Positions 1 through 64,000 of a stretch of 64,000 nucleotides of DNA are shown here, in pieces. Numbering within the stretch: position 1 is the stretch's first letter; the number at the start of each line of letters is the position of its first letter. A program made the translations under genes and the position numbers. The DNA lies in assembly GCA_039589995.1 (NCBI GenBank), contig JBDHGH010000003.1, positions 16,647-80,646 on the forward strand, given 5' to 3'. The stretch is from Gemmatimonadota bacterium. Its GTDB lineage: Bacteria > Gemmatimonadota > Gemmatimonadetes > Palauibacterales > KS3-K002. Below the pieces are notes generated by a model. That model had not been told where the DNA came from. It did no database searches and saw only the letters and a list, made by a program, of their open reading frames with translations.

Positions 1-1119
1 GGTTACGCGCGCGCGCATCTGCGGGGCCCACATCCAGAGCGTCGTTGCGTTACGCGCCGCTCGCCCGACAATGAAACCATCGCTGCCGGCAGCCGAAGAC
101 TGCTCATGCAGCTCGATCACAGGCTGATCGCCCTGAATCCAAACGTCGAGTGGAAGCGGCACTCGGGTGGTGTCGTCCTGGGTCGCGACCTCAACGACGG
201 CGCAACCCTCAGGCGACACCGAGGACTCGCCCGCCACTGTCGCGCCGCTATCCGCCGCCGTCGGTTCATCCAGAGGGGTTTCCACCGCCACGGCCACGAC
301 GCTGTCGGTGACCGCCAGCGGCTCGTCGCCCGCGATCTTCGCGAGGCTGTCGACCGGCAATGAACAGTAGGGTTCATCGAACGAGGCGCCGACCGCCTTG
401 GGACTCAGCGTGGGCGTTTTGTAGCCACGCCCCAGAGATTCCTCGGCGATCAACTCTCCACGAAAGAGCGAGGACGAGGAACGACGCAACGATGTTGGAA
501 CCCGGCCCAATACCCAGATCGCTGGCGAGCCACTGACCTCTGGGGACTCGGGTCTGAGCGCGAGTCTGTCTCCGGACGGAAGTAGCAAACGCACGACAGC
601 GCCGGGGGTAGCGCGCACACTTATCGGGATCGCCTCTCCATCGCGCACCCACCAGGAGCCTCGGGGAGCCATGGATGCAGCATCGATCACCGCCGAATCG
701 GACGCGAGCGGCCTCACCGGCGGCGGCCGGCGGATCGTGTGGATGCTAGTCACACTCTCGTCGCCCAACGACGCCGTGAGTTCGTAATCGGCGAGGGAAT
801 CGCCCGGGACACCGGGAACCGGGAGCCATGCCAGGAAGGATCCGTTTGGCTGCACGGAAACGTCGTAGCCGTCGATCGTCAGCCGAGCGCTACCGTCTCC
901 GACGGACCCGAATATGAAGTTGGAATCTCGCGCGGCGACCCGGCTACTATCGGGAGGGTAGACGACATCTATGGCTAGCGGTCCCGATCGCATCGGTATC
1001 GGTGGAGGGCCAACCTTGGATGTCCGCGACGCACACGCCGCACTGGTTGTCAGCGCGAGTACAATCGCGGCAACGCGAGATCCTACCGCGGGCGTGAACG
1101 ACTTCGCACATTCTCTCAT
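1..1119 (-). CDS. Putative N-acetylmuramoyl-L-alanine amidase lipoprotein, N-terminal part; runs off the window start
   Basis: Missing from the ORF track because it has no stop in the window. Manual translation from ATG 1119 gives MRECAKSFTPAVGSRVAAIVLALTTSAAC (lipobox-like)...LAIDVVYPPDSSRVAARDSNFIFGSVGDG...QPNGSFLAWLP, open to base 1. The N-terminus resembles amidase N-terminal regions and the gene ends a peptidoglycan-recycling operon. The catalytic domain is not visible. Confidence 0.6.
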   Translation of the reverse strand, partial: MRECAKSFTPAVGSRVAAIVLALTTSAACASRTSKVGPPPIPMRSGPLAIDVVYPPDSSRVAARDSNFIFGSVGDGSARLTIDGYDVSVQPNGSFLAWLPVPGVPGDSLADYELTASLGDESVTSIHTIRRPPPVRPLASDSAVIDAASMAPRGSWWVRDGEAIPISVRATPGAVVRLLLPSGDRLALRPESPEVSGSPAIWVLGRVPTSLRRSSSSLFRGELIAEESLGRGYKTPTLSPKAVGASFDEPYCSLPVDSLAKIAGDEPLAVTDSVVAVAVETPLDEPTAADSGATVAGESSVSPEGCAVVEVATQDDTTRVPLPLDVWIQGDQPVIELHEQSSAAGSDGFIVGRAARNATTLWMWAPQMRARVT

Positions 1120-1199
1120 CGAAGCACCAAAGTACCCCTTCCCCTCTCACCCCGTCAAAAACCCACTCTGTCTCTGCTCCTATTCCCACTCGTACTCGA

Positions 1200-2942
1200 T
1201 CACGCGGCCTGTTCTAGATCAACACGCCCCGCAGCGACACGCCGCAACGCAACACCCGCGGCACCGGCCACGGCCATGGCCACCAATCCCTTTACAGTAG
1301 ACCCCAACACCAGCCACCCGACACCAAACATCAACGCAAAGATGAGCACGACCCCAACGACGCCCGAGGAGACGTCGGCGCCCAAATCCTGGAGCGGAGC
1401 CAACCCCGTGGCAACCCGCTGACGCCGCCAACCGGGCCCTCCCGGCCTCGTGCGCCGATAGAACCTCTCGAGCGTCTCCTCGGACTCCGGCGAGGTGAGC
1501 AACATCGCCGGGACCCAAATCGCCATGGAACCGAAGGCCGTCACCGCCAGCCTCACACCGAAATCGATATCGCCGAACGCCGGCAGGTACGACAGGATGG
1601 CGATCAACATCCCGGCGAGCATCGCCGCCAACTCGGCCCAAGCATTAACTCGCCACCAGAACCACCTCAGAATTAGCACGGCGCCGGGCCCCGTCCCGAT
1701 GGCAATCATGAAGCGAAATACCGTCCCGATATCCTGAGCGATGAAAGCCGCCCCCGCGGCCAGGGCCACGATGAACACCGAAGCCACCCGACCGACCCAA
1801 ACCTTCTCTCGATCTTCGGCTTCCGGATGTACCCAACGGGCATACAGGTCGTTGACGATGTAACTCGCGCCCCAGTTGATCAGCGTCGAAACCGTGCTCA
1901 TAAACGCGGCCAGGAAGGACGCGATCACCAGGCCGAGCAGGCCCGCGGGCAGGTAGTCGAGCATCAACTGGATGTAGCCGATCTCGGGATCCGCGAGGGT
2001 CGGGTATAGCACCAGCGCGACCAGTGCAACGATGATCCAAGGCCAGGTTCGCACGACATAGTGCAGAACGTTGAACAACCAAGCCGCTTTGACGGCGTCT
2101 TCCTCGCTCTTCGATGCGATGAAGCGTTGAATGAACTGACCGCCGCCGTCTGTGTTTCGGAACGCCCACCACTGGATACCGATGTAGGCGAGGAAGGTGG
2201 TCATGGACAACTGTGCGATGTCGGACCAGGGCATGAAGTCGAGTCTGTCTCCCAGTCCGCTCTCGACCAACGTCGCTTTCAGTCCGGCAATCCCGCCCAC
2301 GTCGGGGAGGGCGAAGCCCACCACAAGCAGAGCGCCCAGCAACGCAAGCACGAATTGGATGAAGTCCGTGGCCACAACACCCCACAGCCCCGCCAGCCCG
2401 GCATAGACCAGGACCAGCACCGATATCGCCACCACGATCCAGAGGCGCGGCTCGCCCGGCAGGTCGATACCCATCGACTCCCACAGGCCCAGCGCTTCGA
2501 TGACTTTCCGCATCGCCAACATCGCGTAGCCCATACCGATGCAGTTGATGGGCACTGCGAAAATGAAAGCGCGCATCCCGCGCAGTAGGGCGGCGGGTTT
2601 GCCACCGTAGCGCAGTTCCGTCAGCTCGACGTCGGTGACCACCTCGCTTCGGCGCCACAGGCGCGCGAAGAGATAGATCATCAGCACGTGCGTGATGGCG
2701 AACGCCCACCATTCCCAATTGCCGGCGATGCCGCGCCGAGCGACGAGTCCTGTGACATAGAGGGGTGTGTCGACGCTGAACGTCGTGGCCGCCATCGAAG
2801 TGCCCGCCAGCCACCACGGCAGGGCCCGGCCGCCGACGAAGAATTCCTTGAAGCTGCGAGCACCTCGGCGCGAGAAGAAAAGCCCGATGGCTAGTGTCGC
2901 TACCAGGTAGGCGCCGATGACCAGCCAGTCGAGTGAAGTCAT
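1200..2942 (-). CDS. Sodium:solute symporter (SSS) family transporter
   Basis: MTSLDWLVIGAYL...FFVGGRALPWWLAGTSMAATTFSVDTPL; LAAFMST motif; many TM helices; ATG overlaps the nagZ stop (ATGA). Confidence 0.9.
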   Translation of the reverse strand: MTSLDWLVIGAYLVATLAIGLFFSRRGARSFKEFFVGGRALPWWLAGTSMAATTFSVDTPLYVTGLVARRGIAGNWEWWAFAITHVLMIYLFARLWRRSEVVTDVELTELRYGGKPAALLRGMRAFIFAVPINCIGMGYAMLAMRKVIEALGLWESMGIDLPGEPRLWIVVAISVLVLVYAGLAGLWGVVATDFIQFVLALLGALLVVGFALPDVGGIAGLKATLVESGLGDRLDFMPWSDIAQLSMTTFLAYIGIQWWAFRNTDGGGQFIQRFIASKSEEDAVKAAWLFNVLHYVVRTWPWIIVALVALVLYPTLADPEIGYIQLMLDYLPAGLLGLVIASFLAAFMSTVSTLINWGASYIVNDLYARWVHPEAEDREKVWVGRVASVFIVALAAGAAFIAQDIGTVFRFMIAIGTGPGAVLILRWFWWRVNAWAELAAMLAGMLIAILSYLPAFGDIDFGVRLAVTAFGSMAIWVPAMLLTSPESEETLERFYRRTRPGGPGWRRQRVATGLAPLQDLGADVSSGVVGVVLIFALMFGVGWLVLGSTVKGLVAMAVAGAAGVALRRVAAGRVDLEQAA

Positions 2943-4399
2943 CGACCGGCCGCTGTCACCAGGCGTTCGGCCACGGCTTCTTGCATCAGTGTGTCTCCGC
3001 ACCAAGCGCATAGAACGTTTGGTGCAAATCGCAATTGGTCAGCCATGCGCGGATGGCCGAACAAGACGAGCGCCGCATCAGGCGAACCCTCGAGCATGCC
3101 CCGCAACGTCTCCACGGTCGCCTCACCGAGACCCGACCGTCCCTTCCATCCCTTTACATCGGAGAACACGGCTACGATGTCGATATCCGATCCGGCGGCC
3201 TCCGACCCCAACGTGACGCTTCGGTCCTGCAAGGCCGAAGCGAATCGGCCACGGTCAGAAAGGGCCGAACCCGGGGCACCAACCGACGGAGGAAGATCCA
3301 CCACATCATCGTCGAGGACACGCAGTCGAACATTTTGGCCCGGCCCAGCCAAAGGCAACGAACCGCGAATCAGGTGAACCGACCGAACCGCTAGCTCCAA
3401 CGCGCGGACACCACTCGATGTTGTAAGTGTTGATCCCAGCGATGTCTTCGATGAAGTCGCCAACTCACCGATCCGATCCGTAGCCTCTTCGATGCGTCGC
3501 CTGTCCAAACGACCTGATGCGACAGCGGATTCGAGCTCCGCGATGGTGCTCTTCGGCGAGCTGGGATAAAGAACGACGTCACAGCCCGCCCGCACAGCTT
3601 CGATTGCAGCGTCTTCCTCCGTGCGACCTGAACCGGAAACCGCCTGCATGATGAACGCGTCGGTGACCACAACGCCATCAAAGCCCAGTTCTTCTCTTAG
3701 CAATTCAATTGTCGCAGGCGACAGGCTGGCCGGAGCTCCCGTGGGATCCAACTCGGGGAACGCGATGTGCGCCATCATAACCGAACGAACGCCTGCCTCG
3801 ATCGCCGCCCGGAACGGAGCGAGATCCGCCTCGAGCTTTTCCCGCGTCGCACCCACGACGGGAAGCTCCGCATGCGAATCCACGGTCGTGCGACCATGAC
3901 CGGGGAAATGCTTGGCACACGCGCTAACGCCTTCGGCCTGGGCGGCCTGAATCCATGTCCGCACCCGCTCCGAGACCGAGGCTGCCCTGGCACCGAAGGC
4001 TCGAGTACCGACGATGGGGTTGGCCGGCTCGATATCGAGATCGGCCACCGGCGCCAGCACCCAACCGACTCCGGCAGCCGCAGCTTCGCGTGCCGTTATC
4101 CGAGCCGCTTCCACCAGCATGTTGGCGGGCATCGCAGCCAGCGCCGCCGGCGGCGGCAACGGCGTCGCACCCCTTAGCTGCTGACCCGCACCACGCTCGA
4201 GATCCGATGCAAAGAGAAGTGTTCGATCCGTGTGCTGTCGGACGCGCTCTGCAAGCTCGCGCATCGCAGCCACGCTTCCGCCGAAGATGACGAACCCGCC
4301 TACGCCGAGATCGATGTCGCGTCGCACATCCGGCCAAACCTCGTCGGGGCCGCGGTCACCCCAACGGATGGCCGGAAAGACCAGGCGGGCCGTGGTCAT
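2939..4399 (-). CDS. nagZ: Beta-N-acetylhexosaminidase, GH3
   Basis: KHFPGHGRTTVDSH motif, APVAD, VVTDAFIM nucleophile region; ATG 4399 overlaps the anmK stop. Confidence 0.88.
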   Translation of the reverse strand: MTTARLVFPAIRWGDRGPDEVWPDVRRDIDLGVGGFVIFGGSVAAMRELAERVRQHTDRTLLFASDLERGAGQQLRGATPLPPPAALAAMPANMLVEAARITAREAAAAGVGWVLAPVADLDIEPANPIVGTRAFGARAASVSERVRTWIQAAQAEGVSACAKHFPGHGRTTVDSHAELPVVGATREKLEADLAPFRAAIEAGVRSVMMAHIAFPELDPTGAPASLSPATIELLREELGFDGVVVTDAFIMQAVSGSGRTEEDAAIEAVRAGCDVVLYPSSPKSTIAELESAVASGRLDRRRIEEATDRIGELATSSKTSLGSTLTTSSGVRALELAVRSVHLIRGSLPLAGPGQNVRLRVLDDDVVDLPPSVGAPGSALSDRGRFASALQDRSVTLGSEAAGSDIDIVAVFSDVKGWKGRSGLGEATVETLRGMLEGSPDAALVLFGHPRMADQLRFAPNVLCAWCGDTLMQEAVAERLVTAAGR

Positions 4400-5529
4400 G
4401 GTGGGGTCAGTTTGCCCAAGATTCGGGGTCCGGCAGCACCGGTGACCGAGGGGACATTGCCCGGCGTGGCCGTCTGAAACAGATGCGCGAGGATCGCGAA
4501 GGCGGCGGCTTCCTTCGCATCGGGGTCCCACCCCAATACCGACAGATCCGTAATTGGAATAGGATCGAGCCGTTCGGCGAGCATCTGCATCAGTGTCGGG
4601 TTGCGGGCTCCGCCACCTGAGACGATGCATTCATCCGGCTGCTGTTCCGAAAGACGGTACGCTCCGGCGATCGACTGCGCCGTGAGCGCCGTCGCCGTCG
4701 CGACCAGATCATCGTCGCCCAAGCCCAGCTCCCTGCCCTGTCGAATCAGCGCTCGAGCGTAGGCCTCACCGTACCGCTCGCGTCCCGTCGACTTGGGCCG
4801 GCTCTCTCGGAAATAGTCGTCGTCGAGTAGCGTGGACAGCAACCCGTCGTTGATCCGACCCGACGCTGCTCGAAGCCCGTCGACGTCAAAGTGCTCCGCG
4901 CCGTCGCTCAAGAATCTGACCACCGCATCGATCACCGCGACACCGGGACCGGTATCGAACGCGATGAGCGACTCCTCCGATTCGGCCGGCGGCAAAAACG
5001 TTACGTTGGCAATCCCGCCGATGTTTTGCAGCGCACGCCACGCGCCCGGGACCGAGAACAGAAGGCGATCGACGATCGGCACCAGCGGTGCTCCGTGGCC
5101 ACCGGCCGCGACATCCCGTGCTCGGAAATCGGAGACGACCGGCACACCCAGTCGCTCGGCCAGCACAGCCGGCTCGCCCAACTGCAGCGTGGCGCCGGTC
5201 TGGTTGGCCGCGGGCGGTTCGTGCCAGACGGTCTGCCCGTGGCTGCCTACGGCTGAGACCTGAGCCGCCTCCACACCAGAATCGCCCAACAGCTGGCGCG
5301 CCGCCTCGGCGAACCACTCACCCAGCTGGACGTTCAAGCGACAAAGCTCCTTGGGACCGCCGGACAGCGCCATCCTGATGGACTGGCGTTGCTGGTCATC
5401 GTAGGGCACGGACAGGAACGCCTCGACATGGGCTCCCAGGCGATCCTCTTCGTTCTCGATTTCGACCAGCGCTGCATCCACGCCGTCCAGCGATGTGCCG
5501 GACATCAAGCCCAAGTATCGTTTCGACAA
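4396..5529 (-). CDS. anmK: Anhydro-N-acetylmuramic acid kinase
   Basis: GLMSGTSLDGVD, GSHGQT, DVAAGGHGAPLVP, NIGGIAN, FDTGPG, PKSTGRE, GGGARN. Start inferred at TTG 5529. Confidence 0.95.
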   Translation of the reverse strand: MSKRYLGLMSGTSLDGVDAALVEIENEEDRLGAHVEAFLSVPYDDQQRQSIRMALSGGPKELCRLNVQLGEWFAEAARQLLGDSGVEAAQVSAVGSHGQTVWHEPPAANQTGATLQLGEPAVLAERLGVPVVSDFRARDVAAGGHGAPLVPIVDRLLFSVPGAWRALQNIGGIANVTFLPPAESEESLIAFDTGPGVAVIDAVVRFLSDGAEHFDVDGLRAASGRINDGLLSTLLDDDYFRESRPKSTGRERYGEAYARALIRQGRELGLGDDDLVATATALTAQSIAGAYRLSEQQPDECIVSGGGARNPTLMQMLAERLDPIPITDLSVLGWDPDAKEAAAFAILAHLFQTATPGNVPSVTGAAGPRILGKLTPP

Positions 5530-5534
5530 GGTTC

Positions 5535-6894
5535 TCAGTCCGATAGGAGGCTCTTGATCGCCTCGAGGTGACGGTGATCGTGCCATACGAGATGCCGCAG
5601 GATTTGATAGACTGATATCGGTCCAAAGATCTCGTGCTTCCCCGTTCGCTCGAGATCTTCCACACTCGCCGTCTGGATCTGCGACAGTAGTCGAGCTCTA
5701 CTCTCTCTCAAGATCTCGAGCAGAGTTTCTGCCTCAGCATCCCGGGCTCCGCTATGAGATGTTCTCGCGTTCTCTTTGCGATCGTCGCGATTGACGATTG
5801 CAGGCTCGTCGCTACTCAGGATGGTGACGATGCGCTTTCGCATGAACTCGTCACAATCGACCAAATGTTGCAGCTGCTCTTTCACACACCAACGGTCATC
5901 GGCGGGTCGCCGACTGAGTAGCTCGTCGGTCACCGCAGAGATCGAGTCGGCGATGCGTTGTGAAAGATTCCCCATCGCCGAGCAAACGAGTTCGATACTA
6001 TACGAGCTGGGCGGTCCCATCGGGTATCGACCGAACGGGTCTTCGTCCTCCGAGTCGCGATTCACCGCGTCGGCCAAGTCGAGTGCACCGCGGACGAACC
6101 CCTCGCTTTCCGCCAGGTACAGCTCGGCCAACTCCCTGTTCACTGTCGCCCTGGCCATCACGACGGCGACCTTCACCGAACCGCCGGCGTCGTGCAGAAG
6201 ACGGAGCGCTTCCTCTCGCGAACAGCCCGCCACCGCCATGACGATGCGCTCGCTGCGATCCACCAGCTTTTCGCTCATCGTCTGAAGGTCGACCATCAGG
6301 TTTCCGTAGGTCTTGCCGAGCCGGATCATGGCGCCGGTGGTGATCGTGTTGAGCACCAGCTTGGTGGCCGTCCCGGCCTTCATCCGCGTCGAGCCCGTCA
6401 CAACCTCCGGTCCGACCAGCGGGACGATGCACACGTCGACGAGTGCACGATAGTCATCACCCGGCTCGGTACAGCAGAGGAAACCCGTGCGGGCACCGAG
6501 ATCCGCTGCACGCTCCAACGCACCGCGGACGTACGGCGTCGTACTCGATGTTGCGATGCCGACGCACCAAAGCCACATGCCCGCCGGCAATGATCCCCTG
6601 CACCATCTCGGGCGGCGTCCCGAACGTCGGCGGGCACTCGGTAGCATCGAGGGTGCCCAGGCGTCCGCTGGTGCCGGCTCCGACGTAGATCAACCGACCG
6701 CCGCGCCGAAAACCGTCGACGGCGATCTCGATAGCGCGAGCGATCTCTTCCCGCTGCGAGCGTACGACCTCGGGAACGGTACGGTCTTCGGCGTTGATTA
6801 GGTCGACGATTTCCAACGGGCTGGCGCCGTCGATTTCCCGTGTGCGCGGGTTCGACTGCTCGGTCAGGCGGGAATCAAAGAGATCGTCGACCAT
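5535..6894 (-). pseudogene. murQ: N-acetylmuramic acid 6-phosphate etherase, split by an internal deletion/frameshift near 6560 and fused to a C-terminal DinB-like domain
   Basis: The N-terminal half (TEQSNP, GAGTSGRLG, DATECPPTFG, GIIAGG) is in ORF 6457..6894. The C-terminal half (GIATSSTTPYV, GPEVVTGSTRMKAGTATK, GNLMVD) is in another frame, ORF 5535..6647. The EGAED segment is missing. Could be an assembly error. Confidence 0.8.
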
Positions 6895-6944
6895 GGCATG
6901 TTCAAGCTACGGGTGCTCTGACCCGGAAGGAAGAACCCTCTGGC

Positions 6945-7018
6945 CAACGTTCGACGTTCGACGCTCAACGGTCGACCCAAGTCCCGTCAGACCTGGGTCG
7001 ACCGCTTGTTGAACGTCG
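6945..7018. repeat. Intergenic imperfect palindrome built from 7-nt units (CAACGTT CGACGTT CGACGCT CAACGGT)
   Basis: CGGTCGACCCAAGTC-ccgtca-GACCTGGGTCGACCG stem with heptamer arms; lies between the porin stop and the murQ start. Confidence 0.6.
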
Positions 7019-7027
7019 CCTACTCGA

Positions 7028-8275
7028 TCAAGGCCAGTTCAGAATCATCTGCACGTAGCCCCACCACGTCGTATCCTTACCACCCTGGAAGGCAGGCAGG
7101 AGTTGCGTAACTAGATCTTCCGGGAAAAAGACCCCGAAGCCCGCTTGCACGGCTCCGGGCTTTGCGAACTTCCAATTGCCCACCAGATCCAACTCGGTGC
7201 CCAGCGCCGTTTCTCCACCGCGTTTCTTGGCCGTGTTGAAGCGGTGCAGGTCGAGGCTGAGCCGGGTGTTCGTACCTGTGTCGAGGGAGCCCCTGAGAAC
7301 GGCATCGACAAGTCCCGCCCCATCGAGCTGCAACCTGGGGGCGAGAAAATAGTCCATGATGCCGTAGAACTTATGGTTGGTGGCGTACAAGGTGGTGAAG
7401 GACTCGATGTCGCCGGACGCCGGGTCATCGTCGCCTGACAAGTAGTCCACTTGGGCCGCTATGGTTCCCTTCCCGATGGCCACGCCAAGCCGCCCGCTGC
7501 CGAAGTAGGCACTGCGACTCGGGCCGCCCTGATATGCCCCTGCACCTTCATATAGGACCACCCCACTCCGACCGTGGAGTCGCAAGTTCACCGTATACGA
7601 CTTTTCTGTGATCGCATCCACATCGTACAGCGCGGTCAACTCGGAATTGACGTCACCAAACGTCTTCGACGCAAACCCGCCGATCAGCCAGCCGTCGTCG
7701 TAGACCCCCTGGTTCAGCTGGGGGTGTAAACCGACGGTCAACAACGAATCACGCTCGACCACATTGTAGGCAAAAGCAGACCAGCCAATCCCACCGGCCA
7801 CGCCTAACACACGCACGCCGTCGAAGGACCGGCCGGTGTTGCTCCAGCCAACGGCGCCCACGAGCCTCTCGTCTGCAAGCGGCGCTTCTTGCCGTCCAAG
7901 CCGCGCGGTGAACGCATCGGTGCTCCCAAGTTCGGCGTAGCCCTGATGCATATCGAAGTTATCGGCACCTGCGTCGGTAAGCGTGTTGATTTCGCTGCCC
8001 CAGGCTCGCGCATCTTGTAGCTGTACGTAGGCGCGGATCCAATCCATCAAGCCCACTCTGGCTCCGCCGCGGATCCGTGACAACGTCGCGAAGTCGGGCT
8101 TGAAGCCAGTCGTTCGCCCGTCACCCTCTGCACGCAAGCGGAACTGGCCGTCAAATCTGATCTTGGGAAACTCGTCCTCGTCTTGAGCCTGCACCGTGCC
8201 CGGCATAGCCGCGAACATCAAACACGTGACCAATAGCGCGTTCAGCACCCGGTTGAGACTCGAGCGGAGCAGCAT
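7028..8275 (-). CDS. Alginate export family outer-membrane beta-barrel porin
   Basis: Signal peptide ending VQA; GQFRLRAE, VQLQDARAWG, RLGRQE...RLVGAVGWSNTGRSFDG, LYATNHKFYG, GTELDL; GGAGGT Shine-Dalgarno before ATG 8275. Confidence 0.8.
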   Translation of the reverse strand: MLLRSSLNRVLNALLVTCLMFAAMPGTVQAQDEDEFPKIRFDGQFRLRAEGDGRTTGFKPDFATLSRIRGGARVGLMDWIRAYVQLQDARAWGSEINTLTDAGADNFDMHQGYAELGSTDAFTARLGRQEAPLADERLVGAVGWSNTGRSFDGVRVLGVAGGIGWSAFAYNVVERDSLLTVGLHPQLNQGVYDDGWLIGGFASKTFGDVNSELTALYDVDAITEKSYTVNLRLHGRSGVVLYEGAGAYQGGPSRSAYFGSGRLGVAIGKGTIAAQVDYLSGDDDPASGDIESFTTLYATNHKFYGIMDYFLAPRLQLDGAGLVDAVLRGSLDTGTNTRLSLDLHRFNTAKKRGGETALGTELDLVGNWKFAKPGAVQAGFGVFFPEDLVTQLLPAFQGGKDTTWWGYVQMILNWP

Positions 8276-8432
8276 ACCCCACCTCCGATTGGTGTGCCTG
8301 ATCATGAATGACAACCGCGAGACGGACTGCGCCCGACTGCGGATCGAGATAGAAAGGACGGTTGGGTAGGACCGCTCCGCACGAGGGTACGGATGGCTTG
8401 CTCACTTGGCCGCAAGACCGCGTGGCCAATAT

Positions 8433-8525
8433 TTATCACCCTGGAATGAGAATCAAGTAGGAGCGACTCCTAAAGTATTGACGCCAGCGAATCGGCGTCC
8501 CAATATCCTCACATTCAGGTGATAA
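8433..8525. promoter_or_regulatory. Divergent promoter region with symmetric operator-like sites
   Basis: TAGGAG-cga-CTCCTA palindrome at 8458-8472; TTGACG at 8478-8483; TTATCACCCTGGAATGAG (8433-8450) is mirrored imperfectly by CTCACATTCAGGTGATAA (8508-8525). Confidence 0.5.
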
Positions 8526-8692
8526 TCTCGTGCACCGGGGTCCATCGGCCTTGCGTCGCTGCCCCGGCCTGAACGACAGCCCCAGCAGCTTTTACCAGCC
8601 CATAGAACTCAATCGCGTTCTGCTCCGGGCCGTGGATCACGGCCGCACGGAGTCGAACCCGTGCGTCAGTTACTCGCTCGAGGAAGGCCAAG

Positions 8693-9313
8693 ATGGCAGA
8701 CGAAGAAAGACGCGAAAACGGAAACACGACCGAAGGGACCCACCGACGCGACTTTCTGAAGAACGCGTCACGGGCCGCGATGACCGCGGGTATCGTGGGC
8801 GGCTATGGAGGATTTGCGCTCATCGCCGGTCGCTACCTCTACCCCTCCCGCACGGGCGAGGTGATGTGGCAGCTGGTGAGCGAGGTGGAAGGTATCAAGG
8901 TCGGCGAGTCGATTCGATATCGCGGGCCTTCCGGCGAGACCATCAACATCACTCGAATGAGTCGGGACGGCGGGTCCGGCGACTTCATCGCCCTCTCCAG
9001 CACGTGCCCTCACCTCGGTTGTCAGGTGCGCTGGGAAGCACAGAACAATCGCTTCTTCTGCCCGTGTCACAACGGCGTGTTCGATCGGTCCGGCGTGGCC
9101 ACCGCAGGGCCGCCTGGCGAGGCGGGCCAAGCACTGCCGAAGTACGAACTGAACGTCGAGGGAGGACTTCTCTTCATCGCCGTGCCGCCGCCGCGATTTT
9201 CGGATGCGGACCCGCGCGGCGAGGTTTTGGAAGGCGATGAGTGCGTCAGCGGGCCGGGACATGACCCCTGTCTCGCCGTTCGCCCGAAGCGCAAACCCGG
9301 CACCCTAGTCTAG
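8693..9313 (+). CDS. Rieske [2Fe-2S] subunit of a Rieske/cytochrome b complex
   Basis: Tat motif HRRDFLK followed by a TM helix; CPHLGC and CPCHNG boxes; GPP. Confidence 0.93.
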   Translation: MADEERRENGNTTEGTHRRDFLKNASRAAMTAGIVGGYGGFALIAGRYLYPSRTGEVMWQLVSEVEGIKVGESIRYRGPSGETINITRMSRDGGSGDFIALSSTCPHLGCQVRWEAQNNRFFCPCHNGVFDRSGVATAGPPGEAGQALPKYELNVEGGLLFIAVPPPRFSDADPRGEVLEGDECVSGPGHDPCLAVRPKRKPGTLV

Positions 9314-9346
9314 GGAGAGCGAACCCCAGATCGAGAGACGGCTACG

Positions 9347-10396
9347 ATGACAATCGTTCGTAACTGGTTCGGTGAGCGCCTGCCTGTCTCGGGTCGACAG
9401 TTTCGCGAGCTGACCAATGAACCGGTTCCCTATCATCTGAAGCGCTGGTGGTTCGCTCTCGGCGGCACGCCGGCCTACCTGTTCATAGTCCAGATCTTCA
9501 CCGGCATCCTGCTGGCCTTCTACTACGAAGCGTCGCCGGTCACCGCGTACGAGTCGGTGGAATACATCACACGCGAGGTTTCGTTCGGGTGGTACATCCG
9601 AAGCGTACACAAGTGGGCCGCCACCCTGATGATCGTGGCAGTCATCCTCCACCAGATGCGCGTGTTCTTCACCGGCGCTTATCGAAAGCCAAGGGAGATC
9701 AACTGGATCGTTGGCATGTGCCTGCTGTTTTGCACGCTCATGACCGGATTTACCGGTTACAGCTTGGTTTACGAGCAATTGAGCTTCTGGGGTGCCACCG
9801 TCGGCGCCAACATCGCCGAAACGGTTCCCTTCATTGGCGGATTCATTAAGCGGATGATGCTGGCGGGTGACGGCTACAACCAGGCTACGCTATCGCGGTT
9901 CTTCGTGCTCCACGCGGCTATCCTGCCGGTGACCATCGTGTTTCTAGTCGCGATTCACATCACGGTGATCCGCATGCAGGGTGTGACCGAGTTCCGTTTC
10001 AAGGACGAAGAAACGGGGGCGCCCAAGACGTTCAACTTTTTCCCGGATCACCTCTACACGGAGCTGATGATCGGTCTCGTATTGATGATCCTGCTCAGTG
10101 CTCTGGCCACGATCCTTCCAGCCACTCTAGGCGAACAGGCCAATCCGCTGCAGACGCCGGAGGTGATCAAGCCGGAATGGTTCTTCTACGTCGCTTTCCG
10201 CTGGCTGAAGCTTTTCGCCGGGACGGCGGCGGTTCTGAGCATGGGCTTCATCGTGTTCATCATGTTCGCATGGCCTTTCATAGACGGTTGGGTGCGAAAA
10301 CACACGCGCTTCCAAGAATTCAGCGTCTATGTGGGGATCATTGGCGTCTTTACCATCATCGGCCTGACGCTGTGGGAAGCTATAGCCCGGCACTAA
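9347..10396 (+). CDS. Cytochrome b/b6 (unsplit) of a Rieske/cytochrome b complex
   Basis: His pairs VHKW...ILHQMR and VLHAA...AIHI; GAYRKPREINW; FTGYSL; Qo motif IKPEWFF. Confidence 0.95.
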   Translation: MTIVRNWFGERLPVSGRQFRELTNEPVPYHLKRWWFALGGTPAYLFIVQIFTGILLAFYYEASPVTAYESVEYITREVSFGWYIRSVHKWAATLMIVAVILHQMRVFFTGAYRKPREINWIVGMCLLFCTLMTGFTGYSLVYEQLSFWGATVGANIAETVPFIGGFIKRMMLAGDGYNQATLSRFFVLHAAILPVTIVFLVAIHITVIRMQGVTEFRFKDEETGAPKTFNFFPDHLYTELMIGLVLMILLSALATILPATLGEQANPLQTPEVIKPEWFFYVAFRWLKLFAGTAAVLSMGFIVFIMFAWPFIDGWVRKHTRFQEFSVYVGIIGVFTIIGLTLWEAIARH

Positions 10397-10456
10397 CTCG
10401 CGGAATCGAATGCTACAACGACGGACCTTCTTAGATCGTAAGTACAGGGGAGATCA

Positions 10457-12100
10457 ATGACTCTCGAGACCAAACGCATCGTCATCGCCGCACTCGGCGG
10501 CCTGTTCCTCGTCTCCCTGATCCTGGTTCAGTGGATGGAGACGGCGCGCAAGGCGGAGGAAGCCGGCCTGAGGGCTCCTCACGTATCCGTTCCGGCGGCA
10601 TCGCGGCAATGTGTCGAGTGCCACGCCGAGGAGAACCCGGGGATCGTGGCGCACTGGGAGGGCAGCACGCACGCGCAGACGGGCGTGGGCTGCCTGGAGT
10701 GCCATCAGGCCGAGCGCGAAGAGGCGGACAGTTACCTGCACCACGGCGAACAGATCGCCACGATCGTGACGCCACGCGATTGTGCACGCTGTCACGACCA
10801 CGAGGCCGAAGAGTTCGCACAGAGCCACCACGCTGCAGGCGGTAATATCCTCGCCTCGCTGGACAACTTCCTGGCCGAGACGGTGGAAGGCGCGCGTATG
10901 TTCTTCAGCCCCCACTCGCCGACGCCGGGCAAAGCCGTGGAGTTCGTGAACGGCTTCGCCAGCGCCAACTCCGGGTGCCAGCAGTGCCACGGCTCGAAGG
11001 TGGCTTTGACCTCCAGCGATGGCGGCGCGATCACCGTGGACGATCTCGAGCCCGACGCTGACGGCCGCCCCACCAACCTCGATGCCGTCGGCCGCATCGT
11101 ACGCGACGAAAACGGAAAGCCGATTCTAAGCTCGATGACTTGGCCCAACACCGGAATCGGTCGCCTGAACCTCGACGGCTCGCGTGGGTCCTGTACCGCC
11201 TGCCATAGCCGACACGACTTCTCGCCGCGCCGCGCCCGGCAGCCCGAGAACTGTGGCAAGTGCCACTTGGGGCCGGACCACCCGCAGAAGGAAGTCTACG
11301 AGGAGTCGAAGCACGGGATCGCGTTCCGGGACCTGAAGGCAGAGATGAACCTGGATGCCAGTGAGTGGGTGCTCGGCCGGGACTATGCGGCGGCTCCTAC
11401 GTGCGCCACCTGTCACATGTCGGCCAACATTCGCAACGGCGGTCGGATCACGCACGATCCGGGCGAGCGGATATCCTGGACGAACCGTCCGGCGGTCAGC
11501 CTGGTGATGGACACCGATATCAACCACAACATCGTCACCGAGACGGAGCCGGAAACTCGGCGCTCCCTCATCCACGACACCGCAGAACAGAAGCGGGACC
11601 GGATGAAGGAAGTCTGTTCGAACTGCCACACGACCGCCTACGTCAATGACTTCTACAAGCAGTACGACGCGCTGGTAATCCTCTACAACGAGAAGTTCGC
11701 GAAGCCCGGATTGGCTATCATGGGCGCACTGGTGAACAACGGTCTACGCACACCGACGAACTTCGACGAAGAGATAGAGTGGACGTGGTTCTACCTGTGG
11801 CATCACGAAGGCCGCCGAGCACGGCATGGCGCCTCGATGATGGCACCCGATTACACGCACTGGCACGGCATGTACGAAGTCGCCGAGCGTTTCTACATGG
11901 AGCTAATCCCGCAGGCACGAGAGATCGTGAGCCACGCGCTTACCGAGGGACATCGTAACGAGGCGTTTGCGGTCAGCGCAGTTATCGACGAGATCCTCGC
12001 GCGGCCCGAGCACATCTGGTTCGAAGAAGGAGCCGAAGCGCAAATGCAGCGGATCCGAGAGGAAATGGAACGTCGCTACGGGCGCGGACAGCAGAACTGA
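10457..12100 (+). CDS. Membrane-anchored octaheme cytochrome c, hydroxylamine oxidoreductase-like; probably reductive (nitrite/NO/hydroxylamine reductase)
   Basis: Eight CxxCH motifs (CVECH, CLECH, CARCH, CQQCH, CTACH, CGKCH, CATCH, CSNCH); CHSRHDFS; GPDHPQKEVYEESKHG; MMAPDYTHWHG; N-terminal TM helix. Confidence 0.88.
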   Translation: MTLETKRIVIAALGGLFLVSLILVQWMETARKAEEAGLRAPHVSVPAASRQCVECHAEENPGIVAHWEGSTHAQTGVGCLECHQAEREEADSYLHHGEQIATIVTPRDCARCHDHEAEEFAQSHHAAGGNILASLDNFLAETVEGARMFFSPHSPTPGKAVEFVNGFASANSGCQQCHGSKVALTSSDGGAITVDDLEPDADGRPTNLDAVGRIVRDENGKPILSSMTWPNTGIGRLNLDGSRGSCTACHSRHDFSPRRARQPENCGKCHLGPDHPQKEVYEESKHGIAFRDLKAEMNLDASEWVLGRDYAAAPTCATCHMSANIRNGGRITHDPGERISWTNRPAVSLVMDTDINHNIVTETEPETRRSLIHDTAEQKRDRMKEVCSNCHTTAYVNDFYKQYDALVILYNEKFAKPGLAIMGALVNNGLRTPTNFDEEIEWTWFYLWHHEGRRARHGASMMAPDYTHWHGMYEVAERFYMELIPQAREIVSHALTEGHRNEAFAVSAVIDEILARPEHIWFEEGAEAQMQRIREEMERRYGRGQQN

Positions 12101-12115
12101 ATAAGGAAAGTCGCC

Positions 12116-14491
12116 ATGAAACGGAGGAAATTCCTTAAGACCCTGGGCGCGTCGACGGTTGGCGTCGCCGCCTTCTCGTGCACCGACCAGGAACAGGCTC
12201 GACGCCTGCAAGGTGACGCTGGATCCATATCCGAGGCGGACCTGACCTGGAGCAAAGCACCTTGTCGTTACTGCGGCACCGGCTGCGGCGTCGAGGTCGG
12301 CGTGAAGGACGGGCACGTGGTAACGGTGCGAGGCGACGAGAAGAGCCCCGTTAACCGCGGCCTACTGTGCGTGAAGGGATACCATCTGCCTGGCATGCTG
12401 TACGGCGAAGATCGGCTGAAGTACCCGATGCTTCGCGAGGGCGACGGCTGGAAGCGCATCTCTTGGGACGAGGCGTTGGATCTCGTCGCGGCGAAGTACC
12501 AGGAAGCGCTCGACGAGTCGGGGCCCGAGTCCGTGGCGATCTACGGGTCGGGCCAGTGGACAGTGTTCGACGGCTACGCCGCATCGAAATGGTTCCGCGG
12601 CGGCCTGCGCAGCAACAACGTCGAGCCCAACGCGCGTCTCTGCATGGCTTCTGCCGTGACCGGCTTCATGACGCAGTTCCAGAGCGACGAGCCCATGGGC
12701 TGCTACGAGGATTTCGAAGTCGGCGACGACTTCATCCTCTGGGGCAATAACATGGCCGAGATGCACCCGGTGCTGTTCTCGCGCATCCTGGCGAACAAGC
12801 GAGAGAACCCCGGCGTTCGCATAATCGACCTCGGCACGCGACGCACTCCAACCACCGACCACGCCGACATGTACGTGGAGTTCACGCCGAACAGCGATCT
12901 GGCCATCGCCAACGGCATACTCCACCTGTTGCTCCGCGACGGGAACGTGAACAACGCTTTCGTGCGCGAGAACGTGATCTTCAAGCGCGGAATCGAAGAT
13001 CTCGAGCAGATCGGCTACGGATGTTGGGGTGAGGACGGCCTGGCGCTCAGCCCAGACGCCGTGCCCGCCGAACGTTACCTCTTCCGCGATCAGGGTCGCG
13101 ATTCTTCCTTCGAAGAACTCGAGGCGTTCCTCGCCGATTACACGCCGGAACGAGTCAGCGAGATCTCCGGCGTGCCGGTCCAGCAGATCCATCAGTTGGC
13201 CGATATTTACGGCGATCCCAACCGCGGCACCGTCAGCCTTTGGTGCATGGGGGTGAACCAGCACGTCCGCGGCACCTGGATGAACAATCTGATCACCGAC
13301 CTGCACCTGATCACGGGAAAGATCAGCCGCCCCGGCGCCAACCCATGGAGCCTGACGGGCCAGCCCTCGGCATGCGGCACGGTACGCGAGGTCGGCACGC
13401 TGGCGCATCGTCTGCCCGCCGACATGGTGGTGATGAACGCCGAGCATCGGGCGAAGGCTGAAGAGATCTGGGGGTTGCCCGAGGGCACCATCCCACCTCG
13501 GCCCGGCTACCACACGATGGACATGTTTCGCGCCTTCATGCGCGGCGACGTTAAAGTGATGTGGACGCAGACCACGAACCCCTGGGTGAGCATCCCGAAC
13601 CTGAACCGCATCCAGCGCGAGCCCGGCGACGGCAAGTTCCTGATCGTCAGCGACATCTACCCGACGCCATCCACAGAGGTGGCCGACCTGGTTCTGCCGG
13701 CTGCGGCCTGGGTGGAACGCGAGGGTGTGTTCGGAAACTCCGAGCGTCGCACCCAGCAGTGGAACAAAGCGGTCGAGCCCCCCGGCGAAGCCAAGGAAGA
13801 TGCCTGGCAGATCGTCGAGGTAGCCAAGCGCATGGGCATGGAGCACCTGTTCCCGTGGCCGGACGATGACTGGCACGAGCCGATGTACGAAGAGTATCGG
13901 AGCTTCACTCTGGGACTGGGCAAGGACGTGGGTTCCTACGCGCAGCTGAAAGAGGCACGCGGGCTATTGTGGCCGGTGGTCGACGGCGTAGAGACGCGTT
14001 ACCGCTATGCCGCCGGCTACGATCCTTATGTGCAGAAGAGCCGCGGGGTGCACTTCTACAAAGCCAAGGGCTACGGCGAGCGGGCGGCGTTCTGGCTGCG
14101 GCCGTGGCACCCGGCGGCCGAGTCGCCGGACGAGGAATTCCCGTTCTGGCTATGCACGGGCCGCGTCCTGGAGCACTGGCACACCGGCTCGATGACCCGA
14201 AGGGTGAAGCAGCTGCACCAGGCGGTGACCGAAGGCTACGTCGAGGTGAACCGCGCCGATGCGCAGCGCCTGGGGGTTGGTGCCGGTCAGATGGTCCGCG
14301 TGGTCAGTCGACGCGGGACCCTCGAGCTGCCTGCCATGATCGACGGCAGGGGCAAGCCTCCGCAGGGATCGGTCTTCATTCCGTTCTTCGACGAAGCACG
14401 GTTACCCAACGTGCTGACCGTCGACGCTATGGACAACATCAGCAAAGAACCGGATTTCAAGAAATGCGCGGTCCGACTAGAGCTCGTCTGA
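12116..14491 (+). CDS. napA: Periplasmic nitrate reductase catalytic subunit
   Basis: Tat MKRRKFLK; CRYCGTGC 4Fe-4S; NARLCMASA Mo ligand; DEPMGCY; NMAEMHP; SLTGQPSACGT; GRVLEHWHTGSMTRR; PDFKKCAV. Confidence 0.96.
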   Translation: MKRRKFLKTLGASTVGVAAFSCTDQEQARRLQGDAGSISEADLTWSKAPCRYCGTGCGVEVGVKDGHVVTVRGDEKSPVNRGLLCVKGYHLPGMLYGEDRLKYPMLREGDGWKRISWDEALDLVAAKYQEALDESGPESVAIYGSGQWTVFDGYAASKWFRGGLRSNNVEPNARLCMASAVTGFMTQFQSDEPMGCYEDFEVGDDFILWGNNMAEMHPVLFSRILANKRENPGVRIIDLGTRRTPTTDHADMYVEFTPNSDLAIANGILHLLLRDGNVNNAFVRENVIFKRGIEDLEQIGYGCWGEDGLALSPDAVPAERYLFRDQGRDSSFEELEAFLADYTPERVSEISGVPVQQIHQLADIYGDPNRGTVSLWCMGVNQHVRGTWMNNLITDLHLITGKISRPGANPWSLTGQPSACGTVREVGTLAHRLPADMVVMNAEHRAKAEEIWGLPEGTIPPRPGYHTMDMFRAFMRGDVKVMWTQTTNPWVSIPNLNRIQREPGDGKFLIVSDIYPTPSTEVADLVLPAAAWVEREGVFGNSERRTQQWNKAVEPPGEAKEDAWQIVEVAKRMGMEHLFPWPDDDWHEPMYEEYRSFTLGLGKDVGSYAQLKEARGLLWPVVDGVETRYRYAAGYDPYVQKSRGVHFYKAKGYGERAAFWLRPWHPAAESPDEEFPFWLCTGRVLEHWHTGSMTRRVKQLHQAVTEGYVEVNRADAQRLGVGAGQMVRVVSRRGTLELPAMIDGRGKPPQGSVFIPFFDEARLPNVLTVDAMDNISKEPDFKKCAVRLELV

Positions 14492-15585
14492 CGATCTGCG
14501 TTCTGGCCGGTGCCGCACTGACGGCATCCGGCTGTAGCTACGGTGACAGGGTCCCGGTCCCCGACCGGGAGGGAGCGGTCAAATCGACCGCCGCCGTGAG
14601 GGCCGACCGGCGCGCCTACGACGGCGCGCCACCGACGATCCCGCACGCAGCCTTCGGTGCACGCTGCGCCGCGTGTCATAACGCGCAGGGGCAATCGGTG
14701 AGCGGGGTCGGCTTCGCCCCCGCTTCTCCCCACGAGGGAACGGCTGTGGCCGGCGCCACCGCCCGCTGTAACCAATGTCACGTCTACGTCACCGACGGAG
14801 GACTGTTCGTGCCCTCCGAGTACCAACCTCTCGAACAGAACCTGCGGCACGGAAGTCGAGCGACGCCGGGCGCGCCGCCGACCATTCCGCACCGTATTCT
14901 GATGCGAGAGAACTGCGTGGCCTGTCACGATGGACCGGGCGCTCGCGAAGAAGTGCGCACGACGCACCCCGAGCGCTGGCGCTGCCGGCAGTGCCACGTC
15001 CCGGCCACGGCACGGGAAGGCTTCGACAGCGACCTGGGTTCAGGCTACATAAACGGGGACGAAGCGCGGCGCCTCTGGGACGGCGCCAAGGAAGCCCAGG
15101 CCAGTGCTGCCGACAATCTGATTTCACTTTGCGAATCCCTCGATCTCGGTCTGCACGCGGCCGAAATTCTGGCCATCAGCCGGTTGAATCCTATAAAGGA
15201 CAGTTTCCCCGCGACCATCGGGCTGCTGCTGAACATGCCGATGCCCGAGGTGGATCCTCTGCAGGACGGCATCAACGTGCCCAAATCGCTGCTGTTCACC
15301 GATGTCATCGATCTGCTCAGCATCGAAGAGCTCGAGTGCGTAAGCCCCGGGATGCACAGGGGCTGGGAAGACAGACGCTTTGCCTGCCGACGCTCTCGTG
15401 GTGCCGCCCAGGAAGCCACCCGTGTCTCGCTCTCGGCCGAAGACCAGAAGCAATTGCTGGTACTGGCAGCTTACCGTAACCGGCTCTTCCGAGCCCCTCC
15501 ACCCGTCCGCATCGAAACCAGCGCGATCCTACCCGCGTTCAAGCACTTGGAGAAGCTGGTGGAAGGACTGCTGGCCGCCGGCTAG
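14464..15585 (+). CDS. Tetraheme NapB-like lipoprotein (two NapB-like repeats) with a ~175-aa unrelated C-terminal extension
   Basis: ATG 14464 overlaps the napA 3' end; lipobox LTASGC; two GAPPTIPH repeats with CAACH/CNQCH and CVACH/CRQCH. Confidence 0.8.
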   Translation: MRGPTRARLTICVLAGAALTASGCSYGDRVPVPDREGAVKSTAAVRADRRAYDGAPPTIPHAAFGARCAACHNAQGQSVSGVGFAPASPHEGTAVAGATARCNQCHVYVTDGGLFVPSEYQPLEQNLRHGSRATPGAPPTIPHRILMRENCVACHDGPGAREEVRTTHPERWRCRQCHVPATAREGFDSDLGSGYINGDEARRLWDGAKEAQASAADNLISLCESLDLGLHAAEILAISRLNPIKDSFPATIGLLLNMPMPEVDPLQDGINVPKSLLFTDVIDLLSIEELECVSPGMHRGWEDRRFACRRSRGAAQEATRVSLSAEDQKQLLVLAAYRNRLFRAPPPVRIETSAILPAFKHLEKLVEGLLAAG

Positions 15586-15655
15586 CCTCGTTCTCTAGCG
15601 CGCCAGGGCAGTTTGAGCCTACGTTTGCCGTCGTCAATCGGTAGCGAGGAGGATC

Positions 15656-16837
15656 ATGGAGCTGCTGTCCAAAGCCGAGGCACTCGCCCCGGATCTGGTT
15701 GAGATTCGGCGTGACATACACGCCCACCCCGAGCTGTCTTTCCAGGAGAAACGCACCGCCGCCCTCGTCGCCGAACGGCTGCGGGGCCTCGGATTCGACG
15801 TCCGAACCGACGTCGGAGTGACAGGTTGCGTCGGCGAGCTGATCACGGGCTCCGGGCCCACAATCGCGTTGCGCGCAGACATGGACGCGCTGCCGATCCA
15901 GGAGACCAACGAAGTCCCTTATCGATCCCAGAACATAGGCGTCATGCACGCCTGCGGGCACGACGCCCACGTGACCTGCCTTTTGGGTGCCGCCCAGTTG
16001 TTAGCGGAGAGTGCCCAAGGTGGCACGCTGCCGGCAGGGCGCGTCCGTCTCCTGTTCCAACCCTCGGAAGAGACGACCGACGCCGACAACGTCGGCGGAG
16101 CCGTGCGCATGATGGAAGACGGAGCCATGGACGGCGTTGACGCGGTCATCGGCCTGCACGTGGCCTCGGAATCGCCCGTCGGTCAGATCCTCTTCCGGGA
16201 AGGCCCGCTGATGGCAGGCAACGACACGCTGCGGGCCACGATCGAGGGCGCGAACGCACACGCGGCGCTTCCACACGAAGGCGTCGACGCTATCGTGATC
16301 GCCAGTCAGGTGATTTTGGCGGCGCAGAATGTGGTCGCGCGGAGAATCGACCCGCTTGAACCCGCTGTGATCACGTTCGGCACCATCGGGGGCGGAACGG
16401 CGGAGAATATCGTCTGCAACGAGGTTCGGCTCGAGGGCACACTGCGCTATTTCAGCTTCGACGTACGCAGGCAACTGCACGATGAATTGCGTCGTGCGTT
16501 TGCCGTGGCCGACGCTATGGGCGGTCGCGGCCGACTCGAGATTCGCGACGGCAACCCACCCGTGATCAACGACGCTAAGCTCAACGGCTTGGTCCGTTCG
16601 GCTGCCGAGTCGGTCGTCGGCAAGGCGGACGTAGAGCAGGCCGACCTGATCATGGGAGCCGAGGATTTCGCACACCTGGCCCAGAACACGCCGGGTTGCT
16701 TCTTCTGGGTGGGGGCTCAGATCGCGGATGACCCGCGCAGTCATCATTCGCCACGCTTCGACATAGACGAAAGGTGTCTACCCCGGGGAGCGGCCGTTAT
16801 GGCAGCGGCTGCCCACAAGGCGCTGGCCGAGTGGTAG
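15656..16837 (+). CDS. M20D family amidohydrolase
   Basis: HAHPELSFQE, ALRADMDALP, MHACGHDAH, FQPSEE, GAEDF, HHSPRF. Confidence 0.92.
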   Translation: MELLSKAEALAPDLVEIRRDIHAHPELSFQEKRTAALVAERLRGLGFDVRTDVGVTGCVGELITGSGPTIALRADMDALPIQETNEVPYRSQNIGVMHACGHDAHVTCLLGAAQLLAESAQGGTLPAGRVRLLFQPSEETTDADNVGGAVRMMEDGAMDGVDAVIGLHVASESPVGQILFREGPLMAGNDTLRATIEGANAHAALPHEGVDAIVIASQVILAAQNVVARRIDPLEPAVITFGTIGGGTAENIVCNEVRLEGTLRYFSFDVRRQLHDELRRAFAVADAMGGRGRLEIRDGNPPVINDAKLNGLVRSAAESVVGKADVEQADLIMGAEDFAHLAQNTPGCFFWVGAQIADDPRSHHSPRFDIDERCLPRGAAVMAAAAHKALAEW

Positions 16838-17535
16838 CGACTGCGGCTCCCCCGCGATCGACCCGGCGACGCGTGCGTGCGCTCAACCGAAGGCTGGAGC
16901 GGTCGTACGGTCCGGCGAAAAAGCTGAGGCTCGATCCGTTGGACGAGTTGATGCTCACGATCCTCAGCCAGAGCACTTCCGACACCAACCGCGACCGGGC
17001 CTACGAGATTCTCCGATCGCGTTTTCCGAACTGGGAGGACGTGCGCAAGGCGCGCCGCTCACAGGTCGAGGATGCGATCCGCTCGGCGGGACTCTGGAAA
17101 CAGAAGGCCCAAGTGCTGCAGGAAACGCTCGACGCGCTACACGAACGGAACGGTGGCCTCGAGATGGATTTTCTCGAGCGTATGTCCGACGCCGAGGTGA
17201 TCGACTATCTGACCGCTTTCCGCGGCGTTGGCGTCAAGACCGCGGCTTGCGTTCTCTGTTTCTCCATGGGCCGACCTTACATGCCGGTGGACACGCATGT
17301 GCATCGAATGGCGCGGCGACTGGGTTTGATCGCGGATCGCGCCACGGCGGAACAGGCTCATAGTATTCTGAATCGTGATGACTCCGTACCACCGGAGATA
17401 CGCTTCACCTTCCACATTCAACTCATACGTCATGGGCGCGCCGTGTGCCGGGCAAGACGTCCCGCGTGTGAGGAGTGTGTGCTTGGGGATCTTTGTCCGA
17501 AGGTCGAGGTGCCAATACCGGTGACAGCCCAATGA
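16831..17535 (+). CDS. Endonuclease III-like HhH-GPD DNA glycosylase with 4Fe-4S cluster
   Basis: TILSQST, GVGVKTA, PVDTHV, CRARRPACEECVLGDLC. Start inferred at GTG 16831. Confidence 0.88.
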   Translation: MVATAAPPRSTRRRVRALNRRLERSYGPAKKLRLDPLDELMLTILSQSTSDTNRDRAYEILRSRFPNWEDVRKARRSQVEDAIRSAGLWKQKAQVLQETLDALHERNGGLEMDFLERMSDAEVIDYLTAFRGVGVKTAACVLCFSMGRPYMPVDTHVHRMARRLGLIADRATAEQAHSILNRDDSVPPEIRFTFHIQLIRHGRAVCRARRPACEECVLGDLCPKVEVPIPVTAQ

Positions 17536-17551
17536 ACGAGAGGAAACAGCC

Positions 17552-19315
17552 ATGCGGCTCCTAACACCCTTCGTAGCTCTCAGCCTAACACTGGCCTGCA
17601 CGCCTCCTGCATCGGGCCCCAGCACGGCAACGAGCCCCAGCGGCGGCGGCAGCACGGTCACCTTTCCCTTTGACTGGGCGTTCCGCGGCCTCGACCCCAT
17701 CGGAACTGGAACTCAGGGGATGGTCGCGACCACCGACGTGCGTGCCACGCGGGTCGGTCTCGACGTACTACAGAACGGTGGCAATGCCGTAGACGCCGCA
17801 ATCGCGGTCGGCTTCACGCTTGCGGTGGTCCACCCACAGGCTGGGAATATCGGCGGTGGCGGTTTCGCGGTGGTGCGAACGGCTGACGGAGAGACGTCGA
17901 CTCTCGATTTTAGAGAAATGGCACCCATGTCACTCGTGCCCGACGACTATTTGGGTCGGGATGGAAGGCCGACCGATGACTCTCGTGTCGGCTATCTCGC
18001 CTCGGGCGTCCCTGGCACGGTTGCCGGGCTTGCCGAGCTTCACGAGCGATACGGCACGCAGGATTGGTCTGACCTGATGGCGCCGGCGATCGACCTGGCC
18101 GCCAACGGTTTCACCGTCGGTGCAGGCCTCAGCGACGCCCTCGCAGCGAAACAGACGACGCTGACACAATTCGAGACGACCGCCCAGATCTTCTATCCCG
18201 GCGGCGAACCGCTGCGCTTGGGCTCATCGCTTCAGCAGCCACTGCTCGCATCGACCCTGCGCCTGATCGCTGCCGAGGGAAAAGACGCGTTCTACCGGGG
18301 ACGCATCGCCGACATGATCGTGGAGGACATGCGCGATAACGACGGTTTGATGACCCATGATGATCTTGCACGTTACCAGGCGAAGTGGCGCGACCCGATC
18401 ACGTTCGACTATCGCGGCCACACCGTCATCTCGATGGGACCGCCATCGTCGGGCGGAATCACCATCGCAGAGTCCCTGAACATCTTGGATGGCTACAACT
18501 TGGCGCAGTTGGGCTGGGGCACACCCGAGTCGATTCATCTCATGACGGAAGCGTTCCGACGCGCATTCGCCGACCGCAATTTCTACCTGGGCGATCCCGA
18601 CTTCGTCGAGATGCCCGTAGAAAGGCTCATCAGCAAAGACTACGCGGCCGAGCAGCGTGCCTCGATCTCCAGGAGCCGGGCCTCGTCGTCGGAGTCATTC
18701 AACCGGGTGCCCGTGGTCGGCGAAGGGGCCAACACCACGCACGTTTCCATCGTGGACAGCCAGGGCAATGCTGTGGCGTTCACCTACACGATCAATGGGA
18801 GCTTCGGCTCGGGCGTCGTGGTCCCACGGGCAGGTTTCTTTCTGAATAACGAGATGGACGACTTCACCGTGCGCGCCGGGTACTCGAACATGTACGGGCT
18901 GGTACAGAGCGATGCCAACCTGGTAGGTCCGGGTCGTCGCCCGCTGTCGGCAATGTCCCCGACGATCGTACTCGACCCCCAAGGCGAGCTTCTCATGGTC
19001 GTCGGCTCGCCAGGTGGTCCGAAAATCATCACGGCGGTGGCCCAGGTGATCATGAACGTCGTTGATTTCGGGATGGGCGTCCGCGACGCCACCGACGCCC
19101 CGCGTATCCACCATCAACTACTGCCCGACAGGCTCCAGTTAGAGGACAACGGAGTCGACGATATGACGCGGTCTGCACTCGCCTCGATGGGGCACCAGCT
19201 TGCACCCATGGCCGGGTACTTCGGCGACATCCAGTTGATCATCCGCGCGCCCGACGGGACACTCTACGGCGCGTCCGACCCCCGGCGCGAGGGCGGACGG
19301 GCGCTGGGGTTCTGA
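17552..19315 (+). CDS. ggt: Gamma-glutamyltransferase (lipoprotein)
   Basis: Lipobox LTLAC; GGNAVDAA, GNIGGGGF, DFRE, NTTHVS nucleophile, LNNEMDDF, GSPGG, ASDPR. Confidence 0.95.
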   Translation: MRLLTPFVALSLTLACTPPASGPSTATSPSGGGSTVTFPFDWAFRGLDPIGTGTQGMVATTDVRATRVGLDVLQNGGNAVDAAIAVGFTLAVVHPQAGNIGGGGFAVVRTADGETSTLDFREMAPMSLVPDDYLGRDGRPTDDSRVGYLASGVPGTVAGLAELHERYGTQDWSDLMAPAIDLAANGFTVGAGLSDALAAKQTTLTQFETTAQIFYPGGEPLRLGSSLQQPLLASTLRLIAAEGKDAFYRGRIADMIVEDMRDNDGLMTHDDLARYQAKWRDPITFDYRGHTVISMGPPSSGGITIAESLNILDGYNLAQLGWGTPESIHLMTEAFRRAFADRNFYLGDPDFVEMPVERLISKDYAAEQRASISRSRASSSESFNRVPVVGEGANTTHVSIVDSQGNAVAFTYTINGSFGSGVVVPRAGFFLNNEMDDFTVRAGYSNMYGLVQSDANLVGPGRRPLSAMSPTIVLDPQGELLMVVGSPGGPKIITAVAQVIMNVVDFGMGVRDATDAPRIHHQLLPDRLQLEDNGVDDMTRSALASMGHQLAPMAGYFGDIQLIIRAPDGTLYGASDPRREGGRALGF

Positions 19316-19316
19316 C

Positions 19317-21077
19317 TTGCTGAAACAGCTCGCACCCTTACTGCCTTACGCACGCCGCTACCGAGCCCGGATCGCCGCCGGGCTCGGCTTGATCCTGTTC
19401 GCGAACAGCTTCTCTCTGGCCTGGCCCTACCTTCTGAAATTGGGAATCGACGCGATGGAGGCCGGAGCCACACCTGGCCGCCTGGCCGGGTACGCCGGCG
19501 CCATCGTTGGATTCTCCATTCTGGGCGGTATCGGCCGTTACTTGATGCGGGAGTTGATGAACGGCATGAGTCGTCATGTGGAGAACGATCTACGCGACGA
19601 CTACTTCGAACATCTGCTTCACCTGTCGCCAGAATTCTATCAACGCGTTCCCACCGGCGAATTGATGAGTCGGGCGACGAACGACATCCCAGCCGTCCGA
19701 ATGGTGATCGGCCCGGCGATCATGTACCTGGTCAATACCGCGGTGGTCTCGATCATCGCGCTGACCATGCTGATTCTGATCGATGCCCGCCTCACCGCTC
19801 TGGCGTCGCTACCGTTGCTCGTTGTGCCCATTACGGTCATCTACTTCGGACGCGAGATACACAAACGCTTCGAGGCGATCCAAGCCCAGTTCGGTCGAAT
19901 CTCGACGATGGCCCAAGAGAATCTGGCGGGCGCCCGTATCGTCAAAGCATACGTCCAGGAGGAAGCGCAAGCGCGTGAATTCACGGTTCTGAACCGTGAG
20001 TACATGAGCCGCAACCTCCGGCTGGCTAAGGTGTGGGGGCTGTTCCACCCGGCGCTCATGTTACTCACGGGTCTCGGCGCCGTCATCGTCCTGGGCCAGG
20101 GCGGCCGCGACGTGATCATGGGCAGAATCACCATCGGAGACTTCGTCGCCTTCGCCTTCTATCTGCTCCAGCTCATCTGGCCGATGATCGCCCTCGGTTG
20201 GGTGATCAACCTGTTCGAGCGCGGCGCCGCCTCGATGGGTCGGATCCAGGAAATCATGTCGCAACCACCAACGATCGCGGACGGAGACCGGACCGTGGCA
20301 GTGGCGACGCCACGAGGCGGAATCGAGTTCCGTAACGTCTCCTTCCGGTACCCGGGCACCGAGAGACAGGGGCTGACCGACATCTCTTTCAACATCGAGC
20401 CCGGGCAAACCGTGGCTATCGTCGGGCCCACAGGCTCGGGGAAGAGCACGATCGTTCGCCTGATCCCGCGACTATACGACACCGACCAGGGCGAGGTTCT
20501 CCTGGACGACATTCCCGTAAAGGATATTCCGCTCGAGCAACTGCGCAGTCTCATCTCCATGGTCCCGCAGGAGCCGTTCCTATTTTCCGAGACACTGGGC
20601 TCGAATATCGCCTTCGGTCTGCAGAACGGTGGCGATGACCAGCGCGTGGAAGATGCCGCGCAAATCGCGCAGCTGACGGAAGCGATCCAAGACTTCCCGC
20701 AGGGTTACGACACCCAGCTCGGCGAGCGAGGGATCAACCTGTCGGGGGGTCAAAAGCAGCGTGCGACGCTGGCCCGAGCGCTGACCCGTAACTCGCCGGT
20801 GCTCATACTGGATGATGCGTTGTCGTCGGTGGACACGAACACCGAGATGCGCATCCTCGCCGGGCTACAGGACGTGCTGAAGCGACACACCAGCCTCATC
20901 GTTTCGCACAGAGTCACAGCCGTTAAGGATGCCGACTTCATCCTGGTCATCGAAGACGGAGAGATTGTCGAGCGCGGCGTACACCCGGAGCTCATCGAGG
21001 CGGGCGGCACTTACGCTCGGCTTCTGCGGCGCCAACTTCTGGAGGAAAGCCTGGAGACCGGCCGGGCGACGGCCTAG
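19317..21077 (+). CDS. ABC exporter, fused permease/ATP-binding protein (MdlA-like)
   Basis: TM domain; GPTGSGKS; LSGGQKQR; LILDDALSSVD; VSHR. Confidence 0.93.
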   Translation: MLKQLAPLLPYARRYRARIAAGLGLILFANSFSLAWPYLLKLGIDAMEAGATPGRLAGYAGAIVGFSILGGIGRYLMRELMNGMSRHVENDLRDDYFEHLLHLSPEFYQRVPTGELMSRATNDIPAVRMVIGPAIMYLVNTAVVSIIALTMLILIDARLTALASLPLLVVPITVIYFGREIHKRFEAIQAQFGRISTMAQENLAGARIVKAYVQEEAQAREFTVLNREYMSRNLRLAKVWGLFHPALMLLTGLGAVIVLGQGGRDVIMGRITIGDFVAFAFYLLQLIWPMIALGWVINLFERGAASMGRIQEIMSQPPTIADGDRTVAVATPRGGIEFRNVSFRYPGTERQGLTDISFNIEPGQTVAIVGPTGSGKSTIVRLIPRLYDTDQGEVLLDDIPVKDIPLEQLRSLISMVPQEPFLFSETLGSNIAFGLQNGGDDQRVEDAAQIAQLTEAIQDFPQGYDTQLGERGINLSGGQKQRATLARALTRNSPVLILDDALSSVDTNTEMRILAGLQDVLKRHTSLIVSHRVTAVKDADFILVIEDGEIVERGVHPELIEAGGTYARLLRRQLLEESLETGRATA

Positions 21078-21814
21078 ATGCGCTCCATCAAAAAGTCCGG
21101 AGTAAACTGAACGAGCCAACCCGCCAGCAACGTGAACTTCCCGGTCACCAGCAGCAGCCCGACCAGTATCAGCAGGATGCCCGCTACCCACTCCACATAG
21201 CGTAGGTAACGCCGGAACTTCTGGAACCACGAGAGAAAAGCCGTCAAAGCGACAGCGCTTAAGACGAAAGGAATCGCAAGCCCCGCGGAGTAGACCGCGA
21301 GCAGACCGACACCCTCCGCGACGTTCGCTCGAGTTGCCGCCAACGTTAGAATGGCACCGAGTATCGGCCCGATGCACGGCACCCACCCGGCCCCGAAAGC
21401 CGCACCGACCGCCATCGTTCCGAAGTAGCCCACCGGCTTGTTCTGAAACTGATAGCGCCTCTCGCGGCTGAGCGCCGGAATAGGAATGATGCCGAGCAAC
21501 AAGACGCCGAAGAGGATGATGATGACACCCCCTATGCGGGCGATGACATCCTGGTATACACGAAGCAGCTGCCCGATATACGTGGCCGAGGCACCCATCA
21601 GCATGAAGATGAGGGTGAAGCCAGCCACAAACAGCAGCGAGTGGATCAACGTATTTCGCTTGACGTCCTCCCCTCCCTGCTCGAGCTCCTCCATCCCGAG
21701 GCCGGTTATGAAGGACACATAGGACGGTACCAGTGGCAAAACGCAGGGGCTCAGGAAGCTCAGTAGGCCAGCAATCAGCGCCACGAAGATTCCGATCGAT
21801 GTTCCTTCTTGCAT
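21074..21814 (-). CDS. ccdA: Cytochrome c biogenesis protein CcdA
   Basis: AGLLSFLSPCVLPLVPSY and GWVPCIGPILG. ATG 21814 chosen as start. Confidence 0.9.
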   Translation of the reverse strand: MQEGTSIGIFVALIAGLLSFLSPCVLPLVPSYVSFITGLGMEELEQGGEDVKRNTLIHSLLFVAGFTLIFMLMGASATYIGQLLRVYQDVIARIGGVIIILFGVLLLGIIPIPALSRERRYQFQNKPVGYFGTMAVGAAFGAGWVPCIGPILGAILTLAATRANVAEGVGLLAVYSAGLAIPFVLSAVALTAFLSWFQKFRRYLRYVEWVAGILLILVGLLLVTGKFTLLAGWLVQFTPDFLMERI

Positions 21815-21900
21815 CTTGGGCAGAATCCTATCTAAGGCCACTTGTGTTCGGGCGTCGGGGTCTTTCTATGGCTCGAGCAGTCTTTCTGTCAGAACCTATC

Positions 21901-22028
21901 TAGGGCCACCTGTAATCAGTAATCAGTGACCAGTGACTCCAACGCCGTTCGCGATCCACTACGCGCGCGCCTGCGCGCCGAGGGCCCTGACTGGCCAAGG
22001 AATCACTGGTTACTGATTACTGATTACA
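21901..22028. repeat. ~128-bp palindromic element with heptamer arms, copy 1
   Basis: Left arm TGTAATCAGTAATCAGTGACCAGTGACTCC (21911-21940); right arm GGAATCACTGGTTACTGATTACTGATTACA (21999-22028); 28/30 complementary; core TACGCGCGCGCCTGCGCG. Confidence 0.9.
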
Positions 22029-22069
22029 CTTGACGGCCAGAAACCCGTTGTCAGCTGCGCACAGAAACG

Positions 22070-22963
22070 CTAACCAGAAGCCAACTTAGACCCAAAATAA
22101 CCAATCATTTTGTACACCAGCTTCGCCACTAGAAAATCCGGTGCCACTGAACCCCCAATCGGCGCCAGTTCGACGACGTCGGCCGCGACGACGTTCTTCT
22201 CGGCGAAGACACGTCGGAGCAGTTTCGTCGCTTGCTCCCAGGTGCCGCCGCCCGGCTCCGGCGTCCCTGTCGAGGGGACGAAAGCGGGGTCGAAGAAGTC
22301 GACGTCGAAACTGATGTAGACGTTCTCCGAGTCCAGAGCTTCCAGCGCGCGGTCCATCCAACCCTCGCCGCCCAACTCTTCGCCGTAGACCATGGTGAGG
22401 CCCAGTTCGCCCATCAGGCGGCGCTCCTCTACATCGATTGCTCGGATACCCACACCGACGGGCCGTACCCGGTCAACCACCCTACGCATAACGCAGGCAT
22501 GGCTCCAGCGGGTTCCATGGAAGCTATCACGCAGGTCGGCGTGTGCGTCGAACTGGAGGATGGCGAGGTCGTCGTCGAGGCGGTCGGCCCAGTAGAGGAT
22601 CGGCACCTGCGTTATGGTATGCTCGCCGCCCAATGCGATCACGAACTGATCGCGGTCGGCAACCTCGGCGTAGGCAACGCGCAACTCCTGGAGCGCCTGC
22701 TCGGGACCGCCCGCGGTTAGCTCAACCGTGGGATAGGTGTGGATGCCCATGCGGTACGGTTCGGCGTCCAACTCGTGGTCGTACAATTCCACGTGCCGGG
22801 ACGCAACGAGGATCGCCTCAGGCCCGCGCCGCGTGCCCTCCATGTAGGAGGTAGTCGCTTCATAGGGGACAGGCAGCAATGCAACGCGCGCCCGCTCCAG
22901 AGCGCTCCACTCTTCGCCCAGACCGAGGAAGCTGTATGGATCCTCCCACGAGAAATCTGACAC
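22070..22963 (-). CDS. speB: Agmatinase
   Basis: GGEHTIT, FDAHADLRD, SHAC, FDVDFFDP, TGTPEPGG, DVVELAP; downstream of pdaD. Start inferred at GTG 22963. Confidence 0.93.
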   Translation of the reverse strand: MSDFSWEDPYSFLGLGEEWSALERARVALLPVPYEATTSYMEGTRRGPEAILVASRHVELYDHELDAEPYRMGIHTYPTVELTAGGPEQALQELRVAYAEVADRDQFVIALGGEHTITQVPILYWADRLDDDLAILQFDAHADLRDSFHGTRWSHACVMRRVVDRVRPVGVGIRAIDVEERRLMGELGLTMVYGEELGGEGWMDRALEALDSENVYISFDVDFFDPAFVPSTGTPEPGGGTWEQATKLLRRVFAEKNVVAADVVELAPIGGSVAPDFLVAKLVYKMIGYFGSKLASG

Positions 22964-22987
22964 GTTCTTACCGTCCAAGTTGGTATG

Positions 22988-23116
22988 TAGGGCCACCTGT
23001 GATCAGTAATCAGTAACCAGTAACTCCGTGGCCGTTCGCGTTGTCTTTACGCGCGCGCCTGCGCGTCGAGGAACGCGACCGAGCACGGGATCACTGGTTA
23101 CTGATTACTGATTACA
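22988..23116. repeat. ~128-bp palindromic element with heptamer arms, copy 2
   Basis: TAGGGCCACC-TGTGATCAGTAATCAGTAACCAGTAACTCC ... TACGCGCGCGCCTGCGCG ... GGGATCACTGGTTACTGATTACTGATTACA; same orientation as copy 1. Confidence 0.9.
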
Positions 23117-23174
23117 CGAGACCGCCAGAAACGACTACTCGAGCAAATCTAGTTTTCGCCAACCAGAAACCAAC

Positions 23175-23732
23175 TCAGGGCAGCAGCACCGCAGCTGTAA
23201 CGACACTGACCCACTTGCCGTCCTCACCGCCCTCGGCGGTCTGAGTGATGTTGGCGGTGCGTACGATCTTGCCGGACAGGTGCCACTGCGCGCGCTGTTC
23301 GTCCCAATTGGTGTCGGGATCGAACGGGACGTCGAGAATGGTCGCCAGCATCTGGGCCGCGAGGTCTTCGGCGTAATCGCCCGCTGTCTTCTCGTTCTCC
23401 CCGTATGCGTGATGCTCGGACAGGTAACCGAACTGGTTGGGGTCCTTGGGTATCGCAACACCGATGCTCGCCGCGATTAGACGACTCGGTTCTTTGGTTT
23501 CGAGACGAGACATGACGGCGAAAGTGATTTGGCCGGGCGTCAACTCCTCGAGGCCTTCGTCCCGCTCGATCAACTTGCAGTGGGGGGGAAATATCGAAGA
23601 GACGCCCACCAGGTTGTATCGCGCGATGCGAGCCCCTCGCAGCGCCATCTCGAACGCGGACAACCGCTCACGGTGGATCCCCATTCCCTTGGTAAGGAAT
23701 ATTCTCTTGGGAACGAACGAACCTGAGTCCAC
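23175..23732 (-). CDS. pdaD: Pyruvoyl-dependent arginine decarboxylase
   Basis: PKRIFLTKGMG, SAFEMALRGA, NLVGVSSIFPP (Ser-Ser self-cleavage site), GYLSEHH. Confidence 0.9.
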   Translation of the reverse strand: MDSGSFVPKRIFLTKGMGIHRERLSAFEMALRGARIARYNLVGVSSIFPPHCKLIERDEGLEELTPGQITFAVMSRLETKEPSRLIAASIGVAIPKDPNQFGYLSEHHAYGENEKTAGDYAEDLAAQMLATILDVPFDPDTNWDEQRAQWHLSGKIVRTANITQTAEGGEDGKWVSVVTAAVLLP

Positions 23733-23852
23733 TGGGTCAGCCCCTCATAGAAAAGCGCGACGCCCCGGGTGTACGGGTGCCGCGCATACTCAGCCCCGGC
23801 CCGGGCCCTAGCCCGGGTTTACTTGTAAGGTTGTGGGCCCAACTAGGTCAAG

Positions 23853-24290
23853 CTAGTCGCGACAGCTCGGGCAATAGCCGATGAGCTCCAGACGATAGTC
23901 GAGGATCTCGAAACCATCGTCGCTGTGAAACCCTCGGATCATTTCCGAGTCGTGGTTCCCCACGACGTCGCGAACGGTCCCGCACTTCAGACAACGAACA
24001 TGGTCGTGGTCATCGGTGCGCCCGTCGTAACGCGCGGGTCCGCCGCCCAGCGCTAGCTTGCGGGACACACCCGCCTCAACGAACGCCTCCAGCGCTTTGT
24101 AGACCGTGGCCAGGCTGATTTCCGGGAGTACTTCCCGTACCTGGGTAAAGATCTCGTCGGCGGTGGGGTGTATCGTGACGTTCTTCAGGTAGCGATAGAT
24201 CGCCGCCCGCTGAGCGGTGTGTCGGTGACCCGACGCTTCCAGCGCGGTCTTCAACCGCTCTTCTTTACTTCCCTCAGAAGCGAGAAACAT
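23853..24290 (-). CDS. Fur family regulator, PerR-like
   Basis: TAQRAAI, HPTADEI, ISLATVYKAL, RYDG...HDHVRCLKC, GYCPSC. Confidence 0.88.
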   Translation of the reverse strand: MFLASEGSKEERLKTALEASGHRHTAQRAAIYRYLKNVTIHPTADEIFTQVREVLPEISLATVYKALEAFVEAGVSRKLALGGGPARYDGRTDDHDHVRCLKCGTVRDVVGNHDSEMIRGFHSDDGFEILDYRLELIGYCPSCRD

Positions 24291-24298
24291 GGCCCTAA

Positions 24299-24910
24299 CT
24301 ATTCCGGTTCAGTGTAGGCACCGTCTCCAGAAACGGCCGTCTCCGTCTCGTTAATAGTACTAAAAGTTATTGCTGTTGCTAGGCGGTTGTCAACGTGGTT
24401 TGGGGCCGTCGCCGCCTGGCCGTTTCCGTTGCCGTTACCATTGCCATTCGCGAAACGCTGCAAAACCTGCTCCCACGCCTCCAGGGCTCCACCCACTTCG
24501 ATGACCTCTGGAGTTCCCGCTTCGGAGAGGCGCTTGAGCAAACGGTCCGGTACGCCCGCCACCCAGTCGTGCGGCGCCGTCCCGTGCTCTCTGAGCTTTT
24601 GCACCCACTCGAGGTCTTCGCTGTCCGGATCGGCTCGATGAGCATCCACGTGCGACGTCAGGATGCGACGGCGCTCGGGTCCCCCATCGTAACAGATAAG
24701 AACGAGGAATTCGCAGGCCAGTTCGCGATTGGGGAGCGGTGGGAATACCCACAACTCGTCGATTAGCGAGGAAGGCACGCTGTCCGCGATCGCCTGCAAC
24801 CGAAGGCCGAGCGGAAGCACTCGATCCGGCTTGGCCGAACCGGTCATTCCATTCACGAGCATCCGACGCCTTGAACCGCTCTCACGTGCCTTTTTTCTGC
24901 GCCCGTTCAC
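24299..24910 (-). CDS. Hypothetical protein with an NGNGNG low-complexity linker
   Basis: In line with neighbouring genes, plausible composition; start uncertain. Confidence 0.6.
   Translation of the reverse strand: MNGRRKKARESGSRRRMLVNGMTGSAKPDRVLPLGLRLQAIADSVPSSLIDELWVFPPLPNRELACEFLVLICYDGGPERRRILTSHVDAHRADPDSEDLEWVQKLREHGTAPHDWVAGVPDRLLKRLSEAGTPEVIEVGGALEAWEQVLQRFANGNGNGNGNGQAATAPNHVDNRLATAITFSTINETETAVSGDGAYTEPE
24364..24393 (-). promoter_or_regulatory. Putative sigma70 promoter for the perR-like gene, inside the upstream CDS
   Basis: TTGACA-18 nt-TAACTT on the minus strand, followed by the AT-rich TTAGTACTATTAA. Confidence 0.5.
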
Positions 24911-24994
24911 CAGCCACCACCTCCCGATCCCGTCGTAACGGGCTGTTGTACGGCTTACTACAATAAGATAAGATACCGCCCCCGCGGCTCGCCC

Positions 24995-26008
24995 TCAAGA
25001 GCGGGAACGTAGTCTGGCCAACTGCGACCGGCATTCGTTCAATACCCGCTCGGTCACCGCGGCCAAATCGCCGGAAATCGTGGCACCCGCCGCCTTTACG
25101 TGGCCGCCACCCCCAAAGGTGCGGGCCACGCTCGCGATATCGGCCGGACCGGTGGAGCGGAGCGAGACCTTCACTTTCCCATCATCCACTTCTCGGAAGA
25201 GGACGGCTATCTCGGTTCCCGCCAGGTTTCGCAGGTGCTCGATAATCCCCTCGTACTCGTCGAGCGGCCCGAACCGGAGGTGGATGCCTCGATCCAGCAC
25301 GGCCCATGTGAGTCCTAGCTTCTCATCCCGTCGCATCCCATCCAGAGCCGCGCTGAGCACGCCCAACTCGTCGGTCGTCGCTGTGGCAAAGAGAGGCCCG
25401 TACAGCGCCTCCGGATCGACACCCGACTCGATCAATACCGCTGCGAGTCGATGAACGCGGGGACTGGTGTTCGAGTAGCGGAAAGATCCGGTGTCCGTGA
25501 CCAGGCCAACATACAGAGCCCGGGCTGTCTCCGGTGCGATGGGTCTACCTGAACATACCAACACGTCGTAGACCAACTCGGCTGTGGCCGCCGCCTTGGA
25601 GTCGACGAGAGTCACCGCTGCGGCGATCTCGTTGTTGGACACGGCATGATGATCGATGACCACCGTGCGTTCCAGCTCGTACAGGGCTGCGAAATCTCCC
25701 AAGCGGCTCCGCTCCGACGTATCGACCGCAAGTTGGACGTCGGCGCGGCGCAGTGCCTCGAAGCCGATCTCGTCCGGCGGAAGTGGCTCGACACCCTCTG
25801 GCAGAAGAAAGCGGAAGCTGTCGGCAAAGGGTGTACCCGCCAGAAGCCGCACGTCTTTATCGGAGAAGTGGTGTGCGATGGCGCAGGCGGAACCCCAGCC
25901 ATCCCCATCACCACCCAGGTGTGTGGCGATAGCGATGGAATCGGCGTCCTCGAGCCGATGCGCGATCCGGCGAGCCGAATCGAGGCGATGCGACGGCGTC
26001 TGGATCAC
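24995..26008 (-). CDS. DHH/DHHA1 phosphoesterase (NrnA-like oligoribonuclease/pAp phosphatase)
   Basis: THLGGDGDG, IDHH, TDTGSFRY, KVSLRS, GGGGHVKAAG. Confidence 0.9.
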   Translation of the reverse strand: MIQTPSHRLDSARRIAHRLEDADSIAIATHLGGDGDGWGSACAIAHHFSDKDVRLLAGTPFADSFRFLLPEGVEPLPPDEIGFEALRRADVQLAVDTSERSRLGDFAALYELERTVVIDHHAVSNNEIAAAVTLVDSKAAATAELVYDVLVCSGRPIAPETARALYVGLVTDTGSFRYSNTSPRVHRLAAVLIESGVDPEALYGPLFATATTDELGVLSAALDGMRRDEKLGLTWAVLDRGIHLRFGPLDEYEGIIEHLRNLAGTEIAVLFREVDDGKVKVSLRSTGPADIASVARTFGGGGHVKAAGATISGDLAAVTERVLNECRSQLARLRSRS

Positions 26009-26029
26009 CGCGAGCTGGTTCGGCTGCTC

Positions 26030-27781
26030 TTAGGTATGTTGCCCGTGCCGTCCCTGCTCTTTCAGCCTGCGGTGCACCTCGCGGTTCTCGATCCAAGGTT
26101 TCCGCTCGAAATAGCTCTTCGTTAGTTCCCACACCTTCGGCGACAGCAGGAGCAGCGCCAGAAGGTTCGGGAGGATGACGATTCCCAAGAACACGTCACC
26201 CAGCGTCCACGCCACCGACAACGAAAGGACCGATCCTACAAAGTGCATGAGCACGAATACCATCTTGTACGGGAGGATCATCTTCACCCCGAACAAGTAG
26301 TTGGCACAACGATCGCCGTAGTAACTCCAAGCGATGGCCGTAGAGATCGCGAACAAGAACACGCTCAAGAGCACGATGTAGAGCCCGAAGTCGCCGGGAA
26401 GGCCGTGCTGGAACGCCACCATCGTGAGCGGCGCACCGCTCTCCGCCGCGAGCCCGTAGAGCGAGGTATAGGTGGCACCATCCTCGGCCACCGCGACTTC
26501 GCGATCGGTGTAGACGATACCGGTGAACGGCTGAGTTCGCTCCTCGTCGACGTAGAGGACGTCGACAGGGACTTCGTGCCAGGTGACCCGAGCCGCCTCG
26601 GTGCCCATCTCGACGTGCCGGCCGGCTTCGAGCTGGATCTGCGCGGGTCCGTCAATCTCGCCGAATCGACCCTCGGTGCGCTCCGCCACGTACGAGATGT
26701 CGCCCCCATCGAGTGTGATCTCGGTGGGTATGCGGAGGTTCCAGACACCGGTGAGGATGATCACCAGGCCGGTCATCGTACAGATGACGATGGTGTCGAT
26801 GAACGGCTCAACGAGTGCGACGACGCCCTCCGACACCGGCTCGTCGGTCTTAGCGGCCGCGTGAGCGATCGGCGCCGAGCCCTGCCCCGCCTCGTTCGAG
26901 AACAGGCCTCGCTTCACTCCCCAGATCATCGTCAGCAGGAAGACACCCATGCCCGCGCCGGCAACGCTGGCCGTCGGATTGAACGCCTCGCGGAAGATCA
27001 AACCAAAGGCGGGAATGATGCCTTCGTAATTGAGGCCGATGATGATCAGCGCACCCGCCACGTAGATCGCTGCCATCGTGGGGGCGAGGATGCCTGTCAC
27101 TTTCCCGATCCGGGTGATGCCGCCGACGACGACCATAGCGACGATGCTGGCGGTGACCAGACCCGTGATCCAAACCGGTATTCCGAACTGAGTGTTGAAC
27201 GTGTCGGCGACGGTGTTGGCCTGGATCGCGTTTCCGGTGAGGAACGCCGTCGTCCCCAGCATCAGCGCGAAGAAGATGGCGAGGGGTTTCCACCTGGGAC
27301 CCAGGCCCCGCTCGATGTAGTACATCGGGCCGCCGGAGACCGTGCCCTCCCATTTGTGCGGATCGAGATCCTCTTTCTCGACCTTCCGGTAGTGCTGCGC
27401 GAGGGTGACCTCGGAGAACTTCGTCGCCATACCCACCAGCGCCGTGATCCACATCCAAAACAGCGCCCCGGGCCCACCCCAGTGAATGGCCAGGGCTACA
27501 CCGGCGATGTTGCCGATCCCGACGGTCGCCGAGAGCGCAGTGGTGAGCGCCTGGAAATGGGAAACGTCGCCGGGCTCGCTAGGATCGTCGTAGATCCCGG
27601 AGGTGACGGCGAACCCGTGTCCCAGCTTGCGGAGCTGAAGGAAACCGAGCCGAACCGTCAGGAATACGCCGGTGCCCAGCAGGGCGATGATGACCCAAGG
27701 GATCTCCTCGCCCTGGAACGGTATTCCCTTATCCCAGATGTACTCGGACAGCTTGTTGACGACGTTTTCGAAGATTTCCAT
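26030..27781 (-). CDS. Alanine/glycine:cation symporter (AGCS) with a large loop insertion
   Basis: SATVGIGNIAGVA, GGPGALFWMW, GGPMYYI, RGLFSNEAGQGSAPIAHA, FIDTIVICTMT. Confidence 0.93.
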   Translation of the reverse strand: MEIFENVVNKLSEYIWDKGIPFQGEEIPWVIIALLGTGVFLTVRLGFLQLRKLGHGFAVTSGIYDDPSEPGDVSHFQALTTALSATVGIGNIAGVALAIHWGGPGALFWMWITALVGMATKFSEVTLAQHYRKVEKEDLDPHKWEGTVSGGPMYYIERGLGPRWKPLAIFFALMLGTTAFLTGNAIQANTVADTFNTQFGIPVWITGLVTASIVAMVVVGGITRIGKVTGILAPTMAAIYVAGALIIIGLNYEGIIPAFGLIFREAFNPTASVAGAGMGVFLLTMIWGVKRGLFSNEAGQGSAPIAHAAAKTDEPVSEGVVALVEPFIDTIVICTMTGLVIILTGVWNLRIPTEITLDGGDISYVAERTEGRFGEIDGPAQIQLEAGRHVEMGTEAARVTWHEVPVDVLYVDEERTQPFTGIVYTDREVAVAEDGATYTSLYGLAAESGAPLTMVAFQHGLPGDFGLYIVLLSVFLFAISTAIAWSYYGDRCANYLFGVKMILPYKMVFVLMHFVGSVLSLSVAWTLGDVFLGIVILPNLLALLLLSPKVWELTKSYFERKPWIENREVHRRLKEQGRHGQHT

Positions 27782-27845
27782 GTGCACTCGCAGTTCGGTG
27801 AGGGAACGGGGGGCCGCGCTACTCTAGGCGCAGCCTCCGGTGCTG

Positions 27846-28496
27846 TCAAGCAAACTTGCCCGCAAGCTTGGCCCAAGTAGAGGCGAGGTGGACCAGGTGG
27901 CTGGAACTGCGCCCCACCACCCGACCAGCCCGCAGCGCCTCGAGGAAACCCTCTTTCCCTTCGAAATCGGGGACTTCGATCACGCCTCTTCCGATCTCTC
28001 GCAGTGTGTGCGCGTCAGAGCCGGCGCCGCCGGGCAGGTCGCGCTCCTCGGCCCACAGGCGAGCTCTCTCGTTCAGCTCGGGCTTGTGAATGCGGGCGTT
28101 GAATACCTCGACCACGTCGACGAACGGCTCGATCGAAGCTAGAACCTCTGGGCCGAGACCCTTACCGCCGGCGAATGGGTGGGGCACGTAGACCAGGCCG
28201 CCTTGTTCGCGGATCGCCAGGGCCGCTTCGGCAGCCGGTGTTCCTCTTGCGATCTTCTCCGACACGAACAACCCGGTGATGTCCACACCTTCGGCGGTTT
28301 TCACTTCCTCACCGATGATCACCAAATCGGGGTCGAGATCCCGGACCCGAAACGCACCTTCGATCTCGTTGTGGTCGGTAACGGCAATGCGGTCGAGTCC
28401 GCGCGCGCGCGCGGTCGTGACCACGTCCTCGTAATCGCTGAGACAATCGTGGGATGCTTGCGTGTGTATGTGGAGATCGAGCCGGAGCAGACTCAT
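27846..28496 (-). CDS. PHP domain protein
   Basis: DLHIHTQASHD, AVTDHN, GEEV, PHPF, GSDAH; ATG overlaps the coaE stop. Confidence 0.88.
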   Translation of the reverse strand: MSLLRLDLHIHTQASHDCLSDYEDVVTTARARGLDRIAVTDHNEIEGAFRVRDLDPDLVIIGEEVKTAEGVDITGLFVSEKIARGTPAAEAALAIREQGGLVYVPHPFAGGKGLGPEVLASIEPFVDVVEVFNARIHKPELNERARLWAEERDLPGGAGSDAHTLREIGRGVIEVPDFEGKEGFLEALRAGRVVGRSSSHLVHLASTWAKLAGKFA

Positions 28497-29101
28497 TCGT
28501 CGCGGCTCAACTTCTCTATCTCCTTCCAAGTCTCCCAGGCGCGCCGCTCGAGGGAAGTAATGTCGGAGTCGTTGTCGATAATGAAGTCGGCCCGCGCGCG
28601 CTTTTCCGCAGCCGGCATCTGGGCATCGGCGATCGCTCGCGCTTCGTCGGCGGTCAGCCCGCGCTTGTTGACCAGGCGCTCGATTCGCAGTCCGAGCGGC
28701 GCATCGATCAGAAGCACGACATCGTACTCGTCTTCCAAGCCCACCTCGAATAGAAGCGGGACTACGCCGATGGCGATCCGGTCGCCACGCGCCTCGGCCT
28801 CCACGAACAGCTCACGGGATCGCTCGCGAATTGCGGGATGCAGGATGGCTTCTAGTTGCTTGCGGGCTTCCGGATCGGAGAAGACGATCCTACGGGTGGC
28901 GGCCCGATCCAGTTCACCGTTGGAGGCGACGACCGCATCGCCCCACGTGTCGCGGATCTGGACCAAAGCCGGACTGCCCGGCGTGACAACTTCGCGGGCA
29001 AGGACGTCCGTATCGATGATCGTCGCGCCCCAGCTGGCGAACAGGGAGACGGTCGTTGATTTGCCAGCTCCGACATTCCCGGTAAGGCCAACTCGCAGCA
29101 C
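28493..29101 (-). CDS. coaE: Dephospho-CoA kinase
   Basis: VGLTGNVGAGKST, LEAILHP, VPLLFE, ADFIIDN. Confidence 0.95.
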   Translation of the reverse strand: MLRVGLTGNVGAGKSTTVSLFASWGATIIDTDVLAREVVTPGSPALVQIRDTWGDAVVASNGELDRAATRRIVFSDPEARKQLEAILHPAIRERSRELFVEAEARGDRIAIGVVPLLFEVGLEDEYDVVLLIDAPLGLRIERLVNKRGLTADEARAIADAQMPAAEKRARADFIIDNDSDITSLERRAWETWKEIEKLSRDE

Positions 29102-29109
29102 GGATCTCC

Positions 29110-30201
29110 TCAGTCCTTGCCTTGCGCGCTTGCATCGAGGAGTGCGGCGCCTTTCTCATCCTGGACGCCCAGCTCCTTGATGAAGCGATTCACGAGTTCC
29201 TCGCTCTTCAGACGAACGTCCTCGGCCGACAGATGCGCGATGGGAACCCGGGCACCCGCCATCATGCCGTGGCCGCCGGCGCTGCCGTCGTCGCCGATCA
29301 CTTTCCGCAACAGTCGGCCCGCAGCCGCGTCGGGGAGCGACGTCCTGATCGAAATGAGGATGTCGTCTTCGAATATCCCGATGCAGAACGACCAGTAAGC
29401 TCCATCGAAGCGAAGATAGAAATCGGCCAGTTCAGCCACGAGGTCGGGGTAGTCCAACGTCCCGACATAGGAGACGACGACCGGACCGCGAGTTCGCGCA
29501 CGCTCGAGGGAGCGATGGAGCGATTTGAAATACGGGCTCGGCAGGCTTGGGTAGCGGATTCGTGAAATCAATTCGCGATCGGTCCCAGGATACAAAGCCA
29601 GGCTAGCTCTCATATCACCTTCGCCCGCCTCGCGGCCGAGGTCCTGCGTCTCGGACTGAATCCCGTAGAACAACGCTGTCGCCAGGTTGCCCTCCAGAGG
29701 AACGCCGGCAGCCTGGAGATACTGGGTGAGTAGAGTGGAGCTCGATCCACACTCGGTCCGCACGTCCCAGAAGTTGGCCCTCTCTGTTTCAGGACGGAGT
29801 GGGTGGTGGTCGAGGACTACTGCCGCCTCGCGATCCGCCGGGAGAGCGTTGTTTCCCGTCCCGGGCTGCGTGTCCACCAGCGCGATCTTGTCGACATCGT
29901 CAAAGCTGACTGCCCACGTCGGAATGATCGGAAGTCCCAACTCGCGGACCATCGTGCGATTCTCGGCTCGGCCGACGAAGCCACCGAAGCCGATGCGTGC
30001 TGTCGGATGGTCGAAGGATTCCGCCAACCTCAACAACGCAAACGCGGAAGCCAGAGCGTCCGGATCCGGGTTGTCGTGGGTCAGTATGAGCCAGCGATGG
30101 CCGTCTTCGAAGACGGATCGCAGATCGTCCAGGCGCGGCGCCGCGCAGCAGACTTCTTGCTCTTGCTCGGTCGCGCCAACGGCTTCGCTTGAGTCAGGCA
30201 T
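29110..30201 (-). CDS. DHH family phosphoesterase
   Basis: THDNPDPDALAS, VDTQPG, LDHHP, SIRT, AGGH. Confidence 0.85.
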   Translation of the reverse strand: MPDSSEAVGATEQEQEVCCAAPRLDDLRSVFEDGHRWLILTHDNPDPDALASAFALLRLAESFDHPTARIGFGGFVGRAENRTMVRELGLPIIPTWAVSFDDVDKIALVDTQPGTGNNALPADREAAVVLDHHPLRPETERANFWDVRTECGSSSTLLTQYLQAAGVPLEGNLATALFYGIQSETQDLGREAGEGDMRASLALYPGTDRELISRIRYPSLPSPYFKSLHRSLERARTRGPVVVSYVGTLDYPDLVAELADFYLRFDGAYWSFCIGIFEDDILISIRTSLPDAAAGRLLRKVIGDDGSAGGHGMMAGARVPIAHLSAEDVRLKSEELVNRFIKELGVQDEKGAALLDASAQGKD

Positions 30202-30371
30202 AGCTGATAGAAGCTAGTCGGAACAATCGCCGAGTGGATAAGGATGGCCGCAGTTGGCGCAATGGCCGGCCTTGCAGCCTCTGGGTCGTTCGACAACCAC
30301 GTGTTCGCAGCGGAGACAACGCAACTCTAGCTCCGAGCGAAGCGCGTGGGGTACCGCGACCCGCGTCTCGG

Positions 30372-31013
30372 TCAGCCGCCCCACCCCATCACTCCCGTCA
30401 GGAACGGATTCGTCGTTCGTTCCTGGCCAACGGTCGTCGCCGGCCCGTGACCCGAATACAGAACGGTGTCGTCGGGCAGCGTCATGATTCTCTCGTTAAT
30501 CGACTCGATCAGCGTGCGTCCGTCACCTCCGGGAAGGTCGCTCCGTCCTATGGATCCGGCAAACACGCAGTCTCCCACCAGAGCGAACCCGTCCCCGATG
30601 AGGCAAACGTGTCCCGGCGAGTGGCCGGGGGTGTGGCGTACCTCGAGCTCGGACGATCCAATCTTGATGGTCTGGCCGTCCTCCAAGTCTCGATCGGGCG
30701 GAGGTGGAGTCTCCATCTCGAGGCCAAACGAACGCGCCTGCAGAGGAGCGGCGCTGTAGAGCTTCAGGTCGGCAGGGTGAAGGTACACGGGCACGCCGGT
30801 TTCACTCTTGGCCTCGGCCACGCCACCTATGTGGTCGAGATGGGCGTGGGTCAGGATGATGGATTCGACGGTCGCGTCCTCCTCCGCGACGACCGCTAGC
30901 AGCAGCTCGGCTTCCTCGCCCGGATCCACCAACGCACACTTGAGAGTGTCCTCGCAGATGGCGATGTAAGCGTTGGCCTGCAAAGGCCCAACCGCTGTGC
31001 CGCGAATCTTCAA
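30372..31013 (-). CDS. MBL-fold metallo-hydrolase (glyoxalase II-like)
   Basis: THAHLDHIGG, TPGHSPG, GDCVF, GRSDLPGG, SGHGPATT. Start inferred at TTG 31013. Confidence 0.9.
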   Translation of the reverse strand: MKIRGTAVGPLQANAYIAICEDTLKCALVDPGEEAELLLAVVAEEDATVESIILTHAHLDHIGGVAEAKSETGVPVYLHPADLKLYSAAPLQARSFGLEMETPPPPDRDLEDGQTIKIGSSELEVRHTPGHSPGHVCLIGDGFALVGDCVFAGSIGRSDLPGGDGRTLIESINERIMTLPDDTVLYSGHGPATTVGQERTTNPFLTGVMGWGG

Positions 31014-31104
31014 ACTCTCACCCCCAAAACCGGCCCGTTCAGGCAAGCGTCAGCGCCGGGCTCCTGGCCACGGCGCTCACAAGATAAGGCCACCGGCCGA
31101 TCAC

Positions 31105-31131
31105 AAAAAGGAAGGCCCGCAAGCGCGGGCC
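31105..31131 (-). terminator. Rho-independent terminator after the iscA-like gene
   Basis: Minus strand GGCCCGC-gctt-GCGGGCC followed by TTCCTTTTT. Confidence 0.7.
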
Positions 31132-31156
31132 CGCAAGAACCTGCTATGTGTGGTCT

Positions 31157-31516
31157 TTAGACAGTGAAGGAAGAACCGCAGCCGCAACCGCCGGAAGCGT
31201 TCGGGTTGGTGAAGGTGAAACCCGAACCCTGGAACGACGAATGGTAACCGATGACCGTGCCCTTCAAGTATTGAGCGCTGAACGGGTCGACGAACAGCCG
31301 GATCCCGTTGGACTCCAACACTTCGTCGTCGTCGCGCGCCTCTTCCTCGAGATTCAAACCGTACTGAAACCCGGAACAGCCGCCTGGAAGCACACTGACC
31401 CGCAGGCCGCCTTTCTCGGGGGTCAAGTCCTCGGTCGCCATGAACTCCAACGCCTTTTCGGCTGCCTGCGATGTAAGCTCGACGACCGCTGTCGTACTTT
31501 GTGTTGTGTCTGACAT
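31157..31516 (-). CDS. A-type Fe-S carrier (HesB/IscA/ErpA family)
   Basis: GGCSGFQY and NPNASGGCGCGSSF. Confidence 0.95.
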   Translation of the reverse strand: MSDTTQSTTAVVELTSQAAEKALEFMATEDLTPEKGGLRVSVLPGGCSGFQYGLNLEEEARDDDEVLESNGIRLFVDPFSAQYLKGTVIGYHSSFQGSGFTFTNPNASGGCGCGSSFTV

Positions 31517-31643
31517 CTATTCACATCCTTCTAATAATGATTCCTGACTAGAATAACATCCCATGGCCCCGCACTGTCAATAACGCTCCAGGGGGACCGA
31601 CGGCCCACTTCAAACTCGAAGTCTCGATTGCTCTATTACTCGT

Positions 31644-32630
31644 TTACTCTGCACTCCCAGAACCGACTGTCTCACGGGCCTCTTTCAGGTCCGTAAGGTA
31701 CTTCTCGGCGGCGATCACGGCAGTCGTCCCATCTCCCACCGCCGTGGTGATCTGTCGCGTCAACTGAGCGCGGACATCGCCGGCGACGAACAGTCCCGGG
31801 ATCGAGGCTCGCATGTCCCGATCGCTGATCAGGTATCCGCTGGCGTCGTGGTCGGCGTGGTCTTCCAGAAGGCCGGTGTTCGGCCGGAAGCCGATGAATA
31901 CGAACAGGCCCGTCGCGTCCAGGAAGCTATCTTCGCCGGTCTCCACGTTCTTGAGGCGAAGACCCTTCATCCCCATCGGCTCTCCAACCACTTCTTCGAT
32001 CACCGTGTTCCAGATCATTTCGATCTTCGGGTTCTCGAAGACACGCTTCTGGAGGATCTTCTGCGCCCGCAACGCGTCGCGCCGATGAATGATGTACAGC
32101 TTGTCGACGTAGCGGGTGAGGAACTCCGCCTCCTCCGCCGCAGCATCGCCACCCCCAGCCACCGCGATCGTCTCGCCCTTGAAGAACGCGCCATCGCAGA
32201 TCGCGCAGTAGCTCACGCCCTTGCCCGCGTACTCCTCCTCGCCGGGGACTCCCAGCTTGTTGGGCGTGCCGCCGGCCGTGAGAATCACTGCCGGCGCCCG
32301 ATACACCGGGCCCTCATCGGTCGTGATGCGGAAGTCGCCATCCTCGAGCTTCTTGATCGCGCTCACGGTAGCCGTATCGATCTGAAGGTCGAATTTCTTG
32401 GCGTGCTTTTCCATCCGCTCCGCCAACTCGCGGCCGTCAATCTCCGGGAGCCCCGGGTAATCGTCTATCAGGTCCGTGTTCAGCAGTTGACCGCCGGGTA
32501 GCCCACGCTCCAGCAGCACGGCGTTCAGTTCCGATCGCTTCGCATACATACCCGCCGTCAGGCCGGCGGGCCCGCCGCCGACGATCACCAGCTCGAAAAC
32601 CTTCTCGTTATTCGTTCCGTTCCCCGACAT
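31644..32630 (-). CDS. trxB: Thioredoxin-disulfide reductase
   Basis: GGGPAGLTAG, GVSYCAICDG, GGGDAAAEEA, HRRD, AGDV, TAVGDG. Confidence 0.96.
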   Translation of the reverse strand: MSGNGTNNEKVFELVIVGGGPAGLTAGMYAKRSELNAVLLERGLPGGQLLNTDLIDDYPGLPEIDGRELAERMEKHAKKFDLQIDTATVSAIKKLEDGDFRITTDEGPVYRAPAVILTAGGTPNKLGVPGEEEYAGKGVSYCAICDGAFFKGETIAVAGGGDAAAEEAEFLTRYVDKLYIIHRRDALRAQKILQKRVFENPKIEMIWNTVIEEVVGEPMGMKGLRLKNVETGEDSFLDATGLFVFIGFRPNTGLLEDHADHDASGYLISDRDMRASIPGLFVAGDVRAQLTRQITTAVGDGTTAVIAAEKYLTDLKEARETVGSGSAE

Positions 32631-32655
32631 CTTCCTTCGGCCTCCTAAGCTTCAC

Positions 32656-33540
32656 TCAACTCCCGGCGCCGCTGCCAGCGACGGCGGCATCCCGCAGACG
32701 CAAATACCACTCGTACGGTACCGGTTGGGACGACAGCTGACCTCGACGACCGTCGAGGGGGCCATGCCAATCCGACCCGCCGGTCTCCAGTAGTCCGTGG
32801 TCGGCCGCTAGTCTGCGCAATCTTCGTACCTCGACGGGGCCGTGTTCGGGATGGAGACACTCGAGCCCGTCCAGCCCTTCCCTGGCAAGGTTATCGATGG
32901 CCTCGTCACCGTGAGACTTGCCGCCGTGCGCCAGGACCGCCAAACCGCCGGCGTCGTGAATGCGGCGGATTCCCTCTCCAGGACTGATACGCCAGGTGGG
33001 GACGTAGGCCGGCTGGCCGGCGGCAAGTAACCGGTCAAACGCCTCGCGGTAGCTCTTGACGTGGCCCTGCTCGAGAAGGGTTCGGGCCACGTGCGGCCGG
33101 GCGATCAGGCCACCGGCAGATGCCTGCTCCATCACCGCCTCGAGAGTGATCTGGATACCCAGTCGATCCAGCTTCTCGATCATCCGAGCCGCCCGCTCGA
33201 TCCGCTTCTTCCGAGCACCATCCAGATACTCCACCAAATCGCCATAGGATGGGTCGACATAGTACCCCAGCAAGTGCGTCGAACCCGCGTCGTCGTAGCA
33301 GGAAAACTCGATCCCGGGCACGAACTCCAGGTCCAATGCCTCTGCGGCAGTCGTCGCCTCTTCGAGTCCTGCCACTGTGTCATGGTCGGTCAGCGCAACC
33401 GCCTTCAGTCCCTTCTCCTTGGCGGCTGCCATAACTTCCGCTGGCTCGACTCGTCCGTCCGATCGCGTCGAGTGGAGATGAAGGTCTATGCGATCTGCGA
33501 CGTCTGATGGAGTGTCGTATCTATCTGGAGTATCGATCAT
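32656..33540 (-). CDS. PHP domain phosphatase (YciV/TrpH-like)
   Basis: DLHLHSTRSDG, ALTDHD, HLLGY, RPHVA, LAH, GGSDWHG. Confidence 0.9.
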   Translation of the reverse strand: MIDTPDRYDTPSDVADRIDLHLHSTRSDGRVEPAEVMAAAKEKGLKAVALTDHDTVAGLEEATTAAEALDLEFVPGIEFSCYDDAGSTHLLGYYVDPSYGDLVEYLDGARKKRIERAARMIEKLDRLGIQITLEAVMEQASAGGLIARPHVARTLLEQGHVKSYREAFDRLLAAGQPAYVPTWRISPGEGIRRIHDAGGLAVLAHGGKSHGDEAIDNLAREGLDGLECLHPEHGPVEVRRLRRLAADHGLLETGGSDWHGPLDGRRGQLSSQPVPYEWYLRLRDAAVAGSGAGS

Positions 33541-33576
33541 CCCCGTCTTCTGTCCGCCCGAGGGTCCCAGGTCCCG

Positions 33577-33720
33577 AAAAAGGAGAAGGCCGCGAGCCGA
33601 TTCAGGCCCACGGCCAGCGGCGCTAACCTACCGAGGCTAAACGCCCGGGTCAACGCCGAGGTTTCGCCCCGTCTCATTGACACCCGAGCCAGTGGCACCG
33701 ATTTTTAGCCCGGACGAAAA
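33577..33720. promoter_or_regulatory. Divergent promoters with putative DtxR/MntR boxes and a leader terminator-like hairpin
   Basis: Minus strand TTGACC-17-TAGGTT (33653-33625); plus strand TTGACA (33677-33682); TTTAGCC-containing sites at about 33623-33641 and 33702-33720; hairpin plus U-tract at 33577-33615. Confidence 0.55.
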
Positions 33721-33723
33721 ATC

Positions 33724-34485
33724 ATGACGACCCGGGAAGAGAACGCCGAAGGGCTAGCTGCGGAAACTGGCACCGGGGTAACCGGGCCGGACCGCTCCCG
33801 CGCGGCCGAGGACTACCTGAAGGCGATCCGCCACCTGCAGCTGGAACGGGCCCCCGTCAGCACTTCGGCCCTAGCTCAGCACCTCGACCGTTCCCCCGCG
33901 TCTGTCACCAACATGATCAAGAGCCTGGCCGAACAAGGCCTGGTAGAACACGAACCCTATCGCGGCGTTCGCCTCAGCGAAGAGGGAGAGCGCGAAGCTC
34001 TACGCATCATTCGCCGACATCGTGTGATCGAGGCCTACTTGATCGAGCGGCTCGGCTACTCGTGGGACCGGGTACACGCCGAAGCCGAACGTCTCGAGCA
34101 CGCAGCTTCCGACGAGTTGGTCGAGCGCATGGCCTCGGTGATGGGCAACCCGGAGATGGACCCTCACGGATCGCCGATTCCCACAGCCGAAGGCGAGGTC
34201 GCGGAAGAACTGCATCCCGCCCTGTCGGAGATGAAGGTCGGCGCCACTGTGATTGTCCGGGAAGTCAGCGATGCGGACGAGGGCAAGCTTCGCTATCTTG
34301 CCGAGTTGGGCCTCTTCCCTGGCACCCGGGTCGAGGTTTTGGACCGCGAGCCTTTTGAAGGCCCAATCCTGGTTCGCATCGACGGGCAGGAGCGGTCGTT
34401 GGGCCACGGACTGGCCGAAATGGTCAGGGTAGAACCGGGATCTCTTCATCAAAGCGGTGGCGAAGATTCCGCCGCCGACACCTAG
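33724..34485 (+). CDS. DtxR/MntR family metal-dependent regulator with FeoA-like domain
   Basis: EDYLKAI, SPASVTNMIK, RRHRVIE, EAERLEH, DPHGSPIP, YLAELGLFPG. Confidence 0.93.
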   Translation: MTTREENAEGLAAETGTGVTGPDRSRAAEDYLKAIRHLQLERAPVSTSALAQHLDRSPASVTNMIKSLAEQGLVEHEPYRGVRLSEEGEREALRIIRRHRVIEAYLIERLGYSWDRVHAEAERLEHAASDELVERMASVMGNPEMDPHGSPIPTAEGEVAEELHPALSEMKVGATVIVREVSDADEGKLRYLAELGLFPGTRVEVLDREPFEGPILVRIDGQERSLGHGLAEMVRVEPGSLHQSGGEDSAADT

Positions 34486-34499
34486 AATTCAAGGCGATT

Positions 34500-34778
34500 A
34501 TGGCACAGATCAAGATCGACGGTGATCGCTGGAAGGTCCGACTCGGAGAGGATCGACCGAGACCGGGCAAGCGCGTTGTTCTATTCTTCTGCCAGCCGAC
34601 GGGGCAGCGTCCCTATCGCGTGGTCGAAGTTCCCGAGGACCGGTTCGCGTCACAGGATGACATCGAGAAGCTTCCTAAGGACGAGTTACTGAACCTCTAC
34701 AACGAGAGCACGTCGATGGACGTGCCGGTCTATCGCTCGGACGAAGTCACCGACGTCAGGAAAACCAACCGCAACTAG
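34500..34778 (+). CDS. Small hypothetical protein
   Basis: 92 aa, ATG start directly after the dtxR-like gene, natural composition. Confidence 0.7.
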   Translation: MAQIKIDGDRWKVRLGEDRPRPGKRVVLFFCQPTGQRPYRVVEVPEDRFASQDDIEKLPKDELLNLYNESTSMDVPVYRSDEVTDVRKTNRN

Positions 34779-34786
34779 ACGCTGGA

Positions 34787-35857
34787 TCACACAGGCACGA
34801 AATCGTCCGCGGCCGTCAGCGTACGAACGGTCGCGGCGATTAGTTCCGCCGCCCGGTCCAGATCATCCAGGACTACCATCTCGTTGGGTGTATGCATGTA
34901 GCGATTCGGCACGGAGACAAGCGCCGTCGCGATCCCCATGCGCGCGGTGTAGATGTTGTCGGCATCCGTGCTCGTGCGGCTAGGAGACGCTTCGATGGAG
35001 AACGCGATGCTCTCGGCGTCCGCAACGTGAGCCATGCGCTCGAACAAGACCGGATTCACCGCCGAACCACGGCTTAACACAGGTCCGCCACCCAGGCGGT
35101 GGTCTCCCTGCCCCTTCTTCTCGGTGCCGGGGTGATCGGTGGCGTGGGTCACGTCCACGACCACGGCGACGCGCGGATCCAGCCCGTAGGCTCCGGTGCG
35201 AGCTCCGCCGCCCGCAGCGCCTATCTCCTCCTGCGCGGTAGCGACAGCGATAACGCCCACCGATGGCCTGTCAGCTGCCAGCCTGCGCAACGCTTCGAGT
35301 ACGACGAAAGCGCCGACCCGGTTGTCGATGCTCCGCGAAACGATCCGACCGTTGGGCATCTCGATCACGCCCACGTCGAGCACGGCCGCATCGCCGACAC
35401 GCACGCGCTCGCGAGCGTTCGCGCCGTCCGAAGCACCGATGTCGATCCACAGATCTTTGATCCGGGAGGGGCGATCCCTGTCTTCCTTCTCCATCAAATG
35501 GATCGCCTTCTTGCCGACCACGCCCGGAACGGGGCCCTGACGCGTGAGTACCTCCACTCGCTGGCCGACGATGATCTCGGGATCCCAACCGCCGATCGTG
35601 GAGAAGTACAGGAAGCCGTCATCATCGATGTGATTGACCATCAGGCCAATCTCGTCGATGTGCCCGGCCAGCATCACCCGCGGTTCGACGTCCGGGTTCA
35701 CCATCGCGAAACTGTTCCCTGCTACGTCCGCCCAGACGCGGTCGGCGAAAGACTCGGCCTCTTCCCGCCAGGCACGCGCGGGTGCAGCCTCGTAGCCGGA
35801 CGGCCCGGGCAGAGCCAGCAAACGCTTGAAGAAGCCGACAGAACTCTCCTGCATCAT
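34787..35857 (-). CDS. M42 family aminopeptidase
   Basis: PGPSGYE, AGHIDEIG, SIDNRVG, QEEIG, VDVTH, TDA, RYMHTPNE. Confidence 0.93.
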   Translation of the reverse strand: MMQESSVGFFKRLLALPGPSGYEAAPARAWREEAESFADRVWADVAGNSFAMVNPDVEPRVMLAGHIDEIGLMVNHIDDDGFLYFSTIGGWDPEIIVGQRVEVLTRQGPVPGVVGKKAIHLMEKEDRDRPSRIKDLWIDIGASDGANARERVRVGDAAVLDVGVIEMPNGRIVSRSIDNRVGAFVVLEALRRLAADRPSVGVIAVATAQEEIGAAGGGARTGAYGLDPRVAVVVDVTHATDHPGTEKKGQGDHRLGGGPVLSRGSAVNPVLFERMAHVADAESIAFSIEASPSRTSTDADNIYTARMGIATALVSVPNRYMHTPNEMVVLDDLDRAAELIAATVRTLTAADDFVPV

Positions 35858-36018
35858 CAATCCCTTCCATGTTTTGATGGAGTGGTCGAGCTACCGACCG
35901 ACTACACATGTAGACCGGGGCGATTATATCAGCCGCCACCCTCCCCTTCAACAGGCACCCGGGCCCGCGGACAGCAACGTCTTGAATCGGCCACCCTAGG
36001 CCGTGATATTCCCTGCCA

Positions 36019-36603
36019 ATGGATACGACACCCGAGGAGTACTTCGAAGCGGAGGTGGCCGAGCATCTCAACGTCGCCCGGGCCTGCCAGGACGCGCTGG
36101 CCGTGCCCTTCGCCGCAATGCTGCGCGCCTGGTCTGACTGCCTGAGCAACGGCGGCAAGATCCTGTTGTTCGGCAACGGAGGCAGCGCGGCAGATGCCCA
36201 GCATCTCGCCACCGAGCTGGTCGTGCGCTACCGCAGCGACCGCGCGCCTATGGCGGCGCTCGCGCTGACGACCGATACCTCCACACTAACCGCGGGTGGA
36301 AACGATCTGGGCTTCGAACAGATCTTCGCGCGCCAGATTCGAGCGCTGGGTCAACCGGGCGATCTGGCTGTCGGCCTATCGACATCGGGTCGAAGTCCCA
36401 ACGTAAGCACCGCCTTGAAGACTGCGCTTGAGGGCGGGCTGACCGCCACCGCCATGACCGGCGGTGACGGCGGCGATCTAACGGAGCTCGCTGACCCCAT
36501 TTTGATCGTGCCCGCGAGCGATACGGCACGCATCCAGGAGATGCACATCCTCCTCGGCCACATGCTCTGTGGCGGACTAGAACTCGAATTGGGACGGGCG
36601 TAG
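36019..36603 (+). CDS. gmhA: Phosphoheptose isomerase
   Basis: GNGGSAADAQHLATE, STSGRS, TARIQEMH. Confidence 0.95.
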   Translation: MDTTPEEYFEAEVAEHLNVARACQDALAVPFAAMLRAWSDCLSNGGKILLFGNGGSAADAQHLATELVVRYRSDRAPMAALALTTDTSTLTAGGNDLGFEQIFARQIRALGQPGDLAVGLSTSGRSPNVSTALKTALEGGLTATAMTGGDGGDLTELADPILIVPASDTARIQEMHILLGHMLCGGLELELGRA

Positions 36604-36609
36604 GGCAAA

Positions 36610-38079
36610 GTGGACGAGCACGCGTTACACGGTCTACTCGATCGGTTCGCCGATGCGCGCGTGATGTGCATCGGTGACCTGATGTACGATCGATTCGTAT
36701 ACGGCGATGTCGATCGGATCTCGGCGGAAGCCCCTATCCAGATTCTCCGGGTCAGCCACGAGAGCGCCATGTTGGGCGGAGTCGGCAATGCCGCTCGCAA
36801 CGTCGTCGCGCTGGGCGCTCGTTGCGTACTCGTCGCCGTCGTTGGCGACGATCCCGCCGGTAACCAGATACGCGGGCTGGCCGAAAACGAGGATGGCCTC
36901 GAGCCGCGTCTGGTCGTCGAGGCCGGTCGAGCGTCCACTGTTAAGACCCGCTATATCGCGGATGGACAGCAGCTACTCCGCGCCGACGAGGAGGTAACGC
37001 TCGCCCTGGCACCGGACACCTTGAAGCAACTGGTCGCGACCGTTGCTGAGACGTTGAACGACGTCGACGTCGTCGTGCTTTCCGACTACGCGAAGGGCGT
37101 ATTGGGAGACGAGTTGCTTTCGGAACTCACGGCAAAGGCGCGCGCGGCCGGCGTGCCCGTTATCGCCGACCCCAAGCGCAGGGACTTCGCCACTTATACC
37201 GGCGTCACAGTCCTGAAGCCGAACGAATCCGAGTTGGCCGCGGCGACCGGCATGCCATGCGGTAGCGACGACGAAGTCGCCGCGGCTGCTCGTTCGGCGA
37301 TGGTGAACTGTGGTTTCGCCGCTATCATGGTCAGTCGCTCGAAGAAGGGGATGAGTCTCATCGAACAGGACTCCGAGCCAGTGCACCTGCCGGCTCGAGC
37401 CCTCGAGGTGTTCGACGTCTCCGGAGCGGGCGACACCGTCGTGGCCACGACCGCTGTAGCGATGGCGGCAGGCGCCGAGCTCGCCGGCGCCGCGCAGTTG
37501 GCTAACGTGGCCGGCGGGGTGGTCGTCGGGAAGGTGGGAACCGCCGTGGTCAGCCGGGACGAGTTGGCCTCGGCGATCATGGAGGCCGAAGTCCTCTCAT
37601 CCGAGTCCAAGGTCGTGAGTACCCACGCGGCCAACGAAGCAGTGGCCCGCTGGAGGGCCCGGGGTCTTCGCGTCGGCTTCACGAACGGGTGCTTCGATCT
37701 CCTGCATCCGGGACACGTTTCGCTCCTCGGAGAAGCCCGCTCGGCCTGCGACCGTTTGATCGTCGGTTTGAACAGCGATGACTCGGTGCGGCGATTGAAG
37801 GGCGACGACAGACCGGTACAGAACGAGACGGCCCGAGCGATGGTGCTCGCCTCTCTCAGCACAGTCGACCTGGTCGTCTTGTTTGGGGAAGATACTCCGC
37901 TGAAACTGATCGAAACACTGAAGCCCGACGTCCTGGTCAAGGGAAGCGACTACAAGATCGACGAAGTCGTCGGGGCGGATATTGTGAGGAGCTACGGCGG
38001 CGAGGTGAAGCTGGCAGCCATCGTACCGGGACACAGCTCGTCCGATGTCATCTCCAGAATGACCAACCGCAGAGAATAA
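36610..38079 (+). CDS. hldE: Bifunctional heptose 7-phosphate kinase / heptose 1-phosphate adenylyltransferase
   Basis: RISAEAP, SDYAKG, DVSGAGDTV; FTNGCFDLLHPGH, GLNSDDSV, KGSDY. Confidence 0.95.
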   Translation: MDEHALHGLLDRFADARVMCIGDLMYDRFVYGDVDRISAEAPIQILRVSHESAMLGGVGNAARNVVALGARCVLVAVVGDDPAGNQIRGLAENEDGLEPRLVVEAGRASTVKTRYIADGQQLLRADEEVTLALAPDTLKQLVATVAETLNDVDVVVLSDYAKGVLGDELLSELTAKARAAGVPVIADPKRRDFATYTGVTVLKPNESELAAATGMPCGSDDEVAAAARSAMVNCGFAAIMVSRSKKGMSLIEQDSEPVHLPARALEVFDVSGAGDTVVATTAVAMAAGAELAGAAQLANVAGGVVVGKVGTAVVSRDELASAIMEAEVLSSESKVVSTHAANEAVARWRARGLRVGFTNGCFDLLHPGHVSLLGEARSACDRLIVGLNSDDSVRRLKGDDRPVQNETARAMVLASLSTVDLVVLFGEDTPLKLIETLKPDVLVKGSDYKIDEVVGADIVRSYGGEVKLAAIVPGHSSSDVISRMTNRRE

Positions 38080-38097
38080 AGAGCCCGCTAGCCCGGC

Positions 38098-39306
38098 TTA
38101 CTCGTTGAACGGCGCCCGTCCGTCCAGATCGGCCGGCCACTCCTCGTAGACACCCTCCGCCGCCGCCTTCGGCTTGGGCATCTTGGCCCGGCTGGCCAAG
38201 GCTCTCTCGGCCGCGCTCTCCACCTCTTCAGTCACGTCAGCTTCGATACCGGCGAGAGCTTCGCGATTGGCCTCGGAAGGTGGATCACCCGATACGCGCT
38301 CACCGGATTTGAGATCGATGGAAGATTCTATCAACCAGGTCTCATAGCAGCCGATGGGATCACGCATACCCCACTCCGCGAAGACCTCCGGCTCGAAGAG
38401 CGTACGGGCTTCGTTCTCGTCGTGAGTCGCATGGCCACCCATTCGAAACGTCTCAGCGCTCAGAAATACCGGCCCGTTACCCTGGTGGCACTCATCCACG
38501 GCCCACCGCGTGGCCGCGTAGGCGTCGAGTACGTGGTTGCCATCGAACCCGCTGGCCAGGGCGCCGTACAGTCGGCCCCACTCGGAGAAGTCCTCCGCTC
38601 GATGATGCTGACGCAAGCGCGTGCCCAGAGCCACCTGGTTGTTCTGGATGATGTACACGACGGGCACGCGCTGGGCCGCAGCCAACGAGAAAGCTTCGTG
38701 AACGGCACCGGACTTCGTCGCACCGTCACCGATCCATGTGAGCGCGACCCGCTGCTCGCTTCGTTTCATAAACGCCAGCGCGTAGCCGGCCATGACCGGC
38801 GTAAGAGCCCCGACCATGCTCGTGGGTGCAACGATCCCGAACTCTTTGCCGCCGATGTGCAAGTCTCGTCCCGCGTTCGGCGAATCTGCCGTCGCTAGGT
38901 AGCCCCGAAGCATGTCGGCCACCGGCATTCCCATCTCGTGGCAGGCGCCGGCGTTCCGGATCATCGGCCCCACCACGTCCCCGTCGGCCCCCGACCGATT
39001 GAGCGCGTGCACGGGCCCGACCGTCGTCGCCTCCTCGCCGGTCCCCAACCATGCCTTCGTGATCACGCCCTGACGCACCCATCGTTTCAGCGCGATGTCG
39101 TGGAGACGGAACCGCAGCATGCCCGCGTACAGGTCCAGAAGTCGATAGTGCGGCAGCTCCTCGATGATCTGGCGCCGCGACGAATCACGTTCGAGGGTGG
39201 CCCGATAAGCCTCCGTCACCTGCGGGTCGGGCTGCCAATCGACGTATTCCGGTGGGTCGTATGCGGGGTAGCGTTTCACGATCTCTCCTTCGGTCGGCGC
39301 CCTCAC
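38098..39306 (-). CDS. TPP-dependent 2-oxoacid dehydrogenase E1 alpha-like subunit
   Basis: GDGA...NNQ TPP motif, FRMGGHATHD, DPI. Confidence 0.85.
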   Translation of the reverse strand: MRAPTEGEIVKRYPAYDPPEYVDWQPDPQVTEAYRATLERDSSRRQIIEELPHYRLLDLYAGMLRFRLHDIALKRWVRQGVITKAWLGTGEEATTVGPVHALNRSGADGDVVGPMIRNAGACHEMGMPVADMLRGYLATADSPNAGRDLHIGGKEFGIVAPTSMVGALTPVMAGYALAFMKRSEQRVALTWIGDGATKSGAVHEAFSLAAAQRVPVVYIIQNNQVALGTRLRQHHRAEDFSEWGRLYGALASGFDGNHVLDAYAATRWAVDECHQGNGPVFLSAETFRMGGHATHDENEARTLFEPEVFAEWGMRDPIGCYETWLIESSIDLKSGERVSGDPPSEANREALAGIEADVTEEVESAAERALASRAKMPKPKAAAEGVYEEWPADLDGRAPFNE

Positions 39307-39491
39307 TCGGCCGGATTGGCCAGGCGGATTTCGACGAGGTCGGCGTTGGCCGTCAACGCCTCGGGGAATCGCTCGGCCGCTTTGACCAGAGCATCGCGCA
39401 GATCAGCGGCGTCGATCTCCAACACCTCGTACTGTTGAGCCCGAGAGTAGTGTCGGATCGTCACCCTATAAGTACTACTTCCACTTTTCAT
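39303..39491 (-). CDS. Small hypothetical protein (62 aa)
   Basis: Stop overlaps the start of the E1 alpha gene (GTGA); natural composition. Confidence 0.6.
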   Translation of the reverse strand: MKSGSSTYRVTIRHYSRAQQYEVLEIDAADLRDALVKAAERFPEALTANADLVEIRLANPAE

Positions 39492-39579
39492 TACAAGAGA
39501 TCGTTCAGCTTATCGCGGGAAGGCAACCGACAGGCAAGCGTGGCGTTACGCGGTTGGCGCGATTCGAATGGACAGGGAC

Positions 39580-39873
39580 TCAGCTCTCACCCTCCTCTTC
39601 CAGGAGGCTCGCGAAGATCTTGCGGCGAAGCTCGGGCGGTGCGGGAATGTGAGCCTGGTCTTCGACGAAACGGAGAAAGGCCGTCTCGAAATCGTATCGA
39701 GGCATGCAGGCTTTGCACTTCGCCAGGTGCTCGCGGATCTGCCCAACCTTCTGCTCGTCGAGCTCTCCATCGATGTACTCGTAGAGCTGCTGCATCACGG
39801 TGCAACAGTCGACTCCACCCGGTGGCGGCATCGCCTTGCCCATCCAGTTCCCCAGTTTCCAGAACGCCGTCAT
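39580..39873 (-). CDS. Zinc-binding anti-sigma factor (ZAS, RsrA-like)
   Basis: C...LYEYIDGEL...HLAKCKAC (HxxxCxxC), APPELR; ATGA overlap with the sigma gene. Confidence 0.88.
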   Translation of the reverse strand: MTAFWKLGNWMGKAMPPPGGVDCCTVMQQLYEYIDGELDEQKVGQIREHLAKCKACMPRYDFETAFLRFVEDQAHIPAPPELRRKIFASLLEEEGES

Positions 39874-40424
39874 CTGATATACCCCATCTCGAGAGCATAC
39901 TCGTACAGGCGCTGCTGCAGCCGCCGGCGCCCGCGGAACAGTCGGGATTTCACGGTCCCAACCGGTAGGTCCAAGATTTCGGCTATTTCGGCGTAGCTCA
40001 TTCCCTCGACGTCGCTCAACACCACCGGGATCCTGAACTCCTCGGGCAAGTCCTGGATCGCCTGTTTCACCTCGTCGTCCACGATTTCATGGAAGAAGGT
40101 GCCCTCGGGGTCCTTGTCCTGCACGGATTCGAATACTGATATGTCCTCGACCGTCTCGAACTGAACCGCGCTCGGCCGTCTACTGTTACGTCGAAACTGA
40201 TTGATGAACGTGTTCCGCATGATCGTAACCAACCAGGCACGGCAGTTTGTTCCCGGCTCGTACTTGTCCCAGGCCCGGTAAGCCTTGGTCACCGTGTCCT
40301 GCACGAGGTCCTCAGCATCCGACGCATTACCGCATAGGCGCAAAGCCACGTTGAACAGCGTGTCCAGGTGGACGAGCGCTTCGTTCTCGAATTCCTTGCG
40401 CCTGGGAGAGTCGTTTTGTCCCAT
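39870..40424 (-). CDS. ECF sigma-70 factor (SigH/SigR-like)
   Basis: DAEDLVQDT, RAWLVTIMRN, SYAEIAEILDLPVGTVKSRLFRGR. Confidence 0.95.
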   Translation of the reverse strand: MGQNDSPRRKEFENEALVHLDTLFNVALRLCGNASDAEDLVQDTVTKAYRAWDKYEPGTNCRAWLVTIMRNTFINQFRRNSRRPSAVQFETVEDISVFESVQDKDPEGTFFHEIVDDEVKQAIQDLPEEFRIPVVLSDVEGMSYAEIAEILDLPVGTVKSRLFRGRRRLQQRLYEYALEMGYIR

Positions 40425-40797
40425 CGGTCTCTTTTAATGATCGGGGTCAGGGCTGGTCCCAATAATACCGCTGACCGTCCTATGTGCAACGCTAATGGCG
40501 CCTTGAAAGTTCGCGCCCACCGGGTCCGATGGGGCACGTTGCTACAGGCTTTCTCTCTCCCGTCCTTTCCTAACCCCGAAAGACCTATTATTGTGAAAGA
40601 TCCTACGCTATGGTTGTCGACCCGTTTTGAGGGGCTGGGAATCACCTCAAACGGCGTAGATTGTTGAGACGAGGCGGCTCGGCCGCTTTTTGGACGACAT
40701 TCCCCGGTTACCTGGAGGGCTCCTGAGACCTCCGCCGCCCGCGGAGGCGACCGGTTATTGGGGCTCGATGGGTGGCTTGTTCAGAGGAGGTTCGGCT

Positions 40798-41508
40798 ATG
40801 CGATTCGGCCAGAGGCCAACGGCCGTCTTGAAAAGCCTGACGCTTTCCCAGGTTGACGATCTGCGCGCCATCGGCACGGTGCGCAGCTACCGCAAGAACG
40901 AGAGCATCTACGAGCTGGGCCAGCCGGCCAGCGCGATACATTTCGTGCTGAGGGGTCGGGCTCGTCTGCGTGACCGCGACTGGGAAGGCCGCGACATCAC
41001 CGTCGGTTTCGCCGCCGAAGGCGAGGCATTCGGGCTCGAGGCGCTGGCCGAGGGTCCTCGGCGCGTCATGTCTGCGTCGGCGGCCGAGGGTAGCGAGCTA
41101 TTGAGCATCGAGTCCGATTCGCTCCGCAACCTTCTGGCCCGTGATCCCGCATTGACCCGACACCTCCTGCGCCATGCCGGGGCGCTGATGTTGCATATGG
41201 AAGAACGGATAAAGATGCTGGCCTTCCTCGACGTACCGTCGCGCCTCGCAGGCACGATACTCTGGCTGGCCGACCGTTACGGCCAGACCAGCGAGCGCGG
41301 GGTCGAGGTTCCCTATTGGTTCACACACCAGGAGATGGCAGACCTGATCGGTTCCACTCGCGAAACCGTCACGACCGTGTTGGCGGAGTTCAAGCGGGAT
41401 GGATTGGTCGATAGCCGCAATCACCATTTCATCGTCATCGACCGCGGCGCCCTGACGCAGCGGATCAAGCTGCCGGGCTTCGGCGAGCCGGCGGGCGAAG
41501 CCGGATAG
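40798..41508 (+). CDS. Crp/Fnr family transcriptional regulator
   Basis: cNMP domain (GEAFG...R) and HTH THQEMADLIGSTRETVT; GGAGG before ATG 40798. Confidence 0.92.
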   Translation: MRFGQRPTAVLKSLTLSQVDDLRAIGTVRSYRKNESIYELGQPASAIHFVLRGRARLRDRDWEGRDITVGFAAEGEAFGLEALAEGPRRVMSASAAEGSELLSIESDSLRNLLARDPALTRHLLRHAGALMLHMEERIKMLAFLDVPSRLAGTILWLADRYGQTSERGVEVPYWFTHQEMADLIGSTRETVTTVLAEFKRDGLVDSRNHHFIVIDRGALTQRIKLPGFGEPAGEAG

Positions 41509-41604
41509 AACACGGCCCAGCCAGACTCAGGAACACACTTACCCCGGTCGTCGGGCCAGAAGCCAGACGGCTGGGGTAAAGTCTTATATGAATTTCAGGT
41601 GGAA

Positions 41605-41832
41605 CTAGCTGGCCACCGCGGCCTTAGTTCCCTTGATCTCGGTGATCACCGACTCCAGCAGCTCACCGGCTCGCGCCAAGCCTTCGCCGTTCGGCGTCTT
41701 GTGCCCAAGCAGTGAGGCCTCGGCGGCGACCGAGTTCAGGTTGCGATACGCCTCGAGCGTCTGTCGGGCCAACTCGCGGAGCCGCACCTTATCGTCGTTA
41801 CGATTCTTCGACAAAGCTTCCCCCTTTCCCAT
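41605..41832 (-). CDS. Small hypothetical helical protein
   Basis: 75 aa from ATG 41832, 4 nt after the upstream stop. Confidence 0.55.
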   Translation of the reverse strand: MGKGEALSKNRNDDKVRLRELARQTLEAYRNLNSVAAEASLLGHKTPNGEGLARAGELLESVITEIKGTKAAVAS

Positions 41833-41836
41833 TACT

Positions 41837-42796
41837 TCAAACATTTCCCCAAGCGGCAGCCACTTGAGCAGCACCTGCGTTACGGGCCTGGTTCAGCGCC
41901 CGATCCGCCGCGTTCAGCAACAGCTCCGGGCTGGTCTGCACCTGCCCGTTGCGGCCTTCCACTCCAGCCACGCCGGCGCTGAACGTCAACGGCAAGTCGC
42001 CGGCAACCAGCCGGGACAACGAGAACGTCGTGAAACGCTCTGCCAACCTCACGGCCCCCGACGGCCCGGTGTGGGGCGCGAGGACCAGGAACTTCAGGGT
42101 TTCCAGACGTCCGATAATGTCTGAATTGCGCGTCCTGTGATGGAGGGCCAAAGAGAACTCCCTCCCCGCCTCGGACACCGTGTCGCCCGTAATGCTGTCG
42201 CTATCGACCGAGCGATCGGCCCCGAACACAACGCACGACAGCGCCGAATCCGTCCGCTGTGTCAAAGCTGCGAGTTCGCGAAGGCGACGCTTTATACCCT
42301 GGGAGGAGTAGTGCCCGGTCTCGGCATCCAACAAACTGGTGATCTGCAGCCCATCCACGTCCCGCTTCATCACGATCCAATTCGCCAGTTTAACCACCAG
42401 CTCGGAGGACTCTCCCGGCATCTCGAGAACATCCCAAAAACCGTCTTCGAGCGCGGCCAGGCGCCCATCGTACGGGGTCTCGGCATCACAAAGACCGATG
42501 ATCGGAACCGTCGGGCGCTTGGGAATGGCCCGGATCTGCTTCCCGGCATCCGCGCGCTCCTGAGTCGGCAGTCTGATGTCGAGCAAAATCGCATCGGTCC
42601 TGCGGTCCAGCAGAAAACTGGCGAGCGACTCGGGCGGGCGCCCTCCCGAGATTTGGTAGCTGTCTTCCTCGAAGATGGTCGCGAGAGAACGTAGAAGCGC
42701 CTCGTCGGTCGTGAACACCGTGACCTTCGCCGGCCCGTTCTGAGACGCCGTCCCAGCGGTTTGTGGAATCCGCTCTTGGACTTTGCCAGTGGTCAT
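41837..42796 (-). CDS. Receiver domain plus degenerate GGDEF domain protein
   Basis: AILLDIRLP receiver; DAETG, RNSDIIGRLETLKF (RxGGDEF replaced), TFSAGVA, ADRAL. Confidence 0.8.
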   Translation of the reverse strand: MTTGKVQERIPQTAGTASQNGPAKVTVFTTDEALLRSLATIFEEDSYQISGGRPPESLASFLLDRRTDAILLDIRLPTQERADAGKQIRAIPKRPTVPIIGLCDAETPYDGRLAALEDGFWDVLEMPGESSELVVKLANWIVMKRDVDGLQITSLLDAETGHYSSQGIKRRLRELAALTQRTDSALSCVVFGADRSVDSDSITGDTVSEAGREFSLALHHRTRNSDIIGRLETLKFLVLAPHTGPSGAVRLAERFTTFSLSRLVAGDLPLTFSAGVAGVEGRNGQVQTSPELLLNAADRALNQARNAGAAQVAAAWGNV

Positions 42797-43149
42797 CCCT
42801 TGCCTCCGTCGTTACTCGCTCGAAGGTCTGGAACGCAAGAGATGCGCCGAAGGCACAACTGGAAGCGACGTACCATAACTATTGGTATGACAACAATTTA
42901 TGGTGGGCCGAAAAGCTGTCCTGCCTTTCGGGGAGACACTTACTTTCCTGGAAGCTGCAAAGATTTCCGTGCGCGGGCCCGGGCCAGACAGCGCGTGGAG
43001 GCCTCGCTTCATATCGCGCGGCTCGAGCCATGGTCTGGGATGAGCCGGGGCGCTCAAATGTCCGCGAGTAGCCTCACGCGCTGCCTGTCCCTTCGCGGTA
43101 GGTGGGGATTACATGAGGTGATCTGCCGCAAACGGAGGGTAATTCGACT

Positions 43150-43185
43150 TCGATTGCTCAATTGTTCTATTGTTCTACTGCTCGA
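43150..43185. repeat. Octamer tandem repeat, TCTATTGY family
   Basis: TCGATTGC TCAATTGT TCTATTGT TCTACTGC TCGA; related arrays at 45764-45807 and 31624-31642. Confidence 0.75.
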
Positions 43186-43190
43186 ATTCC

Positions 43191-43637
43191 CTATCCCGAT
43201 GCGCTTTCAGGCTGCGTCACCCGGGACCCGACCAGCGCCTGGTGAGCAACGAAGCCGATCAAGAAGACAAAACCGAGAGCGATATGCGAGATCGCCAGGA
43301 CCTTCAGCGGCGTGACCTGAGTCACGATCTGGATCAAATAGCCGGAGAGGATCATCAGGGCGGCGATCAAGAATGTCACGGTTCCGGTTCTGCGACCTGC
43401 GGGGGCGCGAGCCTTGAACTGCTGCCAGATGTGCTTCGAGCTGATGAGTCCTAGCGCGAAGACCAGCGCCGGCGCCGTAACGATGTGCGCCTTCAGCAGC
43501 CACGGCTGGAATGGGTGGTTGATGACTGCCCACGGATCATCGGTAAGCATGAAATATTTCGTCCACAGCAGTCCGACCCCGGTGATCGCTGTCAGTGTGA
43601 ACGAAGTCCACAGCATCCATTTCTCGAATCGGTTCAT
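43191..43637 (-). CDS. Four-TM His-rich membrane protein, probable cytochrome b-like
   Basis: MNRFEKWMLW...; His residues in or next to TM helices (KAHIV, KHIW, ISHIAL, VAHQ); SGY. Confidence 0.65.
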   Translation of the reverse strand: MNRFEKWMLWTSFTLTAITGVGLLWTKYFMLTDDPWAVINHPFQPWLLKAHIVTAPALVFALGLISSKHIWQQFKARAPAGRRTGTVTFLIAALMILSGYLIQIVTQVTPLKVLAISHIALGFVFLIGFVAHQALVGSRVTQPESASG

Positions 43638-43653
43638 CGGACCACTAGTTGTC

Positions 43654-44259
43654 TCATTGTTTGAAGGGGTCGATGACCTCGTGCAACGCGAGCACGCGTC
43701 GCGATGCTTGCGTGACCGCACGGGAGGTCAGCGTCGCACCCGTCATGTTTACGATGGAGCGCTTCAGAAGAAGTTCGCTCGTCAGTTCCTTCCCCTCGAA
43801 CTGTTCTAGCCAGCTCTCGGGTGCCAGGTACTCGGGCGGTTCTGAGAACTTCAGCACCTCGATGCGCCGAATCGTTCCTTCGGGCGTTACAACGATCATG
43901 AGTACTTCGGGAAGCGTCCGAACCCGGTGGGCGTCGAAGTACGCGACTCCCGCGGCGGTTCCATCACCGCTCGCCACATAGTATGTGACCACGCTGTGAT
44001 CGACTTCGACATCGCTGCCCGCGAGTTCCTGCGCCGTTGCCAATTGTTCCTCGGTGAGGAAAGCAGTCTTCCGTTCGAGAAGCAGCGGCTCGGGAAACGC
44101 TAGCCTGAGCGCTTCCGGCTGCGTCATCCGCAACTGCGCGAACGCCGCCCCCGGCGTTAGCGACGCCAGCAGCATAGCCAGGCAGGCGATCGATCTCGTG
44201 CAGTTCCGGGTCGATCGCCGACCTGGAATCGTGCTAGAAGGGGGTTGCCTGTGCCGCAC
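43654..44259 (-). CDS. Exported FMN-binding (flavinylated) protein
   Basis: Signal peptide ending AAFA; WLEQFEGK; NMTGATLTS flavinylation-type motif. Confidence 0.85.
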   Translation of the reverse strand: MRHRQPPSSTIPGRRSTRNCTRSIACLAMLLASLTPGAAFAQLRMTQPEALRLAFPEPLLLERKTAFLTEEQLATAQELAGSDVEVDHSVVTYYVASGDGTAAGVAYFDAHRVRTLPEVLMIVVTPEGTIRRIEVLKFSEPPEYLAPESWLEQFEGKELTSELLLKRSIVNMTGATLTSRAVTQASRRVLALHEVIDPFKQ

Positions 44260-44273
44260 CGATACTCCGTCCT

Positions 44274-45665
44274 CTAGAACAAGTAGCCGATGTTGATGTT
44301 GAATTGGTTCACCCCGGTATCCGCCTTGTTCTTGTTAATCAGGTAGTCGGCTTTGACCGCGAGGTTCAGGATCGGTTGCCACTGGGCACCGATCGTGATG
44401 ATTTCCCGATCGTTGGCCGGGTTCGCGGAGAAGCCCTGGGGAACCCGGTCCTGCGTGTTGATCTGCTCGTAGCGCACGTACGGCATCAACCGATGCTGCG
44501 TGTTCACTCTGTGAAGAACATCGTAACCGCCCTGCAGGTACCAGCCCGTGAGCCGCTCACCGACTGACTGGTTTCCGGTGTATCCCTGGGCGGCGTTGAC
44601 GCCAACGACGTCATCGACGTTGGCCAGGGCGAACAGACCGCGAAGGTCTACGCCGCGCGCCCGGTACTGGGCGTGTCCTTCCCAGATCACCGTCAGCGCA
44701 CCGATCGTCGCAGACGAGTCAGTGGGCACAACGTTGCCTTGACCCGAGTTGCCGGCATAAAACGACATGCCCAGCTGAAGGCCCAGCAGGCCCATGTAGT
44801 CCACGCGAGCTACGCCGGCAAAGTCTTCCGCTGCCGCCTTCGATCCCTTCTGTCGGCCACCTCGCAAACCTTCAGCGCTGAAGCCGGATGCCTTCGAGCT
44901 TCCACCGCCGATGGCGTCGAGACCGTTCACCACGTACCCGCGATAGACGAAACCGCCGGCCTGACCGAATAGTCCCAGTCCGTTTTCGCGCCAGGTCGTG
45001 GGAATGATGTACCGCTCGGTGGCAGGACGTTCGCTGCCCAGAAACGTCGTGGGTTCGTGCTGCTCGTTGATGAAACCCATGGGCACCAGGACCAGACCGG
45101 CGCGAGCCGCTATTGCGTCTGCTATGAAGTAGTCGATATAGGCGAACTCCAGCGATACCGAACCCGACTGACCGGTCGACGCGTGCTCGATCTCGATCTC
45201 CGAGTTGAACAGAATCCGGTCGTTGAACTTGTAGCCGACGTAGACCACGCCGCGGAGGAAATCGAGCTGGTCCTTCTTGCCCGAGGGAGAGCCGTTCTCA
45301 CCGCTTGTCGCGAAGTTCTGGTACAGCATCTCGCCGTATCCGCCGATGGACACGCCCTGCTGGACCCTGTAGACTTTGGACGCCGCCGGTCCCAACCCGT
45401 AGACAGCGGTGTCGGCCTCCACGACAACTTCCTGACCCAGCTTCAATTCCTCGATCTCGCGAGTGATGGCATCGATCTGGCGCTGAAGCTCAGCGATCTG
45501 GGCGCTGTCCTGTCCAGCCAGCAACTCCTGGAGCAGTTCAACGCGTCGCTCCAGGTCTCTCAACCGCTCCTCTATGTCCTCTTCCTGCCCTAACAAAGGA
45601 CTCGCGATTAACGAGGCTACCAACACGATGCCCCACACAAAGCTTCCATGTCGCTTGTAACTCAC
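44274..45665 (-). CDS. Outer-membrane porin with an N-terminal coiled coil
   Basis: Signal peptide; coiled coil; IGGYGE, YVGYKFNDRILFNSEIEIEH, VSLEFAYIDY, NEQHEP, IIPTTWRE; C-terminal GYLF. Start inferred at GTG 45665. Confidence 0.8.
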   Translation of the reverse strand: MSYKRHGSFVWGIVLVASLIASPLLGQEEDIEERLRDLERRVELLQELLAGQDSAQIAELQRQIDAITREIEELKLGQEVVVEADTAVYGLGPAASKVYRVQQGVSIGGYGEMLYQNFATSGENGSPSGKKDQLDFLRGVVYVGYKFNDRILFNSEIEIEHASTGQSGSVSLEFAYIDYFIADAIAARAGLVLVPMGFINEQHEPTTFLGSERPATERYIIPTTWRENGLGLFGQAGGFVYRGYVVNGLDAIGGGSSKASGFSAEGLRGGRQKGSKAAAEDFAGVARVDYMGLLGLQLGMSFYAGNSGQGNVVPTDSSATIGALTVIWEGHAQYRARGVDLRGLFALANVDDVVGVNAAQGYTGNQSVGERLTGWYLQGGYDVLHRVNTQHRLMPYVRYEQINTQDRVPQGFSANPANDREIITIGAQWQPILNLAVKADYLINKNKADTGVNQFNINIGYLF

Positions 45666-45763
45666 GACTCGTAACAGTGTCCTTTCTCTTAAAAGTTGTC
45701 TTGGGGCCAATCGCGCGACTTCGGCAACTGCGTTGCAGGGTGCAAGGACCCTTAACTTCAACT

Positions 45764-45807
45764 TCGATTGCTCTATTGTTCTATTGCTCTATTGCTCTAT
45801 TGCTCGA
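45764..45807. repeat. Octamer tandem repeat (5 units) overlapping the apbE stop codon
   Basis: TCGATTGC TCTATTGT TCTATTGC TCTATTGC TCTATTGC TCGA. Confidence 0.85.
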
Positions 45808-46858
45808 CATTCCCAACCTCCGGCTCCCATCCCGGCACGTCCAACAACCAGGGCTCCATCCCCTCAGTCCAGCTCGCCGTGACGACCTCACCCTCCTGTC
45901 GTAGGAAGAACACGGCTACGTCCTTCCACCGCTCGGCCCTAGCCATCCCCTCGTCGGGCCCGAGCACGAACAGTGTCGTGGCAGCCATGTCCGCGACGAG
46001 TGGATCGTTGGTCACGACCGTGACGCTTCCCCAGGCCGGGACCGGCCACCCGGTGCGTGGATCGAGGATATGCCCATATCTCTTTCCGTCGACTTCCACG
46101 AACCGCTCCGATGCGGCGCTCGTTGCCACCGAGCCACCGTGCACTTTCAGCTTTGCGAACACCTCGGCGCGCCGAGACGGATGCGCCACGCCGACCACGA
46201 GGCCCTCGTCACCCTCCGGCGATCCGATGATCAGCAGCTGGCCACCGAAGTCGATGGCGGCTGCCTCGACCCTCATGTCCAACAAGATCGAGCGCACCGT
46301 TCTCAAAGCCGCGCCTTTGCCGAACCCACCCGCTGTTATCCAAGCGCCGTCGTGTCGGCGGATCACCTGACCCGCAGCCTCGTCGACATCGAAAGCACCC
46401 AGCCCAGTCTTCTCCAACGCCTCGGCCAGTTCCGCTTCCGAAGGAAGCGTCCCCTCGCCTCGCAAGTCCCACGCGTCGATGAAGAGACCCACCGCCGGGT
46501 CGAAGGCACCGCCGCTCTGTTCGGCCCACCGATACACTTCACCCAGGAGCGCCAGCAATTCCGGCGACAAGGTCTGCGGCTGGTCCAGCGGTGAGGCGTT
46601 CAACCGGGAGAGCTCGGAGTCTTCGCGCCAACTGCTCAGAACACTCTCCCACCGCGCCATCTCCTCGAAGACGGCCTCGATAGCCGCCATGCCCGCATCC
46701 CTGCTCGAAGCCGTGACCGACGCTTTCAGCAGGGTCCCCATGACATAGGTCTCCCGCTCCACCTCCACGGGCGAGCGGCGGGACCTCAAGGCAGGAATCA
46801 GCGCAGCGGCCATGACGGCGAGCGCGATGATTATTCCAACGGTACGATAAGGGTGCAA
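45797..46858 (-). CDS. apbE: FAD:protein FMN transferase
   Basis: MGT, SELSRLN, GAFDPAVG, GGFGKG, VATS, HILDPRTG, ADMAATTLF. Confidence 0.93.
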   Translation of the reverse strand: MHPYRTVGIIIALAVMAAALIPALRSRRSPVEVERETYVMGTLLKASVTASSRDAGMAAIEAVFEEMARWESVLSSWREDSELSRLNASPLDQPQTLSPELLALLGEVYRWAEQSGGAFDPAVGLFIDAWDLRGEGTLPSEAELAEALEKTGLGAFDVDEAAGQVIRRHDGAWITAGGFGKGAALRTVRSILLDMRVEAAAIDFGGQLLIIGSPEGDEGLVVGVAHPSRRAEVFAKLKVHGGSVATSAASERFVEVDGKRYGHILDPRTGWPVPAWGSVTVVTNDPLVADMAATTLFVLGPDEGMARAERWKDVAVFFLRQEGEVVTASWTEGMEPWLLDVPGWEPEVGNVEQ

Positions 46859-46915
46859 AAGCCCCTCCTCACAGCACTTACGTCACGGTCAAAGGAAGGC
46901 TGGGGCCAATCTGAC

Positions 46916-46971
46916 ATTGAGATCCATTCTCAACTAGCGCCCAACCTACCCGACTCCCTTAACCCTGTCAA
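46916..46971 (-). promoter_or_regulatory. Sigma70 promoter and Fur-like box for the apbE operon
   Basis: TTGACA (46971-46966)-17 nt-TAGGTT (46948-46943); palindrome ATTGAGA-TCCAT-TCTCAAC (46916-46934) just downstream. Confidence 0.72.
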
Positions 46972-47059
46972 GTATCGACGGGACATCGAGCAACTCCCGA
47001 CGACGTCGACGTCATCGATCCGTCCGCGCCCGCGCCCGCGCCCCGCGTCCGCGACATCC

Positions 47060-47098
47060 AAAACGAAGAGGGCCGGCGAGCACACCACTCACCGGCCC
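47060..47098 (-). terminator. Rho-independent terminator after the M1 peptidases
   Basis: Minus strand GGGCCGGTGAG-loop-CTCGCCGGCCC followed by TCTTCGTTTT. Confidence 0.7.
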
Positions 47099-47131
47099 CA
47101 ATCAAACACCCCTCAGTTTGCTCGGCTCAAC

Positions 47132-49132
47132 TCAACGCTCCCAAACGTTGTTGCTCCGATCCACATCCGGAAACGCCCTCTCAGCATCAATCTCAACGCT
47201 GACAACCGCCGCCCCATTCTCCACCGTCACCTCGGCCGTGCTCGCCCCGGCGAGCCAATGCTCCACCGGTACTTCCCTGTCCACGACCTCACCATCCTCG
47301 CGTGTGATTGTCAGATGCACCGGCATGGGCACCTGCCCCAAATCCTTGATCACGATACGGGTCCCACTCTGCGTGGCCTCCACGCTCGCGATCGCCTGAT
47401 CCAGCGTCCAGGTTTCGTAATACCAACTCCGCCAGAACCACCCCAGATCACGCCCGCTGACACTCTCGAACATGTGGAACATATCCCACGGGTAGGGATG
47501 CTTGAACGCCCACGCCGCCAGAAAGGCCCGGTAGGCGCGCAGGAAATCCTCTTCGCCCAACACCCCGCGCAGCGCCATGAGCAATGACGCGGGCTTGGCG
47601 TACGAAGCGATGCCGAACGCACCGAACCCGTAGTGATGATCGGACCACCGCATCAACTCGCCTTCGTTACCCGTCTGCGCGAATTGGATGTAGCCGTACT
47701 GGGATCCGGAACCTGGATTCGTACCGGGGAAGAAATCACCGCTGGCCTCGTTACCGTTGAAGCTGGTGGTCCCCTCATCCATCCAGCTGTAACGCCGCTC
47801 GTCGGTTCCCACGATCATCGGGACCCACATGTGACCCAACTCGTGGGCCGTGACTCCGTAGAGCGCCGTGTCGCCCGCCGCGTTGTAGCCCCCCATGATG
47901 GTCATCATCGGAGCCTCCATACCGCCGCCTATGATGCCGGCTCCCTCCACCGAGGTCATGTGCGGCCACGGATACGGGACGCCCGTGTACTCGGACAGAA
48001 AACGAATCGAGTGTTGCGCGTAGCGCACTTCGTTTTTCCATCGGGGTGCCGATTCTCGGTAGATCGCATCGATGCGCGCGTAATCGACGGCCCCATCGCC
48101 ATCGCGGTCGCCCACTGAGGTCCGCGCGGCGTCCCAAAGCGATTCGCGTGTGACACTGAAGGTCACATCACGAACCGTGTCTGAAACGAAACGCCAGGTC
48201 AACGTTCCGCTGTCACTGGTTTGCGTCGCCGTATCGAAATCGTCGGCGGTGACAACGTGAACGACCTCATCGCTGTCTTCGGCGCTCCTCAAGCGCGAGA
48301 CGATGTCGGGTGACAGAACTTCATCCGGGTTCTCTAACCGACCCGTCGCCCTCACCACCCAACCCTGTGGAGCCTCTACCGTCAGGTCGTAGCTTCCGAA
48401 CCCGGCGTAAAATTCCGCCATGCCGGTGAACCAGTCGACCTGCCAACCTGCAACGTCGTCGTAGACGGCCATCTGGGGGTACCAGTAAGCCAGGTAGAAC
48501 AGATTGTCGGCGTCCCAGCCCATGCGACCAGAGGCGCCAGCCTTAGGAATCTTGAAGGCCCAGTCGATCTCGATTGACACCGATCCCTCAGGGGGCAGAG
48601 GGCTCGGCAGCCGAATGCCCAGTTGTGTAGCCGTGACTTCGTAGGTCGGACCCCGGCGTTGTCGCGTCTGTAACTCCTGACCGTCCACCGCCACGCGTCC
48701 TAGCTCGACTCCTCCGGTCACTTCCTGGGGGATTCGCCGCACTGCGCCCTCGGAATGCAAGTTCTGGTGCAGGTGTAGGTAGACCGTCCGCAACGTGTCG
48801 GGAGAGTTGTTCCTGTAAACGATGGCGGCCTCGCCTTCGAGTCGCTTCTCTTCCGGAAGAATCCGAGTCGTCAGGGTGTAATCGGCCCACTGCTGCCAGT
48901 AGCCGGCCCCGGGCTGGCCGCTATCCGTTCTAGTGCCTCGATCGAGCGCGCTCTCATATGTCAACGGATAGGAGATGGGGCTGGGAGCCTGGCGCGAACT
49001 GGCCGTCATCGGATGTCCGGATGCCTCGTCTACGCCTTGTTGTACGTGCACCGAGCTGCTCGCGCATGCTGACACGATGACGAGACCCAGTGCGATGACG
49101 AACGATTCGAAATGTCGGTGAATTGGAAACAT
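47132..49132 (-). CDS. M1 family metallopeptidase (lipoprotein)
   Basis: Lipobox VSAC; GGME, HELGH, WMDEG. Confidence 0.9.
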   Translation of the reverse strand: MFPIHRHFESFVIALGLVIVSACASSSVHVQQGVDEASGHPMTASSRQAPSPISYPLTYESALDRGTRTDSGQPGAGYWQQWADYTLTTRILPEEKRLEGEAAIVYRNNSPDTLRTVYLHLHQNLHSEGAVRRIPQEVTGGVELGRVAVDGQELQTRQRRGPTYEVTATQLGIRLPSPLPPEGSVSIEIDWAFKIPKAGASGRMGWDADNLFYLAYWYPQMAVYDDVAGWQVDWFTGMAEFYAGFGSYDLTVEAPQGWVVRATGRLENPDEVLSPDIVSRLRSAEDSDEVVHVVTADDFDTATQTSDSGTLTWRFVSDTVRDVTFSVTRESLWDAARTSVGDRDGDGAVDYARIDAIYRESAPRWKNEVRYAQHSIRFLSEYTGVPYPWPHMTSVEGAGIIGGGMEAPMMTIMGGYNAAGDTALYGVTAHELGHMWVPMIVGTDERRYSWMDEGTTSFNGNEASGDFFPGTNPGSGSQYGYIQFAQTGNEGELMRWSDHHYGFGAFGIASYAKPASLLMALRGVLGEEDFLRAYRAFLAAWAFKHPYPWDMFHMFESVSGRDLGWFWRSWYYETWTLDQAIASVEATQSGTRIVIKDLGQVPMPVHLTITREDGEVVDREVPVEHWLAGASTAEVTVENGAAVVSVEIDAERAFPDVDRSNNVWER

Positions 49133-49154
49133 CAGTAGATCTGTACCTTCCTGA

Positions 49155-51110
49155 TTAGCGCGTCCAGTTGTTGTTGCTGCGATCGGCGTCCGGGAACAGG
49201 AACTCGGGGTCGATCTCGACACGAGTGATTTCCCTTTCACCCCTTATCGTGATTTCCGTCGTCGTGGCTCCGCCCAGCCACCGCTCGACGGACAACTCCT
49301 CCCGCGACACAGACCCGTCGGCGAAACTGATTCGTAGGCGCACCGGCATGGGAATCAGCCCGCGATCCTCGATCACGATGCGTGTACCGGCATCGGACTT
49401 CTCCACGGCAGCGACGGCCTGGTCCAGTTTCCACGTCTCGTAGTACCAGCTGCGCCAGAACCAATCCAGGTCGCGACCCGCCACATCCTCGAACATCTGG
49501 AACATGTCCCACGGATAGGGGTGCTTGTACGCCCACGTGCTCAAGTACGCCCGATACGCCTTCAGAAACGTCTCTTCTCCCAGTACGCCACGCAGCGCCG
49601 CCAGGACCGTTGCGGGCTTGGAGTACGACGCAACGGAAAACGCCTGCGGTACATAGTGGTGATCGGACCAACGCATCATCTCGCCTTCGTTTCCCGAATG
49701 CGCCATCTCCAAATACGTGTTGTGGTCGGGGATGTCGTGGTTCAGACCGGGAAAGAAATCCTTGCGTGCCTGGTTCTCGTTGAACGAGGTCGTGCCCTCA
49801 TCCATCCAGCTGTAACGACGTTCGTCCGTATTTACGATCATCGGTACCCACATGTGGGCCAACTCGTGGGCTGTCACGAAGTACAGCGCGCTATCGGTCC
49901 GCTGGTTGTAGTCTCCGATGAGGGTCATCATCGGGTACTCCATCCCGCCACCCCTAAAACCGGCTTCAACAGCCGACATGTGCGGCCAGGGATACGGGAT
50001 CCCGGTGTACTCCGAAAGAAACTTGATGGAGTGTTGGCCATACAACGCAGCGCTCATCCACTTGGGCGCGTTCTCCTTATAGATGGCGTCGATACGGGCG
50101 TAGTCCTCCTCGCCATCGCCGTCTCTGTCGCCAACCGGAGTTCGCACGGCATCCCACAGCGATGCACGCGTGACCGAGAACGCGACGTCCCTCACCTTTT
50201 CGGAGACGAAACGCCAGGCCAGCCGGCCGTCATCGCTACTCTTAGTGACTCCGTTCGCTAGATCGTCTGTGGTTATGACGTGCACGACCTCGTCGTTGCT
50301 TTCCGCTTCCCGCAACCGATCGATGACTCGCTCTTCGAGAACCTCGTCGGTGTTCGCCAACCGGCCCGTCCCCATCACCACCCAGTCTTCTGGGACATCG
50401 ACGGTCAGGTCGTAACTGCCGAAACCAGCGTAGAACTCGGAGCCGGCCATGAACCAGTCGGTGTGCCAGCCGACGACATCGTTGTAGACCGCCATCTGCG
50501 GGTACCAGTACGCGAGGAAGAACAGATCATCCTCCCAACCCATCCGGTTGGAGACGCCCTCGCTGGGGATCTCGAACGACCAATCGATTTCGATGACAAC
50601 CGAGTCGCCCGCCGATACCGGCTGAGGCGGAACGATCTCCATCGCGGTGGCCTCGACCCGATAACCCGGCCCGTCTCCCGTCACGGTGCCAAGCTCCTGC
50701 CCTGCCACTGATACCCGCTCCAACTCGACCCCACCCGTTACCTGCTGGGGGCGGTTCCGAGGTGCGCCTTCGGCGTGCACGTTCTGGATGAGGTTGATGA
50801 ACAGAACCTGGAGGGCATCCGGCGAGTTGTTGTGGTAGAGTATCGTCGCGGAGCCTTCGAGACGTTGCTCGTCTGTGTCGATCCGAGCCCGCAAGGTGTA
50901 GTCGGTCCACTGCTGCCAGTACGCCGGCCCGGGCTGTCCCGCAGCTGTGCGGGTTCCGTTCTGGAGCGCCCGCTCGTAACCATCGGAGTACGAGACCGGA
51001 TAGGGTATGGGGCGACGGCGCGCTTCGTCGGCTACCTGGGCATAGCCCTCGCCTCCAAAGACCACCAGCGCGAGGGCGATGGCCACAGCTGTTCTCGAGT
51101 ACCGTGGCAT
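49155..51110 (-). CDS. M1 family metallopeptidase (secreted), paralog of the downstream gene
   Basis: Signal peptide ending GYA; GGMEYPM, HELAH, WMDEG. Confidence 0.9.
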   Translation of the reverse strand: MPRYSRTAVAIALALVVFGGEGYAQVADEARRRPIPYPVSYSDGYERALQNGTRTAAGQPGPAYWQQWTDYTLRARIDTDEQRLEGSATILYHNNSPDALQVLFINLIQNVHAEGAPRNRPQQVTGGVELERVSVAGQELGTVTGDGPGYRVEATAMEIVPPQPVSAGDSVVIEIDWSFEIPSEGVSNRMGWEDDLFFLAYWYPQMAVYNDVVGWHTDWFMAGSEFYAGFGSYDLTVDVPEDWVVMGTGRLANTDEVLEERVIDRLREAESNDEVVHVITTDDLANGVTKSSDDGRLAWRFVSEKVRDVAFSVTRASLWDAVRTPVGDRDGDGEEDYARIDAIYKENAPKWMSAALYGQHSIKFLSEYTGIPYPWPHMSAVEAGFRGGGMEYPMMTLIGDYNQRTDSALYFVTAHELAHMWVPMIVNTDERRYSWMDEGTTSFNENQARKDFFPGLNHDIPDHNTYLEMAHSGNEGEMMRWSDHHYVPQAFSVASYSKPATVLAALRGVLGEETFLKAYRAYLSTWAYKHPYPWDMFQMFEDVAGRDLDWFWRSWYYETWKLDQAVAAVEKSDAGTRIVIEDRGLIPMPVRLRISFADGSVSREELSVERWLGGATTTEITIRGEREITRVEIDPEFLFPDADRSNNNWTR

Positions 51111-51335
51111 GCGGTTCCCTTTTCATATGTAGCGGTGAGGCTGGGGGCACCCAAATATCACAAGCCGTTCAGTGCCCGCAAGGCGCCCAATCGCGGGGTT
51201 TGGGCGGCGCGACAGAATCTTGCGCCCAAAGCGAACGCGTACAATCTTGTTTCGGTTCGTACCAGCCTCCCAGCCCCAGGGGCGTAATCCTTTCAACTCG
51301 ACCAGAACGCGTGTGTCACGAGCCCGGAGGCCGTC

Positions 51336-52367
51336 ATGGTGAGTCGTAAGCTTACGCGCAGGGACTTCGTTAAAGTCGGAGCAACGGGCACAGCCGCCCT
51401 CCTGCTCAGCCGGAACAGTGCGATGGGTGGTGGCGTGAACTCGGCCATGCCGACGCGTCCATTCGGGAAGACCGGCCACGACGTCAAGCTGTTCAGCCTC
51501 GGCGCCCAAGCGACGGTCGAGCGTTCATCGGACGACCCCACCGAGGCCAAGCGCCTACACGACGAGTCGACCGCCATCATCAACCGGGCCATCGACCTGG
51601 GGGTGAATTACATCGACACGGCGGCGGCCTACGGTAGGGGAATCAGCCAGACGCGGGTCGGGGAGGTGATGGCCACGCGCCGGAAGGAAGTGTTCCTGGC
51701 GACGAAGACTCACAACCGAACGCGCGACGGCTCGATGCGATTGCTCGAGGAAAGCCTGCGGCTGCTGCAGACCGACCACCTCGATCTTTGGCAACTCCAC
51801 AACATCTCCAGGGAAGAACAGCTCGAGACGATCTTCGGGAAGAACGGAGCGATCGAGGCGCTGCAGCAGGCACGCGACGAGAAGATCGTTCGCTTCCTGG
51901 GAATCACGGGCCACTACAATCCCAACGTCCTGATGAAAGGGATCAACGAGTACGGTTTCGACTTCGACACCGTTCTCATGGCGCTGAACCCCGCTGACAA
52001 GAACTTCCTACCGTTCCAACAGGAACTGCTCCCCGTGGCGAAGCAGAAGAACATGGGGGTCATCGCGATGAAGATCCCGGCTCGGGGCCGAATGTTCCGC
52101 GACGGCGGCATCACCACGATGCAAGACGCGATGTCCTACGTGCTCACCCTCGACGGGGTCAGCACGGTCATCATCGGTTGCGATGACGTGGCTCAACTCG
52201 AAGAGAACGTCTCGATCGCGACCAACTTCCAGCCGCTTTCCGGCAGCGAGATGGCCAGGCTCGAGGGATTGACCGAGAGCTACGCGGCCGACGCGGCCTT
52301 CTTCAAGGAGGGAGGTGCGGGCTTCGGGCGTCGCGGCACCGACGACCAGGGATTCCTAGACAAGTGA
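51336..52367 (+). CDS. Aldo/keto reductase with a Tat signal
   Basis: LTRRDFVK; YIDTAAAYG, LATK, DHLDLWQLH, GITGH, IAMK. Confidence 0.9.
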   Translation: MVSRKLTRRDFVKVGATGTAALLLSRNSAMGGGVNSAMPTRPFGKTGHDVKLFSLGAQATVERSSDDPTEAKRLHDESTAIINRAIDLGVNYIDTAAAYGRGISQTRVGEVMATRRKEVFLATKTHNRTRDGSMRLLEESLRLLQTDHLDLWQLHNISREEQLETIFGKNGAIEALQQARDEKIVRFLGITGHYNPNVLMKGINEYGFDFDTVLMALNPADKNFLPFQQELLPVAKQKNMGVIAMKIPARGRMFRDGGITTMQDAMSYVLTLDGVSTVIIGCDDVAQLEENVSIATNFQPLSGSEMARLEGLTESYAADAAFFKEGGAGFGRRGTDDQGFLDK

Positions 52368-52450
52368 TACAGCAGGGCATGATGGTTGCACCGAGGCTCG
52401 AGGGTGGGGCGGAACGATAAAGTTCCATTGACGGAGGGTCGTAGACAGCC

Positions 52451-53842
52451 ATGGGTAAGCAAGCCGCAACCGCGCCTGACGGGGTCACTCCGGCCAGGTC
52501 CGCAGACCGTGCAGAAGACCTCAATCCCTTTCACATTGCACAGTTACAGTTCGACAACGCTGCCAGATACATCCCTGAACTAGAGCCCGGCCTGGCCGAT
52601 TTTCTCAAGCTGCCCAGCCGGATGATCGAAGTCGAGTTCCCCATCGAGACCGCCGAAGGCGAAGTTCGCAACTACATCGGGTATCGGTGCGTCCACAACC
52701 GCGCCCGCGGGCCGAGCAAGGGCGGAATCCGCTACCACCCCGGCGTAACGGCCGACGAGGTCCGGGCCCTCGCATCGTGGATGACTTGGAAGTGCGCGGT
52801 GCTGGATGTCCCCTTCGGCGGCGCCAAGGGTGGGGTCATCTGCAACCCGAAGAGGCGCACCAAGGATGACCTGCAAAGAATCACGCGCAGGTTCATCGCC
52901 GAGCTGGGTGATCAGATCGGTCCGTTCACCGACGTTCCGGCGCCCGACGTGAACACGAACGCCGAGACGATGGCCTGGGTCTACGACACCTACGACATGA
53001 TGCATCGCGGCCGCAACAACCTGGGTGTCGTGACGGGCAAGCCGGTGGACATCGGCGGTTCGTTCGGCCGCAACGAGGCGACTTCACGCGGCTGCCTCTT
53101 CTGCACGCAGAGGGCGCTGGCCCGTGGCACCGTCCGAGATCTGAACTCAGTGGTCGGCTCCGACGTCGTGGTACAGGGCTACGGTAACGCCGGCGCCATC
53201 GCCGCGGAGCTATTCGCGGACGAGGGTGCCCGCATCATCGCCGTGAGCGACTCGCGCGGCGGCATCTACAGTCCCAAAGGGCTCGATCCAGCTGCGGTGC
53301 TCGATCACAAGAAGAAAACAGGGTCGGTGCTCGGCTATCCGGGCGCCAGAGAAGTCGACAACCAAGAGCTGCTGACGATCCCGTGCGACATCCTCATCCC
53401 GGCAGCGCTGGAGAACGTGATCCGCGCTGACAACGCGCACCAGATCCAAGCTAAACTGATCGCCGAGGCCGCCAACGGCCCGACGACTCCGACCGCCGAC
53501 AAGATCCTCTTCGAACGTGGCATCCAGGTGCTACCCGACATACTCGCCAATGCCGGCGGTGTGACGGTGAGCTATTTCGAGTGGGTGCAGAACAACGACT
53601 ACGAGCAGTGGGATGAGGACGAAGTCAATCTCAAAATGCACGTCAAGATGGAGCGGGCCACCGACGCGGTGATCGACAAGCAGAGAGAGATCAACGGCTC
53701 GCTCGACGACCTGAACGCTCGCCGCAAGCAGAACGGCAGGGACAGCTTCCCGCTGGTGCCGGTGGACTTGCGGATGGCCGCCTACATACTGGCGATCAGC
53801 CGCGTGGCCAAGGTCACCTTGGAGCGCGGCATTTGGCCCTAA
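52451..53842 (+). CDS. gdhA: Glutamate dehydrogenase (Glu/Leu/Phe/Val family)
   Basis: GPSKGGIRYHP, MTWKCA, GGAKGG, DVPAPD, VTGKP, QGYGNAG, EAANGP, NAGGVTVSYFEW. Confidence 0.92.
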   Translation: MGKQAATAPDGVTPARSADRAEDLNPFHIAQLQFDNAARYIPELEPGLADFLKLPSRMIEVEFPIETAEGEVRNYIGYRCVHNRARGPSKGGIRYHPGVTADEVRALASWMTWKCAVLDVPFGGAKGGVICNPKRRTKDDLQRITRRFIAELGDQIGPFTDVPAPDVNTNAETMAWVYDTYDMMHRGRNNLGVVTGKPVDIGGSFGRNEATSRGCLFCTQRALARGTVRDLNSVVGSDVVVQGYGNAGAIAAELFADEGARIIAVSDSRGGIYSPKGLDPAAVLDHKKKTGSVLGYPGAREVDNQELLTIPCDILIPAALENVIRADNAHQIQAKLIAEAANGPTTPTADKILFERGIQVLPDILANAGGVTVSYFEWVQNNDYEQWDEDEVNLKMHVKMERATDAVIDKQREINGSLDDLNARRKQNGRDSFPLVPVDLRMAAYILAISRVAKVTLERGIWP

Positions 53843-53887
53843 CCACAACCGAGCGGCGGGGCCATGTGGCTGGTCCCGCCGCTCAAT

Positions 53888-56302
53888 TCACCTCACGCTG
53901 GACCCTTCCACCACAGATCGAGAATCCGCACCACGCTGTAACACGGCCGCGGTCGCGTACGCCGCCGCAGCGGCGAACAGCAGTGTGTTCGAGCCCGACT
54001 CCAGCGCGATCAGAGCGGCCAACGGTGTCGCCACCACCGACGCGAAGCCGTTCGCAGCCCAGCCCCAGGCGACTCCCTCGATCTCCGCTCCGGCCAACGA
54101 CCGCAGGCCCAACGGGAACGGCGTGCCCATCAGGAAAGCCAGTGGCGCCAACAGCATCATCGCCACCGCGGCCCGCACCGTCAGTGGTGCGGGTTGCAGT
54201 AGATGGACCATCGAAAGCAATAGCACGCCGTAGAGAACGAGCAGGACCGCCAGGGCTGCCCCGACCTGCGATCCTCTTGCCGCGGTTAAGCGATCCGACC
54301 AGATACTCCCCAGACCGGAGCAGATGAGAAACGCAGCCAGCACCGCCGCCACCGCGTAGACCGGATGGCCGAGCAACAGGTTGAGTTGCTGGATGGCCGC
54401 GATCTCCGCTGCCAGGTAGGCGAAGCCGATGGCGGCGAAATAGCCGACCAGCCTGATCCAACTTCCGGCTGACGTCACACCGACACGAACCGCAGCCGGG
54501 GCCAGCATCAACAGAGCGGCGAGTACAATGCTCTGGGCAAGCGTGGCAAACAGCGCCACGTAGCCCCACTCGGCGAAGGCCAACCAACTGCCGCGGTCGC
54601 GGCCGACGAAGGCGCGTATCGATCCGGCGCGTAGGAAGTGATGCGGATAGGGCCGCGCGTCGTTGGCCGGCGAGACTTCGAACGCGTACTCGCTCGCGAA
54701 TTCTTCAGCACTCTCGCTTCCATCGATCGCTGCGGCTGAGGCCCTGAAGAAAACCGGCTCGTCGAGGATATTGTATCCATCGCCGGGGCCCTCGATGCCC
54801 GGATACCAGTCGAAGTCGAAGCGTCGCTCGGCTGCCCAGCCCATGAGAGCGTGCAGCTCGTCCGAGCGGAATCCCGAAGGTTTGATCAACACAGTGACCG
54901 TCGCCCAACTCCTCAGGACGACCAGCTTGTCGATCATGTTCTCGGGCGAGGTCCGCCTCAGCGCCTCGGCCGCGGTGAGTATGACGCGCACACTCTCTCG
55001 CGGTGGCGTCATCAGCCAGCGAGTGATCGCCAGCACACCGTCGTCGCTCAGCCGCTCTATATAGGACGTGTACGCCTCGACGGTGTGCATGAAATCTTCG
55101 TTCAGCGCGTGCACGCCCGCCGCACTAGATCCGAACGACAGCGCCGGCCCCAGGGTGATGAGATCGTAGCGCTCGTCCGACCGCGCGGTGAAGCCACGGA
55201 CATCACCGATTACCCACTCGACCTCAGCACCGTACCGTTCCGCCGGCGATGCGCTTCCCCACCCCGCCAATTCGACGACCTGCGGATTCAACTCCACAGC
55301 CGTCACTCTGGACGCCCCGTGCTCCAGCGCGTTCCAGACATCGATCCCACCACCCGCGCCCAGCACCAGGACTCGGTCGCGCCGGCCGGGAGCGTACGGC
55401 GCCGCCGTCGGAAGCCAGTCGATGATCTGCAACGCCGACGTGTCGCTCTCCCAATCACTCACCGCGCCAGCGATTTGCCCATCCACGAATAGGGCGGTCT
55501 GTCTGGGAAACGCACCTGTATAAGAGAGCGACAGACCGGGCGCGTGACGGAACGCCGATGCTTCCACCGCCACAACCCAGCCCAGCGGGCTCGTGCGCTC
55601 GGCCACGCGACGTGCGTCGGGGAACGCCTCGACCTGCGGTAGCCCCTTGTAAGGCGTAACCTCCAGCGTCCACAGCGGCCGCACCACAGTTGCGCAAGCT
55701 ACGATGAAGACCACCGTCGCCAGCCCTGCCAACATGTTGCGCCGTCTGGAGACTATGGTAGAACTGACAGCACCCAGCGACGCGATCACGGCGGGCACGG
55801 CCAGAGCGTTCTCGGGAAAGACCAGCCAAAGTACTCCGATGGCCAGCAGCGCACCGACTCCCGCGCCTACGAAGCTCGCCCCATAAATCCAGCCGACTCT
55901 TTCCGGCTGGAGCGTTAGGGCCAGCAGCGTTACCAGGCCGCCCACGAAGAACGGCACGGCCAGCAACAGATAGACCGCCCCCAGGCGCGGCCACTCTCCG
56001 AAGTTCCAGACCAGTTGCGTTGCGTCCAGACGAATCAGTTGAACCAGAGCCGTGCAGACGACGAGAGCGACGGGCGACATCAGTGCGGCGAACTCGAACC
56101 CGCGAGTCGCCGGCTCGGGGCCGGGCCGCGCCAGCGCCAGCGCGACGCCGCCCACGCCGAACCCCAGCATGGCTACGCCGATGGCCATGAATGCGAAGTG
56201 GTGGAATTGCTCGATGGCGAAGACGCGAACGAGAAGGATCTCGTACGAAAGCGTGGCAGCTGCAATCAGCGCGACGGCGAGCGGCCGCGAGAACCTGTCC
56301 AC
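53888..56302 (-). CDS. Polytopic membrane protein with a central spermidine-synthase-like SAM-binding domain
   Basis: TM blocks on both sides of VLVLGAGGGIDV...AVELNP; NDARPY; GTPFPLGL; WAANGFASV. Confidence 0.8.
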   Translation of the reverse strand: MDRFSRPLAVALIAAATLSYEILLVRVFAIEQFHHFAFMAIGVAMLGFGVGGVALALARPGPEPATRGFEFAALMSPVALVVCTALVQLIRLDATQLVWNFGEWPRLGAVYLLLAVPFFVGGLVTLLALTLQPERVGWIYGASFVGAGVGALLAIGVLWLVFPENALAVPAVIASLGAVSSTIVSRRRNMLAGLATVVFIVACATVVRPLWTLEVTPYKGLPQVEAFPDARRVAERTSPLGWVVAVEASAFRHAPGLSLSYTGAFPRQTALFVDGQIAGAVSDWESDTSALQIIDWLPTAAPYAPGRRDRVLVLGAGGGIDVWNALEHGASRVTAVELNPQVVELAGWGSASPAERYGAEVEWVIGDVRGFTARSDERYDLITLGPALSFGSSAAGVHALNEDFMHTVEAYTSYIERLSDDGVLAITRWLMTPPRESVRVILTAAEALRRTSPENMIDKLVVLRSWATVTVLIKPSGFRSDELHALMGWAAERRFDFDWYPGIEGPGDGYNILDEPVFFRASAAAIDGSESAEEFASEYAFEVSPANDARPYPHHFLRAGSIRAFVGRDRGSWLAFAEWGYVALFATLAQSIVLAALLMLAPAAVRVGVTSAGSWIRLVGYFAAIGFAYLAAEIAAIQQLNLLLGHPVYAVAAVLAAFLICSGLGSIWSDRLTAARGSQVGAALAVLLVLYGVLLLSMVHLLQPAPLTVRAAVAMMLLAPLAFLMGTPFPLGLRSLAGAEIEGVAWGWAANGFASVVATPLAALIALESGSNTLLFAAAAAYATAAVLQRGADSRSVVEGSSVR

Positions 56303-56306
56303 GCCG

Positions 56307-57011
56307 TCAGCGCAGACCTTCCAGCATCGGGACGAACCGCACCGGCAGCAAATTGCGCGTGCGCACCACCCCGTTCGGCTCCTTCGCCACCAGGATCAGG
56401 TTCTGCACGCCGTACACGCTGCCCACCGGGATGACCATTCGTCCGCCGGGCTTCAACTGCTCGACCAGCGCCGGCGGGATGTACCCGGCAGCCGCCGTCA
56501 CGATGACCGCATCGAACGGCGCCGCCTCGGGCCAACCGAAGTGCCCGTCGGCGTGCCGCCCGTTGACGTCGTAACCGAGTCGCTCGTGCACTTCTCCCGC
56601 GCGGTCCGCCAGCGCCTCGAAGATCTCGACCGTGTACACCTCGCAGCCGATCGCGGCGAGCACGGCAGCCTGGTATCCGGAGCCCGTGCCCACTTCCAGC
56701 ACTTTCATCCCGGGCCTGGACTCCAGAACCTCGGTCATGTACGCGACTATATAAGGTTGCGAGATCGTCTGGCCGTACCCGATGGGAAGCGGCCGGTCGC
56801 CGTAGGCATTGTCGCGGTGGCCCTCGGGCACGAACTCGTGGCGCGGCACCGCCGCCATGGCGGCCAGGGTGATCGAATCCTCGACGCCGTAGCGTTCGAT
56901 CAGGTGAACCATGTCCGAGCGGCGCTGAGCATGGCGGTCCTGCGCGACACAAGAGGTCGCAGATACTAACGTAAGAAGAGCGAGCAGCGAGCTGGTCCGG
57001 CGAGTTTTCAT
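56307..57011 (-). CDS. pcm: Protein-L-isoaspartate O-methyltransferase with a lipoprotein-like signal
   Basis: VPRHEFVP, GQTISQPY, VLEVGTGSGYQAA, APFDAVIVTAA, VRFVPM; N-terminus MKTRRTSSLLALLTLVSATSC. Confidence 0.92.
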   Translation of the reverse strand: MKTRRTSSLLALLTLVSATSCVAQDRHAQRRSDMVHLIERYGVEDSITLAAMAAVPRHEFVPEGHRDNAYGDRPLPIGYGQTISQPYIVAYMTEVLESRPGMKVLEVGTGSGYQAAVLAAIGCEVYTVEIFEALADRAGEVHERLGYDVNGRHADGHFGWPEAAPFDAVIVTAAAGYIPPALVEQLKPGGRMVIPVGSVYGVQNLILVAKEPNGVVRTRNLLPVRFVPMLEGLR

Positions 57012-57316
57012 ATAGAGCACGAAGTAGAGGTGTACCAACAACTTCCTACGCGTTGCTGCCGTGCGTCAAGCCTCGCGCTTATTGCCAGCCGAAAGCGCAC
57101 CTTGCATAATGTAGGCAGCCCAACACCTCGATGCGGTAGCCCTATGTCGAGCTTTCAGTACTCCATCCGGGAGACACATCGGCGGAGTCAGCGACGTCTC
57201 CGACCGGGCTGTGTCTATCCCTCGTGGTTCGCTAACGCGGCCACCCAAACTCTATCCGACGATCACCGTCTTTCCGCATCAGCCCCAACGCCCGCGATGC
57301 TGTAGCGAGGTTTCAT

Positions 57317-60271
57317 ATGGAGTTTCCCTTTGACCGGATCCTGGCTGCATTCGAAGGTCGTTACCTCATCGAGCGTGAACTTGGTAGCGGTGAATTGGGA
57401 ACGGCCTACCTCGCTCGAAACCCGAGACTGCACAAACCAGCGGTGCTCAACATCCTGCATTCCGAAATCGCAACGACGATAGACGCCGACGATTTCAACC
57501 AAGCGATCGCGCGTGCCGCTAGACTCAGTCACCCGAATATCACTTCGCTCCACGATTCTGGAGAAGCCGACGGTTTCCTCTACTACGTCACATCTTTCCT
57601 TGACGGCGAAACGCTACGAACGCGCCTGAAGAAAGAGCGACAACTGGCCATTGCAGATGCAATTGGGATTGCCCGGGACATAGCCAGTGCCTTGGACCAT
57701 TTTCACGACCGCGAGATCGTCCACTGCGACATCAAGCCCGAGAACATACTCCTTTCGGACGGCCATGCGGTCGTAGTCGATTTTGGGGTCAGGAGCGCAA
57801 TTTCACGAGCACAGGTAAAGACAACCGGCGACTCGACCCTGCCGACCGGAGCTCCGGCGTACATGAGTCCGGAGCAAGGAGCCGCGAGCAGCGAGGTCGA
57901 CACGACGAGCGATGTATACAGCCTCGGCTGTGTTTTCTATGAAATGCTGGCCGGTGAGCCGCCGTTCACTGGGCCGACCGCTGAGGTGATTCTCGCCAGG
58001 CATTCTCAGGACCCAGTGCCACCGTTGCGTACGGCCAGACCTTCAGTGCCGATGTCTGTGCAGCAAGCCACCGAGCGAGCGCTTGCCAAGCGGCCGGCCG
58101 AACGTTTTCGCACATGCCGGGAGTTCGTTGAGGCGCTGGAGGCAGAACACAGACTCAGGCGCAAGCGGGGACTGATCGGTAAGGCCATCGCCGCCACAGT
58201 CGTGACCGCCGTCATCGCAGGCTCCGCGATTATCCTGAATTCGCTGATGTCCAAAGACGCCGAAGGCCCCCAATCACTGGTTGTCTTACCCTTTTCCTAC
58301 AGCGGGGGCGAGGAGCACAGCTACTTGGGCGATGTGATGGTCGATCTCTTGAGCACGTCGCTTGACGGCGCGGCTCAGCTACACACCGTCGACCCGCGAG
58401 AAGTATTGAGCGAGGTTGCGCAGGAGGACGTGGCAGCGACCGACCGAGGAGAGTCGATCGCTCGACGCCTGAATGCCGACCGCTTCGTAATCGGTGAGAT
58501 CGTGGAGGCCGGCGGCCGGCTGCGAATCAATTCGCGACTCTACGGCGTTGGCGAAGAAGGCGCGCAATACGCACAGGCCGCCGTGGAGGGCCCGTCCGAT
58601 AGCCTGCACTATATGGTCGACGATTTGACCGTGCAGTTGCTGTTGGGCACTCATGGTGAGAGCGCTCGCCTAATCTCAGTGGCGGCGACGACGACAGAAT
58701 CGCTGGACGCCCTGAAAGCGTTCCTGGAGGGCGAACGACATTACCAATCCGGGGTGAATGGTCGCGGCGAAGCCTATTTCGCGTTTCAGAGGGCGGTCGA
58801 GGCCGATTCGACATTCGCCCTCGCATGGTATCGACTCTCGCAGCTAGCCTATTTCTCCGGCAGGGCTCTGGACCTAATCAGGCCGGCAGGGGAAAAGGCG
58901 GCCCAGTATGCCGATGGCCTTCCCGAACGCGAGCGACAGTTGTTGACAGCTTACGGTGCGTATGTGCGTAATGACCCGGCAGAGGCCGAGAGGATATATA
59001 GAGAGATCATCAGTTACTACCCGGATGATTTCGAGGCCTGGTTCGGGCTGATGTCTACCGCCACCGCCTTCGCGAGCGTAATGGGGCTTCCCGCGTCAAT
59101 CAGCCGGGAACCGATCGAGCGTGTGCTTTCCTACGATCCCGACAATACGATGGCTCTCTGGTCTCTCTGGCAACTCGAAGCGCTCGAACGCAACTGGGAT
59201 GGCGTGGACTCTGTGTTCGCCCGGGTCTTCGGCGATGATGAGCCTTATTTACTCTGGCGCGCCGTACCAATCTTCGGATCCCGGGATACGGCAGAGATAC
59301 GTGAGACCCTGGCTGCAGTCGAGAACTGGGACTCTGGCACTCTCGCAATCGCAAGCATGTGGGTGTCAAGATTCGGCCAAAACCCCGCTGGGGCTTTGGA
59401 ATTCTCCCGAATATTGGAGGATCGAACGGAATCTCGGGAATGGGCTGCGGCCAACCAATTGCTGAGCGCGGACTACGAACTCGCCCTAGGCCGAAGACGG
59501 GCGGCCGAGGAACGCTTCACCCAGCTGGCGCAAATTGTTCGCTCGTGGGCCATTGAGGACGCGGCCTACTGGTCCCTCGCGCCCCAATTCGATCTGAGGC
59601 GTGCCGAACTCGATGCCTTATACGACTCCATCCTGAGGTGGGACCCGGATGTCACCGGGCAAACCGTGGCCACCCGCTCTGCGCCGGGAATGTGGGCGAT
59701 GTTTGCCGCCCGTCATGACAACCTTCATACACATCTACGCCTCTACCTTCTGGGACGCTTGAGCGCTCGACTGGGTGAAGGCGAGGCCGCGATGAGCTAC
59801 GCGAACAAACTCGATTCCATCCCGACACCGGAAGCCGCAGGCTCACTGAACCGTTACCTAGCGCACTCGGTCCGTGCCCACTGGCTGGCCGAACAGGCGC
59901 TCTGGTCCCAAGCACTGACCGCCCTCGAAGTTGCGAGGACTGAAACCACTGGAGAGCCGGGATCGAGTTGGGTAGCCACAGCCCCGCAGGACAGGTACCT
60001 GAGAGGGTTTCTGTTGGAAAGGCTCGGGCGCGACGACGAGGCGCTGAGATGGTACGAGTCCCTTAACGCCTGGGACTCTACGGTCATGCTGGCGCCATCT
60101 CATCTGAGGCAAGCCGAGATCTACGAGCGCCTCGGAGACACCGAAAAGGCGGCGGAACATCACGCCCTCTTCATCGAGCTCTGGCAGGAGTGCGATCCAG
60201 AGCTGCATCCCATGCTCGAGAGCGCGCAAAACGCCTACGAGCGATTGACCCAAGCGCGGCTAGTGTTCTGA
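57317..60271 (+). CDS. Hanks-type Ser/Thr kinase-like protein (probable pseudokinase) with TM, TolB-N-like and TPR domains
   Basis: HCDIKPEN, DFG, YMSPEQ; VAIK lysine replaced (AVLN); TM helix; TPR-like C-terminus. Confidence 0.85.
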   Translation: MEFPFDRILAAFEGRYLIERELGSGELGTAYLARNPRLHKPAVLNILHSEIATTIDADDFNQAIARAARLSHPNITSLHDSGEADGFLYYVTSFLDGETLRTRLKKERQLAIADAIGIARDIASALDHFHDREIVHCDIKPENILLSDGHAVVVDFGVRSAISRAQVKTTGDSTLPTGAPAYMSPEQGAASSEVDTTSDVYSLGCVFYEMLAGEPPFTGPTAEVILARHSQDPVPPLRTARPSVPMSVQQATERALAKRPAERFRTCREFVEALEAEHRLRRKRGLIGKAIAATVVTAVIAGSAIILNSLMSKDAEGPQSLVVLPFSYSGGEEHSYLGDVMVDLLSTSLDGAAQLHTVDPREVLSEVAQEDVAATDRGESIARRLNADRFVIGEIVEAGGRLRINSRLYGVGEEGAQYAQAAVEGPSDSLHYMVDDLTVQLLLGTHGESARLISVAATTTESLDALKAFLEGERHYQSGVNGRGEAYFAFQRAVEADSTFALAWYRLSQLAYFSGRALDLIRPAGEKAAQYADGLPERERQLLTAYGAYVRNDPAEAERIYREIISYYPDDFEAWFGLMSTATAFASVMGLPASISREPIERVLSYDPDNTMALWSLWQLEALERNWDGVDSVFARVFGDDEPYLLWRAVPIFGSRDTAEIRETLAAVENWDSGTLAIASMWVSRFGQNPAGALEFSRILEDRTESREWAAANQLLSADYELALGRRRAAEERFTQLAQIVRSWAIEDAAYWSLAPQFDLRRAELDALYDSILRWDPDVTGQTVATRSAPGMWAMFAARHDNLHTHLRLYLLGRLSARLGEGEAAMSYANKLDSIPTPEAAGSLNRYLAHSVRAHWLAEQALWSQALTALEVARTETTGEPGSSWVATAPQDRYLRGFLLERLGRDDEALRWYESLNAWDSTVMLAPSHLRQAEIYERLGDTEKAAEHHALFIELWQECDPELHPMLESAQNAYERLTQARLVF

Positions 60272-63264
60272 TGAGCGACAGTTCACTCGATCGACTTCGG
60301 CTCGCCCTGGCCGGGCGTTACACCATCCTGCGCGAGTTGGGTCGTGGCGGCATGGCCACCGTATACCTTGCACAGGACCTGAACCACCAGCGCGCCGTCG
60401 CCCTGAAAGTGCTACACTCCGAATTCGCTACGGCAGTCAGAGCCGAGCGCTTCATCCGAGAGATCGAGATCGCCGCCCGACTGCACCATCCACACATCCT
60501 CTCGCTGTACGAGTCAGGCGAAGCCGGCGGTACGCTCTATTACGTAATGCCGAACGTCGAAGGAGAGACTCTACGCGAACGGCTCGCGCGAGAGCAGCGA
60601 CTGTTGGTGGCCGACGCGCTGAAGATCGCCCGCGACGTGGCTGGCGCTCTGAGCTACGCGCACGTCCGTGGGATCGTACACCGCGACATCAAGCCCGAGA
60701 ACATCTTCCTGTCCGACCGATATGCGTTGATCGCCGACTTCGGTATCGCGCGGGCCGTGACTGCAGCAGGAGGTAACACGCTCACCGAAACAGGCCTAGC
60801 GATCGGAACACCCGTGTATATGAGCCCCGAGCAAGGGGGAGGAAGCGGCAAAGTCGACGGTCGAAGTGACATCTACAGTCTCGGTTGTGTCGTGTATGAG
60901 ATGCTGGCCGGACAGCCGCCGTTTACAGGTCCCACGGCGCAGGTGATTCTGGCGCGGCACGCCCTGGACCCAGTTCCCCCACTGAGTACGGCTCGCCCGT
61001 CAGTGCCGGCCTCCGTGGTGGCGGCGACCGAACGCGCCCTCGCGAAGGTACCCGCCGACCGATTCAGCACGGCAGACGAATTCGCGAGAGCGCTGGAGAC
61101 AACCGCTGACGTGGCCGAGCTCAAGAACTCCAAGAGCGCCGCGGCCGGCAAGCGGCTGTTTGCTCGAAGTGTCGTCGCGATGCTCGTGGCAACCGTTCTG
61201 GTGGCCGTGGGTGTACGCTTCCTAGCGCCCTTGCTATCGTCAAGCGGAGAGGACTCGGCGGCTAACAACCGAATCATCGTACTTCCTTTCGCCTATCGTG
61301 GCAGTGCCGAGCACAGAGATCTCGGCGAAACCATGGTCAATCTGCTGAGCGCGACATTGGACGGCACGGACGACATGCACACCGTCGATCCACGAGATGT
61401 CCTAAGCGTTGCCCAGAACGATAACGAGGCAAATCCCGATCTGGGGCGAGCGATCGCGAAACGCTTCGATGCAGGACACTTCGTGGTAGGAGAGATCGTT
61501 GAGGCAGGTGGCCTGCTGCGAATCAACTCCAGGCTTTACGGTAGGATGGAGGATGGCGATGCATACGTGCAGGGCGCAGTCGAAGGTTCGGCAGACAGCT
61601 TGCACGGCCTCGTGGATGATCTCACTGCGCAGCTACTAGTAGGCAGCCTCGGTGCTGGCACGCGCCTGAGCATCGTCGCAGCCGCAACGACGGAATCGCT
61701 GGAAGCTCTAAAGGCCTATTTGGGCGGTGAGCGGCATTATCAATCTGGTGTCAGTGGCCGTGGCGCGGCGTTTGACGCGTTCCAGCGAACTGTAGAGATG
61801 GACTCCACGTTCGCGTTGGCATGGTATCGCCTATCCCAGCTTGCCTATTTCTCTAACAAGGCCCCGGAGTTGCACCGCCCGGCAGGCGAAACCGCCCTTC
61901 GGTACGCTGGTGAACTCCACGAGCGAGAGCAACATCTGCTGGCCGCGTACGTCGCATATCTCCGCGGCAACGCCGCTGTCGCCGACAGCCTCCACAGAGA
62001 GACCTTGCGGGGTTACCCTGAAGACCTCGAGGCCTGGTACGGTCTACTGCTAACGCTCGGCGAGTACGCCCACATCCTTGGCGTCGACGAGGCTACAGCT
62101 CGGCAACTTGCCATGCGCGTGCTGAGGTACGAACCCGAGTATCCAATGGGGCTGTGGCACATATGGACATTGGAAGCCACAGCGCGGGTCTCCGTTGGAA
62201 TCGACCAGATGCTGGAACGCATATTGGTCGAGCGACCACCCGGATGGCTTGAGCGCTCCGTGCATGCCTTTGGGTCGGGCGACCCGGCGGAAGAGAAGCT
62301 GATACTGACCGAGGCGAGAAGCGCGGACCCCGGCGATGTGCTGCTGGCCGGGTGGCGCGTGTTCTTGACGGCTCAGAAACCCAGCAGTGCCCTACAGTTC
62401 TCCCGAATCGTCGAGCAAGGCCCGGAGTCCTTACAGTGGGCAGCCCTTAACCATCTGTTGAGCGCATCATACGAGCTTGCGCGGGGGCAGAGACGCGCGG
62501 CACAAGAACGCTTTGACGAGCTCATGCTTCACAACTCAGCCTGGGCCCTCGAGGACGCGGCGTACTGGTCTCTCGCGCCCGCTTTCGAAGCGAGTCGGTC
62601 CGAACTCGAGGCCCGGCGTGATGCGCTCCTGAGATGGAACGCCGAGTCTGTGGCACCGGCGTTGGCTTCTGGATCATCCCTCGGACCGTGGTGGAGCTTC
62701 TTCTCCGCGCGGCATGACGGCCTTCACGGTCATCTTCGTCTGTACCTGTTGGGCCGTTTGTCCATCGAACTGGGCGAGACCAAAGCAGCATTGAGATATG
62801 CGGACGACCTAGAAGGCTTCGAGACGCCTGAGTTCGCTGGTTCGCTTAGCCTCGACCTAGCGCAATCCATTCGCGCACACGTTCTCGCCGAGGCAGGTCA
62901 GACAGCCGACGCGCTCCTCGCCTTGGAGGCCGCGCCGAGAAGGGTGCCCTGGGGTCAAAACCAGGTAAGCTGGTTTTCTACACAACCACAGGAGAGGTAC
63001 CTGAGAGCAGAGCTACTGGAGGAATTGGGACGATACGAGGATGCCCTTGGTTGGTATCAATCCCTCACCTACTGGTTTCACCCCATAATGGCGGGCCCGT
63101 CCTACCTGCGTCAGGCCAGAATCTACGCGCGCCTGGGGGATCGGGAGAAGGCAGTGGAGTACTATGGTCGTTTCATAAACCTCTGGGAGGGTTCAGACGC
63201 CGAGTTTCAGCACCGCGTCGAAACCGCACGACGATCGATCGAGGCGCTCACCAGAGACCGCTAG
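60271..63264 (+). CDS. Hanks-type Ser/Thr protein kinase with TM, TolB-N-like and TPR domains
   Basis: LGRGGMATVY, VALK, RFIREI, HRDIKPEN, DFG, GTPVYMSPEQ; ATG 60271 overlaps the upstream TGA. Confidence 0.92.
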   Translation: MSDSSLDRLRLALAGRYTILRELGRGGMATVYLAQDLNHQRAVALKVLHSEFATAVRAERFIREIEIAARLHHPHILSLYESGEAGGTLYYVMPNVEGETLRERLAREQRLLVADALKIARDVAGALSYAHVRGIVHRDIKPENIFLSDRYALIADFGIARAVTAAGGNTLTETGLAIGTPVYMSPEQGGGSGKVDGRSDIYSLGCVVYEMLAGQPPFTGPTAQVILARHALDPVPPLSTARPSVPASVVAATERALAKVPADRFSTADEFARALETTADVAELKNSKSAAAGKRLFARSVVAMLVATVLVAVGVRFLAPLLSSSGEDSAANNRIIVLPFAYRGSAEHRDLGETMVNLLSATLDGTDDMHTVDPRDVLSVAQNDNEANPDLGRAIAKRFDAGHFVVGEIVEAGGLLRINSRLYGRMEDGDAYVQGAVEGSADSLHGLVDDLTAQLLVGSLGAGTRLSIVAAATTESLEALKAYLGGERHYQSGVSGRGAAFDAFQRTVEMDSTFALAWYRLSQLAYFSNKAPELHRPAGETALRYAGELHEREQHLLAAYVAYLRGNAAVADSLHRETLRGYPEDLEAWYGLLLTLGEYAHILGVDEATARQLAMRVLRYEPEYPMGLWHIWTLEATARVSVGIDQMLERILVERPPGWLERSVHAFGSGDPAEEKLILTEARSADPGDVLLAGWRVFLTAQKPSSALQFSRIVEQGPESLQWAALNHLLSASYELARGQRRAAQERFDELMLHNSAWALEDAAYWSLAPAFEASRSELEARRDALLRWNAESVAPALASGSSLGPWWSFFSARHDGLHGHLRLYLLGRLSIELGETKAALRYADDLEGFETPEFAGSLSLDLAQSIRAHVLAEAGQTADALLALEAAPRRVPWGQNQVSWFSTQPQERYLRAELLEELGRYEDALGWYQSLTYWFHPIMAGPSYLRQARIYARLGDREKAVEYYGRFINLWEGSDAEFQHRVETARRSIEALTRDR

Positions 63265-63306
63265 TATCGCCAGAAGCCGTACCGCACTGACTGTAGTAGT
63301 GCTTAG

Positions 63307-64000
63307 CTAGCCTGCAGCCAGGAATCGGCGTGCATTCGGCCTATCTTCCTTGGTCTGCCGCAGCAGCGCCGCGTTCATCTCGCGGCGCGGCGAATCTGAC
63401 TGCAACTCCTCGTAGTACTCGCCGCGGTCGATGAGCTCGCCGATCAATACGCCGGCGACGATCGCGGGGAACCAGGCCTGGAAGTCGACCACCCAGAGTA
63501 TCGGGGGAATAACGAGCCCAAACAACGTGCGTGTAGCAGTCACGATGGGACGGACGGGACGACCAGCATCGATGAAGTCGAGCTTCCTCAATACATAAAG
63601 ACCAAGCTTGCCGAACCCGAATACACCGGCCAGCCAAGTGGTGCCGCTAAAGATTCCCGCGAGGAAGAACCCGGTCCAGACAACGCTGGCGCTGTGGCCG
63701 TACGCTGGCGTGGAGGGTTTCAAGACGCTGTAGACCTGGTCGGCACACACGAGACCGAGGAATCCGACCAGCGCCGCGACGGATCCCTGTAAAACTGCAG
63801 ACGGACCGGAGAACGCGTAAAGCGTAGCCAGCGCCAGGAAGGCGGGGATCGTCACCACTTCGCGACTCAGCCATGACCGCCTTAGGTTCAACATCGCCCG
63901 GTAGGCGCGCTCCAATCGTCCCAGGTGCAAAGTCGCCAACCCCATCGTCACGGCCGCCGCTCCAACGAACGCGAAGGGATTAATGGCCGACGCGTTCTTC
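63307..64000 (-). CDS. DmsC-like molybdoenzyme membrane anchor, 5' partial
   Basis: LHLGRLERAYRAMLNLRRSWLSREV and GELIDR..YY; the frame stays open to the window end. Confidence 0.75.
   Translation of the reverse strand, partial: KNASAINPFAFVGAAAVTMGLATLHLGRLERAYRAMLNLRRSWLSREVVTIPAFLALATLYAFSGPSAVLQGSVAALVGFLGLVCADQVYSVLKPSTPAYGHSASVVWTGFFLAGIFSGTTWLAGVFGFGKLGLYVLRKLDFIDAGRPVRPIVTATRTLFGLVIPPILWVVDFQAWFPAIVAGVLIGELIDRGEYYEELQSDSPRREMNAALLRQTKEDRPNARRFLAAG

Follow-up and report, generated by a model that had tools for sequence, protein, structure and literature searches.

Garg et al. in 2018 are said to have found Nap respiration in Campylobacter jejuni to be Qcr-dependent, the complex involved reportedly being of the usual Qcr kind, equipped with a c-type cytochrome of its own and encoded by genes unlinked to nap. 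A closer counterpart of the locus described here was published in 2017 in the genome paper of Caldithrix abyssi, which reports a nap cluster with Rieske, cytochrome b and adjacent εHao genes (Cabys_2564-2556; PMC5317091). Its authors proposed that quinol oxidation by the Rieske/cytochrome b complex feeds a tetrahaem cytochrome, εHao or both and gives rise to proton-motive force; the same account describes a cultured organism that forms ammonium from nitrate (PMC5317091), a precedent for the explanation that we favour. In the anammox complex R/b-3 (kuste4569-4574), the HAO-family octahaem Kuste4574 is described as part of a Rieske/cytochrome b complex and as a proposed nitrite reducer (PMC12485887, PMC12954380). 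Within the HAO family, IhOCC is an octahaem nitrite reductase without P460 (PMC9250108), and family members lacking the cross-link tyrosine are described as reductases, εHAOs acting on nitrite and hydroxylamine and HAOr making NO (PMC8042395).

The present locus lies in a stretch of 64,000 nucleotides from a Gemmatimonadota bacterium (the window), in which five plus-strand genes at 8693-15585 encode a Rieske protein, a cytochrome b, an octahaem cytochrome, NapA and a tetrahaem NapB-like lipoprotein. The features of the region are the following.

7028-8314, minus strand: Alginate_exp-family outer-membrane porin (PF13372, 77.1 bits), divergent from the operon
8315-8692, plus strand: upstream intergenic region of 378 nt, presumed promoter and leader of the operon
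8693-9313, plus strand: Rieske [2Fe-2S] subunit (PF00355, 39.5 bits), with a twin-arginine N-terminus
9347-10396, plus strand: cytochrome b with fused b6-like N-terminal and subunit-IV-like C-terminal parts (PF00033, 178.1 bits; PF00032, 38.5 bits)
10457-12100, plus strand: HAO-family octahaem cytochrome c resembling IhOCC and εHao (PF13447, 81.7 bits; 8 CxxCH)
12116-14491, plus strand: NapA, catalytic subunit of the periplasmic nitrate reductase (NF010055, 945.4 bits; cut-off 904), with a Tat signal
14464-15051, plus strand: tetrahaem lipoprotein with two NapB-like dihaem repeats (4 CxxCH; 28.3 bits to Pfam NapB, cut-off 25.1)
15052-15585, plus strand: conserved helical unit of about 177 aa, a separate sixth ORF in relatives and fused in frame to the tetrahaem protein here

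The five co-oriented genes listed in an earlier note on this DNA were recovered at the coordinates given there, with gaps, exactly as noted, of 33 nt (Rieske to cytochrome b), 60 nt (cytochrome b to octahaem) and 15 nt (octahaem to NapA), and with an overlap of 28 nt between NapA and the tetrahaem gene. Profile searches of the cluster ORFs also bore out the absence of cytochrome c1, NapC, NapGH, NapD and NrfA genes from the cluster. The combination, which the note did not know to be characterised, had already been published for C. abyssi with the same inference (PMC5317091), whereas no description from Gemmatimonadota was found in the literature consulted. The note also allowed that a chimeric assembly might reveal itself by missing synteny in relatives; the synteny is present in related genomes. 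We rejected a chimera because GC varies little along the window (0.60-0.65) and the identical gene order was found again in independent MAGs and in one closed chromosome.

Hundreds of further bacterial genomes contain the three-gene core of Rieske, cytochrome b and octahaem, and the related loci span eight named phyla plus UBP7. All 77 loci with at least 300 nt of upstream sequence have cytochrome b immediately before the octahaem, and the Rieske gene is adjacent in 70 of the 71 with at least 1700 nt. The Rieske translation carries the cluster motifs CPHLGC and CPCH and the twin-arginine motif RRDFLK; the cytochrome b has seven hydrophobic segments, with H88, H102, H189, H204 and P276-E277-W278 invariant across 58 orthologues. 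NapA directly follows the octahaem in 45 of 80 loci, and the 35 without this linkage count against our explanation. Where at least 3200 nt of downstream sequence is available (63 loci), NapA is found in 35 and NapA together with the tetrahaem gene in 34; no tetrahaem gene without NapA was seen among these loci. Since NapA linkage has been gained or lost at least eight times on the octahaem tree, the Nap cassette is separable from the trio. No conserved gene follows the octahaem in the 23 NapA-less loci listed, so the trio is self-sufficient there, with the octahaem necessarily as its terminal element. The gene-neighbourhood search that the note had suggested for Rieske, cytochrome b, HAO-like and napA genes thus returned a near-universal trio and a repeated linkage to NapA and the tetrahaem gene. 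The Rieske-cytochrome b-HAO trio is a self-contained module and NapA plus the tetrahaem protein is an optional cassette, both of which are new here.

The octahaem has a single N-terminal hydrophobic segment (residues 8-26), which would serve as a membrane anchor. Among PDB structures IhOCC comes first (4qo5; E 8.2e-46, or 1.1e-108 when a family profile is used). HAOr (6h5l) ranks second by sequence and Foldseek order, although NeHAO (4fas) edges ahead of it in the profile search. The column aligned to the NeHAO cross-link residue Tyr467 holds histidine and no tyrosine, and the Asp-His pair aligned to D267/H268 of the NeHAO distal pocket is invariant across the 58 orthologues. Proximity to IhOCC and the missing tyrosine at the aligned column support, at the level of sequence, an octahaem of the reductive kind, which is presumably both the c-type subunit and the catalytic N-oxide reductase of the complex. 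A nearly invariant tyrosine, Y466, stands two residues before that column. Shifting the alignment by two residues would place a tyrosine at the cross-link position, an observation that we count against our explanation. Close homologues bear the source names 'hydroxylamine oxidoreductase' or 'hydroxylamine dehydrogenase', and a survey of marine Gemmatimonadota, in which the words Rieske and cytochrome b are absent, counts the gene as hydroxylamine oxidation (PMC11316326). Modelled by AF2 without haems, the octahaem comes out poorly (pLDDT 70; TM to HAO structures only 0.14-0.27), a further point against our explanation.

The N-terminal transmembrane helix of the octahaem is predicted to bind cytochrome b. 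Complex prediction for the two proteins scored 0.74 (0.73, 0.74 and 0.76 in individual runs) against 0.00 for the best of three controls; 58 of 80 solved complexes score at least as high as 0.74, as do 2 of 110 mismatched pairs, a calibration that is valid only roughly because the prediction used alignments of our own. The runs share at least 92% of contacts, with partner pLDDT of at least 85, and the predicted interface sets octahaem residues 1-38 against cytochrome b residues 93-109 and 324-346. Seven residues of the helix are invariant across phyla. Together with the near-universal synteny, the predicted binding supports the earlier view that the HAO-like octahaem forms a unit with the Rieske/cytochrome b pair. 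Stoichiometry counts against the proposed complex, HAO-family enzymes being trimers and Rieske/cytochrome b complexes dimers. So does the published account of the anammox complex, in which AlphaFold3 failed to place the HAO-like subunit (PMC12954380).

The best PDB matches of NapA are E. coli NapA (2nya, E 3.1e-243), 3ml1 and 1ogy, and by these similarities it belongs to the NapAB-type lineage. The halves of the tetrahaem protein are 36% identical to each other (E 6e-9); among the matches listed (120 of 2238 homologues), lengths range from 166 to 225 aa, and JGI gives some of them the name NapB. The longest ORF, 13969-15585, was rejected as the fifth gene, since the tetrahaem protein begins at the ATG at 14464, with a lipobox. 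All 13 relatives (12 related loci plus genome G049) carry the 177-residue C-terminal unit as an ORF of its own; only in this assembly is the unit joined in frame to the tetrahaem protein. The unit had no Pfam match; its AF2 model is all-helical (pLDDT 79.4) and found no PDB match at E <= 0.001, the top entry being a HEPN domain (E 0.78), and the Atlas offers HEPN-like leads (TM about 0.5-0.6).

Upstream, the porin gene is a conserved neighbour and an addition to the five genes noted earlier. Of 80 related loci, 13 have a homologue beside the cluster, most of them in Gemmatimonadota, and the protein is a candidate anion channel for nitrate or nitrite. The intergenic region at 8315-8692 contains no sigma-70 consensus, no match to an Rfam family and no excess of terminators (6 found, 5.1 expected). 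A TTGAC-containing stretch upstream of the operon is, in part, common to close relatives in the alignment.

We consider it rather probable that the locus encodes an alternative complex III feeding N-oxide reduction by the octahaem, with a Nap cassette attached. Its three conserved subunits would be the Rieske protein, a b6/subunit-IV-type cytochrome b and the HAO-family octahaem, the last taking the functional place of cytochrome c1/f and tied to cytochrome b by its transmembrane helix. Quinol, presumably menaquinol, would be oxidised at the Qo site, one electron would pass through the Rieske cluster to the octahaem, and the five-coordinate haem of the octahaem would reduce nitrite and probably also hydroxylamine or NO. 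With the cassette of NapA and the double-NapB lipoprotein attached downstream, in this genome and in many others, the same quinol-oxidising module would also feed the reduction of nitrate to nitrite without NapC or NapGH, presumably with electrons passing to the NapB-like protein. Given a working Q-cycle, the nitrate step and the nitrite step would each be coupled to proton translocation. For the octahaem product we lean towards ammonium, with NO as the alternative.

Profile searches of the genome (89.5% complete) found no NrfA, NapD or NapH above cut-off. NirS (364 bits) and NosZ are encoded, and the nitrite-to-NO and N2O steps are therefore possible without the octahaem, which counts against our explanation. 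Three further cytochrome b genes lie next to multihaem cytochromes. A NapC/NirT-family tetrahaem cytochrome of 219 aa is encoded on an unlinked contig, C85 (48.9 bits in the Pfam scan, 43.2 bits in the genome search), where its gene adjoins a different Rieske/cytochrome b/heptahaem cluster and not nap. This cytochrome could serve NapAB, a point likewise counted against our explanation. The earlier note had named service of NapA by napC or napGH elsewhere in the genome as evidence against its reading; the NapC/NirT-family gene is in part such a case. Because NirS, NosZ and this unlinked cytochrome are encoded, ammonium and NO both remain candidate products of the octahaem. The proposal of a nitrate ammonification module is supported as regards the unity of the trio, the reductive-type octahaem and the Nap linkage (45 of 80 loci), whereas ammonification itself is not established, NirS and NosZ being present.

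An unlikely competitor makes the octahaem an NO-forming nitrite reductase like anammox HAOr or Kuste4574 and the locus a denitrification front end (nitrate to nitrite to NO). HAOr, for all that it falls behind NeHAO in the profile search, is the second-best relative and is described as reducing nitrite to NO (PMC8042395), Kuste4574 is a proposed NO maker within its complex (PMC12485887, PMC12954380), NosZ is encoded, and a Phycisphaerae survey suggests the octahaem as a stand-in for missing NirK/NirS. However, NirS is already encoded in this genome, the nearer relatives IhOCC and the εHAOs are described as reducing nitrite and hydroxylamine (PMC9250108, PMC8042395), and Caldithrix, with a like cluster, is reported to produce ammonium (PMC5317091). 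We regard it as quite unlikely that NapAB is fed by the quinol dehydrogenase of the NapC/NirT family on C85, the adjacency of NapAB to the trio reflecting anoxic co-regulation only. Such a gene exists and the cassette is separable, yet the gene stands beside another Rieske/cytochrome b/heptahaem cluster with neither NapD nor NapGH alongside, the tetrahaem NapB-like gene never occurs without NapA at these loci, and the pair directly follows the trio in 34 of 63. It also seems improbable that the octahaem is a non-catalytic wire, a c1/f substitute passing electrons from Rieske/cytochrome b to NapAB, NirS, NosZ or other periplasmic acceptors. Multihaem cytochromes are described in place of c1 in many anaerobes (PMC5317091), the three further cytochrome b genes have such neighbours, and NapA linkage is frequent. 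Against a wire stand the invariant Asp-His pair of the distal pocket, an octahaem identity of 67-88% across phyla, which exceeds what a wire would need, and the trio without an acceptor gene alongside in the 23 NapA-less loci listed. An oxidative octahaem, converting hydroxylamine to NO or nitrite, would fit the hydroxylamine-based names, the survey's count and the tyrosine two residues from the cross-link column, but is very improbable given that Rieske/cytochrome b complexes normally send electrons from quinol to the c-type subunit and not backwards, that the aligned column lacks tyrosine and the nearest solved relative lacks P460, and that the gene is linked to a nitrate reductase.

The preferred reading, an alternative complex III with an optional Nap cassette, can be set against the described systems as follows. 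By its published description, the C. abyssi cluster shares with the window consecutive Rieske, cytochrome b and HAO-family octahaem genes, linked to those for NapA and a tetrahaem cytochrome, and likewise lacks NapB, NapC and NrfA. It differs in that napM, napA, napG and napH lie on the opposite side of the trio, whereas the nap genes of the window follow it, in that NapGH offers an alternative quinol route there, and, as far as descriptions can be compared, in that the tetrahaem protein of the window is a double-NapB lipoprotein. Anammox R/b-3, as described, has split b6 and subunit-IV proteins, an NAD(P) oxidoreductase subunit and, in the f position, an extra cytochrome with six or eight haems; the window has a fused cytochrome b, with the HAO-like protein as the sole c-type subunit, and a Pfam scan found no NAD(P) oxidoreductase gene near the operon. 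The octahaem resembles IhOCC of Ignicoccus hospitalis and epsilonproteobacterial εHao, HAO-clade octahaems without the P460 cross-link that are described as reducing nitrite and hydroxylamine; those are described as soluble or membrane-associated and not as subunits encoded after Rieske/cytochrome b, whereas the window octahaem has the conserved helix predicted to bind cytochrome b. With C. jejuni the locus would share periplasmic nitrate reduction coupled to a Rieske/cytochrome bc complex, and therefore potentially electrogenic, although here the genes lie together in a single putative operon, with an HAO-family enzyme as the c-type subunit. NapA scores above the NCBIfam equivalogue threshold and most resembles NapA of canonical NapAB enzymes, and its partner has NapB-like dihaem units; that partner is, however, a tetrahaem lipoprotein (a tandem NapB), and the cluster is without NapC, NapG, NapH, NapD and NapF. 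New here are the trio as a module, Nap as its optional cassette, an IhOCC-nearest octahaem without tyrosine at the aligned cross-link column and the predicted binding of its helix to cytochrome b.

The Rieske, cytochrome b and HAO-family octahaem genes of the window (together, the trio) form a three-gene core that is a conserved and widely distributed module, and they are followed here by the genes for NapA and a tetrahaem double NapB (the Nap cassette). The relevant features, in window positions, are as follows.

7028-8314, minus strand: porin of the Alginate_exp family, divergent and upstream of the operon
8693-9313, plus strand: Rieske protein; PF00355 at 39.5 bits; twin-arginine N-terminus; cluster boxes CPHLGC and CPCH in the translation
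9347-10396, plus strand: cytochrome b; PF00033 at 178.1 bits and PF00032 at 38.5 bits
10457-12100, plus strand: octahaem cytochrome; eight CxxCH; PF13447 at 81.7 bits
12116-14491, plus strand: NapA, catalytic subunit of periplasmic nitrate reductase; NCBIfam equivalogue NF010055 at 945.4 bits (cut-off 904); RRKFLK in the translation
14464-15585, plus strand: tetrahaem gene, fused in frame to a sixth unit

The five genes described in the earlier note are present on the plus strand, with spacings of 33, 60 and 15 nt and one overlap of 28 nt. The Rieske translation carries both of the cluster-binding boxes (CxHxGC and CxCH) expected of Rieske/cytochrome b complexes. The cytochrome b, with seven hydrophobic segments, fuses a b6-like part (PF00033) to a subunit-IV-like part (PF00032), and its four haem-ligating histidines (H88, H102, H189 and H204), together with P276-E277-W278 of the PEWY-type Qo motif (here PEWF), are invariant among 58 orthologues. 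NapA has the Fe4S4 and Mo-bisPGD domains (PF04879, PF00384 and PF01568) and a Tat signal, and its closest matches of known structure are NapA chains from E. coli, Cupriavidus and Rhodobacter (E 3.1e-243 to 2.2e-232); against TIGR01706 it scores slightly under the cut-off (913.6 bits, cut-off 930.55). Profile scans of the cluster matched no cytochrome c1/f gene, the HAO-family octahaem following cytochrome b instead, and no NapC/NirT or NapGH gene beside napA, in agreement with the earlier description of the cluster as free of c1, napC and napGH. A chimeric assembly as the source of this gene order is rejected, given the even GC across the window and the same order in independent genomes. No sigma-70 site was found, and terminator-like sites are at chance level (6 against 5.1 expected). 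Among sequencing runs, one DNA run contained 0.05 of the sampled words, and no RNA run was listed. Rfam returned nothing relevant on the window; a PhotoRC-I match at 15464-15495 (plus strand; 25.3 bits, below the gathering score of 45) falls within the coding sequence of the sixth unit and is probably due to chance.

A scan with one genome per species returned at least 589 stretches encoding relatives of the octahaem, of which the best 80 (67-88% identity) were examined; by record names and tree labels these come from Gemmatimonadota, Acidobacteriota, Planctomycetota, Chloroflexota, Binatota, Myxococcota, Krumholzibacteriota, Eiseniibacteriota and UBP7. Among these best 80 of at least 589, cytochrome b immediately precedes the octahaem in all 77 loci that have at least 300 nt upstream, and a Rieske gene lies upstream in 70 of the 71 having at least 1700 nt; the only miss (L005) has a masked run of N beside a truncated cytochrome b match and was counted as a miss. 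The gene-neighbourhood comparison proposed in the earlier note finds the Rieske, cytochrome b and octahaem order recurring in relatives. Within the same best 80, NapA directly follows the octahaem in 45 loci, and where at least 3200 nt are available downstream (63 loci) NapA is present in 35, NapA with the tetrahaem in 34, and the tetrahaem without NapA in none. No conserved gene follows the octahaem in the 23 NapA-less loci listed. These counts identify the trio as a self-contained three-gene module, to which NapA and the double NapB are an optional addition. In a FastTree phylogeny of 81 octahaem sequences, which does not track phyla, explaining the NapA label takes 12 changes, and well-supported branches force at least 8 of these; because the tree is unrooted and quickly built, we limit the claim to a repeated change of NapA linkage. 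The octahaem gene is patchy in Gemmatimonadota (11 of 401 sampled genomes, this one included) and is present in both genomes (2 of 2) of its family. In one Acidobacteriota locus (L029, positions 11672-15409) the napA match is broken in two, with about 1.3 kb between the pieces, a pattern suggestive of an insertion within napA.

The family placement of the octahaem points to a reductive enzyme. Its nearest solved structure by sequence is IhOCC of Ignicoccus hospitalis (4qo5, E 8.2e-46), which a 37-sequence family profile matches at E 1.1e-108 over positions 30-423 of 461; next come the reductive anammox HAOr (6h5l) and, after that, the oxidative HAOs. Foldseek with the predicted model gave the same order, the top 9 hits all being of the HAO family, at TM values (0.14-0.27) that are low because the haem-less AF2 model is poor (pLDDT 70.1, residues 233-343 below 50), so that hit order was used and geometry and TM were not weighed. 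The profile alignment pairs NeHAO residue 467, the cross-linking tyrosine, with His468 of the window protein. The Tyr that in the oxidative, P460-bearing HAO and HDH is cross-linked to the catalytic haem of the neighbouring subunit is thus absent at the aligned column, a reading that a slight alignment error would alter, since a near-invariant Tyr (Y466) stands two residues before that column. All 58 orthologues keep the Asp-His pair that aligns with NeHAO 267/268, and an invariant Arg stands in the column of NeHAO Tyr334. IhOCC is described as an octahaem nitrite reductase without a P460 haem (PMC9250108). According to a further source, a Tyr is cross-linked to the catalytic haem of HAO, Tyr-less εHAOs reduce nitrite and hydroxylamine, and HAOr converts nitrite to NO (PMC8042395). 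By analogy with these nearest relatives, the window octahaem may reduce nitrite, hydroxylamine or NO. Recoding at an in-frame TAG in the octahaem genes of relatives was considered and rejected, the TAG being their natural stop, which comes two residues short of where the window protein ends.

The octahaem has a single hydrophobic segment, located at its N-terminus (residues 8-26), and residues F17, L18, S20, L21, V24, Q25 and E28 of the N-terminal helix are invariant across phyla. The predicted complex of cytochrome b and octahaem scored 0.74 (runs 0.73, 0.74 and 0.76; best of three controls 0.00), a mark that 58 of 80 solved complexes attain, as do 2 of 110 mismatched pairs, although this calibration is only rough because our own alignments were fed to the prediction. 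The runs share at least 92% of contacts with a partner pLDDT of at least 85, and the confident predicted contacts join octahaem residues 1-38 to cytochrome b residues 93-109 and 324-346. The prediction supports binding of the octahaem to cytochrome b. Since the anchors of cytochromes c1 and f are C-terminal and that of the octahaem is N-terminal, the octahaem would fill the functional, not the structural, place of c1 or f. HAO-family proteins are trimers whereas Rieske/cytochrome b complexes are dimers, and this mismatch is one problem for which the subunit reading offers no explanation. For the anammox complex, a published study reports that AlphaFold3 did not place the HAO-like subunit (PMC12954380).

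For the fifth gene we reject the long ORF 13969-15585 and place the start at the ATG at 14464, which opens on a lipoprotein signal. The protein carries its four CxxCH in a pair of repeats with 36% identity (E 6e-9 between the halves), and it is tetrahaem because it is a tandem of two NapB-like dihaem units. The Pfam NapB profile matches the first half only, in a narrow pass (28.3 bits, cut-off 25.1), and alignments to NapB chains of the PDB are weak (E 0.055-0.3). Canonical NapB is a single dihaem domain of about 130-150 aa; homologues of the tetrahaem number 2238 at E <= 1e-5, and the 120 listed measure 166-225 residues, some of them bearing the JGI name NapB. The stretch 15052-15585 (residues 197-373 of the fifth reading frame) has as its homologue an ORF that stands on its own in relatives; in 12 related Gemmatimonadota loci and in another genome of the same family (G049) that ORF lies 3' of the tetrahaem gene, set off by a stop codon and spacer. 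The in-frame fusion is seen only in this assembly, the window missing the stop codon, the spacer and the initial dozen codons of the sixth ORF found in relatives, and it reflects a small deletion or else a fault of the assembly. For the sixth unit, Pfam gave no match; its predicted model is helical (pLDDT 79.4), and Foldseek with that model returned nothing at E <= 0.001, with an insignificant HEPN-like resemblance; an Atlas search returned HEPN-like leads only, all below 0.9. A NapD- or TorD-like chaperone role for this unit was considered and found no support. At the other end of the operon, homologues of the porin adjoin the cluster in 13 of the best 80 of at least 589 loci, mostly in Gemmatimonadota, and the porin may serve as an outer-membrane entry for nitrate or nitrite; the remaining flanking genes of the window are unrelated housekeeping genes.

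This analysis provides gene identities, a modular synteny, a family assignment for the octahaem and a predicted interface, from which we infer a scheme for electron direction, octahaem catalysis and its product, hand-over to the NapB-like protein and NapA, and proton coupling. Quinol would be oxidised by cytochrome b and the Rieske protein, and electrons would pass into the anchored octahaem, which would reduce nitrite, and also hydroxylamine or NO, at its five-coordinate haem. Where the Nap cassette is present, electrons would run from the octahaem through the NapB-like lipoprotein to NapA, and a Q-cycle would render the nitrate and nitrite steps both electrogenic.

Several genes elsewhere in the same genome (4.37 Mb in 323 contigs, 89.5% complete) bear on this scheme.

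Contigs C227, C76 and C250, outside the window: NirS, NosZ and an Hcp fragment
Contig C85, locus L093, positions 5281-11435, minus strand: second alternative Rieske/cytochrome b cluster (833-aa heptahaem-TPR protein, Rieske, 459-aa cytochrome b)
Contig C85, same L093 stretch, plus strand: NapC/NirT-family tetrahaem protein (219 aa) and cNMP-binding regulator, beside the second cluster

A profile search of the genome for NrfA (Cytochrom_C552) gave one match, at 24.3 bits against a cut-off of 24.1, which covers 47 profile positions inside an 806-aa ORF elsewhere and is not convincing as NrfA; NapD and NapH gave no match over their cut-offs in this genome, and NirK no convincing match or none over cut-off. 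NirS is a full-length cd1 nitrite reductase (364 bits), NosZ is also encoded, and the Hcp fragment lies at a contig edge; the organism therefore also has denitrification-type steps. The earlier note's case would fail if napC or napGH elsewhere in the genome served NapA, and a NapC/NirT-family tetrahaem protein is present on C85. It is conceivable that such a NapC-type donor feeds NapAB. With NirS as another nitrite sink and this possible donor, the reading of the operon as the ammonification pathway of the organism is weakened. The genome has three more cytochrome b genes beside multihaem cytochromes, and its richness in multihaem proteins suggests extracellular or metal electron transfer. On contig C196, two cytochrome b genes flank ORFs with 9, 21 and 8 CxxCH; contig C117 has six ORFs with 3-9 CxxCH, and contig C2 a 966-aa ORF with 19.

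Overall, the interpretation of the operon as an energy-conserving nitrate ammonification module survives in part: the linkage of the trio, the family placement and the predicted interface speak for it, whereas its standing as the ammonification pathway is weakened, and the combination, of which the earlier note did not know, is already in print. A broader reading is quite possible, if still somewhat doubtful. The Rieske-cytochrome b-HAO assembly would be a respiratory enzyme in its own right and a widespread one: a complex III that incorporates its nitrite reductase, in which menaquinol is oxidised by a Q-cycle and nitrite is reduced at the octahaem subunit; it would occur in at least 589 species-level genomes, and MAG surveys would be counting it as 'hydroxylamine oxidation' or overlooking it. 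With the NapA/double-NapB cassette it would constitute a two-step energy-conserving module from nitrate to ammonium (or nitrate to NO), independent of NapC, NapGH, NrfA and NirK/S, and could explain some of the 'missing nitrite reductase' among nitrate reducers of sediments.

In general, neither Nap nor the HAO-type nitrite reductases are credited with conserving energy by themselves. Their link to the quinone pool sets the energy yield of nitrate respiration, and it also bears on whether nitrogen stays behind as ammonium or escapes as gas. Should the trio be a quinol:nitrite oxidoreductase, a gene common in sediment, soil and sludge is misread in nitrogen-cycle censuses, and many genomes seemingly without a nitrite reductase would own one. 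Q-cycle-coupled reduction of nitrate and nitrite would then extend beyond Campylobacterota and anammox bacteria; in Campylobacter, Nap respiration is reportedly Qcr-dependent. The module is small (three to five genes) and highly conserved, and at least one cultured nitrate ammonifier is reported to carry it, which makes its function directly testable. Poriferisphaera corsica is reported to encode the octahaem (PMC11266412).

A survey of marine Gemmatimonadota, from which several of the related loci come judging by isolate names, counts the octahaem gene as hydroxylamine oxidation to NO, and the words Rieske and cytochrome b are absent from it (PMC11316326). A survey of Phycisphaerae notes an Onr-like octahaem and describes Phycisphaerales as without bc1; since Rieske and cytochrome b genes immediately precede the octahaem in the Phycisphaeraceae loci L044, L054 and L061, standard annotation seems to miss the pair. 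The three-gene core is probably misannotated. In the open literature searched, we found no account of the trio as a widespread stand-alone module beyond anammox bacteria and Caldithrix, and neither the NapGH-less form with a double NapB nor the operon in Gemmatimonadota, for which the earlier note's view of an uncharacterised system stands.

Among known systems, the anammox R/b-3 complex also has an HAO-like protein (Kuste4574) in a Rieske/cytochrome b complex, but differs in its split b6 and subunit IV, an extra multihaem protein and an NAD(P) oxidoreductase. For Caldithrix abyssi the combination is already in print: the genome report describes napM-napA-napG...napH-Rieske-cytochrome b with εHao adjacent and NapB, NapC and NrfA absent, and proposes that Rieske/cytochrome b supplies the tetrahaem and/or εHao with electrons while building up a proton-motive force (PMC5317091). 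Compared with Caldithrix, the window operon is a compact form of this Nap/Rieske-cytochrome b/εHao arrangement, in a cluster without NapC or NapGH.
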